Shown piece by piece: positions 1 to 64,000 of a stretch of DNA of 64,000 nucleotides (positions are counted from its first letter, which is position 1; each line of letters opens with the position of its first letter). The notes under the pieces were generated by a model. The model had not been told where the DNA came from. It saw only the letters and a list, made by a program, of their open reading frames with translations, and did not search any database. The stretch lies in the NCBI GenBank assembly GCA_964635715.1, contig CAZWNZ010000001.1:408616-472615 (forward strand). The letters run 5' to 3'. Both the position numbers and the translations under genes were made by a program. This stretch comes from an uncultured Gammaproteobacteria bacterium. GTDB lineage: Bacteria; Patescibacteriota; Microgenomatia; UBA8517.

Positions 1-1
1 G

Positions 2-268
2 TTGGGAAGAAAATGTCCCGACTGTACAGATGGTGAATTGGTTGTTCGTTTGGGTCGGTTTGGTAAGTTCATTTCCTGTTCAAGATTTCCTGATTGCAAA
101 CACACCGAAAAATACTTAGAAAAAGTTGGGGTAAAATGTCCGGACTGTAAGGAGGGCGATGTAATAGTTAAAAAAACAAGTAAAGGCAGAAAATTCTTCG
201 GCTGTTCCCGTTATCCTGAATGTAAGTATGCGAGTTGGCGTTCTCCAAAGAAGGAAGAAAAGATTTAA
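2..268 (+). CDS. topA: DNA topoisomerase I, C-terminal zinc-ribbon repeats (partial; 5' end lies outside the window)
   Basis: Repeated CPDC...C..FPDCK zinc-ribbon modules (CPDCTDGELVVR...GKFISCSRFPDC, CPDCKEGDVIVKK...FFGCSRYPEC) are typical of the TopA C-terminus. The ORF runs open from the window edge. Confidence 0.6.
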   Translation: MGRKCPDCTDGELVVRLGRFGKFISCSRFPDCKHTEKYLEKVGVKCPDCKEGDVIVKKTSKGRKFFGCSRYPECKYASWRSPKKEEKI

Positions 269-807
269 CCCTTTTGATTTTTATACTTAACAACTTCCTG
301 GGAGAGATAATTTAGCTTTACTCCGGCTTTTCTAAACATCGCCTCACTTTCTGCTCCGTCGTGATATTTATTGGCGGCGACCACTCTTTTGATGCCGGAG
401 TTTATAAGAAGCATGGCGCAAGTCCTGCATGGGGTCATATTGACATAGACAGTGGCTCCGTCTAAAGATACGCCTCTTCTGGCGGCTTGACATATAGCAT
501 TCTGCTCGGCATGAACAGTACGAACACAGTGTTCTGTAATTGTTCCGTCCTCGTGAATTACTTTTCTCAACTGATGTCCCACCTCATCACAATGAGGAAG
601 ACCAACCGGTGAACCAACATACCCGGTGACTAAAATCTGTTTATCTTTTACAAACACCGATGATGCACGGCCCCTGTCACAAGTAGCTCTTTTGGCAACA
701 GATTTCATTATCTCCATGAAATACTCGTCCCAACTCGGACGAATGTATTTCTCAACTTTTTTAATCGATTTTTTGGATAATTTTTTCGACTTGTTCATGT
801 AAATCAT
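265..807 (-). CDS. dCMP deaminase (cytidine/deoxycytidylate deaminase family)
   Basis: Zinc-binding deaminase motifs are present: HAEQNAI and PCRTCAMLLINSGIKRVV. The length is ~175 aa. Confidence 0.8.
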   Translation of the reverse strand: MIYMNKSKKLSKKSIKKVEKYIRPSWDEYFMEIMKSVAKRATCDRGRASSVFVKDKQILVTGYVGSPVGLPHCDEVGHQLRKVIHEDGTITEHCVRTVHAEQNAICQAARRGVSLDGATVYVNMTPCRTCAMLLINSGIKRVVAANKYHDGAESEAMFRKAGVKLNYLSQEVVKYKNQKG

Positions 808-1354
808 TTATTGAACCATTGTTATCAAATTTATAATCTGACAGCAATATGCACTTCGGCAAATTTTGTGCATTAGGGTCTAAATTTTGAGATTCTTTCT
901 CCTCTTGGATTTTAAACTCCTCAAAAGTTACGAAATCTTTTTCGGATGCACGCGACTTAGCTCTCTCATATCTCAATTCTATATTTGCGTCTACTGCGAA
1001 TATTACACCGCCGTTTTTCTTAATAAACTCGACTTCTTTGGGGTTTCTAATGCTTTCAATAACGGCATTCTTATTTTCCCTTTTTGCTTCTTTGAATAAA
1101 ATTTTTGTTATGTAATCAGGCCCGTATTCTGTCCTGATTTTATTGGCAATTTCACGCATACCGTTTCTATCAACTTTTATATTTTGTTTTATCAATTCCT
1201 TTGTAAGATAATCGGAGACGGAATAATGCTTAAACCTTTTTTTGGAGACCAAATAATTAACAATAGTTCCCTTACCTGAACCGAATGTTCCTGTGATGCC
1301 AATTATTAGCATTGGATTATTAATATAATATGGTAAGATATTTTGCAATGGCAT
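761..1354 (-). CDS. P-loop (deoxy)nucleoside monophosphate kinase-like protein
   Basis: A Walker A motif is present: IIGITGTFGSGKGT. It overlaps the dCMP deaminase gene by 47 nt and sits in a dNTP-metabolism neighbourhood. The true start is probably the internal Met, MLIIGITG. Confidence 0.5.
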   Translation of the reverse strand: MPLQNILPYYINNPMLIIGITGTFGSGKGTIVNYLVSKKRFKHYSVSDYLTKELIKQNIKVDRNGMREIANKIRTEYGPDYITKILFKEAKRENKNAVIESIRNPKEVEFIKKNGGVIFAVDANIELRYERAKSRASEKDFVTFEEFKIQEEKESQNLDPNAQNLPKCILLSDYKFDNNGSINDLHEQVEKIIQKID

Positions 1355-1686
1355 TTAACGATTTTGATAAATATCAGGATGAGTGCGGTAAGACAGCCGT
1401 GTATCCAAAAGTAGGTGAGAAATTTGTTTATCCACTTCTCGGTCTTCAGGGAGAAACGGGTGAAGTGTCCGAAAAAATTAAAAAAGTATTTCGTGATGAA
1501 GGCGGAAAATTAACAGAAGAAAAGAGAGCAGAAATCAAAAAAGAATTGGGAGATGTATTGTGGTATCTGGCTCAGCTCTCGACGGAGCTTGGAATAAGTT
1601 TCTCCGAAGTCGCAAAAGGAAATTTGGAAAAACTTTCCTCAAGAAAAGTACGCGGCAAGCTTCACGGAAACGGGGACAATCGGTAG
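1330..1686 (+). CDS. MazG-like nucleoside triphosphate pyrophosphohydrolase
   Basis: The MazG motif ELGDVLWYLAQLSTELGISFSEV is present. It is a small all-alpha protein. Confidence 0.7.
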   Translation: MVRYFAMAFNDFDKYQDECGKTAVYPKVGEKFVYPLLGLQGETGEVSEKIKKVFRDEGGKLTEEKRAEIKKELGDVLWYLAQLSTELGISFSEVAKGNLEKLSSRKVRGKLHGNGDNR

Positions 1687-1767
1687 GTCTGAGACGCTAA
1701 TTATAGAGCGTTTTTAATATTTTTTTGCGTATTGACCTAAGGTTTTTAAGTTGGTAAAAAGTTAAAG

Positions 1768-3486
1768 ATGTTTGACAAGCTCAATTTACCAAAACGATTT
1801 GCCTTCCCTTATAAGCCGGAAAATTTTTCCAGCAAAGAACGAAAAATTCTTCTAAACTTTTTTACAAATATAGACAAACCGGTTTTTGCAATCTATAACC
1901 TACCGCAAGAAGTTGTTGGAGCAATGTTTTCAAGATACTCAAGATCAGAAAAAAGCGTAAGACGTCTTTTTTTGGATGAGTTTTGGGATGCTTCTTTTAG
2001 TCAATATAAAGTTAGTCAGGACAAACTTAATAAGGCAAGGGAAAGAACAGACTCTTTCTATAAAAAAGTTTTCGCCGAGTTTGGCGACGATTCTGTCATT
2101 CAAATGGGGAGTATACATGTTGCATTTGAATTTGTATCGCAGATTGCAAGCAAAGCAATAGAAGATCAAAGAATCGGGGCGTCTTATATAGAGAAATCAA
2201 CTCGCTATGTTGATTTTGGCGGAAAGGTTGGGGGCCACTATCTTTATGTAGATATTCCGGAGATCTCCAAATCGAAATATTTTGAAGAATATAAATCCTG
2301 GAATAATTTTGCATTTGATGCCTATAACAAACACCTGGAAACTGCAGCGAAATTCTTGGAGAAAAAATATCCAATTGCCGATTTTGCCAACATTTCACAA
2401 TCTACCAAAAAGGAAGAAATCGAAATAATAAATAAAGCTTATAAAAGGGCCCTAAAAGCAAAAGCTTTTGATACTGTACGCATTTTTCTTCCCACGACTG
2501 TTGTTACAAACTTAGGTGGTCATTTTTCCGGACAGTCCGCTGAAAACATGATTAACAAAATGCTTATTTCACAGCACGCCGAAGTCCGGCTATTGGGGAA
2601 AATGGCCTATGAAGAATTAACAAAAGTCTCCCCAAATTTTTTGCAGAATATCGATTCAAAATACGGAGAGATTGCAAGAAATTACAGAAATGAAATCAAA
2701 GATCGTTCAAATAAAAATGCAAACAAATATTTAAAAAAGATTAAAAAAGAAGATGACCAAAAAGATGTTCGGGTAATAGATTTTGACCGCGACATGGATA
2801 TTAAAATTGCTTCTCAAATTCTTTATGCTGCTCAAACAAAAACATACTTGTCAAAAAAACAAGTTCTGGATTGGTGTAAGAGAAATCGGAAAGCACTTAC
2901 TGAAATAATTTTTTCATCAATTCCTGATAGGGGTAAGCCCGAAATAAATCGTCGCCACAAACTTCCAAGAGCATTTGAGCAGTCGGAAGTTGAAGTAGAG
3001 TTTTTTAAAGATTTTGGAATTTATCGGGATTTGCAAAGAAACCGTCTGTCTTCAACTGAGAGGTTGTTTTTAAACTCTGAGTTTTTAGAAATTCCGGAAG
3101 AATTTAAAGAATCGGGAATGGAGGAAGTTTTATCCGACTATATTAAACTTCATAGGATGACCAACGCATTAAACAAAAAATTAACAAAAGATAAAGATGC
3201 CGAAATCAGAAACGCGGCTGAGTATGTGACAATTTTGGGCAATAAACTGAGATTTAATATTAGAGCTAATATCAGGCAAATGGTTTTCTTTTCAGAACTT
3301 CGAACCATCGCCGGTGGGCATCCTTCTTACCGTAATGCAATGCAAAAGGCAGTTAACGAGTTAGTCAAAAAAGTTCCTAATTTGAAACCTTTATTCGCAA
3401 AAGTTGATTGGTGCAAGGATTATGGTTTAGGGAGAATGAAATCTGAGGTTAGAACACAGGAGGCTCTGGTGAAAATTAATAAATAA
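1768..3486 (+). CDS. thyX: Long (572 aa) flavin-dependent thymidylate synthase ThyX-like protein
   Basis: The second half carries RRHK-LPRAFEQ-S, matching the ThyX RHR-X7-S signature. It also has a ThyX-like C-terminal block: FFSELRTIAGGHPSYRNAMQKAV. It is flanked by dCMP deaminase, tmk, glyA and folD. The N-terminal half is divergent. Confidence 0.45.
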   Translation: MFDKLNLPKRFAFPYKPENFSSKERKILLNFFTNIDKPVFAIYNLPQEVVGAMFSRYSRSEKSVRRLFLDEFWDASFSQYKVSQDKLNKARERTDSFYKKVFAEFGDDSVIQMGSIHVAFEFVSQIASKAIEDQRIGASYIEKSTRYVDFGGKVGGHYLYVDIPEISKSKYFEEYKSWNNFAFDAYNKHLETAAKFLEKKYPIADFANISQSTKKEEIEIINKAYKRALKAKAFDTVRIFLPTTVVTNLGGHFSGQSAENMINKMLISQHAEVRLLGKMAYEELTKVSPNFLQNIDSKYGEIARNYRNEIKDRSNKNANKYLKKIKKEDDQKDVRVIDFDRDMDIKIASQILYAAQTKTYLSKKQVLDWCKRNRKALTEIIFSSIPDRGKPEINRRHKLPRAFEQSEVEVEFFKDFGIYRDLQRNRLSSTERLFLNSEFLEIPEEFKESGMEEVLSDYIKLHRMTNALNKKLTKDKDAEIRNAAEYVTILGNKLRFNIRANIRQMVFFSELRTIAGGHPSYRNAMQKAVNELVKKVPNLKPLFAKVDWCKDYGLGRMKSEVRTQEALVKINK

Positions 3487-3487
3487 A

Positions 3488-3727
3488 ATGCCGGAAAGAA
3501 AACCTATTGTTCGAAAAGTTGATCGAGTTGTGGAAATTGAATCATTTCAAAAGATAATTCACGGAATTGACGGAAATTTAACAAAAGCTGATTGTCCGAC
3601 ACACGGAAAGGAAGTGTATTTTGAGAGGGTTGGGGGAGATTTATTTCAATGTGCTAACTCGAGTCATTATAAAAAAAGACCAGGGGCAGTAAATCAGGAA
3701 AACAGTTTTTATAAACAAAATGGATAA
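3488..3727 (+). CDS. Small hypothetical protein with Cys/His cluster
   Basis: A 79-aa ORF fills the thyX-tmk gap and overlaps the tmk start by 8 nt. It contains CPTHGKEVYFERVGGDLFQCANSSH. Confidence 0.3.
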   Translation: MPERKPIVRKVDRVVEIESFQKIIHGIDGNLTKADCPTHGKEVYFERVGGDLFQCANSSHYKKRPGAVNQENSFYKQNG

Positions 3728-4355
3728 AAAGACAAACAAACGAATTAAGCAGGGAAAATTAATTGTGATTGAAGGAGGAGTTGGCTGTGGAAAGACAACT
3801 CAAACGGCCCTTTTAATAAAAGATCTCAAAGGGTGGGAACTCTATCATGAGCCGGGTAGTACTCCGTATGGCGAGAAGGTAAGGGATGCAGTTCAGGGAC
3901 TTCATGGTTATGGTGTTGAAGAACATGCGGCAATGTTTGGGTATGCTGCCTCCCGGGCTAATTTAATCCGCGGTCTAGTAATTCCGAAACTCAATAAAGG
4001 AGTAAACATAATATTGGATAGGTATTGGTACACAACATATGCATATCAAGGATCTAATGGAGTTGCTGATGAAATAATAATATCTGTTAATAAAATAGCC
4101 ACTGCTGGCCTAAAACCTGATTTAATTTTGTTTTATGATTTAAATCCAAAGATTGGTATGCAAAGAAAATCTGGAAGAGAAGACACGGATAGGTATGATG
4201 TCAAGAAATTGGAGTTTCATAAAAAAGTCAGAAGACGTTATCATAAATTGGGAAAAAAGATAGGAAAAAACTGGAAAGTAGTAGATGCCTCAAAAACAAT
4301 AGAAGAAGTGCACAGTGAAACATTAAAGATTTTGAAAAAGAGTAAAATAATTTAA
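3720..4355 (+). CDS. tmk: Thymidylate kinase
   Basis: The P-loop LIVIEGGVGCGKTTQ is present, followed by the DRY motif (ILDRYWYTTYAYQG). Its stop overlaps the glyA start. Confidence 0.85.
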   Translation: MDKKTNKRIKQGKLIVIEGGVGCGKTTQTALLIKDLKGWELYHEPGSTPYGEKVRDAVQGLHGYGVEEHAAMFGYAASRANLIRGLVIPKLNKGVNIILDRYWYTTYAYQGSNGVADEIIISVNKIATAGLKPDLILFYDLNPKIGMQRKSGREDTDRYDVKKLEFHKKVRRRYHKLGKKIGKNWKVVDASKTIEEVHSETLKILKKSKII

Positions 4356-5656
4356 TGACAAAAATTCAGGAACTAGTTAAAAAAGAAGAAACTCGTCAGG
4401 AGGAAACTTTAATGATGATTCCTTCGGAAAATTATACTTCAAAAGAGGTGAGAGAGGCGGTTGGTTCCAAATTGATGAATAAATATTCGGAAGGGTATGC
4501 CGGACGCCGCTATTATCAGGGGAATAAAGTTGTTGATGAAATCGAACTTTTTGCAATTGAAAAGGCAAAAGAATTGTTTGGAGTCGAACATGTAAACGTC
4601 CAGCCGTATAGTGGTTCTCCTGCAAACGCAGAAGTTTTGTTTAGCTTACTTGAGCCGGGTGACAAAATAATGGGTTTAAAACTTTCTTCGGGCGGACATT
4701 TAACTCACGGACATCCGGATATTACTTTCTCCGGAAAATTTTTTAAATCGGTTCAATTCGGGACAAAAGATGATGGAATTATTGATTATGATGAAGTAGA
4801 GAAGTTGGCGGAAAGAGAAAAGCCGAAGCTCATGATTATTGGCACTACAGCATACCCCCAAATTCTTAATTGGGAGCGTTTGGGAAAAATTGCTGATGAA
4901 ATCGGAGCGTACTTGGTGGCAGACATTTCCCATGTTTCAGGACTGATTCTCGCCGGGGTTTATCCTTCTCCGGTACCTTTTGTTCATGTTGTGACTACCA
5001 CAACACACAAGACGTTAAGAGGACCGAGAGGTGCAATGATAATGGTTACTAAAAAGGGAGTAGAAAAAGATTCTGAGCTTCCGGTTAAAATTGATAGAGC
5101 AGTTTTTCCAGGACTTCAAGGCGGACCGCACAACAACACAACGGCAGGAATTGGCCAGGCCTTAATTGAGGCGGATTCACCGGAGTTTGTGGAATATGGA
5201 AAGCAAATTGTGGCAAATGCAAAAACTCTGGCAAAAGAATTAAAAAGCGGTGGTTTAACTTTAGTTGCTGGGGGAACGGAGTGCCACCTAATGGTTATTG
5301 ATTTAAGACCGATGGGTTTATCCGGCAATATTGTTGCTGAGGCCTTGGAAGTAGCCGGAATCGTCGTTAACAGGAATTCAGTTCCCAATGACCCTGCGCC
5401 TCCTTTTTATCCTTCAGGAATCCGGCTTGGAACTCCCGGGGTCACAACCCGCGGAATGGGAGAACCTGAAATGAAGATTATTGCTGATTGTATTCTTAAG
5501 GTTATCGAACACGTCAAAAACGAAAAACTTCCGGAAGATAAAGAAGATAGGCGTGAATTTTTAAAAGCGTTTAGAAAAAAAATAGAGAGAGATGAATTTT
5601 TGAAAAATATCGCCCTAGAAGTGAAATATCTTTGCACCAATTTTCCAACTCCATAA
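4355..5656 (+). CDS. glyA: Serine hydroxymethyltransferase
   Basis: Classic SHMT motifs are present: SGGHLTHGHPD and VVTTTTHKTLRGPRGAMI. Confidence 0.95.
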   Translation: MTKIQELVKKEETRQEETLMMIPSENYTSKEVREAVGSKLMNKYSEGYAGRRYYQGNKVVDEIELFAIEKAKELFGVEHVNVQPYSGSPANAEVLFSLLEPGDKIMGLKLSSGGHLTHGHPDITFSGKFFKSVQFGTKDDGIIDYDEVEKLAEREKPKLMIIGTTAYPQILNWERLGKIADEIGAYLVADISHVSGLILAGVYPSPVPFVHVVTTTTHKTLRGPRGAMIMVTKKGVEKDSELPVKIDRAVFPGLQGGPHNNTTAGIGQALIEADSPEFVEYGKQIVANAKTLAKELKSGGLTLVAGGTECHLMVIDLRPMGLSGNIVAEALEVAGIVVNRNSVPNDPAPPFYPSGIRLGTPGVTTRGMGEPEMKIIADCILKVIEHVKNEKLPEDKEDRREFLKAFRKKIERDEFLKNIALEVKYLCTNFPTP

Positions 5657-5733
5657 GCCAGACTTATTTACAAAAACCTCGCACGTGCGGGTAATTTGTA
5701 AATGTTTTGTAAAGGCATCAGGCTGGTTGTAAT

Positions 5734-6417
5734 TTATTTCTGGAGTTCCTGCCATTTCCTACTGACAATAAACTGATTACGGCGATCTTGAGGGGTCAAT
5801 GATTCTATAAAATTGGAAAAACTTTGTGCTTTTTCATACCTTGAGTTGAATTCTTTTTGAATTTGGACGATGCCGTTGGGCAGTGACTCGGAGTTGGTGT
5901 TGTCAATGTCAACGAGAAACTTTCGTGCATCATTAGGATGAGTTGATAGCTTTAATCTGATGACTTTGTAATTTTCAGGAGGGATTCTATCCGCTATCCA
6001 TTCATCACCGTCAAATCCGTTGTTGTATACACCCTGAAGCTCCGGCCTTATCTTAGGTTTTCTAATATCCAGTCCTTTTGTGTCAATTTCCAAAATTACT
6101 CCACAAACGGGAACTTCAACGAGATCTGTTATTACGCCTCTATCGTTAAATTTTTCAGTTTTTATAGATAATCCAGGAATATTAGTTGATGCATATGCAG
6201 TTTCAGACATAATTCTGTTTGTAGACATATATACACCAAGTTCATTTCCATCACCAATTTTAGTTGGATCGTCTTTGTTTACTCTACCTGGCATCAAAGG
6301 TTTATTGAAAAAATCAGGAGACAATTTACGGGGGTCAACACTAAAAGCACGATATAATACTTTGGGCCTTGTTTCAGTTTCCGAAATTTGTTTTCCAGCT
6401 TCAGGATTAACGTCCAT
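5734..6417 (-). CDS. Hypothetical protein (227 aa)
   Basis: A long ORF antisense-oriented between glyA and folD. No recognisable family. Its R...STN...E residue order is noted in findings. Confidence 0.5.
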   Translation of the reverse strand: MDVNPEAGKQISETETRPKVLYRAFSVDPRKLSPDFFNKPLMPGRVNKDDPTKIGDGNELGVYMSTNRIMSETAYASTNIPGLSIKTEKFNDRGVITDLVEVPVCGVILEIDTKGLDIRKPKIRPELQGVYNNGFDGDEWIADRIPPENYKVIRLKLSTHPNDARKFLVDIDNTNSESLPNGIVQIQKEFNSRYEKAQSFSNFIESLTPQDRRNQFIVSRKWQELQK

Positions 6418-6473
6418 TACAGAATATTATCAAATCTATCTAATTTATTCCAGGGTTGTGTTAAAATAGCCTC

Positions 6474-7274
6474 ATGAAGACAATCATTTTTGACGGCCGA
6501 GCCTTTGCCGAAGAAAAAAAAGAGGAAGTGAAGATTGTGGTCGCGGGTTTGAGATCTCGTGGAGTCGTGCCGCATCTTGCATCAATTTTGATAGGACACG
6601 ATCCGGCAAGCACTCTCTATGTTGGTTTAAAGAAAAGGGCGGCGGAGGGCATTGGAGCAGAACTCGATCCTTATTATCTTCCTGAAAGCACAAAGCTTGC
6701 TGATGTTTTATTGCTGATAGACTCACTTAATTTTGATGAAACTGTTCATGGCATTATGGTCCAACTTCCAATCCCAGGGGAACTAGGAAAACATAAGGAT
6801 GAGATATTAGGCGCCATAGATCCTCAAAAAGATGTTGACGGATTAAAAAATGATAGTAAATATTTACACCCAACCAGTAAGGCGGCTGCCGATATCTTAC
6901 ATTCAGCAGAAAAAGAACTAAAATTGGAAAAGAAGGGGAAGATTGCAATTGTTGGAGCAACAGGTATGGTTGGTGCGCCGCTTGTTAAAGAACTTAAAGT
7001 TGAAGGTTACAATGTTGTGACAGCGGATGGAAAGACATCTGATCTATCGGCAATCATAAAAGACGTCGATATTGTAATAAGTGCTACCGGAGTGCCGGAT
7101 TTGATAAAGCCGGAAATGGTGAAAGAGGGAATTATCGCGATTGACGTTGGCTCTCCAAAAGGAGATTTTGATCCTGAAGTTGAAGAAAAAACGGCATTTT
7201 TTACACCAGTGCCGGGAGGGGTGGGACCTGTTACAATTTCCTGCCTACTTGAAAACCTGATTGATGCCTGTTAG
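6474..7274 (+). CDS. folD: Bifunctional methylenetetrahydrofolate dehydrogenase/cyclohydrolase
   Basis: FolD N-terminal motifs are present (ILIGHDPASTLYVGLKKRA) with a Rossmann-like GATGMVG. The start ATG sits 6 nt after the TGTTAAAAT extended -10. Confidence 0.9.
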   Translation: MKTIIFDGRAFAEEKKEEVKIVVAGLRSRGVVPHLASILIGHDPASTLYVGLKKRAAEGIGAELDPYYLPESTKLADVLLLIDSLNFDETVHGIMVQLPIPGELGKHKDEILGAIDPQKDVDGLKNDSKYLHPTSKAAADILHSAEKELKLEKKGKIAIVGATGMVGAPLVKELKVEGYNVVTADGKTSDLSAIIKDVDIVISATGVPDLIKPEMVKEGIIAIDVGSPKGDFDPEVEEKTAFFTPVPGGVGPVTISCLLENLIDAC

Positions 7275-7355
7275 AATACAGTTTACACACGCAGGTTATG
7301 TTTCCTGGAATAACTTCCAACTTGCGGCGGACTAAGGAAACAGCAAACAAATCAA

Positions 7356-8033
7356 ATGTCTAAAGTTACAGTTTCACTTGAAGAATTGGTGGATGCCGGA
7401 GCGCACTTCGGACATCAAACTCGCCGATGGAATCCTAAAATGGAGGAGTATATTTATGGTGCTGAAGATGGGGTCCACGTTTTTGATTTAACAAAAACAA
7501 AACCTTTGATAGAAGAAGCTTTGGAGTTTTTGTCAAAATCAGTTAAGGAAGGTAAAAAGGTTTTGATTCTTGGTACGAAGAAACAGATTAAGGAAAAAGT
7601 TGCTGAAGTTGCCGAAAAGGCGGGTGTTTCTTATGTTAACGAAAGATGGCTTGGTGGAACAATTTCTAATTTCAGCCAGATAAAACGATCTATCAGTAAA
7701 ATGGAAGAAATGAAGGAAAACCTTGCAAGTGGGGCTTATTCAAAGTACACCAAGAAGGAAAGACTCTTAATCGATCGTGAGATTACCCGTTTGGAGAAGT
7801 TTTTCGGTGGTGTGAAATCCTTAACCTCTGCTCCCGATATTCTTTTTGTTATTGATGTAAAAAGAGAAGCATCAGCTGTTCGTGAAGCTCACGCCAAAAA
7901 AATTCCAGTTGTCGGTATTGTTGACTCAAACGCAGACCCAGACCTTGTTGATTACCCGATCCCAATGAACGATGATGCAGCTCGTGCTTTGGAATATATT
8001 TTAAGCTTAGTTGCAGAAACAATTTCAAATTGA
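7356..8033 (+). CDS. rpsB: 30S ribosomal protein S2
   Basis: LVDAGAHFGHQTRRWNPKM is the S2 signature. It is followed by tsf. Confidence 0.95.
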   Translation: MSKVTVSLEELVDAGAHFGHQTRRWNPKMEEYIYGAEDGVHVFDLTKTKPLIEEALEFLSKSVKEGKKVLILGTKKQIKEKVAEVAEKAGVSYVNERWLGGTISNFSQIKRSISKMEEMKENLASGAYSKYTKKERLLIDREITRLEKFFGGVKSLTSAPDILFVIDVKREASAVREAHAKKIPVVGIVDSNADPDLVDYPIPMNDDAARALEYILSLVAETISN

Positions 8034-8497
8034 TAAATAAAATGGCAAAAATCGATATTGAATTAATTAAAAAACTTCGTGAGGAAACTGGTGTAGCAAT
8101 TATCCGAATCCGTGAAGTTCTTGAGGAAGTAAAAGGAGACGAAAAGAAAGCTCTGGAAATTTTAAAGAAAGAAGGAATGGCTAAAGCAGAAAAACGAGAA
8201 GGGCGTTTAACGGGTGAGGGTAGAATTTTTGTCTATGCCCATCACACAGGTAAAGTTGTAGGAATTGTAGAACTTCTTTGTGAGACAGATTTTGTTGCCA
8301 GAACAGAACTTTTTGAAACCACCGGCCGTGATCTTGCTATGCAAGCGGCCAGTATGGGTACGGATGATTTTGAAAAACAGGATTTTGTAAAAGACTCCGG
8401 AAAGAAGATAATGGATCTTGTTAAAGAGCTTATTGCCAAGACTGGTGAAAATGTAAAGCTTGGCAGAGTTGAAAGAATAGAACTCGGGAATAAATAG
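8030..8497 (+). CDS. tsf: Elongation factor Ts (short form)
   Basis: The N-terminal UBA-like IKKLREETGVAIIRIREVLEE is present. It overlaps the rpsB stop. Confidence 0.85.
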   Translation: MINKMAKIDIELIKKLREETGVAIIRIREVLEEVKGDEKKALEILKKEGMAKAEKREGRLTGEGRIFVYAHHTGKVVGIVELLCETDFVARTELFETTGRDLAMQAASMGTDDFEKQDFVKDSGKKIMDLVKELIAKTGENVKLGRVERIELGNK

Positions 8498-8586
8498 TTT
8501 TCATTTATCAATTTTCAAAAAGTTTGATCATTGAATAATTGTGAATTTATTGTAAATTGGTAATTGTAAATTGGTAATTTAATTTT

Positions 8587-9141
8587 ATGGACGAAACTTC
8601 AACACGCTCCAAAATGCAGTCCGCTTTAGATGCTATTGTCTCAGATATCTCCGGAGTAAGAACCGGCAGGGCTACCTCGGCACTTGTGGAAAACATAGTA
8701 TGTCCTGCTTACGGAGGGACTCAAAGATTAAGAGTGATGGAACTTGCTTCAATAACCACTCCTGACCCGACACAAATCGTTATAAACCCTTGGGATAAGT
8801 CGATTATCGGAGATATTAAAAAAGGGATAGTTGGGGCTAACATTGGTCTCAACCCATCAATAGATGGAGAGGTTGTCAGAATTGTCATTCCTCCCATGAC
8901 AACTGAAGATAGGGAAAAATATGTAAAACTCCTTTCAGGAAAGCTTGAGAACGGAAAGGTGGCAATTCGTCAGATTAGAGGGGATACTATGCATGAAATT
9001 AAGGACAAATTTGAAGCTAAAGAGATAACGGAAGATGATAAATTCGGCTTTGAGAAAAAACTGCAGGAAATTACAGATGAATTTGTCGGCAAGATAGATG
9101 AAATGGGTGAGAAGAAAAAAACAGAACTTCTTCAGATCTGA
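8587..9141 (+). CDS. frr: Ribosome recycling factor
   Basis: The Frr N-terminus KMQSALDAIVSDISGVRTGRA is present. The length is 184 aa. Confidence 0.9.
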   Translation: MDETSTRSKMQSALDAIVSDISGVRTGRATSALVENIVCPAYGGTQRLRVMELASITTPDPTQIVINPWDKSIIGDIKKGIVGANIGLNPSIDGEVVRIVIPPMTTEDREKYVKLLSGKLENGKVAIRQIRGDTMHEIKDKFEAKEITEDDKFGFEKKLQEITDEFVGKIDEMGEKKKTELLQI

Positions 9142-9228
9142 TAACAAGAATAATGAATTAAGTATTTGATGTTAAGTATGTAACTGCTCCTTGTTCTCCC
9201 ATAATACATAATTCATAATACTTTATAC

Positions 9229-10341
9229 ATGCTAGTTTCAATATTAGTTTTTATTTTAGTTCTTTCCGTTCTTATTATTTCCCATGAATTTGGGCATTTT
9301 ATTGTTGCCAGAAAATCAGGAGTAAAAGTTGAGGAATTCGGTTTTGGTTTGCCGCCGAGGATTTGGGGCAAAAAGGTGGGCGAGACGATTTATTCGATAA
9401 ATGCGCTTCCATTCGGAGGATTTGTGAGACTTCATGGTGAACAGGAAGAAGCGGACGGGACTAATTTGAGGCGCTCATTTTTACATAAGAGTAAAAAAGT
9501 AAGGGCACTTGTTTCGGTTGCTGGAGTGATTATGAATTTTGTTTTGGCAATATTAATATTTGCAGTTGTTTATTCATTTTCCGGAATACCGAGAGACACA
9601 GGATTGATAAAGGTATTAGAAGTTGCAAATGATTCTCCCGCGCAAAGAGCTGGTATTGTGGTGGGGGACATAATTACCAGAATTAACGGAGAAAAAGTTT
9701 CTTTATCTGATGATTTTGTGGCAAAAACATCAGAAGAAAAGGGTCGTAAAATCCAATACGAGATTCAAAGAACAATTGGTGGTGAGCAAAGTTTGAAGGT
9801 GGTTTCACTTACCCCCAGAGAAAATCCGCCTGAAGGTGAAGGTGCTGTCGGTGTGGTTGTTTCCACTATGGAAATTTATTATCCTCCTATCTGGCAGCGG
9901 CCGTTTTACGGAATATATTATGGTTTTACCGATGCTGTGTTTTGGGGTAAAACAATAGTTGCTGGACTTTCCGACATGGTTGCCGGAGTTTTTCGTGGTG
10001 AAACGATAGAGGGTGTTTCAGGACCCATTGGGATCTATGCGATTACGACAGAAGCTTCAAAAGGCGGTTTTTTGACGCTTATTAATTTTGTCGGAATCTT
10101 GTCAGTTAATTTGGCAATATTAAATATTTTGCCGTTTCCGGCTCTTGACGGAGGGCGCCTTCTTTTTATTGGAATAGAGGCTATATCCAGAAAAAAAGTT
10201 TCCACAAAAACAGAGGCGATAATAAACAACATAGGATTCATTATGCTTATAACCCTGCTTCTTGTTATAACAATCGGAGATATTAAAAGATTGATTACAT
10301 TTAAAGGGATTGAAGGTTTCTTAAATTCGATGGGGCAGTGA
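9229..10341 (+). CDS. rseP: RseP-like site-2 protease (M50 family) with PDZ domain
   Basis: HEFGHFIVAR is an HExxH motif in TM1. A PDZ segment (GIVVGDIITRINGEKV) is present. A C-terminal LDGG motif is present (ALDGGRLLF). Confidence 0.85.
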   Translation: MLVSILVFILVLSVLIISHEFGHFIVARKSGVKVEEFGFGLPPRIWGKKVGETIYSINALPFGGFVRLHGEQEEADGTNLRRSFLHKSKKVRALVSVAGVIMNFVLAILIFAVVYSFSGIPRDTGLIKVLEVANDSPAQRAGIVVGDIITRINGEKVSLSDDFVAKTSEEKGRKIQYEIQRTIGGEQSLKVVSLTPRENPPEGEGAVGVVVSTMEIYYPPIWQRPFYGIYYGFTDAVFWGKTIVAGLSDMVAGVFRGETIEGVSGPIGIYAITTEASKGGFLTLINFVGILSVNLAILNILPFPALDGGRLLFIGIEAISRKKVSTKTEAIINNIGFIMLITLLLVITIGDIKRLITFKGIEGFLNSMGQ

Positions 10342-10356
10342 TACAATAAACGAGAA

Positions 10357-11601
10357 ATGAAACAATCACAACTTTTCCCAAAGACAAGAAAAGAGGCACC
10401 GAAAGATGCTGAGAGTATCAACCACAAACTTCTCGTTAGGGGAGGATTTATGGATCAACTTATGTCCGGTAGCTGGACACTCCTTCCTTTGGGATGGAAA
10501 GTTATTACCAAAATCAATCAAATAATCCGCGAGGAAATTAATGCCGTTGGGGGACAGGAAATGTTAATGCCGCTCTTGCATCCGAAGGAAATTTGGAGTG
10601 AAACGGGTAGATGGGACAAGGCGGATGAGATTATGTATAAACTTTCTGATGCAAGGAAAAAAGAATATGTTCTTTCTTTTACGCACGAGGAAATCGTAAT
10701 GGATTTACTTCGCAAAAATATTAAAAGTTATCAGGATCTACCGGTTTCCATTTATCACTTCTCAACCAAATTCAGAAATGAACCGAGAGCTAAATCCGGA
10801 ATACTTAGGGGCAGGGAATTTATGATGAAGGATCTTTATTCGGCCCATGTAAACGAGCGCGATATGATGGACTATTACGAGAAGGTTAAGGGAGCTTATG
10901 TTAAAATCTTCAAGCGCCTTGGCTTTGATTTCAGAGTGGTGGAAGCTTCGGGCGGCGTATTTACCGATAAGCATACGCACGAATTTCAAGTAATTAACGC
11001 AAATGGAGAGGATACGATCTATTCATGCGATAAATGTGATTATGCCGTAAATAAGGAAATATTTGACATCGGAGATGATGCATCTGGAAAAGAACAAGAT
11101 TTGTGTCCAAAGTGCAAGAAAGGAAAAATAGAAAAATTAGATAAAACTGTGGAGGTCGGTAACATTTTTCCACTTGGAACTTGGTATTCAGAACGGATGA
11201 AAGTTTATTACACTGATGAAAAAGGTTTGAAAAAACCGGTTTGGTTTGCAAGTTATGGAATCGGCCCGACCCGTGTGATGGGTACTTGGGTGGAAGTTTC
11301 GCACGACGAGAACGGAATAATCTGGAGTAAGGAAATTTCACCTTTTGATGTTCACCTTGTCGAACTTCCCGGTGGACGCGGAGAAGAAATTTACAAGAAA
11401 TTAAAAAATGCCGGGGTTGATGTTCTTTGGGACGATAGAAAAGTTCCTGCTGGAGAAAAATTTGCTGATGCAGACCTTATCGGAATTCCAGTCAGGTTAG
11501 TTGTGTCGGAACGCAATGGAGACAAGATTGAATGGAAAGAAAGAGATTCTGAAAAGAGCGAACTTTTAAGTTTGGATGAAGTTATCACCAAGTTAACGTA
11601 A
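10357..11601 (+). CDS. proS: Prolyl-tRNA synthetase, minimal bacterial type lacking INS editing domain
   Basis: The N-terminus SQLFPKTRKEAPKDAE is ProS-like. Class II motif 2 is FRNEPRAKSGILRGREFMMKD. A C-terminal anticodon-binding domain is present. Only 414 aa, with a Cys4 insert (CDKCDY...CPKCKKG) where INS would be. Confidence 0.85.
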   Translation: MKQSQLFPKTRKEAPKDAESINHKLLVRGGFMDQLMSGSWTLLPLGWKVITKINQIIREEINAVGGQEMLMPLLHPKEIWSETGRWDKADEIMYKLSDARKKEYVLSFTHEEIVMDLLRKNIKSYQDLPVSIYHFSTKFRNEPRAKSGILRGREFMMKDLYSAHVNERDMMDYYEKVKGAYVKIFKRLGFDFRVVEASGGVFTDKHTHEFQVINANGEDTIYSCDKCDYAVNKEIFDIGDDASGKEQDLCPKCKKGKIEKLDKTVEVGNIFPLGTWYSERMKVYYTDEKGLKKPVWFASYGIGPTRVMGTWVEVSHDENGIIWSKEISPFDVHLVELPGGRGEEIYKKLKNAGVDVLWDDRKVPAGEKFADADLIGIPVRLVVSERNGDKIEWKERDSEKSELLSLDEVITKLT

Positions 11602-11635
11602 AGACCACGTCTTGACGTATATATAATATTTACAT

Positions 11636-11989
11636 ATGGAAGATTGTATATTCTGCAAAATTGTTAATAAAGAATTACCGTCGAAGATAGAATATGAAGA
11701 TGATGATGTAATTGTGTTTCATAATATCAACCCACTCGCACCTGTTCATCTTTTGATTGTTCCCAAGAAACACATTGTTAATATTTCTCAGATTACAGAA
11801 AAGGACGAAAAACTTATGGGCAAAATGGTTTTAGTAGCAAAGAAAATGGCGGAAAAAATGGGGATTTTGAGTGCCTTTAGAACAGCAACTGCAAATGGGA
11901 AAAACGCGGGACAGTCAGTATTTCATATGCATTTACATTTAACAGGTGGTTGGAAAACGAAGTATAATAGGGACGAAGACAAAGCCTAG
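11636..11989 (+). CDS. HIT family hydrolase
   Basis: The histidine triad HMHLHL is present. Confidence 0.8.
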   Translation: MEDCIFCKIVNKELPSKIEYEDDDVIVFHNINPLAPVHLLIVPKKHIVNISQITEKDEKLMGKMVLVAKKMAEKMGILSAFRTATANGKNAGQSVFHMHLHLTGGWKTKYNRDEDKA

Positions 11990-12007
11990 TTTGTCAAATA
12001 AAATTAT

Positions 12008-12454
12008 ATGTTATCTAAGGATATTACAAAATTAATTGGTGAGGCGATGAAAGCCCACGAAGAGGTAAAAGTCTCAACTTTAAGGCTTCTTTCTTCGGCT
12101 TTCAATTACGAGAAAATTGCCAAGCAGCATGAGTTAACGGAGGAAGAAGAGCTTGCAGTAATAAGACGCGAAGTTAAGCAACGACGCGACTCAATTGAAG
12201 CATACGACAAAGCAGGTAGAGGTGATCTTTCCGAGAAAGAGAAAGCAGAATTAGCCGTACTTTCGGAGTTTTTACCTCCTGAAATGAGCGATGGAGATTT
12301 AGTCAAATTAGTTGAAGAAGCGGTTGCTGCAGTCAAACCCACTGGAATAGCCGATATTGGTAAGGTCATCGGTTTTGTAAAAGGAAAAGCCCCAAACGCA
12401 GATGGAGGCAAAGTTGCACAACTTGTACGACAGAAGCTGGAATCTGGTAGCTAG
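12008..12454 (+). CDS. GatB/YqeY domain protein
   Basis: YqeY-like architecture and length (148 aa). Confidence 0.75.
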   Translation: MLSKDITKLIGEAMKAHEEVKVSTLRLLSSAFNYEKIAKQHELTEEEELAVIRREVKQRRDSIEAYDKAGRGDLSEKEKAELAVLSEFLPPEMSDGDLVKLVEEAVAAVKPTGIADIGKVIGFVKGKAPNADGGKVAQLVRQKLESGS

Positions 12455-12509
12455 AATCTAGTTTCTAATTTCTAACTTCTAATTACTGTTTTTATGAATT
12501 ACTGTTTTT

Positions 12510-12902
12510 ATGATTAAAGTTAATATTACAAAACAATCCAATTATCCTGTTAAAAGTTCAACTATCAAAAAGCGTTTAGTTGAGTTTTTTACTAAACAAG
12601 GCATAGTTTCTGATGCAGAGGTTTCAATTGCAATTATTGGTGAAATAAAGATGATGGAAATTGGAAACAAATATTTGAAAGATAAAAAGCTTCACAATGT
12701 GTTGTCATTTGTTCCCGGAGAGATAAAAGGGGGTTTTGTGTTTCCCCCAGATGGAAAAATTCATCTCGGGGAGATAATTGTTTGTTATCCCTTGGCTGTC
12801 AAAGAGGCGGGGGAAGAAAATATATTGGTTGATGAGAGAGTTTATGAGCTTATTCAGCACGGCGCGCTTCACCTTATGGGTATTCACCACAAAGAAAATT
12901 GA
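12510..12902 (+). CDS. ybeY: Endoribonuclease YbeY (rRNA maturation)
   Basis: The C-terminal HGALHLMGIHH zinc motif matches the YbeY H..HG.LHL.G.DH signature. Confidence 0.75.
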   Translation: MIKVNITKQSNYPVKSSTIKKRLVEFFTKQGIVSDAEVSIAIIGEIKMMEIGNKYLKDKKLHNVLSFVPGEIKGGFVFPPDGKIHLGEIIVCYPLAVKEAGEENILVDERVYELIQHGALHLMGIHHKEN

Positions 12903-12943
12903 TTCACCAGGTACTATTTGATAGTAGTTAAAAGATTAGTAAA

Positions 12944-14470
12944 ATGGTAAAAAGTATTATGACTCTTTATCTTAAATATCGCCCTAGAAATTTAGATGAA
13001 ATCGATGAAACTTCCGTTGCTGAGTCTCTCAAAAAAATAGTTTCCCAAAAAAGCATTCCTCATGCATTTTTGTTTGCCGGACCAAAAGGAACTGGAAAAA
13101 CGTCTACTGCCAGGATTTTGGCGAAGATTGTTAACTGTGAAAACCTTAAAGACGGAAAACCATGTGATAAATGCAAGCAATGTACATCCATTACCAATGG
13201 ATCAAACCTTGATGTTATTGAAATGGATGCGGCAAGCCATCGCGGAATTGATGACGTAAGAATCTTAAGAGATGCAGTAAAACTCTCACCAGTTGCCGGA
13301 AAGAAAAAAATTTATATTATTGATGAGGTCCACATGCTTACAACCGAAGCAAGTAATGCTCTTTTGAAAACTTTGGAGGAACCTCCGGAACATGTGATAT
13401 TTATTTTAGCTACAACAAATCCGGAAAAACTGATTGAAACGATTCGTTCAAGAACGACCTTGATACCATTTAAAAAAGCCACAAGTTCTGAAATAGTAAG
13501 GTCTCTTAAAAGAGTGGCAGAGGCAGAAAAAATCGAGATCAAAGATGATGCGCTGCAAATTATAGCAGAATCTGCAGACGGTTCATTCCGTGATGCGATA
13601 AAAATTTTGGAACAGATAACCTCAGAAGAAAGGGATTTATCCAAGGACTCTTTAGAAGAATTTCTTTTTAAAAACAAATCTTACAATTTAGACGATTTTG
13701 CACATCTTTTGGAAGAAAAAAAGCTTAAAGATCTTTTAGATGAAGTAGATAGTTTAAATTCTAAAGGTGTTGTGTTTGAAGCTTTTTTGGAATCATTAAT
13801 CAAAAAATTAAGATTTGGACTTTTGTCAAAAGTGGGAGTAGGTGAAAATTCTCTGACAGAATTTTCAAAAGGAGAACTTGTTGAATTAATTGATCTTTTC
13901 TCGGAGGCGTATAGAGAAATCAGTTCAAGTCCGATTGCAGAGCTACCGTTTGAATTGGCAATTATTTCCTGGTGTGAAAAAGGAAAAATCGGTGGAAACA
14001 AAGATGAAAACAATAGTTCAGAGCATGAGGAAAAAGAAGAACAGGTTGATGTAAAAGTTGAGGAAAACACGGTGTCGGATGATGTAGTTGAGGATCAAGA
14101 GCAAGTATTAGTGGAAAAAGGAATGGAAGTTCCGGATGATGTATGGAAAGATATACTGGCACTTGTTAAACCGGTTAATGCTTCGATGGAAGCGCTTTTA
14201 AGAGCAGCCAAACCGGTTGCTTACAACGGCAAAGTTTTGACGCTTGGTGTTTATTACAAATTCCACAAAGAAAGAATTGAAGAGGTTAAACACAGAAAAG
14301 TTTTGGAAGAAATTATTGCTAAAGTTTTGCAGTCGCCGACAAAAGTATGTTGTATATTAGTGGAGCCGCCTCCCAAAAAAGTGATTGAAGAGGCAAAGGT
14401 GGAACCAATTTTGACTGAAGGCAAAGACCAGGATATAATCAAGGCAGCTGAAGAAATATTCAGCAATTAA
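12944..14470 (+). CDS. dnaX: DNA polymerase III subunit gamma/tau
   Basis: Walker A GPKGTGKTSTARILAK is present. A zinc module (CENLKDGKPCDKCKQC) is present. The sensor motif SRT/RSRTT is present. The likely start is MTLYLKYRP at 12962. Confidence 0.9.
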   Translation: MVKSIMTLYLKYRPRNLDEIDETSVAESLKKIVSQKSIPHAFLFAGPKGTGKTSTARILAKIVNCENLKDGKPCDKCKQCTSITNGSNLDVIEMDAASHRGIDDVRILRDAVKLSPVAGKKKIYIIDEVHMLTTEASNALLKTLEEPPEHVIFILATTNPEKLIETIRSRTTLIPFKKATSSEIVRSLKRVAEAEKIEIKDDALQIIAESADGSFRDAIKILEQITSEERDLSKDSLEEFLFKNKSYNLDDFAHLLEEKKLKDLLDEVDSLNSKGVVFEAFLESLIKKLRFGLLSKVGVGENSLTEFSKGELVELIDLFSEAYREISSSPIAELPFELAIISWCEKGKIGGNKDENNSSEHEEKEEQVDVKVEENTVSDDVVEDQEQVLVEKGMEVPDDVWKDILALVKPVNASMEALLRAAKPVAYNGKVLTLGVYYKFHKERIEEVKHRKVLEEIIAKVLQSPTKVCCILVEPPPKKVIEEAKVEPILTEGKDQDIIKAAEEIFSN

Positions 14471-14479
14471 TTTAAACAT

Positions 14480-14758
14480 ATGTTTGATAAGGTAAAAAAT
14501 TTAGCAGAAATGAAAAGACAGGCAGGCACTCTTCAGAAAGAGCTTGAAAAGATTATCAAAACTGAAGAAAAGCATGGCTACACAGTTTCTGTTACAGGAG
14601 ACCAAAAGATCCGCTACATTAAGCATGGTGAGGAAGATATGAAAGAACTTGCTGATTTGATAAACGACGCTATGAAAAATGTTCAGAAAGACGCTGCCAA
14701 GAAAATGATGGAGATGGGCGGAGGACTTTCTGGACTTTTGGGAGGATTGGGGAAATAA
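14480..14758 (+). CDS. ybaB: Nucleoid-associated protein YbaB/EbfC
   Basis: 92 aa. Motif MKRQAGTLQKELEK. It sits in the canonical dnaX-ybaB-recR order. Confidence 0.85.
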   Translation: MFDKVKNLAEMKRQAGTLQKELEKIIKTEEKHGYTVSVTGDQKIRYIKHGEEDMKELADLINDAMKNVQKDAAKKMMEMGGGLSGLLGGLGK

Positions 14759-14762
14759 CAAA

Positions 14763-14969
14763 ATGCCTGTCGTAGAGCAATCGAAAAATATAATATATAA
14801 ACAAGCCCCATGTACGCCAGACGGGGAAATTACTTCTGATGGACAACAGGAATCTAAGGAAGGAACTTGCAGGTGCAAACTTAATCCAAGCGGGTGTTGT
14901 GTGGACGGTTTCGGCATTATAATTCCCAAAATACTCAAAGATGAATCTCCTTTGCCGACTGCCAGCTAA
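14763..14969 (+). CDS. Small Cys-rich hypothetical ORF
   Basis: A 68-aa ORF fills the ybaB-recR gap. It contains CRCKLNPSGCCVDGFG. No homology is recognisable. Confidence 0.25.
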   Translation: MPVVEQSKNIIYKQAPCTPDGEITSDGQQESKEGTCRCKLNPSGCCVDGFGIIIPKILKDESPLPTAS

Positions 14970-14985
14970 GTGTTAATATAATCGT

Positions 14986-15600
14986 ATGAAAGTTGCACGC
15001 CCCATTGCTGCTCTTATTGAGAGTTTTCAAAAACTTCCCGGAGTGGGACCTAAAAGCGCTCAACGCTTAACTTATTATCTTCTTCATGTTCCTCAAAGCC
15101 AGTTAGATGATTTTGCAGAGAATCTGGAAAATCTCAAAAAAAACACAAAACTATGTTCAGTTTGTAAAAATGTAAATGAGACAGACCCTTGTTCCATTTG
15201 TTCGGACCAGACACGTGACCACTCTATTGTTATGGTAGTCGAACAACCGCTGGACGTTTTAGCACTTGAAAGGACAGGAAAATTTAAAGGAATTTATCAT
15301 GTTTTACACGGTGCGATTAACCCCTTGGAAAATATCGGACCTGATGAGATATATATCGAGCAATTGTTAGACAGAATCTCGAATTTAGAATCTGGAATTG
15401 CGGAGGTAATAATTGCAACTAACCCGACAATGGAAGGTGAGGCGACGAGTATGTATTTGAAAAGGAAAATTAGTGAACTAGATTCTGGTTCCAAAATTCG
15501 AATCACTAGGTTGGGGATGGGAATTCCTACGGGAGCCGATCTTGAATATGCAGATGAAACAACACTCACTCAGGCGATTGAAGGAAGAAGAGAATTGTAA
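14986..15600 (+). CDS. recR: Recombination protein RecR
   Basis: An HhH motif (LPGVGPKSAQRL) is present. A C4 zinc finger (CSVCKNV...CSICSD) is present. A Toprim domain is present. Confidence 0.9.
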   Translation: MKVARPIAALIESFQKLPGVGPKSAQRLTYYLLHVPQSQLDDFAENLENLKKNTKLCSVCKNVNETDPCSICSDQTRDHSIVMVVEQPLDVLALERTGKFKGIYHVLHGAINPLENIGPDEIYIEQLLDRISNLESGIAEVIIATNPTMEGEATSMYLKRKISELDSGSKIRITRLGMGIPTGADLEYADETTLTQAIEGRREL

Positions 15601-15723
15601 ACTCAAGTAACCAGTGATCAGTTATCAGTAATCAGTTAATTAACAAGTAATTAGTTCACTTTATTCACTTAGTGGTTACTGGTAAACTGGGAACTGATAA
15701 CTAAATACTAAATACTAAATACA

Positions 15724-16266
15724 ATGAAATCTCCACTTGTCCAAGACACTGCCAATTCAGTCAAATCAATGGCTCAGACTATTGCCAAACAGATCGCTCA
15801 GGAACCGTTGGAAATTTTAAAAGACGCGGGAACTCAGGTAAGCGGAATTGAATCAGGACAGCCACATATGGACCAAGCTTCCGGTGAAGCACCCCCAAAA
15901 AGTGAGGATATCAAAAATCAGGAAACAAAAGATCAGGCTTTTACCCAGAGACGTATGCAAGCGCTTCAGAATGAAGTAGATGAGATAAGAAAACAAAGAG
16001 TATTTAAAGACCTTCAGGCAAAGATTTCTGCAGGAGAGATGGTTGCTTTAGAAGATTACCCCGAACTTTCCATGGAGCAAAAACAGGTTCTAAAAGCCCA
16101 AGTTGAAGCAGTGAAGTTTCAGCAGGAACAAGCCAAATACCAAGCAAGTGTTCAGGAAGTTCCCACAGTTCACTCTAAACCCAACCGAAGATTTGGTGCA
16201 GGCCAAAAACACGAAGCGGAAAAACAACAAACTAGAGTTGAAAAACCTGTTCCACCATCGGGATAA
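15724..16266 (+). CDS. Hypothetical Gln/Glu-rich coiled-coil protein
   Basis: A 180-aa ORF with low-complexity Q/E/K-rich sequence. Confidence 0.4.
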   Translation: MKSPLVQDTANSVKSMAQTIAKQIAQEPLEILKDAGTQVSGIESGQPHMDQASGEAPPKSEDIKNQETKDQAFTQRRMQALQNEVDEIRKQRVFKDLQAKISAGEMVALEDYPELSMEQKQVLKAQVEAVKFQQEQAKYQASVQEVPTVHSKPNRRFGAGQKHEAEKQQTRVEKPVPPSG

Positions 16267-16378
16267 TTTACAATTCACAATTAACAATTTATAACGAGCG
16301 TGTGAAGTTATATTAGCTCGCGAAGCGCTCGAATTCCAAGCTCTTGCTTGAATTTGAAATAGCTTCTACAATTAGAGC

Positions 16379-17833
16379 GTGGCTGATATTTATTTAACCA
16401 ATTCATTAACTAGGACAAAAGAAAAGTTTACTCCGTTAAAATCTAATGAAGTCGGCATGTACACTTGCGGTCCGACGGTTTACAACTATGCCACCATAGG
16501 GAATTTTAGAACTTATTTTAGTGCAGATATTTTACTACGTACTCTGAAATATAACGGTTATAAGGTTAACTACATAATGAATTTGACTGATGTAGGGCAT
16601 CTTACCGGAGATAATCTGGGAGATGCAGACACGGGAGAGGATAGGATGGTGAAAGAGGCGGAGAAGGAAAGGAAAAATGCATGGGATATTGCCAAAGAAT
16701 ATACAAATGCTTTTTTGACGGATTTTCATAAGCTTAATCTCGAAGATCCTGAGAACTTCGTTAAAGCAACAGACCACATAGAAGACCAGATTGATTTGGT
16801 TAAAAAGCTTGAAGGAAAAGGACTGACTTACAAAATTTCCGATGGAATATATTTTGACACAAAAACTTATGAGGAAAAAACTGGTTTTAGGTATGGTGAG
16901 CTTTCTAACCTTGATCAAATAAAAGAAGGGGCAAGAGTTGAAGTAAACCCTGAGAAAAAAAACCCAAGGGATTTTGCTTTATGGAAGTTCAGTTATAGGG
17001 ATGGAAGATCCTTCGACTCCGCCCAGGACGACGCTTCCCGTCGGCGCGACATGGAATGGGATTCGCCTTGGGGGGTTGGTTTCCCTGGTTGGCATATTGA
17101 GTGTTCTGCAATGAGTATGAAATATTTGGGCGAGACTTTCGATATTCATGTAGGCGGCGAAGATTTGAAGTCCACTCATCACCCAAATGAAATTGCTCAG
17201 AGCCAAGGGGCAACCGGTAAAAAATTTGTGGACTTTTGGATTCATGGTGCATTCTTAACCGTTGACGGGGGACGTATGGGTAAAAGTTTGGGAAATGCCT
17301 ATACAATTTCTGATTTAGAGAAAAAAGGATTTTCAGCATTAGACCTGAAATATTTTTATCTTTCAGGAAAATATAACGAACCAATTAATTTTACTTGGGA
17401 ATCACTGACTGCTGCTCAAAATGCTATGGATAAACTCAATTCTCAAATATCAAATCTTAGGTCTCAAAAAGGGCGAACTGTTCTTTCCGAAGAGAAGGAG
17501 ATAAAGATTGAAAATTATAGAAATGAATTTACGATAGCGATAAATGATGATTTAAATACACCGAAAGCCCTGGCTGTGCTTTGGTCAATGCTGGGGAGTA
17601 GTATTCCGTCAGAGGATAAATATGATTTAGCTATGAGTTTTGATGAAATATTAGGGTTGAATCTGGAATCTGGAATCTCGAATTTAGAGAATATAATCCC
17701 GGATAATGTAAAAGTTCTAATGGAAAAAAGGGAACAACTGAGGAAGGAAGGTAAATTTGAGGAAGCGGATAAAGTCCGAGATGAAATAACAAAAGCGGGG
17801 TATCAGGTATTTGATAAGCAAGTTAATAAGTGA
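16379..17833 (+). CDS. cysS: Cysteinyl-tRNA synthetase
   Basis: The class I HIGH region [17 protein letters not shown] is present. KMSKS-like MGKSLGN is present. The zinc site WHIECSAM is present. Confidence 0.9.
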
Positions 17834-17874
17834 CCAGTAAACAAGTAACCAGTTAGTTTTTTAGTTATCTAGTT

Positions 17875-18228
17875 ATGGATAATTTAGAGTTCTCCAAAAG
17901 GTTGGAAAAAAGGTTTGCGTTTTTTGCTGATAATGTTTATGCCATTTGCAGAAAACTTGATAAAAACATAGAAAATCGGGAGATTGTCAAACAATTAGTT
18001 AGATCAAGTGGTTCAGTCGGAGCAAACTATATAGAGGCAAATGAAAGTCTAAGTAGAAAGGATTTTTTCCATAGAATCAGAATTTGCCGGAAGGAAGCTA
18101 AAGAATCAAGATTTTGGCTTGAAAGATTATTTGGACTTAATGCTAATTATGGCGAAGAAATTAGTTTATTAATAAAAGAAACAACCGAATTTGTTTTATT
18201 GTTTTCTAAAATCTTAACCAAATCTTAA
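17875..18228 (+). CDS. Four-helix-bundle protein (23S rRNA intervening-sequence protein family)
   Basis: Diagnostic SVGANYIEANESLSRKDFFHRIRICRKEAKESRFWLE is present. It is flanked by perfect 11-bp inverted repeats. Confidence 0.8.
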   Translation: MDNLEFSKRLEKRFAFFADNVYAICRKLDKNIENREIVKQLVRSSGSVGANYIEANESLSRKDFFHRIRICRKEAKESRFWLERLFGLNANYGEEISLLIKETTEFVLLFSKILTKS

Positions 18229-18286
18229 CTATTTACTTGTTTAACTTACTGATTACTGTTAAATTGATTACTGATAACTAACAAGT

Positions 18287-18940
18287 ATGCAAGTTTTTGC
18301 AGTGATTCTAGATTTTGACGGCACAATTATTGACAGTGACTCTGCTTGGAAAAAGGCCTTTATAGGGGTTCTTGGGAACTTGAATGTGAATGTTCCCGTA
18401 GGTGCCATCAATATAACAGGAGCGTCCCTGAAAGATAATTGGAATGCTCTGATTTCAAAATATAACCTTAAAATAGACAAAACTTTTGAGGAATTGAGGA
18501 GTCTTACTTACAACGAGTATAAAAAATTAATTCCGGACATCCATTTAATTGATGGAGCCTGTGAATTTATTGAAAATTTCAAGTATTCAGGAGTTCAGAT
18601 TGCATTGGCAACAAATACAAGTTGGGAAATTGTTGATGATATAACTAAAAAGCTGGAGATAGAACATTTATTCGATTACATAACCACGGGGGACGAAGTG
18701 TTATATCACAAGCCTGACCCTGAAATTTATATTAAAGCAGCTGAAAAGATGAATCTTGAGCCTGATAATTGTATGGTCATAGAAAATACGGAGGTGGGTG
18801 TAAGAGCGGCTAAGGAAGCGGGGATGAAGGTCGTAGCGATATTATCCACCGAATACGAAAACTCCGACTCTCTATCTCAGGCCGACTTGGTTGTTGAAGG
18901 ATTTTCGGAAATAACCCCACAAGCAATAGACCAATTATGA
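18287..18940 (+). CDS. HAD-superfamily hydrolase (beta-phosphoglucomutase-like)
   Basis: HAD motif I (ILDFDGTIIDSD) is present. Motif IV is present (DD in VDDIT). Confidence 0.75.
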   Translation: MQVFAVILDFDGTIIDSDSAWKKAFIGVLGNLNVNVPVGAINITGASLKDNWNALISKYNLKIDKTFEELRSLTYNEYKKLIPDIHLIDGACEFIENFKYSGVQIALATNTSWEIVDDITKKLEIEHLFDYITTGDEVLYHKPDPEIYIKAAEKMNLEPDNCMVIENTEVGVRAAKEAGMKVVAILSTEYENSDSLSQADLVVEGFSEITPQAIDQL

Positions 18941-18977
18941 GATAATGGTTTATTATTAGTGTGAGCCATTTTAATTT

Positions 18978-19637
18978 ATGGAACAAAATAACCCTTCAAA
19001 TTTCAATGTAGTAGTTCCTGGTAAATCAGGTAGGTCAGGTAAAAAGGGACTGATAATTGGTGCAATAGTTGTTTTGTTTTTAGCAATCAGCATTCCGGCG
19101 GGAGTTTATTTGGTCAAACAACAGCAGGATATAAAAGAGAAAGCCCAGGAAGCTCTTGTTTGTCCGGCTGCGGAGGCCTGTCCTGTTGCAGGGGATCCCA
19201 CTCTTCTCAAAAGTTGTTATTCAGTGGTAACAGGAGGAGTTCCTGGGGAGTATAGCTGTTCAACAATTGCCAATGTGGGTACAACAGTTTTGTGTGGCTC
19301 TACATCATACTGCTGTCCATCTCTTGGTGCTTCCTGGACAACAAATCTGACACTGTGTGCAACCCCAACAGCCAGTCCTACACCAACAGAAACCCCAACA
19401 GTTAGTCCTACAGCAACCGCGTCTGCGACTGCTTCTGCCACACCTACTACGACAGCAACAGCAACAGCAACAGCTACATCCACTACTACTGCAACAACCA
19501 CTGCAACATCGAAAGCCACAGCTACATCTACCGCGACAGCGGCTCCAATTCCGGTTACAGGAGTAAATTGGCCAACGTTGGTTGGAACTGGTGTGGGGAT
19601 TTTGGTGATTGTTGGGTCAATACTTCTTGTATTATAA
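18978..19637 (+). CDS. Membrane-anchored surface protein with Cys-rich domain, Thr/Ala/Pro-rich linker and C-terminal IPVTG + hydrophobic anchor
   Basis: An N-terminal TM is present. Eight Cys lie in the domain. The TATATATSTTTATTTATS low-complexity linker follows. The C-terminus is APIPVTGVNWPTLVGTGVGILVIVGSILLVL. Confidence 0.55.
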   Translation: MEQNNPSNFNVVVPGKSGRSGKKGLIIGAIVVLFLAISIPAGVYLVKQQQDIKEKAQEALVCPAAEACPVAGDPTLLKSCYSVVTGGVPGEYSCSTIANVGTTVLCGSTSYCCPSLGASWTTNLTLCATPTASPTPTETPTVSPTATASATASATPTTTATATATATSTTTATTTATSKATATSTATAAPIPVTGVNWPTLVGTGVGILVIVGSILLVL

Positions 19638-19639
19638 AA

Positions 19640-19963
19640 TCACCCCAATTTTATCTTTTTTATAGAGAATTTGTTAACAACTATTCCGACGTGGTCTATT
19701 AGGGGAAAATGGCTTTTGATTTCTGCTTGGAATTTTTCTGCAAGGTTTACTGTATAACTTCCAAAACCAGCTCCTTCAGAAGTTTTGCAAAGTCTATTTT
19801 CCCACTCATGAATTGTATCGAGAACCTTACCTCCAACAGCATTAAATTCTTCTTGGTTCTTGTCTTGATCGATGGAGTATTCAAAGTGTGTTTTTGTAAA
19901 TTTGTCAAAAAGCTCTTTATTTTCAGAAACCATTTTTTCATAATATTCTCTGTATTTAGTCAT
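19640..19963 (-). CDS. Hypothetical protein (107 aa)
   Basis: An ORF on the minus strand with no recognisable domain. Confidence 0.4.
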   Translation of the reverse strand: MTKYREYYEKMVSENKELFDKFTKTHFEYSIDQDKNQEEFNAVGGKVLDTIHEWENRLCKTSEGAGFGSYTVNLAEKFQAEIKSHFPLIDHVGIVVNKFSIKKIKLG

Positions 19964-20057
19964 GGGAAAATTTTGTCTGAAAACTCTTTAAAAATCAACT
20001 GTTGATTTTTCTACTTTCAGCTAATTTTAAGCCTTGAGGGTATAATATAAAGTTCAT

Positions 20058-20726
20058 ATGAGAATTTTAATAATTGAAGATGAGCATAAAATTGCCAATT
20101 CTATCAAGCGCGGATTTGAGCAGGAAACCTGGGCTTGTGACGTCGCCTATGATGGGGAAGAGGGGTATGATTTGGCCAGCTCGGAGGACTATGACGTAAT
20201 AGTTTTGGATTTAATGCTTCCAAAAATGGATGGAATGGAGATTTGCAAAAAGCTTCGAATGGAAGATAAACACACTCCAATTTTAATGCTTACGGCAAGA
20301 GGTGAAATTACTGACCGTGTTGAGGGTTTAAATAGTGGGGCTGACGATTATCTTACTAAACCATTTGCCTTTGAGGAACTTCTGGCCAGAGTAAGGGCCT
20401 TAGTTCGAAGGCCAAAAGAAGTGCAAAGCGGTATATTATCAGTTGGAAATCTAACCTTAGATCCGGCAAATTTTGAAGTAAAGAATGGTGAAAAAAATAT
20501 CGAGTTGTCTAAAAAAGAATTTGCATTATTGGAATACTTGATGAGAAATTCAGGAAAAGTTGTTTCGAAAGATAATATTATTGCCCATGTTTGGGATTAT
20601 GAGGCAGATATTTTACCAAACACGGTAGAGGTTTTTATCGGCTACTTGCGTGACAAAATTGGCAATGATTATATTAAAACAGTAAGGGGTTTCGGATACA
20701 AAATATGTTTAAACGGGCACGATTAA
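20058..20726 (+). CDS. OmpR-family response regulator
   Basis: A receiver domain is present (DVIVLDLMLPKMDG). A winged-helix output domain is present. Confidence 0.9.
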   Translation: MRILIIEDEHKIANSIKRGFEQETWACDVAYDGEEGYDLASSEDYDVIVLDLMLPKMDGMEICKKLRMEDKHTPILMLTARGEITDRVEGLNSGADDYLTKPFAFEELLARVRALVRRPKEVQSGILSVGNLTLDPANFEVKNGEKNIELSKKEFALLEYLMRNSGKVVSKDNIIAHVWDYEADILPNTVEVFIGYLRDKIGNDYIKTVRGFGYKICLNGHD

Positions 20727-21724
20727 AATTAACAGCTTGGTATCTCCTTATTATTATGGTGATAAGTCTGAGCTTTTCTGTGGCAATCTATACGAGTGTA
20801 AATAGTGAATTGGTGCGTATTGATAGAGCTCAAAGTGAAAGACAGGCTAGGGTGGATTCTATGCAGGAATTCATTGCTCAAAAAGGATTTGCTCCTCCCC
20901 AGGGACCACAAATGCCGGAAAATATTACAATTGAACAAACGAGAGTAAAAATTATTACAATGTTGGGATTAATCAATATCTCAATATTAGTTTTGTCTGG
21001 TCTTGGCGGGTATTTTTTGGCCGGGCAAACCCTGGAACCGATTTCTAAAATGCTTGCCGAGCAGAAAAAGTTTGTCAGTAATGCCAGCCATGAGCTTAGA
21101 ACTCCATTGACTTCTCTCAAAACCGAAATAGAAGTTGGCTTAAGAGATAAGAAAATGACACTGGAGTCCGCACAAAAACTTCTCAAAAGCAATCTAGAAG
21201 ACGTAAACGGCATGGAAAAACTTTCGGATTACTTGCTGGATTTAAACAGGTATGAAAATATCGATATAAAATTAGAAACAAAAACAATTGAATTAGGTAC
21301 TCTCGTTATTTCTGCAATTGAAAATTGTGCAGCACTGGCTCACGAAAAAGGTGTCCAAATTTGTAAACACATTTCAAAAACGTATATTAAAAGCGATGAC
21401 CAGGCGACTCTCCAGTTGGCAATGATTTTGATAGATAATGCGATTAAATATTCCGGAAAATCAAAAAAGATTGATGTATATGTAAATAAAGATGGAGAAC
21501 TGGTTGTCAAAGATTATGGTATTGGGATTTCTGAAAAGGAAACTCCGTTCATTTTTGACAGGTTTTACAGGGCAGATATTTCCAGAACAAAACAGAAAGT
21601 AAAGGGTTATGGACTTGGTCTTTCTATAGCCAAATCAATTACCAACAAATTAGGTGCCAAGATTAAAGTTGAAAGTAAGATTGGAAAAGGAAGTACTTTC
21701 AGTGTGCAGTTCCCCACAGCATAA
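20705..21724 (+). CDS. Sensor histidine kinase
   Basis: Two TMs are present. The H-box SHELRTPL is present. N and G boxes are present (IDNAIKYSG, GYGLGLSIAK). The 5' end overlaps the regulator gene. Confidence 0.9.
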   Translation: MFKRARLKLTAWYLLIIMVISLSFSVAIYTSVNSELVRIDRAQSERQARVDSMQEFIAQKGFAPPQGPQMPENITIEQTRVKIITMLGLINISILVLSGLGGYFLAGQTLEPISKMLAEQKKFVSNASHELRTPLTSLKTEIEVGLRDKKMTLESAQKLLKSNLEDVNGMEKLSDYLLDLNRYENIDIKLETKTIELGTLVISAIENCAALAHEKGVQICKHISKTYIKSDDQATLQLAMILIDNAIKYSGKSKKIDVYVNKDGELVVKDYGIGISEKETPFIFDRFYRADISRTKQKVKGYGLGLSIAKSITNKLGAKIKVESKIGKGSTFSVQFPTA

Positions 21725-21873
21725 ATATATCCTATATTATTGACTAATCGTACTTGCGGTGGTAGAATTCCAACATTCTAAGCGTGCGCTTGGAATGTCA
21801 GTTGTTAGCTAGCTCTTTTCGGCTAAAAAATTTCAAAAAAGTTTTAATTCATATTTGTTCAAGGAGGACAAAA

Positions 21874-21975
21874 ATGGGAAACCGAGAAAAATTCAGAAAC
21901 ACCATAGGGTGGATTGTTGTGCCAATTTTCTTGTTTTTCTTGTTGTTTGCGGTATTGTTGTCAACCGTGGATTAG
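21874..21975 (+). CDS. Putative 33-aa single-TM micro-protein
   Basis: A strong SD (AAGGAGGA) lies 5 nt upstream of the ATG. Sequence MGNREKFRNTIGWIVVPIFLFFLLFAVLLSTVD. Below the ORF-track size cutoff. Confidence 0.3.
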   Translation: MGNREKFRNTIGWIVVPIFLFFLLFAVLLSTVD

Positions 21976-22097
21976 TTTTTTGAAATTGTTTTAGCAAATA
22001 CCGGAGCTCTAGCTCATCCCTAAAAAGATGACGTTATCTCCGGTTTTTTGTTGGGAAAAACTTGTTTTTGAACCGAATTTTGTTATATTACTGAATT

Positions 22098-22895
22098 ATG
22101 GCTTCTCGTGAAGGCGAAGGAAGCATTTTAAATAAAGAAGCCTATGCCAATTTGACTTTGGCAAGGTTGAGGGCTGGTGTTTTAAAAAATAGTGATTTAA
22201 CAGATGAAGAAAGGCAGTTTTTGGATATATGGGAGGATATAGTGGAGGAAGACCCCAAGCTTAAGAACTCGGTTGGAGAAACTGTGAGGGAACTGGAAAC
22301 ATCGGGTGTAAAAGTTCCTCTTTTTACTCCCCAGGAACTTCAAGGATTAAAGAAACATAAGAAGAAGCCAAATCAAAGGTTTGAGATGAAGCCTCTCCCG
22401 TTTTGGATAACGAACCCCGAAACGATGGGTGAAGAAAAACATACAAAAAACCCGTCAAATACATTTCTTGATTCCGAGAAAAAAATCCACAAAATTGGGA
22501 AAAATCTTAATGACCGCTTCGGTGATTTGAAAGATGGAGATTCAAGAAAGGAAATTCTGATAAAAAGAGAAGAATTAAGGGAAATTATTAATTTGCCTGT
22601 TGTTAGAGGCAAAGATCCGCATGTTAATGATTCGTTTTATCAATATTTAGTCGAACGGGTGTGTATATGGGATGTTTTTGGTATTTTTTATGAGTATTCC
22701 TGTGCAGTTGCAGGAGTTTCCGAAGAATTACAGCAAAAAATAGATCAAGTGAAGGGTATTATTAATGAAGTTCTTGAGAACAAATCCACTTTTCCGCAAA
22801 GGCGCGAGTGGCTTCAGAAATTAGCTGATGAATATGAGGAAAAGTGGGGCACAAAAGTCCTTTTAGATACCGGCGATCAATTCTTTGCCCTGTAA
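22098..22895 (+). CDS. Hypothetical protein (265 aa), host side of attL
   Basis: A long ORF with no recognised domain. It ends 22 nt before the stranded ychF promoter. Confidence 0.5.
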   Translation: MASREGEGSILNKEAYANLTLARLRAGVLKNSDLTDEERQFLDIWEDIVEEDPKLKNSVGETVRELETSGVKVPLFTPQELQGLKKHKKKPNQRFEMKPLPFWITNPETMGEEKHTKNPSNTFLDSEKKIHKIGKNLNDRFGDLKDGDSRKEILIKREELREIINLPVVRGKDPHVNDSFYQYLVERVCIWDVFGIFYEYSCAVAGVSEELQQKIDQVKGIINEVLENKSTFPQRREWLQKLADEYEEKWGTKVLLDTGDQFFAL

Positions 22896-22917
22896 CAGAC
22901 TCCGTGAGCCAAGGCAT

Positions 22918-22995
22918 TTGTGTTAAAATAGCCTCATGGGATTATCAGTTGGGATACTTATTTCACTGTCCCAACTTTTGATTTTAGATTCTTAG
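22918..22995 (+). pseudogene. ychF: Stranded ancestral ychF promoter plus first codons (ychF-prime) at attL
   Basis: The 21-nt TTGTGTTAAAATAGCCTCATG is identical to the folD promoter/start module. The ORF begins MGLSVGI, matching the YchF N-terminus MGxxxGIVGLPNVGKS. It diverges after codon 7 into a 20-codon ORF. Confidence 0.45.
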
Positions 22996-23061
22996 TCACC
23001 CTTCCTAAGGCTAATAAAGAGAGATTGATTCTTGAACGCAATCAACTAGGACAAATTATTC

Positions 23062-23655
23062 GTGCCGAAGTCCCAGGATTACCATATAAATATGCCCAGC
23101 AACAAAATTACTAAACAAAGGACAATCGAAGAAATCAGAGGTTCTCTAGAAAGCTCAGCTACTGGATACGATTCTACTTACATACTGAGAAAGGCTGACG
23201 AGGAAATATCAAAATGTAAAAAGGAACAACTGTATACTCCCGATACTGCTTATTACAAAGCAATGTCATTGTTCGAGTTTGATAAAGGAATTTTGTTACT
23301 CAATTCTCTACCAGACCTTCATGTAGTGTTTGCATTAGATTTTAATAAAAATCTTCAAAAAGAATATGATTGTAAAACACCATCTGAAAAGTCTTTAGCT
23401 GAAATAGTTACCCTCAACTTTATAAGAATATTGGAAACACAAAGAAAGATTAAAGATTGTCAAAAAAATGTTAGTACTAGATACGATATTCAATACATAA
23501 GCATATTAAGTAAGGAGTTAGATAGAGCTGAAAGACATTACCTGGCTTCACTGCAAGCCCTCAGGACGCTTAGAAACCCTTCTTTTGAAGTGAATATTAA
23601 AGCAAATAATGCTGTTGTAGGAAACAACCAAGCGGTGCAAGTTAAAAATGCTTAA
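23062..23655 (+). CDS. Hypothetical protein (element cargo)
   Basis: A 197-aa ORF with no recognised domain. Confidence 0.45.
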   Translation: MPKSQDYHINMPSNKITKQRTIEEIRGSLESSATGYDSTYILRKADEEISKCKKEQLYTPDTAYYKAMSLFEFDKGILLLNSLPDLHVVFALDFNKNLQKEYDCKTPSEKSLAEIVTLNFIRILETQRKIKDCQKNVSTRYDIQYISILSKELDRAERHYLASLQALRTLRNPSFEVNIKANNAVVGNNQAVQVKNA

Positions 23656-23683
23656 TGATTGTTAGCAATTTAGGTTAATTTAT

Positions 23684-24106
23684 ATGTTTAGCCTTCGATA
23701 CGGAAAAAGACCAGTAATAGAAGAATCTCAAAAGATTGGGGCGGGTGTATGTGTTAGAAACTTTTTGTTTGAAACGAAGAAGAAGTACAACCTTAACAGC
23801 GAAGTTGGCGTTAAGGATTTAATAGGTGATATGGAAATTGGAACAAATATCAATCTAAAACAGGATAACTATGGCAAAGTAGACTATTCAGAACCCAACA
23901 AGATCAAATTAACCTACTCAAAGTCTAATCTTAATAAGGGTTATATATTTTGGTTTATCTGTAACCTTTGCAGTAGGCGAGTGAAGTATCTATATTTCCC
24001 CCCAAACTCAACAGTTTTGGCTTGTAAGAACTGCCACAGGTTAGTCTATAATAAGCAGAATGAAAGTAAGAGATTCAGACCTTTCAGGAAGATGTTAGAG
24101 TTGTAA
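23684..24106 (+). CDS. Hypothetical protein with C-terminal CxxC...CxxC zinc ribbon
   Basis: The C-terminus carries CNLCSRR...CKNCHR. Confidence 0.45.
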   Translation: MFSLRYGKRPVIEESQKIGAGVCVRNFLFETKKKYNLNSEVGVKDLIGDMEIGTNINLKQDNYGKVDYSEPNKIKLTYSKSNLNKGYIFWFICNLCSRRVKYLYFPPNSTVLACKNCHRLVYNKQNESKRFRPFRKMLEL

Positions 24107-24115
24107 TTAAGCTAA

Positions 24116-24526
24116 ATGCAACGACATACCTTGAAGCCAATTCTGGTTTTCAAAGATTTTAATCTTCCTTCTGAACTTTGGGTTAATAAATCTGTAAATA
24201 TATACATAAATCACAAGGGAGAAATTTATTGTGACTACTTTGTTATTAAAGATTTTACAAGAACCGAGAACTTTAAACAGAAATACTGGTTTATAAAGCG
24301 GTATTTAGACAAAAAAAGAAAAGCCTATGATGTAACTGGTATTTATAACATAACAATTGGCGATTTGAGACAAATAATGTGGAGTAAGGACATCAAGTCA
24401 ATTTCAAGAAATAGAATAGAGGGAATCGTTCATAATGAGAACCAGATAGCAAATATAAAGGATGACACGATTCAGAGACTTAAGAAATATCTAGAAAAGA
24501 AATTATCGGAGAAAAGAAATGGCTAG
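24116..24526 (+). CDS. Hypothetical protein (136 aa)
   Basis: An ORF with no recognised domain. Confidence 0.4.
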   Translation: MQRHTLKPILVFKDFNLPSELWVNKSVNIYINHKGEIYCDYFVIKDFTRTENFKQKYWFIKRYLDKKRKAYDVTGIYNITIGDLRQIMWSKDIKSISRNRIEGIVHNENQIANIKDDTIQRLKKYLEKKLSEKRNG

Positions 24527-24575
24527 ATGGAGTTAGCCAACACCTCGACTCACTATTTATATTTTGGGTATATAA

Positions 24576-25439
24576 TTGAAGTTGATGGAAGAATCACCAA
24601 TTAAAAGGTTTTTTCGAGTGTTTTTGGTAATTCTTTACTGTGCTTCTTTCCTTTTTTCCGTTTTGATAGGTTTTAGCCTTCAATCTTTTTGGTTTTTTTT
24701 GATATTCTTCCTTATTAGCTGGTTGGTAATAGATATAGTTAACATTTCCACCAAGTACATTACCTCGGGAAAGACCTCAACAACAAAAAGCTGGATATAC
24801 CGAGGTTTCTTAATACTTTTTAACTACGACTCCTTTCTTGCACTTATAAAAAATGAACTTGATGAAGTAATGGCTGATTTTTATAGCGATTTCGTTGATA
24901 AGAAATTATCGGAGCTCATGAAAATCATTCCAAAGAACAAAATTGTCAATGTATTAAAAATGGATAAGGCAGCAAGTGAACAAGAGGAACAGGCTCTTTC
25001 AAAATTGGCAGAAATTTATAAACGAACCGGTAAAGATGAGAATTTTTTTGGCACCAAGGAAAGTTGGGAGTTGGACTTGGATACTCTCAAATCACAAAAT
25101 GAATACGCAAGACTCTCGAAACAAGCTAGGGGATTCCTAAACTTGACCTCGCCACTTATGGGTGATTTTGTTTTGTTAAATCATAAATTGGATAAGGGCA
25201 AGATAAGCCTGGAGAAAGTTTATTCCAAATTGCATAAGGAAAGTAAAAAAAGATACGACCAATTTTGTAAAGATTCTGTCAATTTTTCAGTATGGGTATC
25301 CTTGAGCAATGCTTTAATAAAAGCAAAAGAAAGTGGAGTCGCTTTTGACAAAGCCAAGATTAAGAACGAAGATATTAAGGAAGAGATACAAAGTTATCTA
25401 GCGGACCAGATTTCAACCGCAGAGTCTTTGGTAATTTAA
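24576..25439 (+). CDS. Hypothetical membrane protein (2 N-terminal TM + soluble domain)
   Basis: Hydrophobic N-terminal helices followed by a charged soluble region. Confidence 0.45.
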   Translation: MKLMEESPIKRFFRVFLVILYCASFLFSVLIGFSLQSFWFFLIFFLISWLVIDIVNISTKYITSGKTSTTKSWIYRGFLILFNYDSFLALIKNELDEVMADFYSDFVDKKLSELMKIIPKNKIVNVLKMDKAASEQEEQALSKLAEIYKRTGKDENFFGTKESWELDLDTLKSQNEYARLSKQARGFLNLTSPLMGDFVLLNHKLDKGKISLEKVYSKLHKESKKRYDQFCKDSVNFSVWVSLSNALIKAKESGVAFDKAKIKNEDIKEEIQSYLADQISTAESLVI

Positions 25440-25557
25440 GGTAAAGTTCTTCAGGTACTCACCAAAGATTCGGAATATTTTTGATGTATTTAATAAGAAG
25501 TAGTTCCACTCCACACCCTAACTCACTATATTTTATTTTGAGTTATAATTAACTATA

Positions 25558-26103
25558 GTGAAAAAGATACTTCTAATTCTGTTCATTTTGGTAGTAGTTA
25601 TCGCTGGGTTATTAGTTTATAAAAATATAACCTCAAACACACAAAATACAGAAATTACAGAAGAGCTAACGAAATGCGGACAGCAAATGGCTAATGAAAA
25701 TGGGAAAGGTGTGACAGATTATGAAGGAGTTGTGATACCCGTTGATTTTTCTTCAATGCCTGAGGCAAAACTTTTTTATACTAGGATTACTGAGACTGTG
25801 AAAGATGGTCCTAATTTCGCTAAACATTTTACCTTAGTCTCTTGGGGTTGTGGTACAGATTGTTTCGGATATTCGATTGTTGACACTAATACGGGGGCAA
25901 TAGTTGCTTATATTCCTTCTAATGAAGAGTATCATTTAAGATCAAGTTACAATTTAGACACTACTTATTTCGTTTTTGATCCCGTAAATGCAGGACAAGA
26001 AAGAAAATATTACAAAATGATTGAAGATGACAAAGGAAATGACCGATTGGAACTAGTATGTTCTGAAATCGCCAAAGAGGATATATATGGATTACCTGAA
26101 TAG
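25558..26103 (+). CDS. Secreted hypothetical protein
   Basis: An N-terminal signal/TM is present (MKKILLILFILVVVIAGLLV). Conserved Cys residues are present (WGCGTDCFGY). Confidence 0.45.
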   Translation: MKKILLILFILVVVIAGLLVYKNITSNTQNTEITEELTKCGQQMANENGKGVTDYEGVVIPVDFSSMPEAKLFYTRITETVKDGPNFAKHFTLVSWGCGTDCFGYSIVDTNTGAIVAYIPSNEEYHLRSSYNLDTTYFVFDPVNAGQERKYYKMIEDDKGNDRLELVCSEIAKEDIYGLPE

Positions 26104-26117
26104 TTTTATCTCCTAGA

Positions 26118-26321
26118 TTGGGGGTGATGTTTATGAAAAAAAGACTAACTCCGATACAACAAATTTTAGTAGGTATAGGTATTTACTTGTTGTCTTCAAT
26201 AATATCTTATCCAATCAACGCAGTATTTGAAGTTGTTGGAGCAATAGCATTTTTAAGCGGGTCAATAACATTAATAGTAAATTTTTTTAAGAAGAAAAAT
26301 AATAAAAAGTTATTGAATTGA
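26118..26321 (+). CDS. Small 2-TM membrane protein
   Basis: 67 aa with two hydrophobic helices and a basic tail. Confidence 0.35.
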   Translation: MGVMFMKKRLTPIQQILVGIGIYLLSSIISYPINAVFEVVGAIAFLSGSITLIVNFFKKKNNKKLLN

Positions 26322-26324
26322 AGT

Positions 26325-26552
26325 GTGGCAAGTTATAATATATGTATGACAATTATCCACGTTCGTATTCTGGGAATAGAGGGTAATTATCGTTTTTGGG
26401 TAAGCAGGGATCCATACGAGATAAATCCAACTCCATCATATGAATCCGAAAGTTTTTATGAAACCAAGAAGGAAGCTAAAGAGGCATTGGGTAGTTTTCT
26501 GAAAGACAAAAAAGAAGATTGGGGAAAGATTGATATTAGATGGTCTAAGTAG
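26325..26552 (+). CDS. Hypothetical small protein
   Basis: A 75-aa ORF. Its start lies 4 nt after the upstream stop. Confidence 0.3.
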   Translation: MASYNICMTIIHVRILGIEGNYRFWVSRDPYEINPTPSYESESFYETKKEAKEALGSFLKDKKEDWGKIDIRWSK

Positions 26553-26764
26553 ACAAGCTCCACTGCGACTCACGATACTTATATTAGATTTTCTTGTTAT
26601 TGCTTCTACTATCAATTTTTATAAGAAGTTCAAAATAATTTACTAAATTGTTGGCTACTTCTTGTGCTTCGGTATCTGAATAAACGACTCCATAGTCTTC
26701 ACGAAATATTTTTTGAAGGCTTTTGATTAGTTTTGGTTTGAAGCGCACAATTTATTTTGGCTAT

Positions 26765-27349
26765 TTAACTATATCCATATATCATCAGACCAACTATGAA
26801 CAGCACAGATATAACAGCAATAATATAAGCAAAAGTACTTGGTTTATCTGTTTGAACAACTACAGTATCGGCCTTTTTATCGTGAAAAGTTTGTTTTTCT
26901 TCATCTTTGCCCATATTCCAATAACCAATTCCAAAAAATAGGCCAGAAAGAATTTGTAGTAATGACCTCTTTAATGCTTGCCCACCTGACAGGTGAGACC
27001 TATCCTTTTTGTCCAATACAATAAGGTTTAACAAACTCTTGCCTGGTGTTCTAGACCAAGTTGAAAGAAAAAAAATACTATAGATGACATATCCAGTTGT
27101 AAATATTAAGCCGTAAGAATCATCTGACGGCTCTCCTTCAAATAACATCAGAATGATTATTAAAAGAATCAGCAGGATGGAGTAGTCAACACAATATGCA
27201 GCCAATCTAATCCAAAAACCAGCGTATGTTACGGCCTCTTTTTTATTTGGTAAATCTTTTTCTTCGTGGTTTTGGGAGAGCTTGTTACCACAGAAACGGC
27301 AGAACTTACTGTTGTCTGGTAACTCTTTCCCACAATATTTGCAAAACAT
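26765..27349 (-). CDS. Zinc-ribbon + RDD-family membrane protein
   Basis: The N-terminus is CKYCGKELPDNSKFCRFCGNKL. An RDD-like polytopic domain follows (RLAAYCVDYSILL..., RTPGKSL). Confidence 0.6.
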   Translation of the reverse strand: MFCKYCGKELPDNSKFCRFCGNKLSQNHEEKDLPNKKEAVTYAGFWIRLAAYCVDYSILLILLIIILMLFEGEPSDDSYGLIFTTGYVIYSIFFLSTWSRTPGKSLLNLIVLDKKDRSHLSGGQALKRSLLQILSGLFFGIGYWNMGKDEEKQTFHDKKADTVVVQTDKPSTFAYIIAVISVLFIVGLMIYGYS

Positions 27350-27354
27350 AATAA

Positions 27355-27732
27355 TTATTTCTTTCCTTCCTCTTTTTTAGATTCTTCCTCAGCTTTTTCT
27401 AAAAGAGACTCTGGATTCATTTTATACCAAAAACCTCTAATAAGTTTGTAAATCCCGTAAATCATTGCTCCCCATAACACATAGTATGTCCCACCTTCCG
27501 AAGCGAAGAGCCAACCTCCACCAGTTATTACTAATCCAATAACAAACCAAATAACACCTTGCTTCATTTCACCCTCTGCTAAAGCTTTAGCTTCTTCGAT
27601 AAGTGATTGTTTTTTATTCTTGAAATATCTATCAACTGAGCCTTCCTCTTCGTTTTTAGTCATCCCTTTTCCACATTTCGAGCAGAACTTTGCATCTGAA
27701 TCGTTGTTTTGACCACAATTAGTACATTCCAT
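27355..27732 (-). CDS. Zinc-ribbon protein with two TM helices
   Basis: The N-terminus is CTNCGQNNDSDAKFCSKCGKGM. Two hydrophobic helices follow. Confidence 0.55.
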   Translation of the reverse strand: MECTNCGQNNDSDAKFCSKCGKGMTKNEEEGSVDRYFKNKKQSLIEEAKALAEGEMKQGVIWFVIGLVITGGGWLFASEGGTYYVLWGAMIYGIYKLIRGFWYKMNPESLLEKAEEESKKEEGKK

Positions 27733-27734
27733 AT

Positions 27735-28394
27735 TTATTTCCTATACTTAGATTCTGTTATCCCACCTAAATAACCCCAAAATATAAGGATAAAAACATC
27801 GGTTTTAATGCGTTCGATTAGCTCGTTTGGCAAATCTTTCACGGAATCGGATGAATCTAGTATAGTATTTAACTCATATTCAAAGAATCTGTTCATCGAA
27901 TGTTCAAGGTCAGGTAAAAATTTTTTTTGATGCTCTTCGAATTTTTGGGCTATTAAAGATTGCCACTCTTTGATAAATGGCTCAAGTTCTATGTGCTTAG
28001 GAGTTTTCAAATCCTTATTTTTTAGTAAAGCCTCAGCCATCCAGAACCAATAACCTCCACTAGCACACCATCCATAAACATTTTTTAACGTTTCTATTAC
28101 TTTATAGGGTTGTTTATTTAGCGAGTCCTTATTGTCTTGAATAAAATTCTCAAACTGGTTTGTAGAGATTCTTTTTATCAGTTCCCAAACTTCATTAGAA
28201 GATAAGTCTTCGTAGACTTTTCGCTCATCACCTGTAGAATCGTATATCTCAGCAAATTTATCCCAAAGGTCCACATTCTTTTTTGGAGCAGAAGTATCTT
28301 TTTTTGTTTTAACCTCTTTATTCACTTGCTCACCACAATAACAACAAAATTTACTATCAGGGTCTATCTGTTTATGACAATTATTACAGTCCAT
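27735..28394 (-). CDS. Zinc-ribbon protein, cytoplasmic alpha-helical domain
   Basis: The N-terminus is CNNCHKQIDPDSKFCCYCGEQV. No TM is predicted. Confidence 0.5.
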   Translation of the reverse strand: MDCNNCHKQIDPDSKFCCYCGEQVNKEVKTKKDTSAPKKNVDLWDKFAEIYDSTGDERKVYEDLSSNEVWELIKRISTNQFENFIQDNKDSLNKQPYKVIETLKNVYGWCASGGYWFWMAEALLKNKDLKTPKHIELEPFIKEWQSLIAQKFEEHQKKFLPDLEHSMNRFFEYELNTILDSSDSVKDLPNELIERIKTDVFILIFWGYLGGITESKYRK

Positions 28395-28989
28395 AATCTG
28401 CTCCTTCTATTTCCCAAACCCACCAATAGTCACCCTGTGGGTAAAAGGTTAGGGGAACCTCAAAACTAAATGCTCCATTAGATACAGCTCCGCTTTCAAT
28501 GATGGTGTTTCTGGTGTCAAAATGCTTTTTTAAGGCTTCATCGTAGTAAAAATCAAGTCTTACCTTTACATTCCGAGCAGCTTTTGAATAGGTGTTTTTA
28601 AGTATTCCTGTAAAGTAACTTTCTCCAGCATCGTCGTACAGAATTTCATAATCCGTTATAGTTAAGTAGCTTATGGGGAAGTTTGTTGGCTCAGAGACTG
28701 ATTGCTCGCTTGTAATGTTTTCATCGGTCGGTATTGCGGCAAGTATAAGTATTCCCACAAAACCCAGCCCCCCCAACACCAAAACACCGATAATTATATT
28801 TTTAAGGGAAACACCTTTCTTCTTAGGTTTGAAAATTATATCGTCAAGGTCTTCAATTTGCTCGTGTAAAGTTTTAGCTTCGCTTTTTTCGGATGCTCCA
28901 CTTTTTTTAGAAAGATCATAACCACAGTTCTGGCAATATTTACTTTTTTCTAAATTACTATAATCGCAATCGGGACATTTTGTCTTCAT
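28384..28989 (-). CDS. Zinc-ribbon, single-TM protein with extracytoplasmic domain
   Basis: The N-terminus is CPDCDYSNLEKSKYCQNCGYDL. A TM follows (IIIGVLVLGGLGFVGILILAAI), then a ~110-aa C-terminal domain. Confidence 0.55.
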   Translation of the reverse strand: MKTKCPDCDYSNLEKSKYCQNCGYDLSKKSGASEKSEAKTLHEQIEDLDDIIFKPKKKGVSLKNIIIGVLVLGGLGFVGILILAAIPTDENITSEQSVSEPTNFPISYLTITDYEILYDDAGESYFTGILKNTYSKAARNVKVRLDFYYDEALKKHFDTRNTIIESGAVSNGAFSFEVPLTFYPQGDYWWVWEIEGADYGL

Positions 28990-28992
28990 AAT

Positions 28993-29760
28993 TTATTTTA
29001 CACCAAAACTTTCTCGCCAAAAACCTATAAGATTTCTAATTCTATTTGTTGTTAGGGGGTGATCTCCCAACAACTCACTAAACTTAACAGAAGTTCTGTT
29101 TGCTGTTTTTATTTGTGATACATATCCCTTAATATCTAGTTTTTCATAGAGAACTTTCCCTATGGATATTTTTATGAGTGCTGAAATTGCACTATCCACA
29201 TCTTTTGTCGCAATCAAACCGCATCTGTCACAGGAGTATTCAGTTTTCCTATTCCAAAATCCAAAAATTAAATTACTTAAGAAATTGTTGCTTCCGATCG
29301 GTACTAATAGGGTAGAAATTTTTGTATGGCCTGCTTTGTAATGTCCCAACTCGTGCCCAATAACAAAATTTAACTCCTTTTGATTTAATTGTTCTACTAA
29401 CGCAGATGTTAGAACAACGGTGCAACTTGTAATGCCGAGTGTGTACGCTTGAAGGTATGGGTCTTGAATGATGTATAGTGAGGCCCTGTTTATTCCAAGT
29501 TTTTCAGCGTTAGTCCTAAAAGTATCGTAAATATCAGGATATTGTTTTGAATGAACTCTAATGGCATTTCCCAAATATTGTGATTGTTGAAGGTGAACAT
29601 AGATTAGGGCGCCTATCAAAAGCAGAACAAAAATATAGATATTAAATGTATAAAGAAAATAACTTATTAGAGAAATAATCAACAAGGTCACTATCAAAGC
29701 GATATTTTCGTAAGGAACACGAAACATCCAAGATTCTATTGTTGTTTTTCTATCTTCCAT
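28993..29760 (-). CDS. M48-family zinc metallopeptidase (HtpX-like), membrane-anchored
   Basis: Two N-terminal TMs are present. An HExxH motif is present (VIGHELGHYKAGH). A downstream E/D and the C-terminal GDHP...RI are typical of M48. Confidence 0.7.
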   Translation of the reverse strand: MEDRKTTIESWMFRVPYENIALIVTLLIISLISYFLYTFNIYIFVLLLIGALIYVHLQQSQYLGNAIRVHSKQYPDIYDTFRTNAEKLGINRASLYIIQDPYLQAYTLGITSCTVVLTSALVEQLNQKELNFVIGHELGHYKAGHTKISTLLVPIGSNNFLSNLIFGFWNRKTEYSCDRCGLIATKDVDSAISALIKISIGKVLYEKLDIKGYVSQIKTANRTSVKFSELLGDHPLTTNRIRNLIGFWRESFGVK

Positions 29761-29959
29761 CTTGCTTTTTAGTATTAGAGTCCTTTCTGGAAAACATTTT
29801 GTAAACCAGATAAGGGAAAAATATAAAAGATGTAAAAGTTAATAAGGTAAATAGAGGTGGCCTTTCGATACCAAAAAAGACAAAGACAAGGGTACCCAGT
29901 GCCCAAAGGACAAACGAGAGAAAAACCCCTATTATTATAGAACCTATGACTTTAATCAT
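29750..29959 (-). CDS. Small 2-TM membrane protein
   Basis: 69 aa and hydrophobic. Overlaps the M48 gene start. Confidence 0.4.
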   Translation of the reverse strand: MIKVIGSIIIGVFLSFVLWALGTLVFVFFGIERPPLFTLLTFTSFIFFPYLVYKMFSRKDSNTKKQDGR

Positions 29960-29960
29960 A

Positions 29961-30263
29961 TTAACTTTTTCTTTCTTTTATTGAATAAGCTGATATAAAA
30001 AATAAGACTGCCGAGATTAAATCTATTCCAACCCAAGAACTCTTATTCATATAAACAGGAATCAGGGGATTGAAAAGAAAGGCTAGGGCACCAAAGATAA
30101 GCACCCAACCTGTTAACTTTGATTTTGAGAACCCAATTGCGTTAAAAATTGCTACTCCGCAAACAACCCATCTGAGGATTATGTAATAGTCGTATGGCCA
30201 AATGTTTAATATTCCCAAGAGCAGAAGGACCCCAGAAATAATTGAAGGCCATTTAATATTCAT
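29961..30263 (-). CDS. Small 3-4 TM membrane protein (first gene of minus-strand cargo operon)
   Basis: 100 aa and hydrophobic. Confidence 0.45.
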   Translation of the reverse strand: MNIKWPSIISGVLLLLGILNIWPYDYYIILRWVVCGVAIFNAIGFSKSKLTGWVLIFGALAFLFNPLIPVYMNKSSWVGIDLISAVLFFISAYSIKERKS

Positions 30264-30399
30264 ATTACATATTTATAAACTGCGAACTAGCCAAATTTTA
30301 CACCCTTTTATTAGAAAAATCTAAGAAATTCGAAATCATTAGTGGTAAAATACAAATATAAACTGCCCGTGATAAACGGGTTTTTTTTGTAAATGTAAT

Positions 30400-31530
30400 A
30401 TGTCAAAGAAAGATGAAGAGATATTGTTGGCTGATGAACTCAGGAAACGGATAGATAATCTTAAGATAATTGATAAGCCTAGTCCATTTTTTAGGGAGGT
30501 TGCACGAACGGCTGAATGGATGGGTGAGATATTGTTATTTGAGCAACCACTTTTTGCCCTAGACCTTCAAAGTAAAAAGCGAGATAAAGAATCATTGCAG
30601 ATATTGAAGGATATGCACTCCAAAGGCAGAGTCATTTGGTCTGCTATAAAAAAAATACCAATTACTCTTGAAAAGACACGGCCAGAAGTTCAACAATCGC
30701 TTGCGAGTTTGCATCAGTATTACGAAATGCCACACCCTCAGTACGGAATCGGGCTATATCACAGTTTGAGGATAGTGGTTGAGTATCTTATTTCTAGTAA
30801 CAATTCAAAAGGGCTTGAGAAATTTGTAGACAGGAATAACCCCGTTAAGTATCCGAATTTTCGAGGTGAAATGTATGATCTACTAATTGCTTACAATAAG
30901 AAACAGGATTTAATAAAAAAAGAACTCGCCCTTAGTCTTTGGGGTGCTTGGGACAATCTTAAGTATGTAAGCTACCTTGCAGGAATAGATAACGACTATC
31001 CACAACTTGAAGATTGGGCTAAGGTTTTTACAAAGGATGAATACTTTGTACATCTTCACAAAGTATCAGATTACTTATTTGATTGGCTGGTGTTAGGTAA
31101 AAAAGGTGACAAATTAAGTGGTGACCCACTGCTCGAATCTGCTGTTTGGGATAAGAAATTTAATTTTGAAATTGACCCTAACACCGAAATTGATAATGCA
31201 AATTTTGGACAGTATGGAGTAGTTAGGTTTTACCCAGGTAAATCTCCAACTAAAGTGGAAGGTGATAGTAAACTAAACGCAAATCAATTATTTCTTAAAA
31301 AATTGTTTGAAGCTGGCGAGAAAGGTGTATCTAGAAAAGAGCTGGCCGAGTATATGGATATAAGAGAGAATGACATTAAAGCCTATGTTAACGGGGCCGA
31401 TAAAGTTTTTCGAAATAGTTACAAAAAACAAAAAGTTAAAGCAAATATTTACGTATCTGCAGATAGCGAGATAATTAGGTTGATTGTTATACCTGTCGAA
31501 AGTGAGAATAATCAAAATACCGAAGCTTAG
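30400..31530 (+). CDS. Hypothetical protein with C-terminal winged-helix-like region
   Basis: 376 aa. The C-terminus is LFLKKLFEAGEKGVSRKELAEYMDIREND. Confidence 0.45.
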   Translation: MSKKDEEILLADELRKRIDNLKIIDKPSPFFREVARTAEWMGEILLFEQPLFALDLQSKKRDKESLQILKDMHSKGRVIWSAIKKIPITLEKTRPEVQQSLASLHQYYEMPHPQYGIGLYHSLRIVVEYLISSNNSKGLEKFVDRNNPVKYPNFRGEMYDLLIAYNKKQDLIKKELALSLWGAWDNLKYVSYLAGIDNDYPQLEDWAKVFTKDEYFVHLHKVSDYLFDWLVLGKKGDKLSGDPLLESAVWDKKFNFEIDPNTEIDNANFGQYGVVRFYPGKSPTKVEGDSKLNANQLFLKKLFEAGEKGVSRKELAEYMDIRENDIKAYVNGADKVFRNSYKKQKVKANIYVSADSEIIRLIVIPVESENNQNTEA

Positions 31531-31566
31531 CTAATCTTCTTTTTATCTTATAACTAATCTTCTCGC

Positions 31567-31839
31567 TTGTTTTATGCTTCAGGCAAGATGTTAAATGTTA
31601 ATGAAGATAGATGGAAGAGCAAAGATTTTTATTTGAGTTGCGTTATTCGTGCCTCTGGGTTTGAACTCATAACCCTTGAAAGGAAAGAACACGACTTCAG
31701 CGTTTTTGTTTTTGACATTTCTCCTCAAAAGGCAGAAGAAATAATTTCTCTTCACTGGTCTAAACAGTTGAAACTTCCCACCAAGGATTTAGTTGAAGCA
31801 ATCAATGAATTAAGAACAAGGTTAAAAAGTGGAGTCTAA
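31567..31839 (+). CDS. Hypothetical small protein
   Basis: A 90-aa ORF. Confidence 0.35.
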   Translation: MFYASGKMLNVNEDRWKSKDFYLSCVIRASGFELITLERKEHDFSVFVFDISPQKAEEIISLHWSKQLKLPTKDLVEAINELRTRLKSGV

Positions 31840-32038
31840 TATGGAAAATTTAAATGTTATCGAAAAAGCATTGGAACTTTATGACGAAGTCGACAATTTG
31901 GCTAAGGACTGGCTAATAAAAAGTTGGAAACTAAAGGACGAGGATAAGGAGATTGCAAGATTGTATTACCAAAAGGCTTGTAAAAAGCGATTAGAACTAG
32001 CGAAAAGATTGGAGGGATTATGCAACCAGACAAAATAA
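31829..32038 (+). CDS. Hypothetical small protein
   Basis: A 69-aa helical ORF that overlaps its neighbours. Confidence 0.3.
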   Translation: MESNMENLNVIEKALELYDEVDNLAKDWLIKSWKLKDEDKEIARLYYQKACKKRLELAKRLEGLCNQTK

Positions 32039-33351
32039 CATTTGATCCAGCAAAAGATATTAAGGATTCGATTTATGAGATTACTAAAGTTGAAAAAGAA
32101 TGGGAAGAAATAACCTCGGAAGACATACTAAAAGTATTAGGTCAGACAATAAAGAAAGATGATTTTAATAAACTCCTAGTCTTTCTGTGCCAGCTTTTAG
32201 CATATTCGGAAAGTAGTCAGATAAATCTTTCTTTTAATGCTCCAAGCAGTAGTGGCAAAAGCTATTTGGCTTTGGAAATCGCAGACTTATTTCCCAAAGA
32301 AGATGTCCTTAAACTTGGTTATGCTAGCCCGACTTCCTTTTTCCATACAACCAGCGAATATTCCAAAGAAAAGAATGGCTATGTAGTGAATCTTGAAAGG
32401 AAAATTGTGGTTTTTCTTGATATGCCACACTCATTACTTTTACAGCATTTAAGACCGCTTCTAAGCCATGATGAAAAGGAAATATTAGTTAAGATTACTG
32501 ACAAATCAGCCAAGGGGGGAATAAGAACAAAAGACATTTTTATTAGAGGTTATCCTGCAGTTCTTTTTTGTTCGGCAAACTTTAACTTAGATGAACAAGA
32601 GTTAACAAGGTTCATCCTTCTTAGCCCAGAAACCAACCAAGAAAAGATAAGAGAAGCAATTTACGAGCGGGTAAAAAAGGAAGCAGATAAAGAAGGGTAT
32701 TTTAAACTCTTAAACGAAAACCCAGACAGACAAGCCTTGAAACAGAGAATTGTTGATGTCAGAGATTCTCTTGTTAGTAAAATTGATTTAGGTAACCCAG
32801 AAAAATTACTTCAGATGTTCTATGAACGCAATGAGATTCTTAAACCTAGACATTCAAGGGACATTCAACGAATCGCTTCCTTGGCCAAGGCATTTGCCTT
32901 ACTTAACCTTTGGACCCGAGAAAGAGTGGGGGATGCAATTAAGACAAATGAAAAGGACCTTGAAAATGCTTTTAAGATTTGGGACGAGATAAGTATTGCA
33001 CAAGATTTAGGGGTTTCTCCTTATATTCTTAATCTCTACAAAGAAGTTATTGTCCCCGTTTATGAAGAAAAAGGTAAAGCAGGACTAACCAGACAGGAGG
33101 TTTTGAAAAAACATTTTGAGGTTTATGGAAGACATATAGCCGATTGGCAGTTGAGGCAAGAAATAGTGCCAATAATGAAGACTTCTGGACTTATTTCTGA
33201 AGAACAGGACCCGCTTGATAAAAGAAAACTTCTTATTTACCCCCTAGTACAGCTCACTACATCTGGAGCTCAAGAAATAGTGAGTGAGAGGGGGGAGGAG
33301 GGTGTAACAGAAGCTCAAATCGAGGATATTTTTGGAGTAAAACCTATATGA
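32020..33351 (+). CDS. P-loop NTPase, possible primase/helicase-like replication protein
   Basis: A Walker A-like NAPSSSGKSYLALEIADL is present. Walker B-like VVFLDM is present. The C-terminal winged-helix region resembles the phage/plasmid primase C-terminal NTPase. Confidence 0.45.
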   Translation: MQPDKITFDPAKDIKDSIYEITKVEKEWEEITSEDILKVLGQTIKKDDFNKLLVFLCQLLAYSESSQINLSFNAPSSSGKSYLALEIADLFPKEDVLKLGYASPTSFFHTTSEYSKEKNGYVVNLERKIVVFLDMPHSLLLQHLRPLLSHDEKEILVKITDKSAKGGIRTKDIFIRGYPAVLFCSANFNLDEQELTRFILLSPETNQEKIREAIYERVKKEADKEGYFKLLNENPDRQALKQRIVDVRDSLVSKIDLGNPEKLLQMFYERNEILKPRHSRDIQRIASLAKAFALLNLWTRERVGDAIKTNEKDLENAFKIWDEISIAQDLGVSPYILNLYKEVIVPVYEEKGKAGLTRQEVLKKHFEVYGRHIADWQLRQEIVPIMKTSGLISEEQDPLDKRKLLIYPLVQLTTSGAQEIVSERGEEGVTEAQIEDIFGVKPI

Positions 33352-33557
33352 ACAAACCACTTTTACCAATAATTACATTTAAGGATATTGTTTCGGATGG
33401 AAAGAGGGTTGAAACTGCCTATTTTAGGATATTTGAGATAGCGAGGAAAAATATTTTGATGAAAAGGATGTTGACAAATCCAATGTCGCAGAAGTACACT
33501 GAAATACATAATGAAAAATCAATATCTAACAATCGAGGAGGTGGCCAAAATGCTTAG
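33348..33557 (+). CDS. Hypothetical small protein
   Basis: A 69-aa ORF. It partly overlaps the better-supported Xis-like ORF in another frame. Confidence 0.25.
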   Translation: MNKPLLPIITFKDIVSDGKRVETAYFRIFEIARKNILMKRMLTNPMSQKYTEIHNEKSISNNRGGGQNA

Positions 33558-33678
33558 AGTTAATAAAAGAACTGTATATAGATTGGCCGTAAAAGGAGAA
33601 ATTCCAGCTTTCAGGTTTGGCAGGTCTTGGAGGATAGATTCTAATAAGTTGGATGGAATATTTAAGAGAAAGAAATGA
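33511..33678 (+). CDS. Excisionase/AlpA-like HTH DNA-binding protein (55 aa), not in ORF track
   Basis: Translation gives MKNQYLTIEEVAKMLRVNKRTVYRLAVKGEIPAFRFGRSWRIDSNKLDGIFKRKK, a classic Xis/MerR-type HTH_17 fold. Its stop overlaps the recombinase start (ATGA). Confidence 0.6.
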   Translation: MKNQYLTIEEVAKMLRVNKRTVYRLAVKGEIPAFRFGRSWRIDSNKLDGIFKRKK

Positions 33679-35327
33679 AAAGCGATAATCAAATACAGGA
33701 ACCGATGAATGTTGCTCTTTATGCAAGGGTTTCAACTGGTAGGCAGGAGAATGAACAGACCATTGAATCCCAATTAGATGAAGTTAAGAGAAAAATAGCG
33801 GATGATGGTAATACTTTATTACCTCAAAACATCTTTATAGACGATGGATGGAGCGGAGAACTTCTAGCAAGGCCTTCACTTGATAACTTAAGGGATGCAG
33901 TTAAAGATAATAGTTTTGAAGCAGTTTATGTTTATGATAGAGGTAGGCTTTCCAGGACCTTCTTTCACCAGGAGCTTGTTATAAGTGAACTAAGCGATTT
34001 AGGAATCCAATTTATTTCACTTCATGATGTTAAAGCCACAACTCCTGAGGAGAAAGTCTTGCAATCAATGCAGGGGGTATTCCACGAATACGAAAGAATT
34101 AAGATTGCAGAGAGAATGAGAAGGGGAAAAATGTATCACGCAAAGGAAGGGAAAATAATAAATGGTCAGGCTTTGTATGGTTACTCTTATAAGAAAAGGG
34201 AGGATGGAAATGTAGACTACCTTATAAACGATGACGAGGCGGGAGTAGTAAGAAAGATTTGGAATTGGTTTGGAAATGATAATCTAGCCGTTCATACAAT
34301 CCAGAGGAGATTATTTGACCTTAAAATTATGCCCCAGAAGGGTAAATCTGATTTTTGGTCCAAAAGTGTTATTACCAGACTTCTTAAACAGGAAACCTAT
34401 GTGACAGGTAAGGCTTTTTATAATAAATCGGAAGCGGTTGTAGCCAAACACCCGATGAACAATGGTAAGTATAAGAAAGTTAAGAAAAGTAGTAGGAAAG
34501 TAAAGTCTCGTGAAGACTGGATTCCTTTTGATGTCCCCAGAATAATTACAGATTATTCACTTTATGAGAAGGTTCAAAAGAAACTTGAATATAACAGAGT
34601 CTATGCAAACAAAAAATCTAAATACGACTACCTACTTTCTGGTTTAATTTATTGTGGTTGTGGGAACAAAAGAGTTGGGGACGGTTGCAGCAAAAACGGG
34701 CACTTTTATTACAGGTGCATTGATAGGATTAGAAGCGGGGTATACGAGAGGAAATGCAAATCAAGTGGTATAAACGCTGCGATTTTGGATGGTCTGCTCT
34801 GGAAAGAACTAAGAAAAAAGCTTTTTAGTTACCCAATAATGAAGAAATATGCCGAAAAGTGGATTAAATCAGTATCGGTTTTAAGTAGTGAAGACTTGCT
34901 TGAGAAGCGAAGACTTAATGAAATGATAGTAAAGACTACAGAAGAAGAAAATCGTTATTCAAAGGCTTACGGAGTTGGAACTTTAGAATTCGACCAATTC
35001 CAGAATTTAATGAAAGACGCCAAAAAGCGAAGAGTTTCTTATCAAAAACAATTATCAGAATTGGCCAATAAATCGGCAGAAGTTAATGTTCAGATAGAGG
35101 TCGATGAGCTATTAGCGGAAGTGATGAGTGTGGTTAAGGATATAGATTTTAGTGATAAATTTAGGGTAATTCGAGATATAATAGACAAAGTTATCGTAAC
35201 AGAAAGGAGCGGTGCAGAAATATGTGCGCATTTACCATTACCAGTCACAATCACCGAAAAGTTGGGATATGAGCCTGAGCGTAGGGATTGTTGGCTTGCC
35301 AAATGTAGGCAAGAGCACTCTTTTTAA
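33675..35327 (+). CDS. Large serine recombinase (serine integrase)
   Basis: The N-terminal resolvase catalytic domain is VALYARVSTGRQENEQTIESQ. A recombinase domain and a zinc-ribbon domain follow (CGCGNKRVGDGC...YYRC). It has a coiled-coil C-terminus. The 3' end spans attR and overlaps ychF by 59 nt. Confidence 0.85.
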   Translation: MKSDNQIQEPMNVALYARVSTGRQENEQTIESQLDEVKRKIADDGNTLLPQNIFIDDGWSGELLARPSLDNLRDAVKDNSFEAVYVYDRGRLSRTFFHQELVISELSDLGIQFISLHDVKATTPEEKVLQSMQGVFHEYERIKIAERMRRGKMYHAKEGKIINGQALYGYSYKKREDGNVDYLINDDEAGVVRKIWNWFGNDNLAVHTIQRRLFDLKIMPQKGKSDFWSKSVITRLLKQETYVTGKAFYNKSEAVVAKHPMNNGKYKKVKKSSRKVKSREDWIPFDVPRIITDYSLYEKVQKKLEYNRVYANKKSKYDYLLSGLIYCGCGNKRVGDGCSKNGHFYYRCIDRIRSGVYERKCKSSGINAAILDGLLWKELRKKLFSYPIMKKYAEKWIKSVSVLSSEDLLEKRRLNEMIVKTTEEENRYSKAYGVGTLEFDQFQNLMKDAKKRRVSYQKQLSELANKSAEVNVQIEVDELLAEVMSVVKDIDFSDKFRVIRDIIDKVIVTERSGAEICAHLPLPVTITEKLGYEPERRDCWLAKCRQEHSF

Positions 35328-36372
35328 TGCGCTTCTAAAAAAGCAACAGGCTTATGTCGCAAACTTCCCGTTCGCGACGATTGAACCGAATATTGGAATA
35401 GTTCCGGTTCCTGACCCACGCTTGGCCAAGCTCGCAGACGTAGTAAAGAGCTCAGATAATCTTGACCATTTTCCACCGGAAGTCCCGGCTACCGTTCAGT
35501 TTGTAGATATCGCAGGGCTTATCGCTGGTGCTTCAAAAGGCGAGGGATTGGGGAATAAATTCCTAAGTCACATAAGAGAAACAAACGCAATTTGCTACGT
35601 TTTGCGAGCTTTTACCGATCCGGATGTTGTTCGCCAGGGTGTGAAAGAACCGGTTGCTGATTTCGAAGTTCTGGAAACCGAGCTTGCCCTTGCCGATCTT
35701 CAAACTTTGGAAAAACAGAAAGATCCGGGGAATACTCCGGATAAAGATCAGATAAAAAAGTGGCAAACTATCCAGAGATTAAAAAAGACATTAGAAGGCA
35801 GTACCATGGTTCGAACTATCGAACTGTCAGAAGAGGAAAATAAAATAGTTAATGAGTTGGGACTTTTAACGGCAAAACCAATACTTGTTGTGTTAAATGT
35901 TGACGAAAAGCAAGTAGCTAGTAGTCAGAATCTAGAATCTAGTTTTGCGAAGGAAATTGGGGTCGCTGAAAATCAGGTGATAGCCATCTGTGCCAAAACA
36001 GAAAGCGAGCTTTCAGAACTTTCAGAAGATGATCAGAAAATTTACATGCAGGACTTGGGAATTGACAAGTCCGGTCTTGAGAGACTAATTCAGAAAGCTT
36101 TTACAACTCTTGGCCTTGCCACATTTTTAACGGCAGGAGAAAAGGAAGTCAGAGCATGGACTATTCAAGCGGGCATTAACGCTCAGGAGGCGGCTGGGGT
36201 GATTCACACTGATTTTATTAAAAAATTTATCAAAGCCGACGTAGTCAGATTTGAGGAGTTCATTAAATCTGGCGGCTGGAAAGCCGCCCGTGAATTAGGT
36301 AAAGTTCGTTCCGAGGGCCGCGACTACATAATGCAAGATGGGGAAGTTGTGGAATTCAAGATTGGGGCGTAA
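35269..36372 (+). CDS. ychF: Ribosome-binding ATPase YchF (Obg family)
   Basis: MSLSVGIVGLPNVGKSTLFNAL is present. A TGS domain is present. The C-terminal YchF domain is present. The first 5-6 codons are supplied by the element. Confidence 0.9.
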   Translation: MSLSVGIVGLPNVGKSTLFNALLKKQQAYVANFPFATIEPNIGIVPVPDPRLAKLADVVKSSDNLDHFPPEVPATVQFVDIAGLIAGASKGEGLGNKFLSHIRETNAICYVLRAFTDPDVVRQGVKEPVADFEVLETELALADLQTLEKQKDPGNTPDKDQIKKWQTIQRLKKTLEGSTMVRTIELSEEENKIVNELGLLTAKPILVVLNVDEKQVASSQNLESSFAKEIGVAENQVIAICAKTESELSELSEDDQKIYMQDLGIDKSGLERLIQKAFTTLGLATFLTAGEKEVRAWTIQAGINAQEAAGVIHTDFIKKFIKADVVRFEEFIKSGGWKAARELGKVRSEGRDYIMQDGEVVEFKIGA

Positions 36373-36418
36373 CTAATTTCTAATTGCTAATTTCTAATTT
36401 CTAATCTATAATCTGAGC

Positions 36419-36706
36419 ATGAACAAATATGAATTGACTTTAGTTTTGGATGGCAAATCAGGAGCTGTCACTAAAAAGAAAGTCACTGAAACTTTGGAAA
36501 AAGTTTTGGGGATTTTTAAAGGTGTAATTAAAGAATCTAAAGAATTGGGAGTTAAAGAACTTGCCTACAAAATAGGTAAAAGTGAGACTGGGATGTATCT
36601 TTTTTTTGAGATAGAGGTTGATCCGAAAGGTGCAAAGTCTCTTAACGAGAAACTTAAGAACGACGCTGATATAATTAGGTATCTGCTAATTAATAAAGAG
36701 AAATAA
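36419..36706 (+). CDS. rpsF: 30S ribosomal protein S6
   Basis: The MNKYELTLVL...LAYKIGK...GMYLFFEIE pattern is present. It sits in the rpsF-ssb-rpsR operon. Confidence 0.8.
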   Translation: MNKYELTLVLDGKSGAVTKKKVTETLEKVLGIFKGVIKESKELGVKELAYKIGKSETGMYLFFEIEVDPKGAKSLNEKLKNDADIIRYLLINKEK

Positions 36707-37198
36707 ATGGCCAAATCATTAAACAAAGTAATGCTAATCGGGAATCTAACCCGTGATCCTGAAATGCGTTATACACCTCAGGGTACGGCTGTTTGTAGTT
36801 TTGGTGTGGCAACGAATAGAAGCTGGACTACCGAAAGTGGTGAGAAAAAAGATGAAGCAGATTTTCACAATATTGTTGCCTGGAATAAACTTGCAGAAAT
36901 TTGTGCACAGCTTTTGAAAAAAGGTAGAAAAGTTTATGTTGAAGGAAGGCTTTCGACAAGATCTTGGCAAGGACAAGATGGAACTCAGAAGCAAAGGACG
37001 GAAGTTGTTATAAACGATATGGTGATTCTTGATAAAAAGGAAGGAACAGGAGAAGCTATCGACGTCCCAGAACCGGCAATTGAAGCTCAAGTCTCACCGG
37101 AAGAGATTGATGAAAAACCGGCAAAAAAAGATAAGAAAAAGGAAGAAAAGAATGATGAATTAAAAGAGGAAGTTGGAGAGGAAGATATTCCGTTCTAA
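36707..37198 (+). CDS. ssb: Single-stranded DNA-binding protein
   Basis: The OB-fold VMLIGNLTRDPEMRYTPQGTAV is present. An acidic C-terminal tail ends DIPF. Confidence 0.9.
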   Translation: MAKSLNKVMLIGNLTRDPEMRYTPQGTAVCSFGVATNRSWTTESGEKKDEADFHNIVAWNKLAEICAQLLKKGRKVYVEGRLSTRSWQGQDGTQKQRTEVVINDMVILDKKEGTGEAIDVPEPAIEAQVSPEEIDEKPAKKDKKKEEKNDELKEEVGEEDIPF

Positions 37199-37206
37199 TT
37201 AATCAC

Positions 37207-37464
37207 ATGGCAAAGAAAAAAGATATCAAAAAAAGAAGAAGAATAGTTGAGATAGTAGTTCCCAAGAACTGTCCTTTTTGCAAGGGTAAAACAGAGCCTG
37301 ACTATAAAGATGTCGATGTGCTTTCTAAGTATTTAAACGATCGTGCAAAAATTCAAGGCAAAAGCAGAACGGGGATTTGTGCTAAACATCAAAGAAGAAT
37401 TAGTGTTGCCGTTAAGAGAGCCAGACATTTAGCTCTTCTACCTTTTATCCCTTCAATCGATTAA
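37207..37464 (+). CDS. rpsR: 30S ribosomal protein S18
   Basis: CPFCKG plus a basic S18 core are present. Its position follows ssb. Confidence 0.85.
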   Translation: MAKKKDIKKRRRIVEIVVPKNCPFCKGKTEPDYKDVDVLSKYLNDRAKIQGKSRTGICAKHQRRISVAVKRARHLALLPFIPSID

Positions 37465-37520
37465 GTTTAGACCCATTTTAAGTATTGAGCACTCAGTTTC
37501 TTAGGCGTAATATGTAGTTT

Positions 37521-38753
37521 ATGTCAAGAAGAATTAATTTCGTTAAAGCCAGAAAAATTGTCTTGTCGGCACTTGTTTTGGCAGGCGTTTTTGTCGGTGG
37601 ATATTACCTCGGTATCAACGGCTATAAAGTAGAAGTTAACAAGGCTTTGACAGTAACAATCAACAGACGAACCCCCGACGATAAAAATGTTGACATGAGT
37701 CTTTTTTGGCAAGTTTGGGATCTTATTAGCGAAAAATACTACGACAAATCAAAACTTGTTCCTTCGCAGATGATTTATGGAGCAATTGAAGGAATGGTAT
37801 CTTCGGTCGGTGATCCTTACACAACATTTCTTATTCCTTCACAGAACAAAGTAGTTAACGAGGATTTAAATGGATCATTCGGCGGAGTCGGTATAGAAAT
37901 TGGTTATAAAGACGGTTACTTGGCAGTAATAGCACCGCTTCCCGGGACACCGGCAGACAGAGCCGGGGTTAAAGCCGGGGACTATATTGTAAAAATTACA
38001 GACACAATAAAAGGTGTTGATCTGGACAGTTCTACTATTAGCACAAACGAAGCTGTAACCTACATCAGGGGTGTTGCGGGAACAAAAGTCACATTAACAC
38101 TTATGAGAGATGGTGTAGACGAACCGATTGTGGTTGATCTTGTTAGGGAGAAGATAGATGTTCCTTCGGTTACGTTATCTTGGGTAGGTGAAGGTTCGGA
38201 TGTGGCAAATATTGAAATAAGTAAATTTGGATCAGAAACAAAGGGCGAGTGGGATAGTGTTGTGAGCGAAATATTAAGTAACGAAAACGTTAAAGGAATA
38301 ATTATTGATCTTAGAAACAATCCTGGAGGATATATGCAGGCAGCAATAGATTTAGCTTCTGACTTTGTTTTGAATGGAACAACAATAGTAATTCAGGATA
38401 GTGGCAACAATGATAAAGAAGAATACAAGTCAATGACTTTACCTCGGCTTGAAGACTATCAAACAGTGGTATTAATCAATGAAGGCAGCGCTTCAGCATC
38501 TGAAATTCTGGCAGGTGCATTAAGAGATCAGGTAGGAATAAAATTAGTAGGTGATAAAAGTTTTGGCAAGGGAACAATTCAGGAACCAGTTGATATGGTC
38601 GGAGGGAGCGGGGTACACATAACTACTGCCAAATGGCTGACACCCAAAGGGACGTGGGTTCATGATTCAGGGTTAGTTCCCGATCTGGAAATTGCCAACC
38701 CGGACGATACTGAGGTAGATGAGCAGCTGGAAGCTGCGATTGAACTTTTTTAA
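37521..38753 (+). CDS. Carboxyl-terminal processing protease (S41 family) with PDZ domain
   Basis: An N-terminal TM is present. A PDZ domain is present ([11 protein letters not shown]). The S41 motifs [10 protein letters not shown] and [13 protein letters not shown] are present. Confidence 0.85.
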
Positions 38754-39448
38754 GAAGAAATATTTTTGGTAAGTTCGATTATACGGTCAAGATCTCCATC
38801 AACTATTACTTCAAGCTTCCCCCAGCTTTTGCCAATTCTGTGATCGGTAACCCTGTCTTGAGGAAAATTGTAAGTGCGGATTTTTTCGGATCTCATTCCA
38901 CGGCCGATTACACTTCTGTATCCGGCCATTGTTTTTTCTTTCTCGGCTTCCTGACGCTCCCAAAGGCGTGATCTCAAGAGAGAGAGGGCTATTTGTCTGT
39001 TTTGTTCCTGGAAGCGTTCCTCGCGGGCTTCTACGACGATACCGGTGGGTTTATGAACAAGTCTCACGGCAGTGGAAACTTTATTAACATTTTGGCCTCC
39101 GTGGCCTCCAGCCCGGGTAAATTGCCATTCCAAATCATTTTGGTTGATTTGGATTTCATCTTCTTTAACTTCCGGTAAAACTACAATAGTAGCAGTGGAA
39201 GTGTGTATTCTGCCTCTTTTTTCAGTAACCGGAACCCTTTGGACTCGGTGAACTCCCGACTCGTTTTTTAGAAGATCAAAAACTTGTGGGCCGGATATCC
39301 TGATTGTTTTTTCATCGATCAAAGCAACTTTCAAGTTTTTCTTTGTAGCATAGCGGATATACATACGTAGGAGATCGGATCCCCAAAGTTTGGCTTCATC
39401 ACCACCCGTGGCACCACGAATTTCAATAAACGCTGTTTGATTATCCAT
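38750..39448 (-). CDS. prfA: Peptide chain release factor 1-like, lacking N-terminal domain 1
   Basis: A PVT tripeptide (RF1 type) is present, then [14 protein letters not shown]. The GGQ motif is present ([19 protein letters not shown]). It starts at the position equivalent to E. coli RF1 residue ~112. There is an in-frame stop 21 nt upstream. Confidence 0.8.
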
Positions 39449-39538
39449 ATTTGTCTAGTTACCAGTAATCAGTTTCCAGTTGTCAGTCAGTTAATTATTT
39501 AATTAGTTACTAACTGATTACTGAATACTGATAACTAT

Positions 39539-39850
39539 CTAACTAGCTTGAGATCGAAGATCACTCAAGCTTTCTGGTCTTTCTGCTTCTTCCTGAAGTC
39601 TCTTTTGTTCTTTAAGTTTGCGTTTTTCGCTCTTACTGATATGTGTAGTGGCTTTAGCCATTTTAGCTTTGAACGCATCGACACGTCCTGCTGTGTCAAC
39701 AAACTTCATTTGTCCGGTATAAAAAGGATGACATGCGGAACAAACTTCAACATGAATTTCCGGAAAGGTGGCTCCTGTTGTGAATACGTTTCCGCAGGCA
39801 CAAACAACTTTTGCCTCCGAAAACCATTTTGGATGGATTGTTGCTTTCAT
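39539..39850 (-). CDS. rpmE: 50S ribosomal protein L31 with Lys-rich C-terminal extension
   Basis: MKATIHPKW...CACGN...[10 protein letters not shown] is present. The preferred start is the second Met. Confidence 0.8.
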
Positions 39851-39965
39851 AGAAGTGTATTTTATCAAATATAGACCAATAATTCAAAGCTCAAAAATAA
39901 TAGCTATAACTTAAATCTAAAAACAATAATATAAGTTATTAAATGTTAACAATGACTATTAATTT

Positions 39966-40880
39966 TTAGTTTTTAGTTATTAATTTAAATTTGCATTCGG
40001 CAAGCAGGACACCTAGCACAATGAGCACGGAGCCGATAATGAAAGGCAAGTCCACCTTTTCCTTTAGCCAAAGGACGGAAAGGGGAGTACCAAATACCGG
40101 GTATAAATAACCGATCAAGTTTACTTCACCAACCTCTATTGTTTTTTCGGCCTTATGCCAAAGGTAGTATGCCAAGGTTCCTGAAAGGATGGCCATATAA
40201 ATTACGCCCAAATGATAGGAAAAAGGGACAGCGGTAATCACTCTCAAATTTGAGCTTATTAGTTGGGAGATGCTTAAAGGGAGAATTGTTACGAATCCAA
40301 TAATAAATGAAAAATTGGATGCAAAACTGGGATCCACCTCTTTTCTTAAAATAAGTTTAGTGAGAATTGCCGTAATCGTTCCTATAATAAGCGAAGCAAA
40401 TATTAAAAGATTTCCTTCGAGTCCTGCAAATTGAATATTCCCATCCAACACAGGGCCCACAATTGTTATAAAAGTTCCCGCAAGAGCTATAAGAATACCG
40501 ACACTTTCCCTTTTTGTAATATGCTCCTTAAGAAAGAATACACCCGCAATGGCAATTAAAATCGGAGACATGGCGGAAATTAAATTTGAATTGATAGATG
40601 TTGTTTTATCCATGCCAAAGAACAGCAAGCCTAAAGAAACTGTAGTTAAAAGAAAGCCGTTTAAAATGGTAACAAAAAGCACTTTCTTATTTTTGGGAAA
40701 CTTGATCCCCGTAATTGCAAAAATTACAACGCCGGCGAGAGCCGAAAGAAAAAGCCGATATGTTAAAAATACGGCAGGGGAAAATCCTCCTAAAGTATAT
40801 TTGATAATCGGAGCAGCAACACCCCAAATAATTGCAACAAGAAGTATTTCAATGTAGGCGCGTTTTCGGGCAGGATTCAT
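39966..40880 (-). CDS. EamA/DMT-family transporter
   Basis: 10 TM helices. Two EamA repeats. Confidence 0.75.
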   Translation of the reverse strand: MNPARKRAYIEILLVAIIWGVAAPIIKYTLGGFSPAVFLTYRLFLSALAGVVIFAITGIKFPKNKKVLFVTILNGFLLTTVSLGLLFFGMDKTTSINSNLISAMSPILIAIAGVFFLKEHITKRESVGILIALAGTFITIVGPVLDGNIQFAGLEGNLLIFASLIIGTITAILTKLILRKEVDPSFASNFSFIIGFVTILPLSISQLISSNLRVITAVPFSYHLGVIYMAILSGTLAYYLWHKAEKTIEVGEVNLIGYLYPVFGTPLSVLWLKEKVDLPFIIGSVLIVLGVLLAECKFKLITKN

Positions 40881-40935
40881 ATATTAAATAGTAGCATGTA
40901 GCAGGTAGTAGGTAGCAAGTAGCAAGTGAAACAAG

Positions 40936-40960
40936 CACTTGCACCCGCGAGGTGCAAGTG
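40936..40960 (-). terminator. Hairpin downstream of hisS
   Basis: CACTTGCACC-cgcga-GGTGCAAGTG is a perfect 10-bp stem. It lies 8 nt after the hisS stop. Confidence 0.45.
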
Positions 40961-40967
40961 TGGAACT

Positions 40968-41852
40968 TTAAGGTAGAAGGTCGATAATGCGGTCAATTCC
41001 GAATGAAAATCCGACTGCAGGAATATCGCGCCCTGCAAACATTCCGATCAAGTTGTCATAGCGACCGCCGGCTCCGATCGTAAGCTTTTCGGTTTTGTTC
41101 AATTTAAGTTCATAAACGGTTGAAGTGTAGTAATCCAAACCTCGGGCGAGATATGGATTAAAAACAAAATCGGTTCCTTCTTTAAATCCTTTATTTTTAA
41201 GTTCTGCAAAAATTTGAGTTAATCTTTCGGTTTTGGGTTCTTTTGAAAGTTTTTCCAAAATATTTTTTCCTACAAGTTTTTCTACTTCCCCTTGTCCGAT
41301 CTTATCAATTTTGTCGATAATTCTAACTTGATCCTGTGTTATGCCTAGTTTATCAAATATCTTTCGGTCATTGATTTGAATGTATGCATCGTTTAGGTCG
41401 ATCGCTCTGACTCCTTCAACTGCCGCAGCAATAACTTGTACATCTTCTTTAAAATCACTTGAACCAACAGTATCAAGATCGAATTGAGTAAATTCTCTGC
41501 GTCTGCCTCTTTGCGGATTGTCCGCACGGAAAGATTGGCCTATTTGATATCTTGAAAATGTCGGTTTTAGAAGGCCTAAGTTATTGGCAATAAAACGGGC
41601 TAGGGGAACGGTGAGATCGTATCTTAGTGCAAGCTTTCGGCCTCCTTTATCCTCGAATGTATAAACCAATTTTTCATCCTCGCCGTATTTACCCAATAAG
41701 GTTTCTGCAAACTCTACAGTTGGGGTTTCGAGCGGGACAAAGCCGTATTTTTCAAGCACGGGGACAATAGCGTTTATCATAAAACGCCTCTTTTTGGTTT
41801 CCTCCGGCATAATGTCACCGAACCCTTTTGGTGTAACTGGTCCTTTTTGCAT
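40968..41852 (-). CDS. hisS: Histidyl-tRNA synthetase catalytic core lacking the anticodon-binding domain (294 aa)
   Basis: The HisRS motifs PKGFGD and LRYDLTVPLARF are present. Motif 2 is FRADNPQRGRRREFTQFDLD. Motif 3 is GAGGRYDNL. The ORF ends right after GFSFGIDRIIDL with no downstream continuation. Confidence 0.75.
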   Translation of the reverse strand: MQKGPVTPKGFGDIMPEETKKRRFMINAIVPVLEKYGFVPLETPTVEFAETLLGKYGEDEKLVYTFEDKGGRKLALRYDLTVPLARFIANNLGLLKPTFSRYQIGQSFRADNPQRGRRREFTQFDLDTVGSSDFKEDVQVIAAAVEGVRAIDLNDAYIQINDRKIFDKLGITQDQVRIIDKIDKIGQGEVEKLVGKNILEKLSKEPKTERLTQIFAELKNKGFKEGTDFVFNPYLARGLDYYTSTVYELKLNKTEKLTIGAGGRYDNLIGMFAGRDIPAVGFSFGIDRIIDLLP

Positions 41853-42161
41853 ATATTTAGTTTACTATGAACATCCTCCTTCGCCAAGGCTTCGAGGGTT
41901 GCACGTTCTTGATGGACAAAAAAAGGAACCTTTCGGTTCCCTGTATTATCGAACACTTAAGTTTTACGCTTCAAGTAAGCGGCCCGTATTTGGCGGGCTC
42001 CGTTTCCGATTATTCAGAAATCCCATCGCGTGACTGATGGTTTAACGGATTTATTTAAAACCTCCCTTTCGTTGTCCCGAAATATATCGGGACAAGGAGC
42101 GAGAGGTTTTCTAACAGATACAAAAGAGTATTATAGCGCTATATTTTTATATGTCAACTGG
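41853..42161 (-). promoter_or_regulatory. ~300-nt structured 5' leader of hisS with intrinsic terminator/attenuator
   Basis: No ORF is present. On the minus strand it has nested hairpins (GTCCCGAtatattTCGGGAC) and a 12-bp perfect palindrome, TATAGCGCTATA. GGAACC-gaaa-GGTTCC plus U7 lies 66 nt before the start codon. Confidence 0.4.
41918..41940 (-). terminator. Leader terminator hairpin (GGAACCGAAAGGTTCC + U7) upstream of hisS
   Basis: The plus strand reads aaaaaaaGGAACCtttcGGTTCC. On the minus strand this gives a GAAA-tetraloop hairpin followed by seven U. Confidence 0.5.
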
Positions 42162-43112
42162 TTAATCAGTTTCTATTTTTAGTATTGAACGGGTAATTGA
42201 AGGTGAGCCTGTAGTATCCGAGACGACGATAAGCATGTCATCCACGTCAATATCAGCAAATTTTATAGTGTTTGTATCACCCTCCGAAAAAGAAGCTATC
42301 CAAGTGTTTTTTCCCGGTGTAACAGTTATTGTCTCGCTGTTATCAATCGGTGCGGCATTAAAAGATTTTTTAGTAAGTTCGGTTACTTTTACAATAGAAA
42401 TATTTACTTGAGGCTGGGAAAGTTCATCGGCAATTAAAATACGGGTTGCTTCGAGTACATCATTTCCGTCGGTGTATCCCATGGCTATTATATAGTCCCC
42501 AATGGCAATATCTGTTAATTTAACAGTTTTGTTGGTTGTGCCAGTAGTGTTTACAACTGCAATGTCATATTTATTTGTAGCTATTTGTTGAATTTGATTA
42601 TCGACACCTTCAATTTGAATTGTAGAATCTGAGATGTCTGTTATTGTTCCCACATATGATTTGGGGGAATTTTTATCTCCTCTTTCATCTGATGTTACAG
42701 GTTCAAAAGATGCCGAATATATAGAAGAAACCTTTTGTGAAGCAGTGTCTCCATGTGTATTGAGAGCTGTTACTTTGATATGGTTTATTCCCGATGTCAA
42801 CTCAACATCCGTCTCAAAAGAACCGTCCTCTGAACTTTTAGTAATATAATCCTCGTCATTTGCAGAAACGATAATCCAAGCTGAAGACTTGGTAATTCCG
42901 GATACAGCAGTAGGACTTTCTGTAATTACATCAAAATCACTTGGTTTAAAAATAGAAATTTTAAATTGTTCGACTGCGTTCAGAGGTTGGGGAGTGGGTT
43001 GAGATTCCTTTTCCTTTAAAGCTACTGAAGAGCGTACCCTCCAAGCTCCGAATCCAATTATTAATCCAAATGAAATTCCGATTATTCCTGCCCAAATAAG
43101 TTCTTTTCGCAT
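42162..43112 (-). CDS. Membrane-anchored extracytoplasmic protein (beta-rich, Ig-like repeats)
   Basis: An N-terminal TM is present (ELIWAGIIGISFGLIIGFGAW). The remainder is Ser/Thr-rich beta-strand-like sequence. The start is taken at MRKEL. Confidence 0.55.
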   Translation of the reverse strand: MRKELIWAGIIGISFGLIIGFGAWRVRSSVALKEKESQPTPQPLNAVEQFKISIFKPSDFDVITESPTAVSGITKSSAWIIVSANDEDYITKSSEDGSFETDVELTSGINHIKVTALNTHGDTASQKVSSIYSASFEPVTSDERGDKNSPKSYVGTITDISDSTIQIEGVDNQIQQIATNKYDIAVVNTTGTTNKTVKLTDIAIGDYIIAMGYTDGNDVLEATRILIADELSQPQVNISIVKVTELTKKSFNAAPIDNSETITVTPGKNTWIASFSEGDTNTIKFADIDVDDMLIVVSDTTGSPSITRSILKIETD

Positions 43113-43221
43113 ATGCAAGACCACAATATAGTAGATTGATCTATTTAAGTCAAGAAAGTGAAGATTTATCAATTGACGAAAACATATATTAATTGTAAAT
43201 TCTAAATTGTAGATTAAACAT

Positions 43222-43875
43222 ATGGATATTACTTATCTTGGCCATTCCAGCTTTAAAATTAAGACAAAGACAGCAACTGTTATCACAGACCCATTCGATT
43301 CTCAAATGGTAGGAATTAAATTTCCGGGAGCAGAGGGTGAAATAGTCACTGTTTCACACAAACACTCTGATCATAATGCGGTTGAAAAAGTATCCGGGGT
43401 GCAAAAAGTTGTTGAAGGTCCGGGCGAATATGAAATAAAGGGCGTATCGATAATCGGGTATCCCAGTTTCCATGATGGAAAACAAGGAGAGGAAAGAGGT
43501 AAAAATACTATTTATGTTTTTGAGGCAGATGGTCTTAGAATTGTTCATTTGGGCGATTTGGGACATGCTCTTAGTGATGAACTTGTCAATGAAATCGGAG
43601 CTGTCGATATTTTAATGATTCCTGTCGGTGGAATTTTCACTTTGGGTCCGAAGGAAGCTGTTGAGGTTGCCAACAAAATTGATCCTTACTTCATAATACC
43701 GATGCATTATAAAGTTCCCGGAATGAATGAGGCCAATTTTACAGGCCTTATGGAGAAAGAAGCTTTTCTAAAAGAAATCGGTAAGACGGTTGAGGTTTTG
43801 CCAAAACTTTCAATCAAAAATAGTGACATAATCGAAGAGCAGAGCACAAAAGTTATTGTGCTTGAGAGAAAATAA
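43222..43875 (+). CDS. MBL-fold metallo-hydrolase
   Basis: HKHSDHN and HLGDLGH metal-binding motifs are present. Confidence 0.75.
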   Translation: MDITYLGHSSFKIKTKTATVITDPFDSQMVGIKFPGAEGEIVTVSHKHSDHNAVEKVSGVQKVVEGPGEYEIKGVSIIGYPSFHDGKQGEERGKNTIYVFEADGLRIVHLGDLGHALSDELVNEIGAVDILMIPVGGIFTLGPKEAVEVANKIDPYFIIPMHYKVPGMNEANFTGLMEKEAFLKEIGKTVEVLPKLSIKNSDIIEEQSTKVIVLERK

Positions 43876-43941
43876 ATAAAAACAGACTACTTTCATCCTT
43901 TACATCCTGCCTTGGAAATAGTAAATAGAAGTTACTAAAAA

Positions 43942-45270
43942 ATGGCAGCTACACAACAAAATTTGCGTGTCCCTCCTCACTCTCAAGAAGCAGAAGAATC
44001 CGTTCTTGGTGCTATGCTAATAGATCGAGATGCGGTGATAGCTGTTGCCGAGTTTTTACTTCCGGAAGATTTTTATGATGAACGTTTAAGAGAGGTGTAT
44101 AAAGCTTGCATTGATCTTTATGAAGAGAGAGTTCCGATAGATGTGTTGACAGTGACCGAACGATTGAAGAAGAACAAGGTTGTAAAAGATATAGCTTCAT
44201 CCTCTTTTTTAGCCGAGCTGGCAAACAACGTGCCAACGGCTGCTCATGTTGAACATTATGGCAGAATCGTAAAAGACACTGCTACAAAAAGGTCTTTGAT
44301 GTCAGTTGCTTCAAAACTGGTTGATGTCTCAATGGATGAAGGTTTGGGAGCAAGTGAAGCGATGGATCAGGCAGAAAGTGCGATTTTTTCATTAAGCCAG
44401 AAGTCTTTAAAAAAAGCTTTTATTTCTGTGCGTGATACATTAGCGGAAAGTTTTGACAGACTTGATGAGCTTCATAAAAGCGGCGGTGGAATAAGGGGAG
44501 TTCCAACAGGTTTTGGTGATTTGGATGATGCGCTAGCGGGGTTACAGCCATCAAATTTGTTAATTTTAGCGGCCCGCCCTGGCGTAGGAAAAACTACACT
44601 GGCTATGAATATTGCCCAATATGTTGCGGTGGAGCTTAAACGGCCGGTTGGATTTTTCTCACTTGAAATGAGCCGTGAAGAGTTGGTTGACAGACTTCTT
44701 GTAGCTCAGGCTGATATCGATGCTTGGAAATTAAAAACAGGAAAACTTTCAGAGGATGATTTTAGCAAACTTAGTGACGCAATGGGCATTTTGGCCGAAG
44801 CTCCGCTTTTTATTGATGACACTCCGGCTCTTTCTGTTCTTGAGATGCGTACCAAAGCCAGACGTCTTCAGGTAGAAAATGGACTGGATCTTCTGGTGGT
44901 TGATTATATGCAGTTGGCTCGATCACGAAATTTAGAAAATAGAGTTCAGGAGGTTTCTGAAATTTCTCAAGGAATGAAAAATCTTGCCCGTGAACTTAAG
45001 ATTCCTGTGATAGTCCTTTCTCAGCTTTCGCGTGCCGTCGAAACGAGAGGTGGTAAAAAACCCCAGTTGGCGGATCTTAGAGAATCGGGAAGTATTGAGC
45101 AGGATGCTGATGTGGTTATGTTTTTGTGGCGTGAGGATGATGAGAATTCCGAAAATATTATGTTGGATATCGCTAAGCATAGAAACGGGCCTTTAAGAAG
45201 TGTTCCTCTTCATTTCAAAGGGGATAGGATCAGGTTTTATAGTCGGGACGTTAAACATTCATCTAAATAA
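43942..45270 (+). CDS. dnaB: Replicative DNA helicase DnaB
   Basis: VPPHSQEAEESVLGAML is present. GVPTGFGDLD is present. Walker A is ARPGVGKTTLA. The RecA-like C-terminus is present. Confidence 0.95.
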   Translation: MAATQQNLRVPPHSQEAEESVLGAMLIDRDAVIAVAEFLLPEDFYDERLREVYKACIDLYEERVPIDVLTVTERLKKNKVVKDIASSSFLAELANNVPTAAHVEHYGRIVKDTATKRSLMSVASKLVDVSMDEGLGASEAMDQAESAIFSLSQKSLKKAFISVRDTLAESFDRLDELHKSGGGIRGVPTGFGDLDDALAGLQPSNLLILAARPGVGKTTLAMNIAQYVAVELKRPVGFFSLEMSREELVDRLLVAQADIDAWKLKTGKLSEDDFSKLSDAMGILAEAPLFIDDTPALSVLEMRTKARRLQVENGLDLLVVDYMQLARSRNLENRVQEVSEISQGMKNLARELKIPVIVLSQLSRAVETRGGKKPQLADLRESGSIEQDADVVMFLWREDDENSENIMLDIAKHRNGPLRSVPLHFKGDRIRFYSRDVKHSSK

Positions 45271-45311
45271 AACCTCGCAATATCATCATATTTTCTTTTT
45301 AATTTATTGAA

Positions 45312-45398
45312 GGTGGCCAAGGAGAGAGTCGAACTCTCACTGGGTGTTAGCCCAACACGATTTTGAGTCGTGCGCGTCTGCCATTCCGCCACTCGGCC
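45312..45398 (-). tRNA. tRNA-Leu (anticodon CAA), type II with long variable arm
   Basis: The reverse complement is GGCCGAG-TGGCGGAATGGCAGACGCG-CACGA-CTCAAAA-TCGTG-TTGGGCTAACACCCAGT-GAGAGTTCGACTCTC-CTTGGCC-ACC. The acceptor stem is 7 bp with one G-U. The anticodon loop is CT-CAA-AA. CC of the CCA end is encoded. Confidence 0.85.
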
Positions 45399-45455
45399 TG
45401 TTCGTATATTTTACCACGAGGCTAATATTTTTGCCGAGGGGTAAGATCTTTTGCT

Positions 45456-45917
45456 TTAGTGACTAATCCAGAATATTGCTGCCAGGACAGTGATGAATTG
45501 AGTAAATAGTCCGGGAATAGGACCGGCATCACTCTGAAGGAATTTTTGAAAAGATATCCACCTTTCAATCTTTTTACTTCTGGCGCGGAGGAAAAAATAC
45601 GGTGCTTCTATCAAGTCGGGCGTTATTGATGCTAAACAGGCAAATAATATTGTAGCTGCGTGATTAACATTCGGTAGTGCGCCGTAGGCAATTGCTGACC
45701 CACAAACAAGAGCTGTCGTTGAATCAAATATTACAAGGGCAGTACTTTTTTGAGTGGGGTAGCCGTACTTTTTGGTTTCGAAGTTTAGGTGGGGATTCCA
45801 GTGGGGGACCATTTCCAAAACAAAGTGACTGGCAAATGCCAGCGGTATGGCGATCCAGGGATTAGGTATTTGAGTTGCAATAGCAGCTCCGACAAACACA
45901 TGGGGAGTTTCTAGCAT
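45456..45917 (-). CDS. Hypothetical polytopic membrane protein
   Basis: 153 aa and hydrophobic, with His-rich motifs (ASHFVLEMVPHW). Confidence 0.4.
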   Translation of the reverse strand: MLETPHVFVGAAIATQIPNPWIAIPLAFASHFVLEMVPHWNPHLNFETKKYGYPTQKSTALVIFDSTTALVCGSAIAYGALPNVNHAATILFACLASITPDLIEAPYFFLRARSKKIERWISFQKFLQSDAGPIPGLFTQFITVLAAIFWISH

Positions 45918-45946
45918 TGTGAAAACAATGTTATTATAATAGTGCC

Positions 45947-46549
45947 ATGATAGTCAAATTAGCTCTCGGTGTCGTCGGGGTAATTTTCTTTCTGTTTATT
46001 TTCTGGAAAAGGCTAAAAGAAGATTATTCCTCCGACATTATTTTTCAAACAGCCAGTACTATTTTGATCGGTATGGGTTTGGGAATATTGGTTTCAAGAT
46101 TATTTTTACCGATGTGGTTTTTTTGGATTTCTTTTGCGGGATCACTTTTGGGAATGTTTTTGATGATTATAAAGTTCAAACTCCGAGTTTATGAGGTGTT
46201 TGAATCGTTTACCTTAGCAGCCATGCCATTTGTTTCTTTAATGTTTTTTAGGGATTCTATTGTAAATTCTTCTCTCAATTCTTTTTTGGCATTCGTTGCC
46301 AGCCTGGTATTAATTTTTTTGGCATATTATATTGATTTAAATTATAGAAGTTTCTCTTGGTACAAATCAGGAAAGATCGGATTTACCGGACTTTTTATAG
46401 CTACTGTATTTTTTTTGATCAGATCGATTATTGCTATCGTCGGATTAAACATGGTATCCTGTGTTGGCAAATTTGATATATTAATCTCAGGCATATTAGT
46501 ACTAGTATTTACGGTATTTTTGATAAATCTTGGTAGAAAAAGAGAATAA
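45947..46549 (+). CDS. Hypothetical polytopic membrane protein
   Basis: 200 aa with ~6 TM helices. Confidence 0.4.
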   Translation: MIVKLALGVVGVIFFLFIFWKRLKEDYSSDIIFQTASTILIGMGLGILVSRLFLPMWFFWISFAGSLLGMFLMIIKFKLRVYEVFESFTLAAMPFVSLMFFRDSIVNSSLNSFLAFVASLVLIFLAYYIDLNYRSFSWYKSGKIGFTGLFIATVFFLIRSIIAIVGLNMVSCVGKFDILISGILVLVFTVFLINLGRKRE

Positions 46550-46947
46550 TGAAAAAAGATAAAAAACATAACAAGAAAAAAACTAGCATAATGAGTTATC
46601 CGATGGAGGTACTGAATCCTGTCAGTAATTTTTTAACAGCTAAACTTCACTCTCTGGAGAAAAGAAAAAAAGAAATAACAAAGCAAGACCCATTTGCAGA
46701 TAAAGATCGTGTGAATGACAATGCAGCAAGTGATATAGAGGCAGATGAACAATTTGGCCATGCAAGAACGTCGGCAATAAATAAAGAAATTTCCAGAAGC
46801 ATTGTAAATATTAGGAAAGCTTTGACCAGACTCAAGTTGGGTAAATATGGTATTTGTGAAGAGTGCGGTCAAATGATCGACACCGATAGGTTAGTAGCTG
46901 TTCCTGAAGCAACTCTTTGTGCTAAGGATGCGGCAAAGAGGGAATAG
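46549..46947 (+). CDS. DksA/TraR-family C4 zinc-finger regulator
   Basis: The C-terminus CEECGQMIDTDRLVAVPEATLCAKDA is present. A coiled-coil N-terminus is present. Confidence 0.75.
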   Translation: MKKDKKHNKKKTSIMSYPMEVLNPVSNFLTAKLHSLEKRKKEITKQDPFADKDRVNDNAASDIEADEQFGHARTSAINKEISRSIVNIRKALTRLKLGKYGICEECGQMIDTDRLVAVPEATLCAKDAAKRE

Positions 46948-47659
46948 TGGGATGGAACCGAAAATTATACACGAAGATGATAGTTTGTTTGTGATCGATA
47001 AACCCTCAGGTTGGATAGTCAATGAAGCTACGACTACTAAAAATCAGCCGGTGCTTCAAACTTGGCTTAGAAAATTTGAATATCCTTTAGTTAATGATAC
47101 AGACAGTAGACACGGAATAGTTCACAGGCTTGATAAGGAAACAAGTGGAGTAATGATCGTTGCTAAAGATAAAGAGGCTTTTGATAAGCTTCAGGCGGAA
47201 TTTAAAGCTCGGGAAGTTCAAAAGACATATGTGGCATTAGTTCATGGAAAGCTGACTCCGTTGGAAGGAGAGATAAATGTTCCTGTAGGTAGGTTGCCTT
47301 GGAGGAGAGACCGTTTTGGAGTTGTTGCGGGAGGAAGAAATTCGCAGACATTTTATAAGGTACTTGAATTTTTTCCGGGTAATAATGCGGGGCATACGTT
47401 GGTTGAATTTTATCCAAAAACGGGAAGAACTCATCAAATTAGAATTCACTGCAAATATATTGGTCACGCAATCGTAGCAGACGATTTTTACGCGGGCAGA
47501 AAGACCTCAAGAAACGACAAAAAATGGTGTCCCAGACTTTTTTTGCACGCAAAATCTATTAAATTTACTCACCCTGTTAGCGGACGAAAAGTTGAATTTG
47601 CTTCCGATCTTCCGGAAGATTTAAAGTTGGTTCTCAATTCTATACACGATATAGTTTGA
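46919..47659 (+). CDS. RluA-family pseudouridine synthase
   Basis: The catalytic motif HRLDKETSGVMIVAKD is present. Confidence 0.85.
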   Translation: MLRMRQRGNSGMEPKIIHEDDSLFVIDKPSGWIVNEATTTKNQPVLQTWLRKFEYPLVNDTDSRHGIVHRLDKETSGVMIVAKDKEAFDKLQAEFKAREVQKTYVALVHGKLTPLEGEINVPVGRLPWRRDRFGVVAGGRNSQTFYKVLEFFPGNNAGHTLVEFYPKTGRTHQIRIHCKYIGHAIVADDFYAGRKTSRNDKKWCPRLFLHAKSIKFTHPVSGRKVEFASDLPEDLKLVLNSIHDIV

Positions 47660-48590
47660 ATATATAAAACGCGTAGGCCGCTAGATACAAAAGCCCGTAG
47701 TATCGGGGAATGTTGGTTCCCATGTATTTATGACTAAGCACAACAATACTTATTACAATTACGGCCATATAAATAAGTGTGAATATATCAATAGAGTAAG
47801 GAGTATTGTTTAAAACAATAAGGATAGCTCCAACTACCGACAGATCATAAATATTACTTCCCTGAATACTGCCATAGAGAAGCTTCCAATCCTGCCTCAT
47901 CCCTGAGGCAATGGTTGCTGCAAGTTCAGGCAAAGAAGTTCCAAGAGCAACTAATGACAGACCAATTATTTCCTGATTTATATTTAGTACTTGTGAGATT
48001 GTTATTACATCAGTAACTAAATATTTACTACTAATGATTAATCCTACAATAGAAACACCGATACCGATAAGATAAAAAACTGGGTTTCCCTTGTTTTTTT
48101 CAAGCTTTGATAGTGCCTTTCTATCCTCTTTATTGCTGCCGTTTCTGCCCCAGACGATTTCAGTTATGATAAAAAATACGTAAAACATCAATAAAAATAT
48201 TCCAAGAGTTTTTCTTAGAGTTTCCGGTAGGAAAAATAAAATAACAAAAAATAATGTAACGAAAAGAAGAAGAATATTATTCTTCTGAGTTTTCTCGGTA
48301 CCAATTCTGACAGGGAAAATTAAAATATTTAAGCCCAAAATGAGACAAATATTTACTATGCTTGAGCCGATGATGTCGCCGAAAGATACCAACGGCGCGC
48401 CTTGAAGTATGGCAGAAATACCAACAGAGGTTTCCGGTAGGGAGGTGCCAATGGCGACTAATGTGGTACCTATAATTAAGGGAGATATTTTTATCCTTGA
48501 AGATAGTTTTTCAGAAAATTTGAGAAGAAGAGACGCTGAAATAATCAAAAGCAGTAGGCAAAATAAAAATTTTATAAATATTTCAGGCAT
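47640..48590 (-). CDS. Ca2+/cation antiporter (CaCA, YrbG-like)
   Basis: Two alpha-repeats with GTSLPE are present (AIGTSLPETSV and ALGTSLPELAAT). ~10 TM helices. Confidence 0.8.
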   Translation of the reverse strand: MPEIFIKFLFCLLLLIISASLLLKFSEKLSSRIKISPLIIGTTLVAIGTSLPETSVGISAILQGAPLVSFGDIIGSSIVNICLILGLNILIFPVRIGTEKTQKNNILLLFVTLFFVILFFLPETLRKTLGIFLLMFYVFFIITEIVWGRNGSNKEDRKALSKLEKNKGNPVFYLIGIGVSIVGLIISSKYLVTDVITISQVLNINQEIIGLSLVALGTSLPELAATIASGMRQDWKLLYGSIQGSNIYDLSVVGAILIVLNNTPYSIDIFTLIYMAVIVISIVVLSHKYMGTNIPRYYGLLYLAAYAFYIFKLYRV

Positions 48591-48683
48591 ACTTTTATAT
48601 TACCAGATTTTTAGATGTTAGTTATTCTATAATGCGTTTCACAACCTCTTTACACGCAGGAAAATAGTCCTTAAACTGAGTTT

Positions 48684-50366
48684 ATGGAACTTATTCTGGG
48701 ACTTTTTTTTGTGATTGTTGCTGCTACTCTCGGAGGATTTTTGGCGAAACTTCTTAAACTTCCAAGTCTTGTTGGGTTTATTATTGCCGGAATTCTAGTC
48801 GGATCAGTTCTTCCTGCAAGTCTTAAGGAAGTTTCGTCACTTGCTGATGTAGGAATAATACTTCTTTTATTTTCAATCGGGCTCGAACTTTCTTTTGACA
48901 GACTTTCAAAATTTCTGAAAATTGCCGTACTGGGCTCTTTAATTCAAATAGTTTTTGCGGTGTTTTTATTTTATCTAATTTTGGGTGTTTTTGGCCTTTC
49001 TGAGCAAGCTTCTCTTGTTTTGGCTCTTGGTTTTTCGGTTTCTTCAACGGCTGTGGTCGTAAAAATGTTGGGTGATAGGGGAGAACTGGATACAATTCAT
49101 GGGGGAATTATTTTTGGGTGGCTCCTGGTGCAAGACCTGGCAGTAATTCCAATGATGGTTATTTTGCCGTTTTTGGCCGGTTCCGGCGGAAACGCAGCCT
49201 TTGATATTTTCTTGTCTTTAGGAAAAGGAGCTTTGGTGATTTTAGGAGTAGTTTTTCTCGGCAAGAAAATTGTTCCTTATATAATCCATCTTTTAGCAGG
49301 AACAAACTCCAGAGAAGTTTTGCTTTTGGCGTCGATTGCACTGGCTTTGGGTACAGCGGCAATAACTTCATTTTTCGGAATTTCACCTGCACTTGGTGCT
49401 TTTTTGGCCGGTATTGTTATTTCAGGTAGCCAGGAGAACCATGCTATTTTTGCCGAAACCAGACCATTGAGGGATTTATTTGTTGCCCTTTTCTTTGTTA
49501 CATTGGGATTTTTGGTCGTGCCGTCGGTAATAATTTCAAATTTGGGCCTGATTTTAATCCTTTCGGCAATCATCCTTTTACTAAAATCAGTTATAGTCTT
49601 TGTTATTAGTATAATTTTTGGTTATCGGGGCAAAACGGCAGTTGCCAACAGTTTTGCTTTGGCGCAGGTAGGAGAATTCGCATTTGTTATATTCTCTGAG
49701 GCCTTAGCACTTAATCTATTGAATAAAACAGAAACATCAATAGGAATTTCAGTTGCTCTTTTGACGTTAGTGATATCACCCATACTTTACAACTTTACCC
49801 TTCCTTTTTGGAGAAAAATGAAATCGCTCACTTCTGGTTCAAAATATTTCTCAAAGCTTTTTTCGGTTGGGGAAAAGTATGAAGTACCTGATGGGGAATA
49901 TAAAGACCATATTATTATTTGCGGATATGGCAGAGTTGGTAGGTGGATTGGTAGAGCGCTTCAGGATTTTGAAGTGCCTTTTGTCGTAGTTGAGTATGAT
50001 CAAAATGTTGTACAGGATCTTAAACAAGCCAATATCCCCGTGATCTATGGAGATCCGACCGAGCCTGAAGTTCTGGAAGCTGTAGGGGTTAGAAGTTCAA
50101 AAGCAGTAATATTGGCAATTCCCGATAGGATCGCTCAGGAAACATTAGTTGCCTATGTACAGACGGTTGCTCCGGCGTCTAAGATTATTTCCAGGGTACA
50201 TCAGGATTCGGATTGGGAAAAGTTGAAAAGTTTGAAGGTCGATAAAATTGTTCAACCGGAATTTGAAGCTGCTATAGCAATTGTTAAAGGTGTGTTGATA
50301 TCAATGGGAAAGAGTAGGGAAGAAATCTCATCGGCTACCAAGAGTTTGAGACTGTCACATAGATAA
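48684..50366 (+). CDS. CPA2 (Kef-type) K+/H+ antiporter with C-terminal RCK/TrkA-N domain
   Basis: A polytopic N-terminal domain is present. The Rossmann motif IICGYGRVGRWIG is present. Confidence 0.85.
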   Translation: MELILGLFFVIVAATLGGFLAKLLKLPSLVGFIIAGILVGSVLPASLKEVSSLADVGIILLLFSIGLELSFDRLSKFLKIAVLGSLIQIVFAVFLFYLILGVFGLSEQASLVLALGFSVSSTAVVVKMLGDRGELDTIHGGIIFGWLLVQDLAVIPMMVILPFLAGSGGNAAFDIFLSLGKGALVILGVVFLGKKIVPYIIHLLAGTNSREVLLLASIALALGTAAITSFFGISPALGAFLAGIVISGSQENHAIFAETRPLRDLFVALFFVTLGFLVVPSVIISNLGLILILSAIILLLKSVIVFVISIIFGYRGKTAVANSFALAQVGEFAFVIFSEALALNLLNKTETSIGISVALLTLVISPILYNFTLPFWRKMKSLTSGSKYFSKLFSVGEKYEVPDGEYKDHIIICGYGRVGRWIGRALQDFEVPFVVVEYDQNVVQDLKQANIPVIYGDPTEPEVLEAVGVRSSKAVILAIPDRIAQETLVAYVQTVAPASKIISRVHQDSDWEKLKSLKVDKIVQPEFEAAIAIVKGVLISMGKSREEISSATKSLRLSHR

Positions 50367-50383
50367 TTGTGTAATTAAAAATT

Positions 50384-51319
50384 ATGAAATCTGCCCGAAG
50401 ACAAGCCTACGTTGCCAGAAAAAATCAAAATCAAAAGAAAGAGAGGAAAAAATCTTCACTCTTCAGATTTTTTATTCCCGCGTTGCTAATTGTTGGTATT
50501 TATCTTTTTATAAAACTAAACACCAATGTTTGGAATGGAAATGACAAAATTTCAGTAGTCTATAAAGATAATAACGGCGATATTGGAATTACCATTTTGG
50601 ATCCGGTGCTTTCCGAAACAACCACCTTAATAATTCCCGGTGATACTCAAGTCGACGTTGCCCGAAACTACGGCACATATCGCATTAGAAATGTTTGGCA
50701 ATTGGGGATTGATGAAAAGATCGGTGGATCACTTTTGGCAGAGACTGTAACTCAGAATTTTCTTTTCCCCGTATCTTTATGGAGCAGTAGACCTCCTGGT
50801 TTGGATAAAGGAAATATGAAGAGTATTCTGGATTTTGTCTTTTTCCCGGGTCAAACAAATATTTCCTTTTGCGACAGGGTACACATGGCGGCCTTTTCAG
50901 TAAAAATGTCCGCTTTGGGAAGAACAGAAATTGATCTTGGGAAAAGCAAATTTTTAGATAAAAAGACTTTGAATGATGGTCAGTCGGGATACTTAATTAG
51001 TGGACAAATTTCTCAGAGATTAACAGTTTATTTTTCAGATAACGATATGGAATCGGGAAATGTAAAAGTAAATATTTCCGACGCGACTGGATCCAGCGGA
51101 GTTTCAGAAAGGTTGGGTGAGATACTTGAAGTAATGGGAGGAAAAATTGTCTCTATAGATAAAAAAGGTTCAGCCGAGGAGATAGATTGTGTTGTCATGG
51201 GGAACAATGCCGATGTTGTAAAAAAAATTGCAAGTTTATTTTCCTGTAAAATTGATAAAAAGGAAACTTCATTTGATTTGGATATTAAAATTGGAACTAA
51301 ATTTGCCGAAAGGTTTTAA
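50384..51319 (+). CDS. LytR-CpsA-Psr (LCP)-like envelope protein with LytR_C domain
   Basis: An N-terminal TM is present. The core LIIPGDTQVDV...YGTYRIRNVW is present. The C-terminus VKVNISDATGSSGVSERLGEILEVMGG is LytR_C-like. Confidence 0.45.
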   Translation: MKSARRQAYVARKNQNQKKERKKSSLFRFFIPALLIVGIYLFIKLNTNVWNGNDKISVVYKDNNGDIGITILDPVLSETTTLIIPGDTQVDVARNYGTYRIRNVWQLGIDEKIGGSLLAETVTQNFLFPVSLWSSRPPGLDKGNMKSILDFVFFPGQTNISFCDRVHMAAFSVKMSALGRTEIDLGKSKFLDKKTLNDGQSGYLISGQISQRLTVYFSDNDMESGNVKVNISDATGSSGVSERLGEILEVMGGKIVSIDKKGSAEEIDCVVMGNNADVVKKIASLFSCKIDKKETSFDLDIKIGTKFAERF

Positions 51320-51325
51320 TAAAAA

Positions 51326-52021
51326 CTAATCTTCTTCCGATACATCTTCTGTGGTACTGGTATCGGGTAGGTCATTGTGAACCAGCTCCGGAGGGGTAAA
51401 AGAAACGTAGTCAACTTTTTCGGGAAGAAAAGAAGGGAATTCTTCATTTCCCGCCGCTTTTTCAACTTCTCTTACAAAAACAGAAACTTCTTTGTTTTGG
51501 ACAGACATAATCAATGTCTGGTATTTATTGCCTTTTTTAATTAGATGTTTTAATCTGGCGGCAATGTCGTCAGGAAGTTTACCGACATATTTTCCTTTAA
51601 GAGTATTAATAGAAACCCTATGGGAGTAGGGAGTAAGTTTTACCTCTTCCCCCGGATCTAAATGGATGTAGTTTTCAGTATCACCCAAATTCATCAGCTT
51701 TATAATTTTTGTTTTTCCGGGTTCTTCCAAAAAAGACTCATTACATGATAGAGATGTAGCTGCCTCTAAATTATTGGCAAGTTTAAGCCGATTGTTAAAT
51801 TTAAGTGCAATCTGGTGTGACGGATCGATTTCTAAAATTTTTTTTGTATACTCTTTTGCTTTAGAGATTTTCCCTACCTCCATAGAAGCATGCGCAAGCC
51901 TACAAAGAGCATCGGTATCATTAGGGTTGTTTTTTAGGATATCTAAATTGACCTCAATGGCCTCGTTCCATTTTCCTGAAAGCGCTAAGTTGACAGCTGT
52001 CTGAGTGGCAGAAGTGTCCAT
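51326..52021 (-). CDS. TPR-repeat protein
   Basis: N-terminal TPR helices are present (WNEAIEVNLDILKNNPNDTDALCRLAHA...). The C-terminal domain is unknown. Confidence 0.55.
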   Translation of the reverse strand: MDTSATQTAVNLALSGKWNEAIEVNLDILKNNPNDTDALCRLAHASMEVGKISKAKEYTKKILEIDPSHQIALKFNNRLKLANNLEAATSLSCNESFLEEPGKTKIIKLMNLGDTENYIHLDPGEEVKLTPYSHRVSINTLKGKYVGKLPDDIAARLKHLIKKGNKYQTLIMSVQNKEVSVFVREVEKAAGNEEFPSFLPEKVDYVSFTPPELVHNDLPDTSTTEDVSEED

Positions 52022-52116
52022 TTTTGTTTTAATTTTACTGTAATTGAGTATAGGGGGGTGGGGGTGAAAGTCAAGATTCTATTTACCTTGCAAGGTATTT
52101 TTGGATCACCTCAAAG

Positions 52117-52145
52117 TTTACTAAAACTCCTTTAAGTAGTATAAT
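52117..52145 (+). promoter_or_regulatory. Consensus-like sigma70 promoter (TTTACT-17-TATAAT)
   Basis: The -35 is TTTACT at 52117-52122. A 17-nt spacer follows. The -10 is TATAAT at 52140-52145. Confidence 0.4.
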
Positions 52146-52159
52146 TGGCCGAAATTGAC

Positions 52160-52231
52160 ATGAAATTATTAACTACATCGGCAATGATGTGGATGCTCAG
52201 AAAGAGCATAAAGGTCTTTTTAAAAGACTAG
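52160..52231 (+). CDS. 23-codon micro-ORF (MKLLTTSAMMWMLRKSIKVFLKD) between promoter and terminator
   Basis: The ATG lies ~8 nt after the predicted TSS. The stop lies 5 nt before the terminator hairpin. The peptide is hydrophobic with a basic tail. Confidence 0.25.
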   Translation: MKLLTTSAMMWMLRKSIKVFLKD

Positions 52232-52235
52232 TATA

Positions 52236-52258
52236 CCCGCCTATATGGCGGGTTTTTT
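52236..52258 (+). terminator. Rho-independent terminator
   Basis: CCCGCC-tatat-GGCGGG is followed by TTTTTT. Confidence 0.55.
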
Positions 52259-52321
52259 GTACCGTCAAGATTAGACTTTAAGAAGGCCTTGTGGAGTGTA
52301 CTAAAGCATTGATAAAATAAA

Positions 52322-54283
52322 ATGACAAAAGAATTTGTAACAAATATGCACGAGGATAAAACAGAGCATGGTGTTAGTCCGTTTAGGTTTGCACGAGAAA
52401 ACATTGTTCCCAAAGGCACAAGAACACCGGAAACTCCCAAAGAGTTTATTGAAGCTGCCACAAATGCCGTTATTGTTGGCAAAGAACCGAAATTAGATAC
52501 TGTTTCGGATGCTTCTTTTGTTGCACGCTCAAAAATAGAAGCGATAGAACAAAACAACAACCTCCCTACAAATGTCAGGAAGTTTGCTGAAGGACTAAAA
52601 GATAATATAAAAGAATGGTCAGACAATGTTGGGGGAGATAAAAAGATAGGGGAAGTTATCAGAGCTGATCAAATAAAAGGTTTGCCGGAGGAGGATTTGA
52701 TAGACGCTAGAGATTTGCCCGGTGCAGGTAAAGCTGTAGAGATTGCAGCTAGGGCTGGTACAGCAGGAATATTGGCATTTCAGTTGGCAGGGTGTACGGA
52801 TCAGACAAATAATAATTCAAACGTCGAAACTCCTGCTTCGGGAGAGGCAGTAGCTGTTGGGCTTCTTGATGAGACAGAAATAGACAGTCTTCCAAATGGA
52901 GAAGTAAAGGATTCACTTCAGACAGAATTAGACAGTGTTAAAAAAGACTGTGCTGAAGTCCCCGGATGTATAGAGGATACAATTCAGATTTACAGAGTTA
53001 ATGTAAATGATGGAAATGAGGGGATAAATGTTTTTTCCTATCGCTTTGCCAATATTGATAATGCCGAAGGTCTACGCACTCAGATTTTGAGCATAATGGA
53101 CGGCAAAACCAAAGAAACTACCACAATTAACAAAGATCTTATAGCAAAAGACACTAAAATTGACGGAATCCCTACAAGAGTTTTTGGATATATCGATGAT
53201 TTGGGTAACAGCCACTACATATTAGTTGACAGACAAACCCAAAACGGAGATATGTTCCAGATATATGATGCGGATGGGGACGTGTACGACGTTATCACCC
53301 AAAACGAAAAAGAAGTTCAGGCATATTCACACCTTTGGCAGGAGCCAAGTATTGTAAAAGCCGAAGCGCTCCCTACAAGCAATCCTACAGAAACTATCAG
53401 TTTTGAAAGATATACATTTCAAAAGGGGGATACAATGGAAAGCTTGGCTGCAAAATATAACATCTCAGTAAGTGATTTGTTAAGTGCTGATGAAGAGAGA
53501 ATCTATCGATTAATTCCTGACGGCGGATATATAGGTAAAGAAATTCTTATACCTAGTAAAGGATTAAGCCAGGAAGCTATTGAGGAGAATCAAAAAGAAT
53601 TGTTAGATAATGCCCCAGAGGTTGAAGGTTATACAAAAGAGAACTGTTTTAACGGTTTTGTCTATTATAGAAATTCTGAAAACCAAAAAATTGACATAGT
53701 TTGGGATAAGGAATCAGGAGAGGTGATGGGGTATTATATTGCCAAAAACGGAACGGTTTTATTAACTGAGGGTACTGTATTGAAAAAGTCTGGACAGCTT
53801 GTGGTAGATAACAATAAGGAAGAGGATTTTGATGAGGCCATAACTCTTTGGAAACAAAGATTTATTGAGCAAGGAAATCCATTCGGAATAACAGAAGACA
53901 CTCCAATTCAACTAGAATATAGAGATTGGTGGTCAGGAATGTGGACAAACAGACTTAGAACAATAATAAATTATGGTGAGGGATATGGTGGGACTGGTTA
54001 CTCAATGACTTGGACACAAAATGGCTCAATTAGATTGATTTTCAGTAGAAGAAGTGAAGGGTTTATTTATTTGGGTGAAGAATTAGCACCAAGTCAGGCT
54101 TCTATTTCAACTGCATCCCTTCTTTTTTATACAGAGCCCAATAATATAAGTGCCTCAAATGAAAAAATTCCCTATCTGGTAAAGGATAACCTCGCTGCAT
54201 ATCTTGAGTATCTTAATCATTTATTTGACGGACAAGATCCTCGAATAGACAAAAACCTCAAAGGGGCTGTGGTGGTTCAATAA
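52322..54283 (+). CDS. Large hypothetical exported protein with LysM-like segment
   Basis: 653 aa. It contains a lipobox-like LAGC and a LysM-like YTFQKGDTMESLAAKYNISVSDLL. Confidence 0.55.
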   Translation: MTKEFVTNMHEDKTEHGVSPFRFARENIVPKGTRTPETPKEFIEAATNAVIVGKEPKLDTVSDASFVARSKIEAIEQNNNLPTNVRKFAEGLKDNIKEWSDNVGGDKKIGEVIRADQIKGLPEEDLIDARDLPGAGKAVEIAARAGTAGILAFQLAGCTDQTNNNSNVETPASGEAVAVGLLDETEIDSLPNGEVKDSLQTELDSVKKDCAEVPGCIEDTIQIYRVNVNDGNEGINVFSYRFANIDNAEGLRTQILSIMDGKTKETTTINKDLIAKDTKIDGIPTRVFGYIDDLGNSHYILVDRQTQNGDMFQIYDADGDVYDVITQNEKEVQAYSHLWQEPSIVKAEALPTSNPTETISFERYTFQKGDTMESLAAKYNISVSDLLSADEERIYRLIPDGGYIGKEILIPSKGLSQEAIEENQKELLDNAPEVEGYTKENCFNGFVYYRNSENQKIDIVWDKESGEVMGYYIAKNGTVLLTEGTVLKKSGQLVVDNNKEEDFDEAITLWKQRFIEQGNPFGITEDTPIQLEYRDWWSGMWTNRLRTIINYGEGYGGTGYSMTWTQNGSIRLIFSRRSEGFIYLGEELAPSQASISTASLLFYTEPNNISASNEKIPYLVKDNLAAYLEYLNHLFDGQDPRIDKNLKGAVVVQ

Positions 54284-54331
54284 TATGTTTTTTTTATTTT
54301 ACTTCAGACACGGTTATATGATACATTAATA

Positions 54332-54916
54332 ATGATGACTCGTAGGGTTTATTTTTTGGCCTTTATTGTTTTAATGGTTATCACCTTTGGGCTTCTAATT
54401 TTTTATTGGAAATTGGGTGGACTGGATGGGTTTATTGCAGATTTTCGTAGTAAATTTAATGTGTTGTTTGGTTGTGGGCGAGTAGATCTAATTAATAATA
54501 TAGAGGGTTCTACCTTTTCAATGGATGAAGAAAAATTTCTCAAAGAAGTTGATGCTATGGGGATTTGGAGTGGAATAGATTTAGACAACAGATCGTCATC
54601 CAATACTATTCAAAGATTTAGACCTTGCAATATAAAAGTGATTTTCACAGACTATATTTATAGTGATTTGCGTGTGCATAGATACTCCAATGATAAATAT
54701 ATTGGATCAACAAAGGTTGATGAAGAGGATAGGAACCTTTTAGTATATGTAGGGGTTGGTTCAGAATTTCTAACTGGGAGTTTAACAGCTGTAAATGTTG
54801 CTGTGGATTATATTATAATGTCGGATCTACATACTAGAATTTTTAATAGTAGTGGGGCTGTCTCTGGTTTTCAAAGGGTTACAGAAGGTAGTATTTTTAC
54901 AATATCTAATTTCTAG
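54332..54916 (+). CDS. Hypothetical membrane-anchored protein
   Basis: An N-terminal TM is present (VYFLAFIVLMVITFGLLIFYW). Confidence 0.45.
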   Translation: MMTRRVYFLAFIVLMVITFGLLIFYWKLGGLDGFIADFRSKFNVLFGCGRVDLINNIEGSTFSMDEEKFLKEVDAMGIWSGIDLDNRSSSNTIQRFRPCNIKVIFTDYIYSDLRVHRYSNDKYIGSTKVDEEDRNLLVYVGVGSEFLTGSLTAVNVAVDYIIMSDLHTRIFNSSGAVSGFQRVTEGSIFTISNF

Positions 54917-54917
54917 A

Positions 54918-56903
54918 ATGAAAAAACGATTGTTATTTTTTATAGCGCTAGGTTGCTTTTTAATGATACAGTTGTTTCTCGATAATTCAGTAAAAGCACA
55001 GTGTATTGGGAACGCGGTTTGTATTCCCCTGATGCCTAATTATTCCCCACCAGACTGTGAGCTTGGTGTTAATTGTGTTGAAACATGGAAATGTCCCGAA
55101 GGTGCGGGTGGGGCAGGTGTGGTAGTAGGATGCACTGAATACAGTTCAAGCTGTGTACCTAGTTGCCCTTATCATTATGCAAACTGTTCTGCTGCAAACA
55201 ATTGTTCAAGTTCAGCAAGCCCAACTCCTACTGGTGGTGGCGGGGCGGGGTGTATCTCCAGTAGAGGGCATACAGAACTTCCTGTTGTTTGCGAAAACAC
55301 AGGTTTTTACGGCCGTACTTATGCCACGGGTCGAAGTACCACGGATCCTGTTGCGGAAACATATTCCTGTGCCCCATATGCCGCGCCAATCGGAGGGGAA
55401 ACATGTCTTTATTGGATGAACAAATGGACCGGCTATCTGAACATTCCCGAGGCGGGGGATTATGAATTCTGGATATCATACCATCCTAAATTGAAGGTGC
55501 AAATCGATGTGAATCAGAATGGGACTTTTGATACTGCATGCGGTTCGGATACTGTCGGTGATAATTACGTTTATATTTCAGGTTCATGTAAAGATAGGTA
55601 CAGATACCAGAGATTGGTTAATTGGGGTCTTGTTACTTCCGCTGGTGGAGGCACTTGCTGGGAAGATTATGCCACTAGGACTTATTGTGATTATGGAAGT
55701 CATTGCCAAAATGCCGACTACAGAACTTACTACAGAAATAGAGATCTCGGGATTAGAACATTTGTCATAGGCGAATATTATCCGGAAGTAATTGTTCCAC
55801 TTGGTGTAGAACAGGTTGGCACTACCGAATGCCCGATTGCTGCGAACAATCAACATGCCGCGAGAGATGGAGGTGATGAACCAAGCTGGTTTTACAAAGG
55901 CACTGGCAATTCTTACTTTACCAGAACTCTTGGATCCGGCTCTGTTTTGGTTGATATGGCTTATACTTCTGCCGTTGATAAAGCCTCGCTCATGAGTCAT
56001 GCTTTGACATTTAAATACCGCAAAGTGGGAAGCACTGAGTGGATTAATTTAAACGATGCTTCCACATACCCGAGTGGTGTTTGCCCTGTAACTCCGTGCC
56101 TCGAAGAAATTTCTTCCATCGACGCCTGGTGGCAGGTCAAAGATGCAGATGTTGTTACCAATGGTGGGATTACAACCAATGTTGCCGAGTCCGGTCAGGT
56201 TTTTGATCTGGAAGGAAACGGTGGGTCACCTGGGGTTGTTGTTTATACTGGCAGTACGGATTTAACTACCTCCAACGTCTCGGAAGAGGGCTGGCTGGCA
56301 AACACTTCCACTTCTCAGGCTAGAGTGTTTAATTCCAAGTTTTTTGAAAATAGAATTCCCTCAGACGCCACCATTAATGAAATAAATTCCAGTTCGATTG
56401 ACGGAACATATTTGGAAAGCGGAACAGTATCGGGCGACGGGTATATTTGGTTTGTTTATGATGCAGGTAGTACAGGACTTGATTTAAATATTACTTCGGA
56501 TGCAAATCTTGGCAGCAATAAGGTTGTACTTTTTGTTAAAAATGCGAACCTTACTATTTCCGGAAACATAAACGTTACTGATGGTGCAGGATTTTTCCTT
56601 GCAGTTTCCGAAGGAAGTGTTTCGGTTGATGCATCTGTCGGTGGGGGGTCAAGTGCCAACCTGGAAGGTATATATATTGCTGACGGGTCTTTTTCATCAG
56701 GTACGGGAGGAAGTTCTTCCGATAGTCAACTTTGGGTAAGAGGAACTGTTGCGGCCTATGGGGGAGCAAATCTTGAACGTGATTTGGGTGCGTCAAATAA
56801 TGATTCACCTGCTGAATTTTTTGAGTATGCGCCTGACCAGGAGCTTCTTTTCCCAATCTCTCTTTCTTCCAGAGTAACAAACTGGAGGGAAATAGCCCCG
56901 TAA
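54918..56903 (+). CDS. Large Cys-rich secreted protein with PA14-like domain
   Basis: A signal peptide is present (MKKRLLFFIALGCFLMIQLF). The N-terminal 300 aa contains more than 30 Cys. The motif YWMNKWTGYLNIPEAGDYEFWISYHPKLKVQID is PA14/GLEYA-like. The start is taken at the internal Met rather than the track start. Confidence 0.55.
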   Translation: MKKRLLFFIALGCFLMIQLFLDNSVKAQCIGNAVCIPLMPNYSPPDCELGVNCVETWKCPEGAGGAGVVVGCTEYSSSCVPSCPYHYANCSAANNCSSSASPTPTGGGGAGCISSRGHTELPVVCENTGFYGRTYATGRSTTDPVAETYSCAPYAAPIGGETCLYWMNKWTGYLNIPEAGDYEFWISYHPKLKVQIDVNQNGTFDTACGSDTVGDNYVYISGSCKDRYRYQRLVNWGLVTSAGGGTCWEDYATRTYCDYGSHCQNADYRTYYRNRDLGIRTFVIGEYYPEVIVPLGVEQVGTTECPIAANNQHAARDGGDEPSWFYKGTGNSYFTRTLGSGSVLVDMAYTSAVDKASLMSHALTFKYRKVGSTEWINLNDASTYPSGVCPVTPCLEEISSIDAWWQVKDADVVTNGGITTNVAESGQVFDLEGNGGSPGVVVYTGSTDLTTSNVSEEGWLANTSTSQARVFNSKFFENRIPSDATINEINSSSIDGTYLESGTVSGDGYIWFVYDAGSTGLDLNITSDANLGSNKVVLFVKNANLTISGNINVTDGAGFFLAVSEGSVSVDASVGGGSSANLEGIYIADGSFSSGTGGSSSDSQLWVRGTVAAYGGANLERDLGASNNDSPAEFFEYAPDQELLFPISLSSRVTNWREIAP

Positions 56904-56936
56904 ATACATCGTAAATAACTAAGGCCTCATTAAATT

Positions 56937-57695
56937 CACTCCGAAACGGTTTCGGTGGAAATGAATTTTGGAAAAATAAATGTGATAATATTAAATTAAT
57001 ATATTAATGTCTGCAAGGAAACAAATATTTGAAACTGGTGATTTTTACCATATTTACAATAGGGCTGCTGCCGGTATTCCTATTTTCAATGACCCAACAG
57101 ATTGCCAAGTCTTTTTAGATTGTGCTAAATATTATCGTTTCAAAAATGTACCGGCAAAATTTTCTGTTTTTCGTCAAGATACAAAAAAATACAAGATTCT
57201 TGACGCACAAAGAATGGTTTCAGTTTTGGCCTATACTATAATGCCAAACCATTTTCATTTTGAGCTAAGACAGGATGGTGATGAAGGGATACAGCAATAT
57301 ATTAAAAAAGTTTGTAATAGTTTTGCTCATTATTACTCCTTGAAATATAAAGAGAAAGGACATGTTTTTCAGGGGAACTTTAAAGCGGCATATATTGAAA
57401 ATGATGATCAATTGCTGCATATATCAAGGTATATTCACTTAAATTCTACAACCTCTTATTTAGTGGAAGATCCCAAAAAATACGCTTTTTCATCATTTAA
57501 CAATTATTTGAATGTTTTAAAAGACGATTTTATAGACGCTGATATTATTCTTAGTCTAGTTGGGTCGAGAGATAGGTATGAGCAGTTTGTGTTGAACCAA
57601 AAGAAATATCAGAGAAAACTCAAAAGGATGAGGGATTTGCTTTTTGATTAACATTTACCGTATCAGCCTCACTCCGAAACCGTTTCGGAGTAGTG
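56937..57695 (+). mobile_element. IS200/IS605-like (HUH Y1 transposase) insertion sequence with hairpin ends
   Basis: The left end is CACTCCGAAACgGTTTCGGtGG at 56937-56958. The right end is CACTCCGAAACcGTTTCGGAGTaGTG at 57670-57695. Both are palindromic hairpins. A single tnpA lies between them. Confidence 0.65.
57007..57651 (+). CDS. tnpA: IS200/IS605-family Y1 (HUH) transposase TnpA-like
   Basis: YHIYNRAAAG is present. The HUH motif is in PNHFHFEL. The catalytic Tyr region is ISRYIHLNS. Confidence 0.7.
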   Translation: MSARKQIFETGDFYHIYNRAAAGIPIFNDPTDCQVFLDCAKYYRFKNVPAKFSVFRQDTKKYKILDAQRMVSVLAYTIMPNHFHFELRQDGDEGIQQYIKKVCNSFAHYYSLKYKEKGHVFQGNFKAAYIENDDQLLHISRYIHLNSTTSYLVEDPKKYAFSSFNNYLNVLKDDFIDADIILSLVGSRDRYEQFVLNQKKYQRKLKRMRDLLFD

Positions 57696-57755
57696 ACAAG
57701 GATAAATAGTAAGGGAAGACTTCCTTCTTGTCCAATTTTTTGTTAAAATAGCTTC

Positions 57756-58493
57756 ATGAGTGGACATTCTCACTTTGCCACAATTAAACGACAGAAGGCT
57801 GTTAATGATGCAGCCAAAGGAAATCTTTTTAGCAAACTTGCCCGTTCTATTATGATTGCAGCCAAGAGTGGTCCTGATCCCGATATGAATTTCAAACTCC
57901 GTTTTGAAATTGATAAGGCCAGAGCCGTCTCTATGCCCAAAGAAAATATCGAGCGTGCAATTGCAAAAGCAACAACAGAAGCCGCAAACCTTGAAGAAAT
58001 TACCTATGAAGGTTTTGGTCCGGGAGGAGTCGGAGTTATGATAGAGGTTGCAAGCGACAACAAAAACAGGACTGCACAGGAAATCGGAAATTTATTCACT
58101 AGGGCAGGGGGGAGCATGGGTGGACCCAATTCTGTTGCCTTTAACTTTGACCATAAGGGTTTTATGACTGTTGTCAAAAATGCGGATCCAGATACTCAAA
58201 TGCTTTCGATAATTGATTCCGGGGCAGAGGATATAGAAGATATAGGAGGCGAATTTGAAGTTTATACCGCTCCTGATAAGCTTGCTCAGGTTCAGAAGGC
58301 CCTTCTTGCTTTAGGTTTTGAAGTCAAAAATATGGAACTAATTATGAAGCCTAAAAACTTTATAGAAATAAATGATGCTGGAGTTGCCGCAAAAATAATG
58401 AAGTTTATTGATGAAGTTGAATCTCACGATGATGTTCAAAATGTATTTACTAATGCAGATATTCCAGATGCTATTATGAATAGTGAATTATGA
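57756..58493 (+). CDS. yebC: YebC/PmpR-family transcriptional regulator
   Basis: MSGHSHFATIKRQKAVNDAAKG is present. The start ATG is immediately after the TTGTTAAAATAGCTTC module. Confidence 0.9.
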   Translation: MSGHSHFATIKRQKAVNDAAKGNLFSKLARSIMIAAKSGPDPDMNFKLRFEIDKARAVSMPKENIERAIAKATTEAANLEEITYEGFGPGGVGVMIEVASDNKNRTAQEIGNLFTRAGGSMGGPNSVAFNFDHKGFMTVVKNADPDTQMLSIIDSGAEDIEDIGGEFEVYTAPDKLAQVQKALLALGFEVKNMELIMKPKNFIEINDAGVAAKIMKFIDEVESHDDVQNVFTNADIPDAIMNSEL

Positions 58494-58562
58494 ATTATGT
58501 ATTAAGCGCACAAATAACTTTCTGTATTATTCTTAATTCATAATACTTAATACTACTAATCT

Positions 58563-59339
58563 ATGTCTAAACGCACACGTTTTGTAATAACTTCATTCAT
58601 TCTTTCCCTTGGTTTTATAGGAATACAATTTTTAAATGACCAGAATAGATTTTGGGCTATTGGGATTTTAGGTCTTTTAACTTCAGCTCTTTTTTTCTGG
58701 TCACTTTTTGAAAATCTGGGTAAGAATATGACACTTTTAACCTTAGTGCTTCCTGTTATGTTTACTTTGGGTGTAGGTTTTTTCTGGTTCCTGCTGCCTA
58801 CTAACATTTTTGCCCGCATACCTATTGTTATTTTTTACGGACTTGGAATTTATATTCTTTGTTTGACTGCGAATATTTATTCTGTTGCATCAGTCAAAGC
58901 AATAGCACTTTTACGGGCGGCTAGGGGAGTAGGTTTTGTTCTCACTTTACTTGCTTCTTTCCTAATTTTCGACGCTATTTTATCGATTCGTACGGAGGTA
59001 TATTTTCTTGTTCCCGCGGTGTTTATCTTATCTTTTCCTCTATATTTTCAGGGTCTATGGTCTATGGTTTTGGAAAAGAAATATTCAAATGATTTACTGG
59101 TTCTTTCTCTTGTCTCATCTCTGGCAACAGCCGAACTTTCGGCGATTTTGTATTTTTGGCCGGTAACAATTGTTGTCGGATCGCTTTTTTTGACGGCATC
59201 ATTTTATATGCTCTTGGGTCTTGGGCAGGCAAAGCTTGAGGGCAGGCTATTTTCTTCAACCATCAGAGAACACCTCCTGGTGGGTATTTTGATCTTTATC
59301 GCAATGACAATTGCGACCCGCTGGGGTAATAATAATTAA
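58563..59339 (+). CDS. Hypothetical polytopic membrane protein
   Basis: 258 aa with 7-8 TM helices. Confidence 0.55.
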   Translation: MSKRTRFVITSFILSLGFIGIQFLNDQNRFWAIGILGLLTSALFFWSLFENLGKNMTLLTLVLPVMFTLGVGFFWFLLPTNIFARIPIVIFYGLGIYILCLTANIYSVASVKAIALLRAARGVGFVLTLLASFLIFDAILSIRTEVYFLVPAVFILSFPLYFQGLWSMVLEKKYSNDLLVLSLVSSLATAELSAILYFWPVTIVVGSLFLTASFYMLLGLGQAKLEGRLFSSTIREHLLVGILIFIAMTIATRWGNNN

Positions 59340-60148
59340 CAACATATAATTATTATTTTTGGAAGACATACGTGAGCAGGGGAGGAGTGGAGTGCATAAC
59401 CCATAATTATCATATATGTTAAATTATAGGATAATGTTTTCACGAAATAATATAGGGTGTTTTCACGAAATGCGACACTGAAGCTTATCGAAGAAATACC
59501 GAACCCTTAGACTACACTTAGAATTGAGCGTAAATGGTATACTTTGATATAGTTCCCAGCCTCAAAATAGTACACTCTCTGTGTAAGACAAGACTCTTTA
59601 CTTATGTGGATAAGATTTTCCATAGCAATACGATATCTACCTATTGGAGAAGTGTTTCTATATAGGCATTCTTCGTAATTAAAATGCACTTATTCCTCTT
59701 AGAAGTGCTGCTAGGTAAATAGCCGAACATATACACCTTCAGGGAGCAATATTGTATATAGTCGCACAATAATACTTTTGCGACGTTGTTTAAAGCCGTG
59801 GAGGGTAGCGTAGTAAATTAGTTAATAACTAATAATTTAAAATTAATAGTTATTTTATGGTTTAGTTATATATTTAAATTCTCTATTTTTGGTTTTCCTT
59901 AAAATTCTTCTCTCCGAAACTTATCCGAATGAATTTTGCCTTTTTGCGACCCCTCCCCTGTTTTTTTGTAAGAAGTTTTAATAAAACATAAATTTTGGCT
60001 AATCTTATTGATTTTCCCAGGAATACGGGATAAATAGACGATACATTATTCATCTTTTTGCCCATGTATGCCTTAAAATCGATTTAGTGAGGTTTCAGCC
60101 TCAAATTAGGCATGGAAAACGCTCAAAAAGTGTGCTAAAAAGGCATTT

Positions 60149-60895
60149 ATGAAGGAATTTGCTCCTTATAGATTAGACAGTCTTTTTTCCGGCGACCGGA
60201 TTTTGTTTAATGAAGTTTTTGGAAATCCTCTGTCTGTTGTTTGTTATGACGGAGACGGAATCTTGTTAAATTCACCAAAAGTTGTTTTAGAAAATTTTAC
60301 TTGTAAAACCGGTATTAACACACATCAAAAAGATATTGATGATTGGAACTATCTAGCCATTTTGGCAAAGAAAAATGGATACTCGACGGAGAGTGCCAAT
60401 AATTTACAAAGCGGTTGGTATGATCCGGAACTTTTGAAGAAAGCGGGAAGATATTTATATATGAGGCCTGTGGTACAGGAGACGGTCAAAAGGTTTGGCC
60501 GTGAGCGCAACTTTGTTTTAACGGCAAGAATGCCTGAATTGATGGATTCAACACGCTATTCTTTAAGAAAAAATTATTCGGATATACCGGTTGAGAATTT
60601 GCTAATAAGAGATGAAACCAATGTGGGCGTAGAATCTTCAATCTTCAAATCTCAAAAACTGAGAGAAAAAGCAGAATTATCCCCATGGGTAATTTTAATT
60701 GACGATACGAGTGAAAATATTCAAGCTGCAATTGAAGCTAAAATTGACAATCTTCTTTTGATTTATGTTCCTTTGGGTAGAATTAGCGTCGATTTCAAAC
60801 ATCCTCAAGTTGTTACTATAAAAAGATTCCCAGAAGAAAGTCAGTCAATGTACCCGTTGATGGATGCAATAGGAAAAGTATCTTTGAATGATTAG
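60149..60895 (+). CDS. HAD-like hydrolase, possible 5'(3')-deoxyribonucleotidase-like
   Basis: A DxDG-like motif is present in VVCYDGDGILLNS. A later ILIDDTSEN matches HAD motif IV. The match is weak. Confidence 0.35.
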   Translation: MKEFAPYRLDSLFSGDRILFNEVFGNPLSVVCYDGDGILLNSPKVVLENFTCKTGINTHQKDIDDWNYLAILAKKNGYSTESANNLQSGWYDPELLKKAGRYLYMRPVVQETVKRFGRERNFVLTARMPELMDSTRYSLRKNYSDIPVENLLIRDETNVGVESSIFKSQKLREKAELSPWVILIDDTSENIQAAIEAKIDNLLLIYVPLGRISVDFKHPQVVTIKRFPEESQSMYPLMDAIGKVSLND

Positions 60896-60948
60896 TTACA
60901 GTGTCGCACATTATTGACACCCTATTTTTATTGGTCTAATATAGATTA

Positions 60949-61926
60949 ATGACTGAAACTGCTCAAAATCAGTCCGAGATAGCGAGAAAAATAGACGATT
61001 TTTTGGAATATCTCCAAGTTGAAAAGGGCTCCTCTCCCCTAACGATACGTGACTATAAACATTACCTGACAAGATTTGTTAATTGGATGGGTGCCGAAGG
61101 AATTCGGGAGGAATTGAAAGATATTAATCCCAATGTGATCAGGAGCTTCAGGATGTATTTGACAACCTTACCCGGTGAGAAAAATACCTTCAGTGGGAAT
61201 AAGCCTCAGATGAGCAGACGTACTCAGGCTTACCATGTAATAGCTCTTAGAAGCTTTCTAAAATGGCTTACACGAAATGATTATGTTGTTATGGCTCCCG
61301 ATAAAATTGATTTGCCAAAAGTCGAAGAAAGACAGGTAAAATTTTTAAATGGCGAACAAGTGGACAGACTTCTAAATGCTCCAACTCTATCTACAATCCA
61401 GGGAAAAAGAGATAAGGCGATTTTGGAAGTTTTGTTTTCAACAGGGCTTCGTGTTAGCGAACTTGTGAAGCTTGATCGTGATAAAGTGGATTTGGACAGA
61501 CGCGAATTTGGAATCATTGGAAAAGGAGGAAAAGCACGTGTTGTTTTTCTTTCTCAAAGAGCCACTGATTGGCTTATTAAATACTTAAATGAAAGAGACG
61601 ACCACTATAAACCTTTATTTATTCACCATAAAGGAATTTCTGCACCAGGTACTCCGGATGAAAAAATGAGGCTTACAGTACGTTCAGTCCAGCGGATGGT
61701 TAAGAAGTACTCCCATAAGATGAAACTACCGGTAGAAGTCACTCCTCACATAATGCGTCATAGTTTTGCCACAGATCTTTTAATGGCAGGAGCAGACATG
61801 AGAAGTGTCCAAGAAATGCTTGGACATAAAAATATTTCTACGACACAGATTTATACCCATGTGACCAATAAACAATTAAGGGATATCCATGAAGCCTTTC
61901 ATGGAAAGGGCGGAACTACAAATTGA
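60949..61926 (+). CDS. xerC: Tyrosine recombinase XerC/XerD
   Basis: An N-terminal SAM-like domain is present. The catalytic box is HIMRHSFATDLLMAGADMRSVQEMLGHKNISTTQIYTHV, with the R..HxxR..Y arrangement. Confidence 0.85.
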   Translation: MTETAQNQSEIARKIDDFLEYLQVEKGSSPLTIRDYKHYLTRFVNWMGAEGIREELKDINPNVIRSFRMYLTTLPGEKNTFSGNKPQMSRRTQAYHVIALRSFLKWLTRNDYVVMAPDKIDLPKVEERQVKFLNGEQVDRLLNAPTLSTIQGKRDKAILEVLFSTGLRVSELVKLDRDKVDLDRREFGIIGKGGKARVVFLSQRATDWLIKYLNERDDHYKPLFIHHKGISAPGTPDEKMRLTVRSVQRMVKKYSHKMKLPVEVTPHIMRHSFATDLLMAGADMRSVQEMLGHKNISTTQIYTHVTNKQLRDIHEAFHGKGGTTN

Positions 61927-61934
61927 TTGTCTAT

Positions 61935-62993
61935 CTAATTATCTATTTTCTCCCAGGGAAATCCGGGGCGGCCAAAATGGCCATAAGTAGCGCTTGCATG
62001 ATAAATTGGTTTTTGTAAATCTAACTTTTCAATAATTGCACGAGGTCTAAAATCAAAATTTTTCGATACATATTTACTCAAATCGTACCCTTTCTCGTCA
62101 AGCGCTGTAATCATCAAAGGTTCAGCTTTCCCGATAGCATAGGCTACCGATACCAGACATTGTCTGGCAAGACCCTTAGCAACAACGTTTTTGGCAACAA
62201 ATCTGCACATGTACGCCCCGCTTCTATCTACTTTTGTCGGATCCTTTCCGGAAAAACATCCCCCGCCGTGGGGAATTAAACCTCCGTATGTATCAACCAT
62301 AATTTTGCGTCCTGTAAGGCCGGTATCTCCCATAAACCCGCCAATTTCAAAGTTGCCCGTTGGATTAACAAGAATATTGATTCCCTTAGTCTCCCCCACT
62401 ACTTTTTTAATTAATTTGTTGGTTATTTCACGGCGGACTGTCTCAATTGGGATTCCTTTTTTGTGTTGGGTGGAAACAAGAACCGTTATAATTTTTCCAT
62501 TCTTCATGGTAATTTGGGCTTTGCCGTCAGGAAGTAACCAGGGAATTTTTTTGCTACGTCTAAGATCTTCCAGTCCTTTTGTCAGTTTGTGAACCATCGC
62601 CACTGCCCTGGGCAGATATTCAGGGGTTTCGTCTGTGGCGAATCCGTACATGATACCCTGATCCCCGGCTCCTCCAGTATCTACTCCCAGAGCAATATCG
62701 GCAGACTGTTTAATAATATTTGTGATTATTCTCAGTTTGTCCTTGTAACCGATATCTTTATAAACTTTTTGGGCAATTTTCGAAGCATCAAATTCTGCCT
62801 TGGTTGTAACTTCCCCACCGATTACAAAAATGCCGTGAGATCCGAAAGATTCGATGGCAACACGGCTTTTTGGGTCCTGACGCAGACATTCATCAAGCAT
62901 CGCGTCAGAAACTTGATCACAGATTTTATCGGGATGGCCCTCAGTTACGGATTCTACTGTATAAGTTTTGAAGTTATTGGTTATTATTCCCAT
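61935..62993 (-). CDS. metK: S-adenosylmethionine synthetase
   Basis: ESVTEGHPDKICDQVSDAMLD is present. GGGAFSGKDPTKVDRS-like GGGCFSGKDPTKVDRSGAY is present. Confidence 0.9.
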   Translation of the reverse strand: MGIITNNFKTYTVESVTEGHPDKICDQVSDAMLDECLRQDPKSRVAIESFGSHGIFVIGGEVTTKAEFDASKIAQKVYKDIGYKDKLRIITNIIKQSADIALGVDTGGAGDQGIMYGFATDETPEYLPRAVAMVHKLTKGLEDLRRSKKIPWLLPDGKAQITMKNGKIITVLVSTQHKKGIPIETVRREITNKLIKKVVGETKGINILVNPTGNFEIGGFMGDTGLTGRKIMVDTYGGLIPHGGGCFSGKDPTKVDRSGAYMCRFVAKNVVAKGLARQCLVSVAYAIGKAEPLMITALDEKGYDLSKYVSKNFDFRPRAIIEKLDLQKPIYHASATYGHFGRPGFPWEKIDN

Positions 62994-63118
62994 ATCGTTA
63001 ATGCAGCTTTGGCACCCATCCTCGATTTACTGGCTATAGCCCTGAGTGAGCTTTAGCGAATCGAAGGGTTGTCGGCGGATCATAGGGCTTGCCCCCTCCC
63101 CGCACTCTTGATACTAAA
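62994..63118 (-). ncRNA. SAM-I (S-box) riboswitch upstream of metK
   Basis: The minus strand reads ...AUCAAGAGUGCGGGGAGGGGGCAAGCCCUAUGAUCCGCCGACAACCC...AUGGGUGCCAAAGCUGCA.... This matches the S-box blocks AUCAAGAG-GGC-GAGGGA, GCCC-AUGA-CC-GCAACC and GGUGCCAA-CC-GCA. Confidence 0.55.
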
Positions 63119-63175
63119 TATATTTTATATTCTTCTATAAATCAGTCAATGGCTACCTGATATAATAGTTTTGTC

Positions 63176-63688
63176 ATGCTTACACTAATTTTACCCGGAT
63201 ATTCATCCACTAATAGAAAATGGCTTGAAGAAACAGCGGCATCCATAAGAACAGATGGTGAGGTGAGGCCTGTTTACTGGGGACACTGGAATGATACAAA
63301 TATTAAATTTGACCCCAAAATAAAAGCAAGCCTTCTTGATGGGGTCGCAGGAAAAAGGGTTGTTGATATTATTGCAAAATCATTGGGAACACTGGCTGCT
63401 TCCTATTTGATTCAAAAATCCCCTGAGAAAATCAGAAAAGTTATTTTTTGCGGATTACCTCTGAATGATATAAGTGAAGAGGAAAAACAAGTTGTTAAGA
63501 CTGCATTAAGAAAATTGCCGTCGCAAAATGTTATTTTCTTTCACAATGATGAAGATCCTCACGGAGGCGTAAATGCTTTGAAGGTTTTTCTTTCCGAATT
63601 TGAAGGTGATTTTACTGTTGCCATCAAACCACGAACAGACCACGAATATTTCTATCAGGACGATTTCAATAAGTTTTTCCTTGGCTGA
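63176..63688 (+). CDS. Alpha/beta-hydrolase-fold protein (YdeN-like serine hydrolase)
   Basis: A nucleophile-elbow-like AKSLG is present. The overall ~170-aa architecture fits. Confidence 0.4.
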   Translation: MLTLILPGYSSTNRKWLEETAASIRTDGEVRPVYWGHWNDTNIKFDPKIKASLLDGVAGKRVVDIIAKSLGTLAASYLIQKSPEKIRKVIFCGLPLNDISEEEKQVVKTALRKLPSQNVIFFHNDEDPHGGVNALKVFLSEFEGDFTVAIKPRTDHEYFYQDDFNKFFLG

Positions 63689-63776
63689 AATTGCATTTCC
63701 CAGATGCAATTATCAGGACGATTTCAATAAATTTCTCCTTGGCTAATTAATATACACCTCGCGGGTGCATGGGGAA

Positions 63777-64000
63777 CTAGCGGATTTCGTAGGATAATGT
63801 AACTACGACTTCTATTTCTGTTTGCCCGGGTTCTATGTCAGGAAGAGCAACTTCTTTTGCGGATAAATCAGCTGCTTGATTTGCATATACCGATCTGGTG
63901 ATACCTCCGCCTGTTTGGTTTTCCGAGATATTGATTATTTTACCGAGTGTTATGCCGGCAGCTTTTGCAAGGCCATCTGCTTTTGTTTTGGCTTCCTCTG
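63777..64000 (-). CDS. SIMPL/DUF541-domain protein, C-terminal part (partial; continues beyond the window)
   Basis: Minus-strand translation gives ...GITLGKIINISENQTGGGITRSVYANQAADLSAKEVALPDIEPGQTEIEVVVTLSYEIR*. Confidence 0.5.
   Translation of the reverse strand, partial: EEAKTKADGLAKAAGITLGKIINISENQTGGGITRSVYANQAADLSAKEVALPDIEPGQTEIEVVVTLSYEIR

Follow-up and report, generated by a model that had tools for sequence, protein, structure and literature searches.

A probable natural release factor 1 without domain 1 at the rpmE-prfA locus of Woesebacteria-type Microgenomates

The stretch of DNA analysed here, which we refer to as the window (64 kb), carries on its minus strand an open reading frame of 232 codons that follows rpmE, the co-oriented gene for ribosomal protein bL31, and converges with a gene for an S41 protease (Table 1). 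The reading frame, which we call prfA, opens with an ATG (N-terminus [22 protein letters not shown]) and encodes a protein ending in ISS. Its TAA stop overlaps the stop of the protease gene by 4 nt, which sets the 3' limit of prfA, and the same convergent arrangement is found in relatives. The likely true start of rpmE is an ATG at 39850 (MKATIHPKW), and at its C-terminus the bL31 that it encodes has a tail of about 35 aa rich in Lys and Glu. The rpmE-prfA adjacency is kept in the loci of relatives (L001-L006 and L150-L153) and resembles the order rpmE-tdk-prfA of Bacillus subtilis. Rfam and tRNA scans returned no feature near the prfA locus.

Table 1. Position, strand and supporting evidence of the features at the rpmE-prfA locus (window coordinates).
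Feature	Position	Strand	Basis
S41 (CtpA/CtpB-like) protease gene, convergent	37521..38753	+	Pfam Peptidase_S41, PDZ, CtpB_N-like
prfA, probable orthologue (232-aa RF1, domains 2, 3 and 4 only)	38750..39448	-	ORF and translation, Pfam, NCBIfam, PDB, AlphaFold/Foldseek
prfA stop codon, TAA	38750..38752	-	
GGQ (peptidyl-tRNA hydrolysis motif)	39092..39100	-	codons 117-119; G117, G118 and Q119 invariant in alignment A2
PVT (RF1-type PxT 'anticodon' tripeptide)	39224..39232	-	codons 73-75; P73 and T75 invariant in alignment A2
TGGDEA (N-terminus of helix alpha5)	39395..39412	-	codons 13-18; G15, G16 and E18 invariant in alignment A2
rpmE-prfA spacer, 90 nt, non-coding, one long imperfect hairpin	39449..39538	-	stops in three frames; folding
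Nearest in-frame stop upstream of prfA, TAG	39455..39457	-	
rpmE (bL31), adjoins prfA upstream, co-oriented	39539..39868	-	Pfam Ribosomal_L31, residues 7-69; NCBIfam L31 equivalogs

The gap between rpmE and prfA is exactly 90 nt long and, as originally predicted, non-coding, since stops of the TAA, TAG and TGA kinds close all three frames. The in-frame stop nearest to the prfA ATG is a TAG 9 nt upstream, and TAA codons follow in the same frame at 45, 57 and 72 nt. The original prediction had instead placed an in-frame TGA 21 nt upstream; the TGA in question begins at 23 nt, in another frame, an error that leaves the statement that domain 1 is not encoded here unchanged. An N-terminal extension read in another frame or under another genetic code is ruled out by the TAA, TAG and TGA codons in all frames of the gap. 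When folded, the spacer forms a hairpin (MFE -37 kcal/mol, z = -7.07, with 0 of 200 shuffles equally stable) in whose base the region around the rpmE stop is paired to sequence that stops a few nt short of the prfA ATG, and which contains a perfect inverted repeat of 12 nt. No second copy of this hairpin is present in the 64-kb window. No Shine-Dalgarno sequence is visible before the prfA ATG, and a stable hairpin that ends only a few nt before this start could limit expression. In relatives, the corresponding gap measures just 5-17 nt, and the frame of prfA is closed by stops lying 3-30 nt upstream; this leaves no room for a domain 1, and suggests that rpmE and prfA are translationally coupled there. 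By the same comparison, the 90-nt hairpin is an insertion peculiar to this genome.

Profile searches identified the product as a release factor 1 (RF1) homologue that lacks its N-terminal part. The Pfam RF-1 (GGQ) domain is entire (profile positions 2-116 of 116, E = 2.8e-37), and the PCRF profile is matched only over positions 98-194 of 194, so that its first half, which represents domain 1, has no counterpart in the 232-aa protein. Matches to the NCBIfam prfA profiles likewise open at profile position 102 or 110 and run to the end. By score, RF1 is the best family, at 310.1 bits (NF001859) and 294.8 bits (TIGR00019), against 209.4 bits for prfB, 74.6 bits for PrfH and 55.6 bits for ArfB, which settles in favour of RF1 the comparison of RF1, RF2 and ArfB profiles that had been suggested. 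The equivalog cut-offs for these families are 400 (NF001859), 423.25 (TIGR00019), 370 (TIGR00020), 166.65 (TIGR03072) and 100 (NF006718). Both prfA scores therefore lie under their curated cut-offs, a shortfall that corresponds to the roughly 100 profile positions that are missing, and under NCBI's rule a protein scoring below the prfA cut-off is not called RF1. Neither does the protein qualify as RF2, since its prfB score lies below 370 bits and its tripeptide is PVT and not SPF. Its genomic position is that of an RF1 gene, at the rpmE-adjacent locus that in a relative is home to an RF1 of 303 aa.

Comparison with known structures led to the same assignment. When PDB chains were searched with phmmer, RF1s scored 198-240 bits and RF2s 124-137 bits, so that by NCBIfam and PDB scores alike RF1 is nearer than RF2. 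Residues 1-229 of the ORF align with residues 102-341 (of 354) of Thermus thermophilus RF1, and residues 2-225 with residues 107-342 (of 360) of E. coli RF1; the predicted beginning at the equivalent of RF1 residue 112 or so was thus about right. As judged from these alignments, the protein starts right where the first strand of domain 2 does, with domain 1 and the linker absent. Domains 2, 3 and 4 can be aligned end to end with those of canonical RF1s (TIGR00019/NF001859; E. coli, T. thermophilus and T. maritima) at about 45-50% identity. What sets the short RF1 apart from them, besides its scores below the equivalog cut-offs, is the lack of the roughly 105-residue domain 1, of the linker and of 10 domain-2 hairpin residues, together with the absence of prmC directly after prfA at this locus. 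At 232 aa it is atypical for a class I release factor, as had been noted, ordinary RF1s being 350-360 aa long.

The elements on which decoding and catalysis depend in canonical RF1 are kept. TGGDEA stands at the tip of helix alpha5 and, going by established RF1-ribosome structures, presumably recognises the stop codon's U1. PVT, whose retention together with that of GGQ had been correctly noted, is followed by GRIHTST at residues 79-85, so that the short RF1 has all the RF1 decoding elements (PxT, alpha5 GG(D/E)E and RIHTS). The catalytic motif lies within [11 protein letters not shown], in which GGHGGQ spans residues 114-119. Invariance was called in an alignment of 105 sequences (A2), which also served as input for AlphaFold2. 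Among the 120 close homologues, HGGQNVN is found in 119, and a strict PxT pattern in 112 (PVT in 58, PTT in 35 and other forms in 19). The AlphaFold2 model has a mean pLDDT of 87.4 and a pTM of 0.73. When this model was compared with the PDB using Foldseek, the top matches were ribosome-bound RF1s (TMq 0.84-0.87, rmsd about 3 A over about 242 columns), whereas the compact crystal forms of free RF1 fitted poorly (TMq about 0.55, rmsd 14-15 A). By this prediction, the short RF1 would form a complete unit of domains 2, 3 and 4, with an extended shape like that of ribosome-bound RF1. One further difference lies within domain 2. The short RF1 family lacks 10 residues of a hairpin in this domain: the distance from GGxEA to GxHRV is 50 residues, compared with 60 in 63 of 70 full-length representatives. 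This deletion is common to the representatives P0121, P0122, P0124 and P0126.

The same short protein is found across a lineage. The best 120 of more than 8000 database matches are all 230-244 aa long and 81-87% identical to the product of the window gene. They derive from many independent assemblies, contigs of 0.77-1.08 Mb among them, and, where named, belong to Candidatus Woesebacteria, Microgenomates or Patescibacteria; in the databases they go under 'peptide chain release factor 1', 'PCRF domain-containing protein' or '(peptide chain) release factor-like protein'. In 105 of these 120 closest proteins, 14-16 residues precede GGDEA, and the longer N-termini look like upstream start calls. 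The neighbourhood is shared as well. The gene order HisRS-like, EamA, rpmE, prfA (231-233 aa), S41 protease, rpsR, ssb, rpsF, ychF recurs in a complete Woesebacteria chromosome (CP066686.1), in JBEKNE010000001.1 and in JGI and Logan contigs. With a partial PCRF match, a full RF-1 domain, closed upstream frames and 120 relatives of this size, the central claim of the original prediction, an RF1 homologue without domain 1, is borne out. The truncation is a conserved feature of the lineage and, to judge from this sequence conservation, under purifying selection.

In a set of representatives at 50% identity, the nearest proteins are short or shortened RF1s, and ordinary RF1s of 350-360 aa appear only later, at 56% identity or less. 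The number of residues before GGxEA is 16 in P0126 (232 aa), 17 in P0124 (235 aa), 31 in P0121 (Amesbacteria, 256 aa), 40 in P0142 (269 aa), 59 in P0130 (306 aa) and 82 in P0122 (303 aa), as against about 116-118 in full-length RF1s (350-360 aa). Loss of domain 1 thus looks graded among the relatives. P0122 retains a helical remnant of domain 1 of about 65 residues, and is encoded in the same HisRS/EamA/rpmE/prfA context as the gene in the window. Since the locus in that relative holds an RF1 that keeps part of domain 1, the 232-aa gene is the positional orthologue of prfA.

Turning to stop codon use, the 68 non-overlapping ORFs of at least 100 aa in the window end in TAA (42), TAG (14) or TGA (12), and the standard genetic code applies. 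As both TAG and TGA serve as stops, RF1 and RF2 activities are both needed. When the window was searched by tblastn with the ORF itself, with E. coli RF1 (an approximate sequence, serving as bait only) and with the N-termini of four CPR RF1s, no RF2, second RF1 or free-standing domain 1 was found in its 64 kb, nor is there a second release factor gene in the 20-kb loci of the relatives. The genes that neighbour prfB in a Microgenomates contig (ftsE, ftsX, PcsB-like, tsaE and others) are absent from the window. We looked for RF2 in the wider lineage. A scan of one genome per species for the pattern GGQNVNK...IRSYV matched RF2 in five groups, namely Microgenomates Gr01-1014_16, Roizmanbacteria (CP066689.1), Collierbacteria, Beckwithbacteria and Daviesbacteria. 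In all five, RF2 is encoded by a single ORF without frameshift, is 335-367 aa long and has domain 1 in full; the Collierbacteria protein scores above the prfB cut-off (459 against 370) and the Microgenomates RF2 carries SPF. The search for prfB that had been proposed thus succeeded at the level of the lineage, with full-length genes from assemblies other than those that carry the short RF1. Database searches with a profile of these five-group RF2s, and then with one 'Woesebacteria' RF2, added 194 proteins of 324-430 aa, with a median of 134 residues before GGxEA, among them entries named Amesbacteria and Woesebacteria. The short RF1 and the full-length RF2 are therefore found in the same candidate phyla (Amesbacteria and Woesebacteria), on different contigs of different assemblies. 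In the sampled Microgenomates, then, RF2 keeps domain 1, and RF1 has lost it in this clade.

Two side observations concern RF2. The Microgenomates RF2 reads LRQTSF and would escape a search with the pattern PFD...RRHTSF (23 loci in viral contigs). In addition, RF2 genes of Parcubacteria and Saccharibacteria, noticed in passing, have only about 60 N-terminal residues.

We regard it as probable that the gene is prfA's positional orthologue in Woesebacteria-type Microgenomates (CPR) and encodes a natural RF1 lacking domain 1, which would act as a release factor free of RF3 and L11. The main competing reading is that the genome has a full-length prfA at another site, the short copy being a specialised paralogue with a side role, for example in ribosome rescue in the manner of PrfH or ArfB. 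We consider this unlikely. It draws on the fact that both PrfH and ArfB are natural release factor homologues without domain 1 that act as rescue factors, that their profiles partially match the short RF1, and that the latter scores below the prfA equivalog cut-off. The two matches, however, are confined to the GGQ domain: the ArfB profile covers only residues 97-132 (56 bits against a cut-off of 100) and the PrfH profile only residues 97-193 (75 against 167). ArfB-type proteins (ArfB/ICT1) share the GGQ domain and the lack of domain 1 with the short RF1. They lack the codon-recognition domains 2/4 and use a basic C-terminal tail instead, whereas domains 2/4 of the short RF1 are complete. PrfH is closer in kind, as a natural class I homologue that has no domain 1 and keeps GGQ (PMC1586002), and is similar in size (231 aa in the chain of PDB 9mor). 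Its decoding region is altered, though, and its gene is always paired with an upstream RtcB-like gene (PMC1586002). In contrast, the decoding domain of the short RF1 is complete and its decoding motifs are of the RF1 type, including the PxT tripeptide, the alpha5 tip and RIHTS, which PrfH alters and ArfB lacks. Upstream, the window and every relative examined have rpmE, and there is no RtcB neighbour. It also tells against a paralogue that the same rpmE-adjacent locus, kept in all relatives examined, holds the 303-aa RF1 in one of them, and that neither the 64-kb window nor the relatives' 20-kb loci contain a second release factor gene. A full-length prfA elsewhere, which the original prediction had named as the finding that would overturn it, is thus made improbable by positional orthology, by the decoding motifs that are retained and by TAG being in use as a stop.

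Far less probable still is a split gene, with domain 1 made as a separate polypeptide that associates in trans with the short RF1. PMC1586002 describes domain 1 as flexible and as a loosely tethered module, and in CP066686.1 an ORF of 123 aa without a Pfam match follows prfA. This ORF, however, is missing from the window and from the loci of three relatives (L002-L004), and tblastn with the domain-1 regions of four CPR RF1s and of E. coli RF1 gave no match in the window. In addition, the graded lengths (about 82, 59, 40, 31 and 14-17 residues before GGxEA) fit erosion of domain 1, not fission. The last alternative is an N-terminus lost to faulty sequencing or assembly, to a frameshift, to a recoded stop or to recent decay into a pseudogene. 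The 90-nt hairpin insert peculiar to this genome might speak for it, but its probability is close to nil: every frame of the gap is closed by all three kinds of stop, TGA, TAG and TAA all act as stops in the window so that no recoding is involved, the space upstream is taken up in relatives by rpmE, which ends only 5-17 nt before prfA, and the 120 best matches, from independent assemblies, are 230-244 aa long with catalytic and decoding residues intact, which excludes the sequencing error or programmed frameshift once envisaged as a way of restoring the N-terminus.

How might an RF1 of this kind work? In the reading that we prefer, a natural RF1 without domain 1, evolution would have removed the whole three-helix domain 1, its linker and 10 residues of the domain-2 hairpin, leaving 232 aa that comprise superdomain 2/4 for decoding and domain 3 with GGQ. 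By its motifs, the short RF1 would bind the A site and read UAA and UAG through TGGDEA at the alpha5 tip, PVT and RIHTS. By analogy with canonical RF1, it would then open, so that GGQ reaches the peptidyl-transferase centre and peptidyl-tRNA is hydrolysed. Docking would be through domains 2/4 and 3 only. In canonical factors, domain 1 touches L11's N-terminal domain and domain 3 of RF3 (PMC3677378), contacts that a factor without domain 1 would not make; the short RF1 would therefore have to leave the ribosome spontaneously or with the help of other factors. Termination at UGA would fall to a separate RF2, in which domain 1 is kept in the sampled Microgenomates. We infer the release activity, codon specificity, RF3 independence and sole-RF1 status of the short protein.

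Work on E. coli lends this scheme some precedent. N-terminally truncated E. coli RF1 and RF2 have been engineered with the same domain 2-4 architecture as the short RF1; these are laboratory constructs in a host that has RF3, whereas the short RF1 is natural, found across a lineage and carries an extra deletion in domain 2. As cited in PMC1586002, domain 1 is not needed for peptide release in vitro, and truncated RF1 works in vivo (Mora et al. 2003; Vestergaard et al. 2005). By analogy with these constructs, termination at UAA and UAG is the most likely activity of the short RF1, and the biochemistry makes a natural RF1 without domain 1 plausible rather than shocking. According to the same article, stimulation of nucleotide exchange on RF3 does require domain 1, and there are small genomes without prfC (PMC1586002). 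A reviewer's comment published with that article holds that domain 1 appears to be of greater importance to RF2 than to RF1, and a reviewer quoted there notes that RF1 is inactive on E. coli ribosomes without L11 (PMC1586002). The latter counts against our reading, since loss of the domain that contacts L11 is then not obviously neutral.

Full-text searches of the literature found no paper that describes a natural RF1 without domain 1; only PrfH surfaced. In the text of the main survey of CPR ribosome reduction, release factors go unmentioned. Few bacterial translation proteins are as conserved as the class I release factors, whose plan of four domains is commonly regarded as universal. The loss of a domain throughout a lineage in an essential, near-universal factor, combined with an asymmetry between RF1 and RF2, is therefore worth the notice of specialists. 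With only slight preference over its negation, we propose that in Woesebacteria, Amesbacteria and allied Microgenomates the sole RF1 lacks domain 1 and RF2 keeps it, with termination by RF1 permanently without contacts to L11 and RF3. An RF1 that is stripped beside an RF2 that is intact would agree with the reviewer's view that domain 1 weighs more heavily for RF2 (PMC1586002), and would add a translation factor to the ribosomal components that are slimmed in CPR bacteria (PMC9297842). As a practical matter, marker and completeness schemes that rely on prfA models may score prfA as missing in this lineage. If our proposal is true, the lineage would be a natural counterpart of the E. coli truncations, in which docking at the L11 stalk and recycling by RF3 are dispensable for RF1. 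Seen together with the short N-termini of RF2 in Parcubacteria and Saccharibacteria, it would then imply that class I release factors are losing domain 1 by independent erosion across CPR, perhaps alongside the loss of RF3, and would offer a natural system in which to study the purpose of domain 1 and RF3.

The window's prfA, which encodes an RF1 without domain 1, shares its surroundings with a short histidyl-tRNA synthetase (HisRS), whose score against the hisS equivalog profile barely passed the curated cut-off (287.1 bits against 286.75). The fit to hisS was much better than that to hisZ (149 bits). The anticodon-binding domain is absent from this protein. Its orthologues in four relatives' loci (L001-L004) are 302 aa long and similar in appearance, and the relative that carries a 303-aa RF1 (L006) encodes a HisRS of 409 aa in which the HGTP_anticodon domain is present. 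Besides domain 1 of RF1, this lineage may have lost a domain of HisRS as well.

Elsewhere in the window, EF-Ts is another minimised translation factor: it covers positions 1-145 of the 293 in the tsf profile (90 bits, below the cut-off of 104) and positions 3-77 of the 204 in the Pfam EF_TS profile. The adjoining RRF (184 aa) and S2 are both full length.

Features identified in the window
Feature	Coordinates	Strand	Details
EF-Ts	8030-8497	+	only 155 aa; partial matches to tsf and Pfam EF_TS
ORFs upstream of the serine recombinase	30400-33557		no Pfam matches
Large serine recombinase	33675-35327		Resolvase, Recombinase and Zn_ribbon_recom domains
Imperfect hairpin	39449-39538	-	~92 nt, spanning the entire rpmE-prfA spacer; -37 kcal/mol, z = -7.07
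bL31 (rpmE)	39539-39868	-	~103-108 aa
Histidyl-tRNA synthetase	40968-41852	-	293 aa; hisS equivalog

Directly upstream of prfA, rpmE encodes a protein whose L31 domain extends to about residue 70, beyond which comes a tail of ~35 aa rich in Lys and Glu; since L31 is 102-117 aa long in relatives, this C-terminal extension seems to be conserved among them. The spacer between the two genes is occupied by a hairpin, at the base of which the region of the rpmE stop codon is paired with sequence ending a few nucleotides 5' of the prfA ATG. As the two genes are separated by only 5-17 nt in relatives, the hairpin is a palindromic insertion specific to this genome. It may influence rpmE-prfA coupling. 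The hairpin lacks a U-run and has no match in Rfam, no Shine-Dalgarno sequence is visible at the spacer, and no second copy was found within the 64-kb window. A further, probable insertion lies beside ychF (35212-36372), into whose called start the serine recombinase runs: the stretch 30400-35327 probably represents a mobile element that has integrated into an otherwise conserved gene order.

Turning to RF2, the Microgenomates protein is encoded by a single, unbroken ORF that lacks a site for programmed +1 frameshifting, as seen from five prfB genes (L033, L047, L056, L119, L121) and 194 further database proteins (P0274-P0467). All but one of the latter (193/194) carry SPF....LRQTSF, with Gln in place of the His of the RF2 consensus RRHTSF, a residue that stacks on the stop codon; GGQNVNKV is common to RF2 and RF1 of this lineage. 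On one Microgenomates contig (L154, 6001-10650), the genes after prfB are, in turn, an ORF of 180 aa, ftsE, ftsX and a gene for a PcsB-like peptidase, an order resembling the prfB-ftsE-ftsX linkage of Actinobacteria and Firmicutes. The RF2-type pattern SPFD...RRHTSF was matched exactly in 23 contigs of the IMG/VR viral collection (L007-L029), some of them 180-400 kb in size, which suggests candidate RF2 genes either on contigs of large phages or on misclassified ones.

Finally, the domain-1 loss of Microgenomates RF1 is mirrored by shortened RF2 in other CPR groups. In 13 genes from Paceibacterota/Parcubacteria and Saccharibacteria (L031, L061, L067, L071, L084, L086, L093, L122, L128, L129, L142, L144, L145), with ORF starts not individually curated, RF2 is only ~285-310 aa long and ~60 residues precede GxGGxE, compared with the usual ~130; on these starts, RF2 domain 1 has lost about half of its length.

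Follow-up and report, generated by a model that had tools for sequence, protein, structure and literature searches.

The short hisS gene at positions 40968..41852 (minus strand) of the window, by which we mean the whole 64-kb stretch of DNA that was analysed, probably encodes the histidyl-tRNA synthetase (HisRS) of its cell, an enzyme that, judging from its sequence, would recognise tRNA-His by the acceptor end alone. We also lean towards the broader view that a whole major bacterial lineage, Microgenomates with hundreds of species (Woese-, Curtiss-, Davies- and Gottesmanbacteria), translates His codons by means of a natural minimal HisRS that makes no contact with the anticodon, with the identity of tRNA-His in vivo residing wholly in G-1:C73, and that the gene belongs to an undescribed, strongly diverged His T-box-like regulon whose control extends to tRNA-His and to what looks like a solitary hisG. 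Class IIa synthetases comprise, by definition, a catalytic core and an HGTP anticodon-binding domain, and HisRS is the textbook case of a synthetase for which the acceptor end (G-1) dominates tRNA identity. Our literature search, whose coverage was incomplete, returned no report of a HisRS without anticodon-binding domain in CPR bacteria.

The short hisS gene ends directly after motif 3

The open reading frame starts with an ATG at 41852, ends with a TAA stop and encodes a protein of 294 aa, whose assignment as a HisRS catalytic core is based on the reading frame itself, Pfam, NCBIfam, alignment and a structural model. It contains motifs 1-3, the HisA and HisB motifs and a helical insertion domain (approximately residues 164-220), and lacks both the linker and the anticodon-binding domain. 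The motifs are readily identified (motif 2, FRADNPQRGRRREFTQFD; HisA, LARGLDYYT; HisB, GGRYD; motif 3, GFSFGIDRI), and the C-terminus (...DRIIDLLP*) places the stop 6 residues past class II motif 3 (motif 3 Arg). Pfam assigns the protein to tRNA-synt_His (PF13393, E 2.5e-41) and finds no HGTP_anticodon domain (PF03129) in it; the same model detects this domain in the ProRS of the window and in the hisS product of the relative L051. The reading frame, Pfam and the motifs thus bear out the sequence-only reading, in which all HisRS signature motifs were present and the protein ended at 294 aa. The score obtained with the NCBIfam hisS model TIGR00442 passes only marginally (287.1 bits vs a cutoff of 286.75) because about one quarter of the profile, corresponding to the C-terminal domain, has nothing to match. 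In annotation pipelines and marker-gene sets based on TIGR00442, short proteins lying right at this cutoff may be missed or mislabelled as HisZ.

Downstream of the gene, an 11-bp GC-rich hairpin (40936..40960, minus strand) lies just 3' of the stop, followed by a gene for an EamA-family transporter (39966..40880, minus strand), which starts 87 nt past the hisS stop. Both elements had been noted before, although the role of the hairpin as a terminator needs to be toned down, since its tail is T-poor and makes it a weak terminator at best. A concealed domain of 100 aa would not fit into the 87-nt spacer. With tblastn also negative, an assembly frameshift concealing a C-terminal domain, which had been put forward as a way in which the short form might be only apparent, was rejected.

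The catalytic core and its predicted fold are intact

Alignment with E. coli HisRS, for which a verified reference sequence was used, places R113, Q118, R121, R123, Q127 and E131 of the E. coli enzyme opposite R109, Q114, R117, R119, Q123 and D127 of the short protein, and R259, Y263/Y264, GGRYD and R311 opposite R237, Y241/Y242, G262-D266 and R288, respectively. In a joint alignment of short and full-length forms, the aligned catalytic positions are invariant or nearly so, and all residues that are invariant among the full-length relatives are retained in the short protein. Moreover, G70-G71 aligns with Gly72'-Gly73', which forms the G-1 pocket of T. thermophilus HisRS (PMC4357726). The AF2 model of the short protein has a pLDDT of 92.2 and a pTM of 0.90, and the top 50 PDB matches obtained with Foldseek are all genuine HisRS structures (query-normalised TM 0.72-0.87), with no HisZ among the 50. 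As shown by sequence and predicted model together, the protein retains the full class II catalytic fold, in which motifs 1-3, both histidine-specific loops and the helical insertion domain are all preserved. It shares this fold, the motifs, the active-site residues and the Gly-Gly G-1 pocket with canonical class IIa HisRS (E. coli 1kmm, T. thermophilus 4rdx, human 4phc), but lacks their 9-14-residue linker and their HGTP_anticodon domain of approximately 100 aa, which in the complex from T. thermophilus is in contact with G34, U35 and G36 (PMC4357726).

Proposed recognition of tRNA-His through the acceptor end

We propose that the short protein is a working HisRS that arose by loss of the interdomain linker and the C-terminal anticodon-binding domain. 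It would form histidyl-adenylate and transfer histidine to A76 of tRNA-His, which it would select solely via the acceptor end, namely the additional G-1:C73 pair together with the 5' phosphate. In the predicted homodimer, pair and phosphate would be held between the arginines and the glutamine of the motif-2 loop, the insertion domain and the Gly-Gly pocket of the partner subunit. The enzyme would ignore the GUG anticodon altogether. Consistent with this proposal, tRNA-His genes with a GUG anticodon, an encoded G-1 and C73 are found in two relatives (L016, positions 8155-8227; L035, positions 5815-5889), so that the base pair on which a HisRS core relying on the acceptor stem would depend is indeed present; the 64-kb window itself contains no tRNA-His gene. 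Together with the conserved residues, the chromosomal position of the gene and its His leader (see below), these tRNAs make a core enzyme that would use the acceptor stem and G-1 the better-supported of the two options offered by the sequence-only reading.

PMC4357726, with reference to Francklyn and Schimmel (1990) as well as Augustine and Francklyn (1997), describes the anticodon as a weak identity element for HisRS and microhelices as substrates, and places all that adenylate synthesis and aminoacylation of tRNA-His require in the catalytic domain alone. Ncat HisRS, an engineered N-terminal fragment of the E. coli enzyme (Augustine and Francklyn 1997, Biochemistry 36:3473), comprises the catalytic and insertion domains without the anticodon-binding domain, as does the short protein, which ends at the equivalent point, just past the motif 3 helix. 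In contrast to Ncat HisRS, the short protein is natural and conserved in hundreds of species, where it seems to serve as the housekeeping copy; it also differs from the E. coli-derived fragment in that it falls into the branch of HisRS for which the human cytoplasmic and Elizabethkingia enzymes are the best PDB matches, and in that it has a shorter insertion domain. If our proposal is true, a housekeeping HisRS without anticodon-binding domain across a large clade would show in vivo what the minihelix and Ncat experiments reproduce artificially and provide a natural system to learn how much of a synthetase specific charging needs, with bearing on the 'operational code' of the acceptor stem and on genome reduction in CPR bacteria. 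The G-1 pocket of HisRS requires the partner subunit, and the E. coli catalytic fragment is reportedly monomeric and far less active than the full enzyme; this pairing of a monomeric fragment with a partner-dependent pocket was counted against the acceptor-end reading of the short protein.

The short form is conserved and occupies the hisS slot

The short form is widespread. The best 120 database clusters comprise proteins of 269-322 aa with 73-100% identity, none of which contains PF03129, and a genome scan identified at least 548 relatives. At least 77 of the best 80 species-level loci, all of them from Microgenomates according to the record titles, contain a complete short reading frame of 276-331 aa that ends 2-15 residues past motif 3, at identities down to ~50%. 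Complete genomes with the short gene include CP011214.1, CP066686.1, CP066693.1, CP066688.1 and OY970314.1; JBEKNE010000001.1 and DAITMO010000001.1, which are closed or nearly so, have it as well. In a neighbour-joining tree, the short forms constitute one clade with the full-length L051 protein at its base; this tree, which was calculated without bootstrap support and does not separate one loss from several, is compatible with a domain loss throughout one Microgenomates clade by one or few ancient events. Since then, the short form has probably been kept by purifying selection.

The gene lies in a conserved order, hisS-EamA-L31-RF1, flanked by DnaB/Lactamase_B and CtpB-S18-SSB-S6-YchF. In L051, L083, L208 and L209, the same slot harbours a hisS gene with an HGTP_anticodon domain, and EamA follows hisS as a conserved neighbour whether a lineage has the short or the full-length form. 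The short gene is thus the positional orthologue of full-length hisS. A search seeded with P0282 led to a variant family from the same bacterial group, whose members are HisRS-like, carry an anticodon-binding domain and show altered histidine-pocket motifs (RSFSYS/GGERYD). In closely syntenic genomes, the slot is occupied by such a very different hisS gene, which is 39% identical and of which one copy (L209/L210) has lost an internal stretch; descent at this locus has therefore not been simply vertical, a point counted against the main reading. The slot of GCA_000994565.1 likewise contains an RSFSYS gene with a deletion. The family was suspected to donate an anticodon-binding domain in trans, an idea that was dropped because its members take the same slot elsewhere and are also found as intact genes (403-426 aa) behind the His leader. 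RSFSYS and short genes, which share the slot in different genomes, thus look like alternatives rather than partners. Among the contigs listed as carrying P0097, none belongs to the assembly in which the RSFSYS gene is disrupted, which makes this comparison uninformative as to whether short genes and genes with the anticodon-binding domain co-occur.

A His-specific leader RNA resembling a T-box

The region upstream of the short gene contains several sequence elements, all on the minus strand. A sigma-70-type promoter (TTGACA-16-TATAAT, 42130..42157) with 12 of 12 consensus matches would drive transcription of a long hairpin, termed hp1, and the T-box-like RNA that follows. The hairpin hp1 (CCUCUCGCUCCUUG...GGGAGG followed by U4, 42061..42106) has a conserved 5' strand and is present in one copy per locus; in relatives, it either precedes hisS or borders immediately on G-1 of tRNA-His. 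Neither a His codon in its internal loop nor complementarity of hp1 to tRNA-His could be made out convincingly. The conserved structured core (41961..42060; 84 bits, E 5e-19) is composed of a basal helix, a hairpin with a GUCACG loop and two further helices, one of which has a CCAAAUA loop whereas the other ends in GCGUAAAA. Covariation in this core amounts to 0.62, compared with 0.16 in shuffles. In the window, the invariant GUCACG loop contains CAC, a His codon, at 42032-42030. The upstream RNA ends with an intrinsic terminator (AGGGAACC-GAAA-GGUUCCUU followed by U7, 41923..41942), located where relatives have a T-box-like UGGGACCGCGG element. The UGG of this element is missing in the window, whose leader has AGGGAACCGAAAGG instead of the T-box sequence UGGN-ACCGCG. 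Across relatives, GGAUGGGACCGCGG occurs at 7 hisS loci, as well as in at least 120 stretches of metagenome sequence, and presents a G opposite C73. In addition, a -10-like hexamer (TAAACT, 41859..41864) is found 6 nt before the hisS ATG, and most relatives have a similar hexamer, of the TAnnnT type, 6-8 nt upstream of the start codon; these hexamers were read by eye. Given this hexamer and the lack of a Shine-Dalgarno sequence at normal distance from hisS in the window, a leaderless mRNA is suggested, and the gene probably has its own leaderless promoter as well.

The leader is linked to histidine genes. A covariance model recovered 15 copies in 1.36 Mb, all of which lie upstream of hisS on its strand and have a GUCACG loop. 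An RNA-first scan of metagenomes yielded 126 motif instances, with GTCACG within 230 nt upstream in 119 of them; among tRNAs, tRNA-His alone was found to follow on the strand of the motif (33 of 116 instances), and a hisS homologue follows in 32 of 75. The leader precedes short hisS, full-length hisS, tRNA-His and hisG, and its specifier codon, with a purine after CAC, matches the amino acid of the downstream genes. It appears to be a His-specific RNA resembling a T-box, which heads operons containing hisS in relatives. PMC7583486 reviews T-box riboswitches of the actinobacterial ileS type, in which Stem I is shortened (Sherwood et al. 2015). Like these, the leader has a codon-bearing loop (CAC plus purine) and helices located where Stem II and Stem IIA/B would be expected; it also shows GCGUAAAA or CCGUAAAA at the F-box position and, in relatives, UGGGACCGCG, whose fourth base is complementary to C73. 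Unlike in a T-box, however, the codon lies in the terminal loop of a hairpin, the T-box-like sequence is contained in a hairpin that leads straight into a U-run, which is atypical, and a second conserved hairpin (hp1) is present. The window copy, moreover, lacks UGG, and the Rfam T-box model RF00230 reaches just 17.7 bits in L035 and 10.9 bits in L007, vs a gathering score of 93. At gathering thresholds, the Rfam models detect only a tRNA-Leu in the whole window; RF00230 has no match in the window and gives nothing meaningful in the leader even at E-values up to 10. The absence of UGG, which is presumed to sense the tRNA 3' end, from the window leader and the weak Rfam T-box scores were both counted against the main reading. 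A literature search of incomplete coverage revealed no report of T-boxes in Patescibacteria.

Alternative explanations

Broken hisS genes do occur in metagenome assemblies (L082, L084, L085, L208), so one might suspect the truncation to be an assembly or sequencing artefact or the gene to be a decaying pseudogene. There is, however, next to no chance that this is the case: the stop recurs at the identical position in independent assemblies from many projects, closed chromosomes included, the sequence is strongly conserved, and the gap to EamA, 87 nt in the window, shrinks to just 5 nt in L211-L220. Recurrent stop position and conservation effectively refute this reading. It is also very unlikely that the short protein is a catalytic subunit for which a separate anticodon-binding domain or another tRNA-binding protein recognises the anticodon in trans. 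Such an arrangement, which the sequence-only reading had offered as its second option, would account for retained specificity and affinity, and some RSFSYS/GGERYD genes (P0407, L209/L210) are indeed disrupted N-terminally with the reading frame containing the anticodon-binding domain still open. However, a tblastn search using as queries six anticodon-binding domains of the closest full-length relatives returned nothing from the 64-kb window but the ProRS domain at 11320-11595 (E 0.017), and among 80 loci with 10 kb of flank each it matched only L051 and L080, leaving none within 10 kb of the 78 short-gene loci. A profile search for the domain returned only short proteins, and all five loci inspected proved to be disrupted or incompletely assembled full-length genes. 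P0286/L082, P0280/L084 and P0351/L085 are pieces of full-length genes whose catalytic domain is interrupted by masked N-runs or frameshifts, P0296/L083 runs off the end of its contig, and P0381/L086, which adjoins a CHU_C-domain gene and apparently stems from an unrelated bacterium, represents a pair of catalytic and anticodon-binding domains split by 16 nt. The shared slot and the intact RSFSYS genes behind the His leader argue in the same direction, and supply in trans thus finds no support.

Another unlikely, if more serious, alternative is that the short protein is a HisZ-like paralogue, acting as a regulatory or allosteric partner of HisG or in some other non-translational role, with the genuine HisRS encoded elsewhere. 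HisZ, reportedly the regulatory subunit of the short-form ATP phosphoribosyltransferase (Sissler et al. 1999), is likewise a HisRS catalytic-domain homologue without anticodon-binding domain (~300-390 aa; TIGR00443; PDB 1z7m, 3od1, 5m8h) and can be encoded beside hisG. A similar arrangement is seen in L052, where a hisG homologue (283 aa, HisG_C not detected) lies directly upstream of the short gene, and in L060, where a long-form HisG is encoded two genes upstream. The same leader also heads ~40 hisG genes in metagenome contigs, and HisZ models give secondary matches to the short protein. Their scores, however, are all far below the cutoffs (149 vs 271.65 for TIGR00443; 27-117 bits vs 224-833 for about 20 others), whereas the hisS cutoff is passed, so that the comparison with HisZ called for by the sequence-only reading comes out in favour of HisRS. 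PDB chains of HisZ match much less well (E 1e-19 and weaker) than those of HisRS (8.5e-50), and the structural neighbours are all HisRS. Furthermore, the catalytic and acceptor-binding residues are invariant at just 50% identity, which a purely regulatory subunit would not need, and the short gene is positionally orthologous to full-length hisS. The presence of histidine-biosynthesis genes had been suggested as a sign of HisZ. The window has no hisG detectable by tblastn and no his gene among approximately 44 Pfam-scanned reading frames, some of them without any match, but this test is not a clean one, as hisG homologues adjoin short genes (L052, L060) as well as full-length hisS (L122, L155). 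Long-form HisG with HisG_C needs no HisZ, and most of the leader-associated or neighbouring HisG proteins are of this form. A separate bona fide hisS gene was found neither within 10 kb of the 78 loci nor in the window.

Domain loss in other translation proteins

The sequence-only reading had linked the short hisS gene to a systematic loss of domains from the translation machinery. Individual losses are indeed evident, with the RF1 of the window (232 aa) missing its N-terminal part and its ProRS (414 aa) having no INS. However, ProRS and CysRS both retain their anticodon-binding domains, which speaks against a general trend. A 232-aa RF1 is also encoded in L083 and L208, whose hisS genes still contain the anticodon-binding domain, and the losses in RF1 and hisS are therefore not coupled.

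A HisRS homologue confined to the catalytic domain

The gene hisS-short (window 40968..41852, (-); ATG at 41852, stop codon TAA) encodes a 294-aa HisRS homologue whose sole Pfam domain is the HisRS catalytic domain (PF13393, E 2.5e-41), with no Pfam match to the anticodon-binding domain (ABD; HGTP_anticodon, PF03129). Its C-terminus, GFSFGIDRIIDLLP, lies 6 residues beyond the motif 3 arginine. The stop codon is followed by an 11-bp hairpin with a T-poor tail (40960..40936, (-)) and by an EamA transporter gene (39966..40880, (-)), whose start is only 87 nt away, leaving no space for a concealed C-terminal domain. A tblastn search of the 64-kb window with the ABDs of six close full-length relatives returned only the ABD of ProRS (11320-11595, E 0.017). 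Thus, the sequence-only reading was correct in describing a HisRS cut to its catalytic core, with a hairpin and an EamA gene downstream, whereas the assembly frameshift that it envisaged as masking a C-terminal domain can be rejected.

The same reading had claimed that all HisRS signature motifs are present, and the alignment with E. coli HisRS (reference sequence 100% identical to PDB 1kmm_A) agrees. The motif 2 residues R113, Q118, R121 and R123 of the E. coli enzyme correspond to R109, Q114, R117 and R119 of the short protein, Q127 and E131 to Q123 and D127, residues R259, Y263 and Y264 of the HisA loop (RGLDYY) to R237, Y241 and Y242, the HisB loop GGRYD to residues 262-266, and the motif 3 residue R311 to R288. 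Across an alignment of 56 short and full-length forms, all of these positions are fully or almost fully conserved. Moreover, G70-G71, invariant across the short family, align with the Gly-Gly dipeptide that, in the complex of T. thermophilus HisRS with tRNA, makes the pocket for G-1 across the dimer (PMC4357726).

The short form is a conserved family and no artefact. The best 120 protein clusters in a large database, drawn from NCBI, JGI, ENA and Logan assemblies, measure 269-322 aa and share 73-100% identity with it, and PF03129 occurs in none of them (0/120). When a library clustered at the 50% identity level was searched, the matches listed included the family as cluster P0121 (308 aa) and the fragment P0122; the next relatives are HisRS proteins of 392-436 aa (44-50% identity), in which the alignment stops near residue 290-325 and the ABD follows. 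With one genome scanned per species, at least 548 relatives were found. Among the best 80 of these loci (L numbers), 77 contain complete ORFs of 276-331 aa that end 2-15 residues past motif 3, with identities as low as 50%; another is truncated at a contig end, and an ABD is found only in L051 (407 aa) and L080. Judging by the record titles, those of the 80 that carry a name belong to the Microgenomates (Woese-, Curtiss-, Davies- and Gottesmanbacteria). In a neighbour-joining tree of the catalytic domain, calculated without bootstrap, the short forms make up a single clade with L051 at its base, and ordinary full-length enzymes similar to P0125 fall outside.

In the window, hisS-short is part of the order DnaB, Lactamase_B, a 336-aa protein, hisS-short, EamA, L31, RF1, CtpB, S18, SSB, S6 and YchF. 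Ten independent contigs show the same extended order around the short gene, and L051, L083, L208 and L209 show it around an ABD-bearing hisS. Since the hisS slot of each such locus holds one hisS homologue, the short gene takes the place of the housekeeping hisS and is not an extra copy beside it. In genomes closely syntenic with that of the window, the slot is filled by a variant full-length gene (39% identity to the short one; L208 9746-10927, L209 9589-10675, and L210), showing that replacement has happened at this locus. In this variant, the pocket motifs RGLDYY and GGGRYD are changed to RSFSYS and GGERYD. Its copies in L209 and L210 have a deletion of ~40 residues over motif 2, with a 277-aa C-terminal ORF including the ABD still open, and at least that genome may need another HisRS.

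Function of the short protein

The missing domain might be supplied in trans by a separate protein, as the sequence-only reading had proposed as one of two options. However, tblastn found no ABD in the window other than that of ProRS, and a search with an ABD profile yielded short proteins only, which in 5/5 loci inspected were pieces of full-length genes that were disrupted or incompletely assembled, for instance through a masked N-run, a frameshift or a contig end. One of these candidates (L086) was rejected as a stand-alone ABD because it is one half of a pair, catalytic domain and ABD, separated by 16 nt in a genome that is apparently unrelated. Runs of masked Ns in stored contigs (L082 at ~5990, L085 at 857-866) split genes and thereby create the spurious stand-alone domain proteins P0286 and P0351, a caveat for any split-gene search.

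Alternatively, the short protein could be HisZ, the HisRS-like regulatory partner of the ATP phosphoribosyltransferase HisG. This idea became somewhat stronger once hisG was found as the immediate upstream neighbour of the short gene in L052 (HisG_C not detected) and, in its long form, two genes upstream in L060. However, hisG equally accompanies full-length hisS (L122, L155), and most such HisG proteins are of the long form, which needs no HisZ. In addition, no catalytic residue has been lost from the short protein, and its gene occupies the hisS slot. It passes the hisS equivalog model TIGR00442 (NCBIfam), if barely (287.1 bits, cutoff 286.75), whereas all HisZ models remain far under their cutoffs (at best TIGR00443, 149 bits vs 271.65). 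Its AlphaFold model (pLDDT 92.2, pTM 0.90) has genuine HisRS enzymes as its 50 best PDB neighbours (50/50; TM 0.72-0.87 on the query), with no HisZ among them. The window itself contains no hisG, nor any other his gene among the ~44 ORFs scanned with Pfam; the absence of histidine biosynthesis genes that the earlier reading wanted checked thus holds for the scanned ORFs of the window but not for the surroundings of the short gene in all relatives.

The most likely reading is therefore that the short protein is a true HisRS with a housekeeping role that no longer recognises the anticodon. For HisRS, the anticodon counts as a weak identity element, microhelices serve as substrates, and the catalytic domain holds what aminoacylation requires (PMC4357726). 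The G-1:C73 pair, to be checked according to the sequence-only reading, was found in two relatives bearing the short gene, in which tRNA-His, with a GUG anticodon, a genome-encoded G-1 and C73, lies 1.6-1.8 kb upstream; the window encodes only tRNA-Leu. The short protein would be the natural counterpart of Ncat HisRS, the engineered N-terminal catalytic fragment of the E. coli enzyme, conserved across a large CPR clade. We found no report of an ABD-less HisRS of this kind in the searchable literature, whose coverage is incomplete. It should be of moderate to high interest to synthetase specialists, the more so in combination with a T-box-like His regulon.

A T-box-like leader upstream of hisS

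Toward hisS-short, a perfect sigma-70 promoter (42157-42130) is followed by hp1, a long hairpin with a U-tail (42106-42061), a structured RNA core (42060-41961) and a strong terminator (41942-41923), all on the (-) strand. The predicted folding of this whole stretch is much more stable than that of shuffled versions (z = -5.9). With a covariance model built on the 81 core positions, 15 copies were detected in 1.36 Mb of sequence from related loci, six of them outside the training set, and all 15 lie upstream of hisS on its strand. Compensatory changes affect 14 of the 16 core base pairs, with a covariation of 0.62 vs 0.16 in shuffles in an alignment fitted to the model. One core hairpin displays an invariant loop, GUCACG, comprising the His codon CAC and a purine. 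In seven hisS-linked loci, the core is followed by GGAUGGGACCGCGG and a U-run; this motif equals the T-box core UGGNACCGCG, in which N is G, the complement of C73. The window copy lacks UGG and reads AGGGAACCGAAAGG. The T-box-like RNA spans 41918-42157 (-) in the window, 8394-8640 in L007, 7876-8154 in L016 and 5539-5814 in L035, and recurs in L046, L052, L055, L058, L060 and L070. The Rfam T-box model aligns across the whole L035 element at 17.7 bits (E 0.04) and scores 10.9 in L007, relative to a gathering score of 93.

Searching metagenome contigs with the 20-21-nt T-box-like motif alone, which removes the near-hisS bias, gave at least 126 instances in at least 120 stretches. GTCACG lies no more than 230 nt upstream in 119 of the 126 instances listed; of the remaining seven, five are truncated at contig ends and two are chance matches. 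Among the matches listed, tRNA-His(GUG) follows within 300 nt in 33/116 cases and is the only tRNA found downstream on the same strand; a hisS homologue follows in 32 of the 75 listed cases with at least 2.5 kb of sequence, and a hisG homologue is the first gene in ~40. The loop and these downstream genes point to a His-specific leader, which could most simply be a highly divergent T-box whose Stem I is very short. Actinobacteria are known to have T-boxes with a shortened Stem I (PMC7583486). No description of such a His RNA was found in the searchable literature. The hisS genes behind it are of three kinds: short without ABD, canonical full-length, and full-length with RSFSYS and GGERYD (L109, L115, L127, L135, L167).

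The leader-headed hisG genes (L100 801-1682, L104 555-1529, L052 664-1515, L060 8488-9405 and ~40 other metagenome loci among the matches listed) mostly encode long-form HisG, which includes HisG_C. The next gene often specifies an M15 or M20 peptidase, and no other his-biosynthesis genes were seen near them in these CPR contigs. A lone hisG is puzzling in organisms regarded as incapable of histidine synthesis.

The hairpin hp1 is conserved (CCUCUCGYUCCUUG...GGGAGG plus U6-8) and present once per locus (window 42061-42106 (-), L016 ~8090-8154, L035 ~5748-5814). Its U-tail directly abuts G-1 of tRNA-His in L016 and L035; it lies just upstream of hisS in L004, L006, L009 and L012-L014, and in several loci no other element separates hisS from a strong promoter. 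The 5' strand of hp1 could pair alternatively with GGGAGG inside the T-box-like element. Six nucleotides before the hisS-short ATG, a -10-like hexamer is readable (within 41853-41864 (-)), without a Shine-Dalgarno sequence. Similarly, most short hisS genes in L002-L020 have a TAnnnT hexamer 6-8 nt ahead of the start codon, frequently preceded by TG, and no Shine-Dalgarno sequence, which suggests that the hisS transcripts, including that of hisS-short, may be leaderless.

Other genes in the window

The systematic domain loss postulated for the translation machinery stands only in part. RF1 (38750-39448, (-); 232 aa) aligns with the PCRF profile over positions 98-194 only and thus lacks its N-terminal domain, and ProRS (10357-11601, (+); 414 aa) lacks the INS editing and C-terminal zinc domains. 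However, ProRS (class II core plus HGTP_anticodon) and CysRS (16379-17833, (+); DALR) keep their anticodon-binding parts, so that ABD loss is specific to HisRS here. RF1 measures 230-234, 296-313 or 342 aa in relatives, and a 232-aa RF1 accompanies ABD-bearing hisS in L083 and L208, indicating that the two truncations are independent.

ThyX (Thy1 family; 1768-3486, (+)) has 572 aa, ~2x the usual length, with the Thy1 match in two stretches within residues 84-290, and could be a fusion, a duplication or the product of an insertion. Between 24 and 30 kb, the GC content is lower (0.34), with negative GC skew at 26-30 kb. Next to YchF, two ORFs (376 and 443 aa) that are virtually without Pfam matches precede the gene for a large serine recombinase (33675-35327, (+); Resolvase, Recombinase and Zn_ribbon_recom domains), and the region 30400-35327 (+) may be an integrated mobile element.

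Follow-up and report, generated by a model that had tools for sequence, protein, structure and literature searches.

The gene for histidyl-tRNA synthetase (hisS) in the window, the whole stretch of 64,000 nucleotides of DNA that was analysed, is preceded by an intergenic space of 309 nt on the minus strand (41853-42161). This space is bounded upstream by the stop codon of a 336-aa open reading frame (42162-43172) and downstream by the ATG of the 294-aa open reading frame of hisS (Table 1). A preliminary description of this DNA had pointed to several stable hairpins on the transcribed strand, and folding bears this out: the minus strand of the 309-nt region reaches -96.6 kcal/mol compared to -69.8 ± 5.6 kcal/mol for shuffled sequences (z = -4.79), and none of 100 shuffles was as good. 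Rfam identified one tRNA and nothing else in the whole window at gathering thresholds. The search for known leader families came back empty: with the cut-off relaxed to E <= 10, only chance matches were obtained in the segment 41700-42300, with no T-box, riboswitch or sRNA among them.

The 294-aa protein scores 287.1 bits against TIGR00442 (cutoff 286.75) in an alignment that stops before the C-terminal third of the model, and the HisZ models score far under their cut-offs on this protein. The short histidyl-tRNA synthetase (HisRS) represents a family that is kept across Microgenomates (Woesebacteria, Curtissbacteria, Daviesbacteria), and an anticodon-binding domain is encoded in two of 80 related hisS loci and absent in 78. 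Neither a second HisRS nor a separate open reading frame for the anticodon-binding domain was found in the window. There is no Shine-Dalgarno sequence at a proper distance from the hisS ATG; the sole AGGAGG before hisS lies 22 nt upstream of the ATG and directly abuts another AUG. The -10-like hexamer TAAACT close to the hisS ATG was recognized by eye, and together with its upstream TTGGCG it scores 8/12, which is under the threshold of the promoter scan. Whatever the type of their leader, relatives carry TGnTAnnnT or TATAAT at a distance of 6-8 nt upstream of the hisS ATG, as do the loci that lack a leader, and the TAAACT site may be a proximal promoter giving a leaderless hisS mRNA. The GC-rich hairpin at 41874-41898 is present in a single copy in the window and was rejected as a dispersed repeat.

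The promoter of the leader matches the sigma-70 consensus at 12 of 12 positions, and transcription is predicted to start near position 42123. Relatives of the locus were compared in 80 genome loci, 15 loci obtained via exact-protein look-ups and 120 metagenome loci. A strong promoter is present at the equivalent position in the related loci L001, L004, L010, L019, L201, L202, L210 and L214. The 12-bp palindrome that had been proposed as a possible operator is indeed perfect, but it coincides with the spacer and -10 box of this consensus promoter, and the corresponding sites in relatives (ACCGCTATAAT in L010, TAGTGCTAAAAT in L004) are not palindromic. The palindrome was therefore rejected as an operator. 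The 79-aa open reading frame on the plus strand, which had been suspected to be spurious, is so indeed: it has no Pfam match, and its frame is disrupted in relatives by stops, indels and frame changes. The apparent similarity among relatives arises only because the conserved RNA blocks and the 5' end of hisS are read in antisense.

Table 1. Features of the hisS locus and its leader region, in order of position
Feature	Position	Strand	Remarks
hisS	40968..41852	-	294-aa histidyl-tRNA synthetase, catalytic core only, without anticodon-binding domain
-10-like hexamer TAAACT	41859..41864	-	6 nt 5' of hisS ATG; TTGGCG 17 nt upstream (41886-41881); recognized by eye
GC-rich hairpin CCCUCGAAGCCUUGGCGAAGGAGG	41874..41898	-	between T1 and hisS; common only to window, L010 and L210
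T1, intrinsic terminator	41918..41941	-	GGGAACC 41941-41935, GAAA 41934-41931, GGUUCC 41930-41925, U7 41924-41918
Linker UUCGAUAAUACA	41942..41953	-	pseudoknot to terminator; core UCGAUAAUA identical in all 11 short forms, flanks vary
T-box decoding module	41954..42052	-	Stem I, inserted hairpin, Stem II, Stem IIA/B pseudoknot, F-box-like
Pseudoknot IIB	41977-41971 with 41960-41954	-	UACUUGA with UUAAGUG
F-box-like GCGUAAAA	41969-41962	-	T-box reference F-box: CCGUUA-like
Stem IIA	41981-41979 with 41969-41967	-	CGC with GCG
Stem II	41997-41994 with 41986-41983	-	CCCG with CGGG; loop CCAAAUA
Base helix	42049-42047 with 42001-41999	-	UCC with GGA
Inserted hairpin	42020-42002	-	lineage-specific
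Ultrashort Stem I	42040-42036 with 42027-42023	-	CCAUC with GAUGG; 5 bp, 8-nt loop AGUCACGC
Specifier CAC (His codon)	42030..42032	-	terminal loop of Stem I
M1 hairpin	42057..42110	-	AAAACCUCUCGCUCCUUG-(apical GUCCCGA/UCGGGAC)-CAACGAAAGGGAGGUUUU; upstream of decoding module, then only four U
12-nt palindrome TATAGCGCTATA	42132-42143	-	overlaps promoter spacer and -10 box
Sigma-70-type promoter	42130..42157	-	-35 TTGACA (42157-42152), 16-nt spacer, -10 TATAAT (42135-42130)

The transcribed leader contains a segment with the helices of a T-box decoding module. A model (R2) that was built from full-length relatives alone, excluding the window and every short form, matches this segment over its whole length (positions 1-80 of 80) with 51.4 bits and an E-value of 7.6e-11. 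Because R2 was made without the window and the segment is its sole match in the 64 kb, the window contains a genuine copy of the module that decodes tRNA in a divergent T-box lineage of Microgenomates (CPR bacteria).

Covariation with related leaders, which the preliminary description had proposed as a check, revealed a conserved structure. A covariance model of the decoding module (R1) gathered 87 copies; across the four nested helices in 81 distinct sequences, 93.2% of the cells are paired and 14 of the 16 pairs are altered on both sides. The helix covariation score is 0.783 compared to 0.178 in shuffled alignments, none of 500 shuffles reaches it, and slid controls give 0.124 or less. Over 30 complementary sequence combinations occur in the pseudoknot, where true partners score 9.0 on average and mismatched ones 5.3, and the UCC/GGA base helix covaries with AGC/GCU. 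At the base of Stem I, the position of the K-turn (GA motif) of class I T-boxes has ..GUUUGA-stem-GA.. as the family consensus and GUUAAA ... GA in the window. Stem II is a hairpin of 4-5 bp in the family, and its A-rich loop C(C)AAAU(A) is conserved. All complete copies of the family that were aligned contain CAC. A histidine specifier had been expected in an internal loop; the codon was found, but in the terminal hairpin loop of Stem I, which with its 7-8 nt resembles an anticodon loop, and not in an internal one.

In full-length members of this lineage the promoter is followed by the base helix, a Stem I of 4-5 bp whose loop is (A)GUCACG(AU), a small Stem II whose loop is CAAAAU, Stem IIA with CCGUAAAA, an extra hairpin and Stem III. 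The 3' part consists of AAGGA-UGGGACC-GCGGGAGG-UCC-U6, then M1 with U6-8, and finally the regulated gene. The Rfam T-box model aligns end-to-end with the full-length relative L082 (44.3 bits, E-value 8.7e-9 in a search of 321 nt, against a gathering score of 93), with a 6-nt loop in place of 75 Stem I positions and with the F-box and Stem III in place. In this alignment the antiterminator is formed by AAGGAUGGGACCGCGGGA, which pairs with CUCUCGUUCCUU, the 5' strand of M1. Among the other relatives, L155 scores 32 bits and nine more are without a match; since members score 44.3 bits, 32 bits or nothing, standard annotation does not see the lineage. All 89 full-length forms have UGGGACC, and its UGGG complements the C73-CCA end of the tRNA-His genes that adjoin the leaders. 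We conclude that homology makes the lineage a T-box and that its full-length form also has all the core features of one.

The bulge also forms a small hairpin of its own (GGGACC/GGUCCU or the compensatory GGGACCGC/GCGGUCUU) in 85 of the 89 full-length forms, 84 of which have a U-run after it. Read in this way, the bulge hairpin with its U-run amounts to a first terminator, T1, ahead of M1. The related Woesebacterium locus L086 carries a complete, compact and fully canonical T-box without T1 directly 5' of hisS. With a metagenome set that was chosen by a fixed M1 pattern, variation in the antiterminator of the full-length forms is limited to L006, L015 and L045, which vary consistently. When metagenome contigs were scanned with this pattern, 121 copies were obtained, of which ~110 lie 24-165 nt 3' of GGATGGGACC (31 nt being the commonest distance) and have AGTCACG ~150-200 nt upstream of M1. 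The next gene is tRNA-His(GUG) after 44 of the 121 copies, a HisG-like gene after 14 and hisS after eight; other genes in this position are HisE-like, phosphoribosyltransferase-like and peptidase-like. HisE- and HisI-like genes lie 3' of the leader in the genome locus L045.

The terminator with a GAAA tetraloop and seven U that had been predicted ahead of hisS is present: it folds at -11.6 kcal/mol, and its last U lies 65 nt before the hisS ATG. The order after the pseudoknot of the window is UUCGAUAAUACA-GGGAACC-GAAA-GGUUCC-U7, and the sequence of T1 is identical in all 11 short forms. The decoding helices of these short forms (Stem I, II, IIA/B) contain several compensatory changes. The short-form element is under selection and not decaying, because its helices compensate while CAC, the linker core and T1 stay invariant across the 11 short forms.

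Neither the window nor any of the 11 short forms has a Stem III between pseudoknot and terminator, and neither the extra hairpin nor UGG follows the pseudoknot of the window. The absence of a canonical T-box sequence, which had been noted before, is thus real: the window has ACAGGGAACCGAAAGG at the site where full-length relatives carry AAGGAUGGGACCGCGGGAGG, and the canonical reference is AGGGUGGNACCGCG with UGGN in a 7-nt bulge. In 10 of the 11 short forms A replaces U at the UGGG position, and L022 alone keeps UGGGG. The window block can be aligned by eye with AAUAAGGAUGGGACCGCGGGAGGUCCU6 of the full-length forms. T1 seems to have arisen, after a deletion, from the T-box core together with the small terminator that comes first in the full-length forms (UGGGACC-GCGGGA-GGUCC-U6). 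The lineage of the window has lost ~70 nt, which comprise an extra hairpin, Stem III and, from the bulge, UGG, and the rest of the core is tied up in a single strong hairpin terminator, T1. The window leader is a cut-down T-box relative that kept the anticodon-reading part and lost the charging-sensing part. The linker/T1 block of ~40 nt is identical across the 11 short forms save for two adjacent positions just 5' of GGGAACC. Such invariance exceeds the needs of a plain terminator.

These data also bear on whether a canonical, fully functional T-box was simply missed by the preliminary description and by Rfam. The His codon, the terminator, the downstream hisS and the homology of the decoding module would agree with it, but UGGN, the 7-nt bulge, Stem III and an elbow platform on Stem I are lacking, Rfam finds no match at E <= 10, and the sequence contradicts such a reading, to which we assign next to no probability. 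The window copy fails several defining features of a T-box and may work differently.

M1, the hairpin upstream of the decoding module, folds at -32 kcal/mol and was found with an nhmmer E-value of 4e-15. Its consensus is CCUCUCGYUCCUUG, a variable apical stem and then CAAnGAnnGGGAGG; compensatory variants occur in the apical stem (GCUCACC/GGUGAGC) and, in L215, in the basal stem (CCCCCCG/CGGGGG). By its sequence M1 is the homologue of the terminator hairpin of the full-length T-box relatives. Two earlier interpretations of M1, as a K-turn or protein-binding site and as another Stem I displaying an Arg codon, were dropped because it is the terminator hairpin in these relatives. The pyrimidine-rich start of the transcript (ACUCCUUUG) was rejected as a competitor of M1, because it follows these promoters whatever comes next and is therefore unspecific.

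The M1 hairpin and the remainder of the leader (M2, 42052-41918 in the window), which begins with AAAUCCGUU and contains a hairpin with a GUCACG loop, two further small hairpins and the terminator as last element, are variously combined at hisS loci. Promoter, M1, M2 and hisS occur together (type A) in the window, L001, L004, L010, L019, L201, L202, L210 and L214. M1 and U6 only (type B) are present in L003, L005, L008, L009, L011-13, L204, L215 (without a clean U-run) and seven metagenome loci; promoter and M1 are here kept without any sensor. L022 and L212 have M2 only (type C). In L206 and L208 hisS is leaderless and starts 3-7 nt after the previous gene. Most genomes with a short HisRS have no such RNA near hisS. 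An extended -10-like motif lies between M1 and the decoding module in some relatives. The order found in the window, with M1 upstream of the decoding module, occurs in none of the 121 metagenome M1 copies.

The conservation of M1 could be taken to suggest that a protein governs the locus, either a repressor bound to the palindromic TATAGCGCTATA or a factor such as HisRS that binds M1 and controls termination. The palindrome is there, the sequence of M1 is conserved even at loci without T-box parts, and T1 with its flank shows more invariance than a terminator would require. We nevertheless consider control by a protein very improbable: the palindrome is part of the promoter (spacer and -10 box) and relatives do not share its symmetry, the conservation of M1 in full-length forms is explained by its double pairing duty, and the locus has no associated candidate for a binding protein.

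In the full-length relatives the 5' strand of M1, which there is the second terminator, would form the antiterminator together with the T-box core. A corresponding long-range antiterminator, formed by the 5' strand of M1 and T1, was evaluated for the window. The duplex of these two strands comprises 13 bp at -13.9 kcal/mol compared to -11.1 ± 2.9 kcal/mol for shuffles, and 156 of 1000 shuffles were as good. The terminated fold (M1 at -32 and T1 at -11.6 kcal/mol) has a total of -77 kcal/mol and is a clear ground state; when the pairing between the M1 5' strand and T1 is forced, the fold reaches -57.4 kcal/mol, which is ~20 kcal/mol less stable. The long-range antiterminator was rejected, as its pairing is at the level of shuffles and costs ~20 kcal/mol.

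We favour the reading that the window leader attenuates hisS in response to tRNA-His through a non-canonical read-out, because this explains the position and orientation of the element, its promoter, its terminator and the selection on the decoding module. We judge the chances of this reading to be about even. The consensus promoter would drive an RNA of ~205 nt ending at T1, 65 nt before hisS, and during transcription of the leader the GUG anticodon of tRNA-His would dock on the CAC of the decoding module. The docked tRNA would hinder T1, the 5' strand of which (AGGGAACC) may descend from the acceptor-binding bulge UGGGACC; the three G of this strand could still pair with the C-rich 3' end of the tRNA. 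Available, uncharged tRNA-His would then result in read-through from the strong promoter into hisS, and transcription would otherwise stop at T1. The binding of tRNA-His, the lowered termination at T1 upon binding and the continued sensing of charging are all three inferred. Of the T-box-like attenuator that had been suggested tentatively at the outset, the ancestry, the decoding module, the His specifier and the terminator stood up, and regulated attenuation in the window copy, which lacks UGGN, Stem III and a supported antiterminator, is what we infer.

Several observations speak against the attenuator reading. The window has AGGG instead of UGGN and is without Stem III or a supported antiterminator, no T-box match is obtained with Rfam even at E <= 10, and the elbow contact of a long Stem I, which is reportedly needed (PMC7583486), is absent from the window. 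In addition, hisS may own a proximal promoter. The leader is dispensable, because relatives with an 85% identical HisRS carry no leader (L206, L208) or M1 only (type B).

The loss of the discriminator could also mean that the leader is a regulatory fossil, which no longer responds and in which T1 acts constitutively and insulates hisS, itself transcribed from its own promoter. The leader has lost the UGGN bulge, Stem III and its antiterminator, close relatives differ widely in what their leaders contain (M1 alone, the decoding module alone, both or neither), and type B loci have promoter and M1 without a sensor. A fossil would not receive such upkeep as we observe, however: in 11 short forms, the HisRS of which is 71-89% identical to that of the window, the four helices and the pseudoknot are kept via compensatory changes, no variation is seen in CAC, the F-box region, the linker core or T1, and the strong promoter is conserved. 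We therefore regard a fossil as rather unlikely.

A further reading is that of a stand-alone, stable and abundant small RNA of ~205 nt that would bind the anticodon of tRNA-His in trans, as a buffer or as a presenter, possibly to the core-only HisRS, with hisS being transcribed from the proximal promoter. A perfect consensus promoter and a strong terminator delimit such an RNA, hairpins close it on either side (5' by M1, 3' by T1), and its terminated fold is far more stable than the alternatives, with no antiterminator. The -10-like motif before the hisS ATG is found in all relatives, leaderless ones too, in some of them an extended -10-like motif separates M1 from the decoding module, which suggests modular units, and HisRS is without an anticodon-binding domain in 78 of 80 loci. 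We still hold this to be unlikely, as the element always has the same orientation and lies immediately 5' of hisS, or of an open reading frame followed by hisS in L001, the full-length relatives are clearly cis leaders that run straight into their target genes, and near hisS in most short-HisRS genomes there is no such RNA. Moreover, an anticodon reader seems unneeded, because HisRS identity rests mainly on G-1:C73 (PMC4357726). As a long shot, a natural discriminator-less T-box would have turned into a stable trans RNA of ~205 nt that reads the tRNA-His anticodon, possibly as a partner of HisRS or as a buffer of tRNA-His, and its parent lineage would be a T-box that mainly controls the gene of its own ligand tRNA via two tandem terminators, one of which originates from the acceptor-binding bulge.

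Returning to the attenuator reading, the window copy shares with class I T-boxes (RF00230; e.g. B. subtilis tyrS, glyQS) the position in the leader of an aminoacyl-tRNA synthetase gene, the cognate codon on Stem I, the Stem IIA/B pseudoknot with the F-box and an intrinsic terminator before the gene. The full-length relatives share with class I the T-box sequence, the 7-nt UGGN-ACC bulge in which N fits the discriminator base, and an antiterminator that has a strand in common with the terminator. The lineage differs from class I in its Stem I of 4-5 bp, which has the codon in its terminal loop and lacks the distal platform (AG bulge and distal loop) for the tRNA elbow, in its Stem II, which is a hairpin of 4-5 bp, and in its Rfam scores of 0-44 bits compared to the gathering score of 93. 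Most full-length relatives furthermore add a terminator-like hairpin built from the bulge, and the window is without Stem III, UGGN and a supported antiterminator.

T-boxes are regarded as a Gram-positive feature, chiefly of Firmicutes and Actinobacteria, and no paper was found that links the T-box with CPR, Patescibacteria, Microgenomates or Woesebacteria. The short-Stem-I model of TBDB was run only on Actinobacteria and the Rfam model elsewhere (PMC7778990). The locus described here leads to a large T-box lineage of CPR that scores far under the Rfam threshold. This lineage combines an ultrashort Stem I with a terminator read-out, is histidine-specific and is most often located directly 5' of a tRNA-His gene. 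Its window copy is a natural experiment, a conserved T-box minus its charging sensor. If it still regulates hisS, it would represent a minimal route by which tRNA binding is coupled to termination; if it does not, it would reveal what the decoding module is retained for. Either way it offers annotators a model for a class of RNA that currently goes unnoticed in thousands of small genomes.

According to the review literature, a transcriptional T-box depends on a long Stem I that touches the tRNA elbow, and an ultrashort Stem I goes with translational control (PMC7583486; cf. PMC11297988). Even the full-length lineage is atypical, because a terminator read-out with an ultrashort Stem I contradicts this rule of the review (PMC7583486). 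There is a likeness in this respect to the Actinobacterial ileS T-boxes (Sherwood et al. 2015 via PMC7583486; M. tuberculosis ileS, PMC11297988), which like the window have a short Stem I without the elbow motif and a decoding module consisting of Stem I, Stem II and the IIA/B pseudoknot. In contrast to the window copy, they are translational (SD sequestration), keep the full discriminator, respond to Ile and not His and belong to another phylum. Stem II of such translational T-boxes bears an S-turn in contact with the codon-anticodon duplex. The read-out of the lineage, unlike theirs, consists of hairpins with 6-8 U, and translational control is excluded for 44 lineage copies because the target is a tRNA gene. 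The window copy also resembles engineered delta-Discriminator T-box constructs in having the decoding module alone, and these constructs still bind tRNA via the anticodon in a partially bound state (PMC11297988). Unlike those constructs, the window copy is natural, conserved and joined to a terminator.

The most common arrangement of the full-length His T-box leaders of Microgenomates, i.e., those with a T-box core, was a tRNA-His(GUG) gene directly after the leader, which accounted for 44 of the 121 copies of M1, the long terminator hairpin of these leaders, in the metagenome loci (L081-L200). At such loci, G-1 of tRNA-His(GUG) adjoins the U-run of M1. Since the leader runs directly into the tRNA gene, the His T-box riboswitch regulates the gene that encodes its own ligand, and the pre-tRNA carries this riboswitch as its 5' leader. 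A second structured element, also conserved and about 75 nt long, has a closing helix UCCUCC/GGAGGA and the core CGCAGCAUGAGCCGUGUACGAAUAGUACUGAAAAGGCGAAUGCUAAG; at some loci it lies between the small first terminator T1 and M1, at others immediately upstream of a tRNA-His gene. The copies in L059 and L050 gave no Rfam match at E ≤ 1.

M1 also occurs alone. The type B loci have nothing but the M1 hairpin, which in most cases is trailed by U6, between a strong consensus promoter and hisS; these loci have no tRNA-sensing part, and the M1 sequence is nonetheless conserved.

In the short-form leaders, which lack the discriminator, the block UCGAUAAUAnnGGGAACCGAAAGGUUCCU6-7, which includes T1, is the same in all 11 leaders except at the two n positions, and the helices adjoining it covary. 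The constraint on the block thus exceeds the needs of a terminator. Between the terminator and hisS, a GC-rich hairpin (CCCUCGAAGCCUUGGCGAAGGAGG) is present at three loci (the window, L010 and L210), with a single copy in the window. A longer GC-rich insertion was seen in L003, upstream of its promoter. In the window and all relatives, a -10-like motif (TGnTAnnnT or TATAAT) is conserved 6-8 nt before the hisS ATG and these starts have no Shine-Dalgarno sequence, which together suggest that the hisS mRNA is leaderless or that initiation is SD-independent.

The HisRS of the window clade has no anticodon-binding domain; the window protein is 294 aa long, and those at the other loci have about 290-310 aa. 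Among the 80 genome loci (L001-L080) this domain is encoded in two only (L050 and L079). Neither a separate ORF for the domain nor a second HisRS was found in the window. The neighbours of the short HisRS in some relatives are hisG-, hisE- or hisI-like genes, and the short HisRS may therefore have a HisZ-like role.

The release-factor ORF in the window is only 232 aa long. Its PCRF match begins at profile position 98, which indicates that the N-terminal domain is missing. An equally short release-factor gene (227-238 aa) follows the L31 gene in relatives.

Positions of the features in the window, genome loci (L001-L080), metagenome loci (L081-L200) and loci from exact-protein look-ups (L201-L215)
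Feature	Locus	Position	Strand	Remark
Full-length His T-box leader + tRNA-His(GUG) gene	L034	563-905
	L015	384-727
Invariant block including T1	window	41918-41953	minus	same block in 10 relatives
GC-rich hairpin CCCUCGAAGCCUUGGCGAAGGAGG	window	41874-41898	minus
-10-like motif at hisS start	window	41850-41864	minus
hisS	window	40968-41852	minus
Release-factor ORF	window	38750-39448	minus
Type B	L003, L005, L008, L009, L011-L013, L204, L215			genome and look-up loci
	L092, L116, L124, L128, L132, L136, L185			metagenome loci
~75-nt structured motif	L059	808-904
	L187	1316-1411
	L162	3775-3861
	L050	1-66
	L184	195-268 and 381-449		two copies
	L143	1475-1542
	L073	3435-3504
	L044	5639-5711

Follow-up and report, generated by a model that had tools for sequence, protein, structure and literature searches.

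A single-copy class-2 Y1 gene and its private pair of hairpins in a Microgenomates genome: a probable domesticated cassette of the REPtron/TIRtron kind

Beside yebC in the window, as we call the whole 64-kb stretch of DNA that was analysed here, a single-copy gene for a class-2 Y1 enzyme stands between two hairpin modules of about 50 nt, which lie on the same strand and are cognate to the gene. We consider this locus, with a probability of roughly two in three, to be a domesticated cassette of the REPtron/TIRtron kind. The earlier note on this DNA had described an IS200/IS605-like element with near-identical hairpin ends and a degenerate solo end 2.2 kb away. The gene with near-identical hairpins on both sides is borne out, but the apparent insertion sequence is re-labelled as a probable domesticated gene of the RAYT/TIRYT type with private hairpins, and the false solo end is removed. 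What is new with respect to the published survey is that a co-varying hairpin pair is found at two thirds of 75 homologous loci, mostly from CPR bacteria, with almost no dispersal.

The product of the open reading frame carries an HUH motif within PNHFHFE (H82-F83-H84) and a single-tyrosine motif, RYIHLN, which includes the putative catalytic residue Tyr142. It matches Pfam Y1_Tnp at 26.1 bits (cutoff 23), as do all 40 aligned members of the family, and its sole NCBIfam match is NF047646 (REP_Tyr_transpos) at 48.2 bits, which is under the cutoff of 80. Invariant in the 40-member alignment are Y14 and H15, H82, F83 and H84, G118, F125, R141, Y142, I143, H144 and L145, and S163. The last of these forms, with S162, the SS motif in the tail of the window protein, and an FQ motif lies within VFQGNF. 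The window protein reads YIHLNS where the family consensus is RYIHLNP, serine replacing a near-invariant proline (P147). No C-terminal HTH-like Pfam domain (Bac_DnaA_C, HTH_23 or HTH_28) was found at E<=0.01 in the 40 members; the AlphaFold2 model of the window protein (pLDDT 91.6) has three C-terminal helices. With this model as the query, the best Foldseek match is 4er8_A (TnpA_REP; E=2e-8, TM 0.74), and the TnpA proteins of ISDra2 and IS608 are weaker (E about 1e-4, TM about 0.6). The family profile, compared with solved structures, likewise places E. coli TnpA_REP (4ER8) at the top, with E=8.6e-4 from the HUH through the Tyr motif, against 0.08 for ISDra2 TnpA.

As motifs, profile and predicted fold all point that way, the window protein is a class-2 (RAYT/TIRYT-type) TnpA_Y1 and not an IS200/IS605 TnpA. 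The earlier note had made its reading depend on the transposase family, and a motif comparison with Table 1 of Quentin et al. (2018; PMC6006769) leads to class 2 and away from IS200/IS605. In that table, the IS200-type TnpA of subclass 1.1 has DH[VI]H and Y[IV]ENQ (Y---Q) in a core-only protein of about 150 aa, and subclass 2.1 has NH[YF]H, FQ, Y[IV]HLNP and an SS tail at a median of 238 aa. Subclass 2.1 equals the group 1 RAYT of Bertels and the TIRYT of Di Nocera et al. (2013; PMC3733652; PMC6006769). By motif comparison, as distinct from phylogenetic placement, the window protein resembles subclass 2.1, an assignment that may be imperfect because the published survey saw no REP-like flanks in that subclass.

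Among 5.8 billion protein clusters, 707 homologs of the window protein were found, the nearest of them 54% identical once the source genome's own entry (100% identical) is set aside. Nearly all homolog clusters are singletons found on 1-3 contigs, and the named homologs are Microgenomates/Patescibacteria. An exhaustive HMMER search gave 14,116, 4,013 and 119 representatives at E <= 1e-3, 1e-10 and 1e-30, respectively; the superfamily of Y1 homologs is very large, and its close subfamily is compact. A search of plasmids gave 12 matches only, all distant. Within the 64-kb window the Y1 gene has neither a second copy nor a pseudogene by tblastn, and there is no tnpB with it. In subclass 1.1 of the IS200/IS605 group a genome carries several almost identical copies (4.8 on average, at 99% identity), and no such copies are found here in the window or in the databases. 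The description as an IS200/IS605-like element is thus not sustained, given the class-2 motifs, the first place of 4ER8 by both sequence and fold, the single copy in the window and a nearest homolog at 54%.

The Y1 gene is bracketed by CCGAAACGGTTTCGG (56941-56955) and CCGAAACCGTTTCGG (57674-57688), both of which fit CCGAAAC-N-GTTTCGG; the hairpin sequence of the cassette is also written CCGAAACSGTTTCGG. The two hairpins agree at 19/20 positions as direct repeats and at 18/18 as inverted repeats. Nothing else in the 64-kb window fits the pattern at up to three mismatches (0.13 matches expected), and the 4 strand-hits observed were attained by 0/100 shuffles; the whole window holds just 15 perfect GC-containing palindromes with a stem of at least 7 bp. 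The left-end hairpin reads AAATTCAc-TCCGAAA-CGG-TTTCGG-tGgaaa-TGAATTT, in which TGAATTT, 3' of the core, pairs with AAATTCA, 5' of it. The left module has a single-stranded DNA fold of -8.2 kcal/mol, equalled by 8/200 shuffles, and stands directly upstream of the presumed promoter of the Y1 gene. At the right end the stem grows to ACTCCGAAAC/GTTTCGGAGT (10 bp, 57671-57691), within a module that has ACCGTATC as its half-site, AGCCTCA (57665-57671) as its foot and ATTTACC/GGATAAAT as its outer stem, and a fold of -9.6 kcal/mol (z -2.9). The two modules (Table 1) have the same orientation, as direct repeats, and in each the foot motif precedes the hairpin.

AGCCTCA is not enriched in the window (9 copies, 6.1 expected), and its meaning is given solely by its positional conservation beside the hairpins; CAGCCTCAAA is not enriched there either (7 copies, 5.0 expected). 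The GT[AG]G tetranucleotide is absent from the 5' foot of the hairpins, where the sequence reads ..TCACT and ..CTCACT; GTGG and GTAG are found solely 3' of the stems and are unconserved in relatives. Terminal inverted repeats of the GGGGWSAS type are absent from the cassette. There is no terminator-like site or T-run at either hairpin, and since other hairpin copies are also lacking in the window, the two are not the generic terminators that the earlier note had named as the alternative.

Table 1. Features of the cassette and its surroundings (positions in the window), with island contents and core palindromes at related loci
Feature	Position	Strand	Remarks
Whole cassette, 814 nt	56904..57717	+	Absent from the orthologous junction between surface-protein stop and yebC in L099/L100
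Left foot motif GGCCTCA	56923..56929	+	5' of the left hairpin; counterpart of the right-end AGCCTCA
Left-end module	56932..56968	+	Extended imperfect hairpin with perfect 15-nt core, 56941-56955
Class-2 TnpA_Y1 gene	57007..57651	+	214 aa; predicted HUH single-tyrosine ssDNA endonuclease/ligase, RAYT/TIRYT-like
Right-end module	57653..57707	+	Half-site, foot, core hairpin and outer stem
Island content, window			big1, big2, Y1
Island content, L099/L100			Y1' (33%-identical paralog), big1, big2
Island content, L101 and L112			Nothing between TPR(-) and yebC
Core palindrome, window			CCGAAAC-N-GTTTCGG
Core palindrome, L016 and L106			CCGATCC-N-GGATCGG
Core palindrome, L016 right end			CCGATAC-C-GTATCGG
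Core palindromes, L020			CCGAGCC-T-GGCTCGG and ACGAGCC-A-GGCTCGT
Core palindrome, L021			ACGATCC-N-GGATCGT

The association between gene and hairpins extends well beyond the window. Homologous loci were taken from 15 genome and 80 metagenome sequences, together with the contigs of the closest homologs, and 75 non-redundant loci with complete genes, mostly from CPR bacteria, were searched for an exact repeat of at least 12 nt common to the flanks of 130 nt on either side of the gene, with mismatched upstream/downstream pairs as controls. Such a repeat is present at 49/75 loci (65%) and in 4/600 controls (0.7%), and the median longest flank match is 15 nt at the loci versus 7 nt in the controls. 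The repeat is almost always a hairpin, whose sequence varies between genomes and agrees within the locus. Beyond the immediate flanks, the locus-specific hairpin recurs in just 9 extra copies in 367 kb of neighbouring sequence over all loci. At the loci sampled, the hairpins are private pairs and not dispersed REP families. The hairpins belong to the gene, and a gene with a co-varying hairpin pair is a family-wide rule in CPR bacteria.

The core palindromes of the close subfamily differ in sequence (Table 1) and retain their pairing: 97% of the stem cells of the 7-bp core pair, with compensatory double changes at 3/7 pairs and G-T pairs in 0 of 77 stem cells, and the covariation score was attained by 0/500 shuffles, although the sequences were picked by a palindrome search, so that the high pairing is partly built in. 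On the coding strand, an R-G-S-C-T-C-A foot precedes both hairpins of the window, L016, L106, L109 and L019, and the right-end hairpin of L021; the right-end consensus of the close subfamily is ACCGGAT-n-AGCCTCA-nn-hairpin. The flanks of L109 and L019 match as direct repeats over at least 50 nt, a module of about 55 nt with a promoter-like part being present again downstream. A TTGAC -35-like box follows the left hairpin at a distance of 6-7 nt in L016, L019, L020 and L021, and in the same four loci a -10-like hexamer comes 17-18 nt past TTGAC and 6-7 nt before the ATG. This spacing suggests, from the sequence, a leaderless mRNA and possible autoregulation.

The borders of the cassette can be read from a junction that lacks it. 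The L099 junction is ...ccgTAA|gactttcttattgatc...ATG(yebC), and that of the window is ...ccgTAA|[56904-57717, 814 nt]|gacttccttcttgtcc...ATG(yebC), with a boundary ambiguity of about 2 nt (AA) and no target duplication at the borders. Weak imperfect direct repeats, TAAATA(AC/G)TAAGG, occur near both borders (56912-56924 and 57702-57714). The closest relatives by YebC are 84-86% identical and keep the synteny of the window, with the common order dksA-like gene, pseudouridine synthase, exchangers, TPR(-), yebC, DUF5656, a gap of about 800 nt, NT5C, xerC and metK(-). A variable island sits between TPR(-) and yebC, and the Y1 cassette lies at its edge, between the surface-protein gene big2 and yebC; in L111 a peptidase M16 gene is found upstream of yebC.

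The Y1 proteins of L106 and L109 are 54% and 52% identical to that of the window, respectively, and in both loci the Y1 gene directly follows a big2 homolog (46-59% identical over the C-terminal 266 aa), while the right neighbours of Y1 differ. Because the adjacency of big2 and Y1 is kept at 52-54% Y1 identity, it is old. The old adjacency, the single copy and the lack of near-identical copies together fit a domesticated cassette of long residence, with an occasional gain or precise loss. It behaves like a gene that is mostly inherited vertically and not like an insertion sequence that proliferates; an element that is still mobile would account for the clean presence/absence equally well.

The supposed solo end is a different matter. 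The sequence that the earlier note reported at 59911-59940 is present as written, but its interpretation as a decayed end does not stand. A gapped alignment of 59909-59940 with the left end scores 29, the best in the window, and is equalled by 5/100 composition-preserving shuffles. The CTCCGAA..TTA.CCGAA core (TCTCCGAA..TTA.CCGAA) is invariant in five relatives without such a cassette beside yebC. A decayed or solo end was rejected on account of this marginal match and of the invariance of the block in relatives that lack the cassette. A mini-element relic at 59909-60110, made up of left-end and AGCCTCAAA right-end relics, was rejected as well, since both pieces are invariant in relatives. The sequence lies inside an ORF-free region of about 800 nt (59340-60148) that occupies the same place in six related genomes at 71-72% mean column identity. 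Searches of this region gave no Rfam family, whether at gathering score or at E<=10, and neither a tRNA nor a tmRNA; RNAalifold gave weak support, with a positive covariation term, and a minus-strand small ORF was rejected as unconserved. Although a perfect DnaA box is present in the region, as is an AT-rich tract, an oriC was rejected because GC skew and gene orientation indicate a fork that passes rightwards, the skew being positive across the window with its maximum near 62 kb.

A solo hairpin, TACCTTGCAAGGTA, does occur elsewhere in the window, at 52084-52097. It aligns with ACCTTGTAAGGATCGACCTTTCAAGGTA, a flanking hairpin of the Y1' cassette of L100, in the orthologous spacer between TPR and big1; the Y1' gene itself is missing from this spacer in the window. 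Judged by its sequence, the solo hairpin belongs to this other type of Y1 cassette. In sister lineages, Y1 cassettes of two different types are seen at opposite borders of one island, that of the window on the right and the L100 type, as a solo hairpin, on the left.

Three other explanations of the locus were weighed against the domesticated cassette. That it is an autonomous and currently active insertion sequence of the IS200/IS605 family, which would move by peel-and-paste transposition of single-stranded DNA with the two subterminal hairpins as its ends, is unlikely. In its favour, the Pfam Y1_Tnp match is over its cutoff, and the 814-nt presence/absence is precise and without target duplication. 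Two further features recall IS608: one strand carries both modules as direct repeats, and the boundaries enclose both hairpins, the left one falling 5' of the left-end hairpin and the right one 3' of the right-end hairpin. Against this stand a Y---N(P/S) motif and not Y---Q, NHFH and not DH[VI]H, and 214 aa and not about 150 aa, with TnpA_REP as the best structural relative and no tnpB. Moreover, an active element is hard to reconcile with one gene copy in the window, a closest homolog at 54% identity, clusters of 1 member and a left neighbour that is still the same at 52-54% protein identity.

The hairpins might instead work at the level of RNA or transcription, as an operator, a UTR-stabilizing structure or an attenuator, and not as substrates of DNA cleavage; we regard this as quite improbable. 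The left hairpin is 6-7 nt upstream of the TTGAC box in the four loci named above, and the right hairpin, 20-39 nt past the stop codon, would fall in the 3' UTR; however, the 77 stem cells contain zero G-U/G-T pairs, there is no T-run or terminator-like site, and the left hairpin, upstream of the -35 box, is probably not co-transcribed with the gene. The downstream duplication, in L019 and L109, of a module of about 55 nt with its promoter-like part fits a DNA repeat better. An operator role would be compatible with the domesticated REPtron/TIRtron-like cassette and does not exclude it. Coincidental or generic intergenic palindromes (terminators, restriction or regulatory sites) unrelated to the gene are effectively refuted by the window count, the 75-locus test and the terminator check. 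Both hairpins do lie in intergenic spacers, where palindromes are commoner, and the window has a mild excess of CCGAAAC 7-mers (17 versus 6.8 expected), yet the two hairpins are the only copies in the window where 0.13 would be expected, gene and hairpin pair occur together at 65% of the 75 loci versus 0.7% of controls, and a terminator signature is missing.

For the domesticated cassette, a mechanism can be proposed by analogy. The TnpA proteins of IS608 and ISDra2 bind hairpins in single-stranded DNA and use a tyrosine to cleave and rejoin it. The other source of the analogy is E. coli TnpA_REP (PMC3333891, PMC3479197, PMC8266576). The cognate module of the window consists of a half-site, the AGCCTCA foot, a core palindrome of 7 bp with a 1-nt loop, and an outer stem. 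By comparison with these enzymes, the window protein would bind the folded hairpin on single-stranded DNA, probably on the + strand, and read the conserved foot motif, AGCCTCA in place of GTAG. The + strand is proposed because the asymmetric foot motifs are found there; the GC skew, which is confounded by gene-strand bias, suggests that this strand is the lagging-strand template here. Tyr142 and an HUH-bound metal may then cleave and rejoin single-stranded DNA near the hairpins, which would explain how the cassette is, on rare occasions, gained or precisely lost. Protein binding at the left hairpin, which abuts the -35-like box, may also autoregulate Y1 expression. Recognition of the hairpins by the enzyme, which the earlier note had put forward, remains a sensible mechanism.

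A broader reading, which taken as a whole we hold to be doubtful, would make this mostly CPR family of Y1 genes with private hairpin pairs a self-contained site-specific recombination module for single-stranded DNA, intermediate between IS200/IS605 and RAYT/REP. Its upstream module would abut the promoter, the family would be very large, and the hairpins would co-evolve with a foot of the AGCCTCA type; the unit might excise or re-insert, and might serve to mark the edges of variable surface-protein islands or to remodel them. Returning to the domesticated cassette, it is an ordinary member of the REPtron/TIRtron kind, and the family-wide architecture is moderately interesting. If the pattern holds, the minimal genomes of CPR bacteria could offer the simplest natural enzyme-substrate pairs for studies of hairpin recognition by Y1 enzymes, and their cassettes could show a REP system before, or without, the proliferation of REPs.

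These features can be set beside those of known systems. With the IS200/IS605 elements (IS608, ISDra2 and IS200) the cassette shares the HUH/Y1 core, the Pfam Y1_Tnp match, a subterminal hairpin at each end, both on one strand, and a presence/absence junction without target duplication. It departs from them in its Y motif (Y---NP/S), in its HUH motif (NHFH) and in a protein with about 60 aa more, extended at both its N and C termini, as well as in the missing tnpB and in a fold match of about 1e-4 versus 2e-8 for TnpA_REP. The REPtrons of RAYT/TnpA_REP, exemplified by E. coli YafM/RayT (PDB 4ER8; PMC3333891, PMC3479197, PMC8266576), resemble it as class-2 Y1 HUH enzymes, with the best profile and fold match and with Y---NP in the family consensus, and also in having a single-copy gene, cognate co-evolving palindromes and a conserved short motif at the 5' foot of the hairpin. 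Where a REP or REPIN family has its palindrome dispersed at high copy through the intergenic regions of a genome, 63 kb of the window contain 0 further hairpin copies, and the 367 kb around the 75 loci contain 9; the foot is AGCCTCA here and GT[AG]G there, the flanks are direct here and inverted REPIN doublets there, and the REP_Tyr_transpos score of the window protein, 48, is below the cutoff of 80.

Published surveys of TnpA_Y1 (PMC3733652, PMC6006769) do not cover CPR/Microgenomates bacteria, and our literature search found no paper that links class-2 Y1 enzymes to CPR bacteria. Quentin et al. (2018) saw no REP-like structures beside subclass 2.1 genes (PMC6006769), unlike the hairpin-flanked gene of the window. 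TIRYTs are proteins of about 210-240 aa that predominate in REP-lacking genomes, and the TIRtrons they form are of low copy number, with a private repeat pair that may be self-complementary and often without a dispersed family (PMC3733652, PMC6006769). The cassette differs from them in that its flanks are direct hairpin modules with an AGCCTCA foot and not GGGGWSAS inverted repeats, in that the window protein has no C-terminal HTH/DnaA_C-like Pfam domain, and in its CPR/Microgenomates host. It is like them in the NHFH, FQ and YIHLN(P/S) motifs and SS tail of its protein, and in a gene that is flanked by a private pair of repeats.

The intergenic region between the DUF5656 membrane-protein and NT5C-like genes keeps both its position and its sequence in six Microgenomates genomes, with 71-72% column identity, and is a candidate for a large unannotated noncoding RNA or a DNA-level element. 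Its invariant blocks include GGGGAGGAG...CCCCTCCCC, which possibly form a long-range helix. Among the others are GTTTTCACGAA, repeated once, TGTGGATAA, which matches the DnaA box perfectly, GTCGCACAATAATACTTTTGCGAC, and the motif AGCCTCAAA, which occurs twice. The region has no match in Rfam, and no tRNA or tmRNA was found in it. RNAalifold mildly favours the + strand, both in energy (-51.6 versus -44.3 kcal/mol) and in the number of pairs with double changes (23 versus 6), despite which the covariation term is unfavourable. A replication origin (oriC) seems unlikely at this position because of the GC skew.

Cumulative GC skew rises near-monotonically from position 1 to about 62 kb of the window and is flat thereafter, and gene orientation flips from + (up to xerC) to - (metK) at approximately 61900-62000. 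In L112, a relative with window-like synteny, SIMPL and gyrA follow, both on the minus strand. Taken together, these observations suggest a replication terminus at the window's right end, with the xerC-type recombinase gene (60949-61926) beside it. In the relative L103 the orthologue of this gene (7712-9946) is split by an intein, identified by Pfam Intein_splicing and LAGLIDADG_3 matches, and encodes 744 amino acids versus 325 in the window. The SAM-I match upstream of metK scores 36.5 bits (E = 1.2e-6), below the gathering score of 44.4, and the corresponding elements of the relatives L101 and L099 score 59 and 42 bits, respectively; the window element probably represents a genuine, divergent SAM riboswitch that the gathering threshold excludes.

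Features of the window and of related loci
Feature	Location	Strand	Context
Region without conserved ORF (~800 nt)	59340-60148		between DUF5656 membrane-protein and NT5C-like genes
Palindrome TACCTTGCAAGGTA	52084-52097		TPR/big1 spacer
Variable island	~52077-57733		two large secreted-protein genes, 52322-54283 and 54852-56903, plus Y1 cassette
SAM-I riboswitch match	62989-63117	-	directly upstream of metK (61935-62993, -)
In-gene hairpin copies	L100 712-745; also L079, L085, L091		~505-525 nt before stop codon

The island containing the Y1 cassette is variable among relatives: L101 and L112 lack it, yebC directly following the minus-strand TPR gene, and in L099 and L100 it is composed differently, with a Y1 paralogue at the left border and not at the right. 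The L100 paralogue (33% identical) occupies the place orthologous to the window spacer between TPR and big1, a large surface/secreted-protein gene, and its hairpin, present at 499-526, 712-745 and 1232-1262, both flanks the gene and is embedded in it. The window palindrome aligns with this hairpin at 14 of 17 positions. In the window spacer the hairpin stands without the paralogous gene; it is therefore a solo hairpin and represents a second type of cassette.

In a more distant branch of the family, the locus-specific flanking hairpin also has a copy within the coding part of the Y1 gene; this copy keeps the reading frame and lies on the N-terminal side of the HUH motif (KFTLQGSTFQGI in L100, for example). 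These in-gene hairpins recall the REP-in-tnpA insertions of subclass 2.4, although their position differs.
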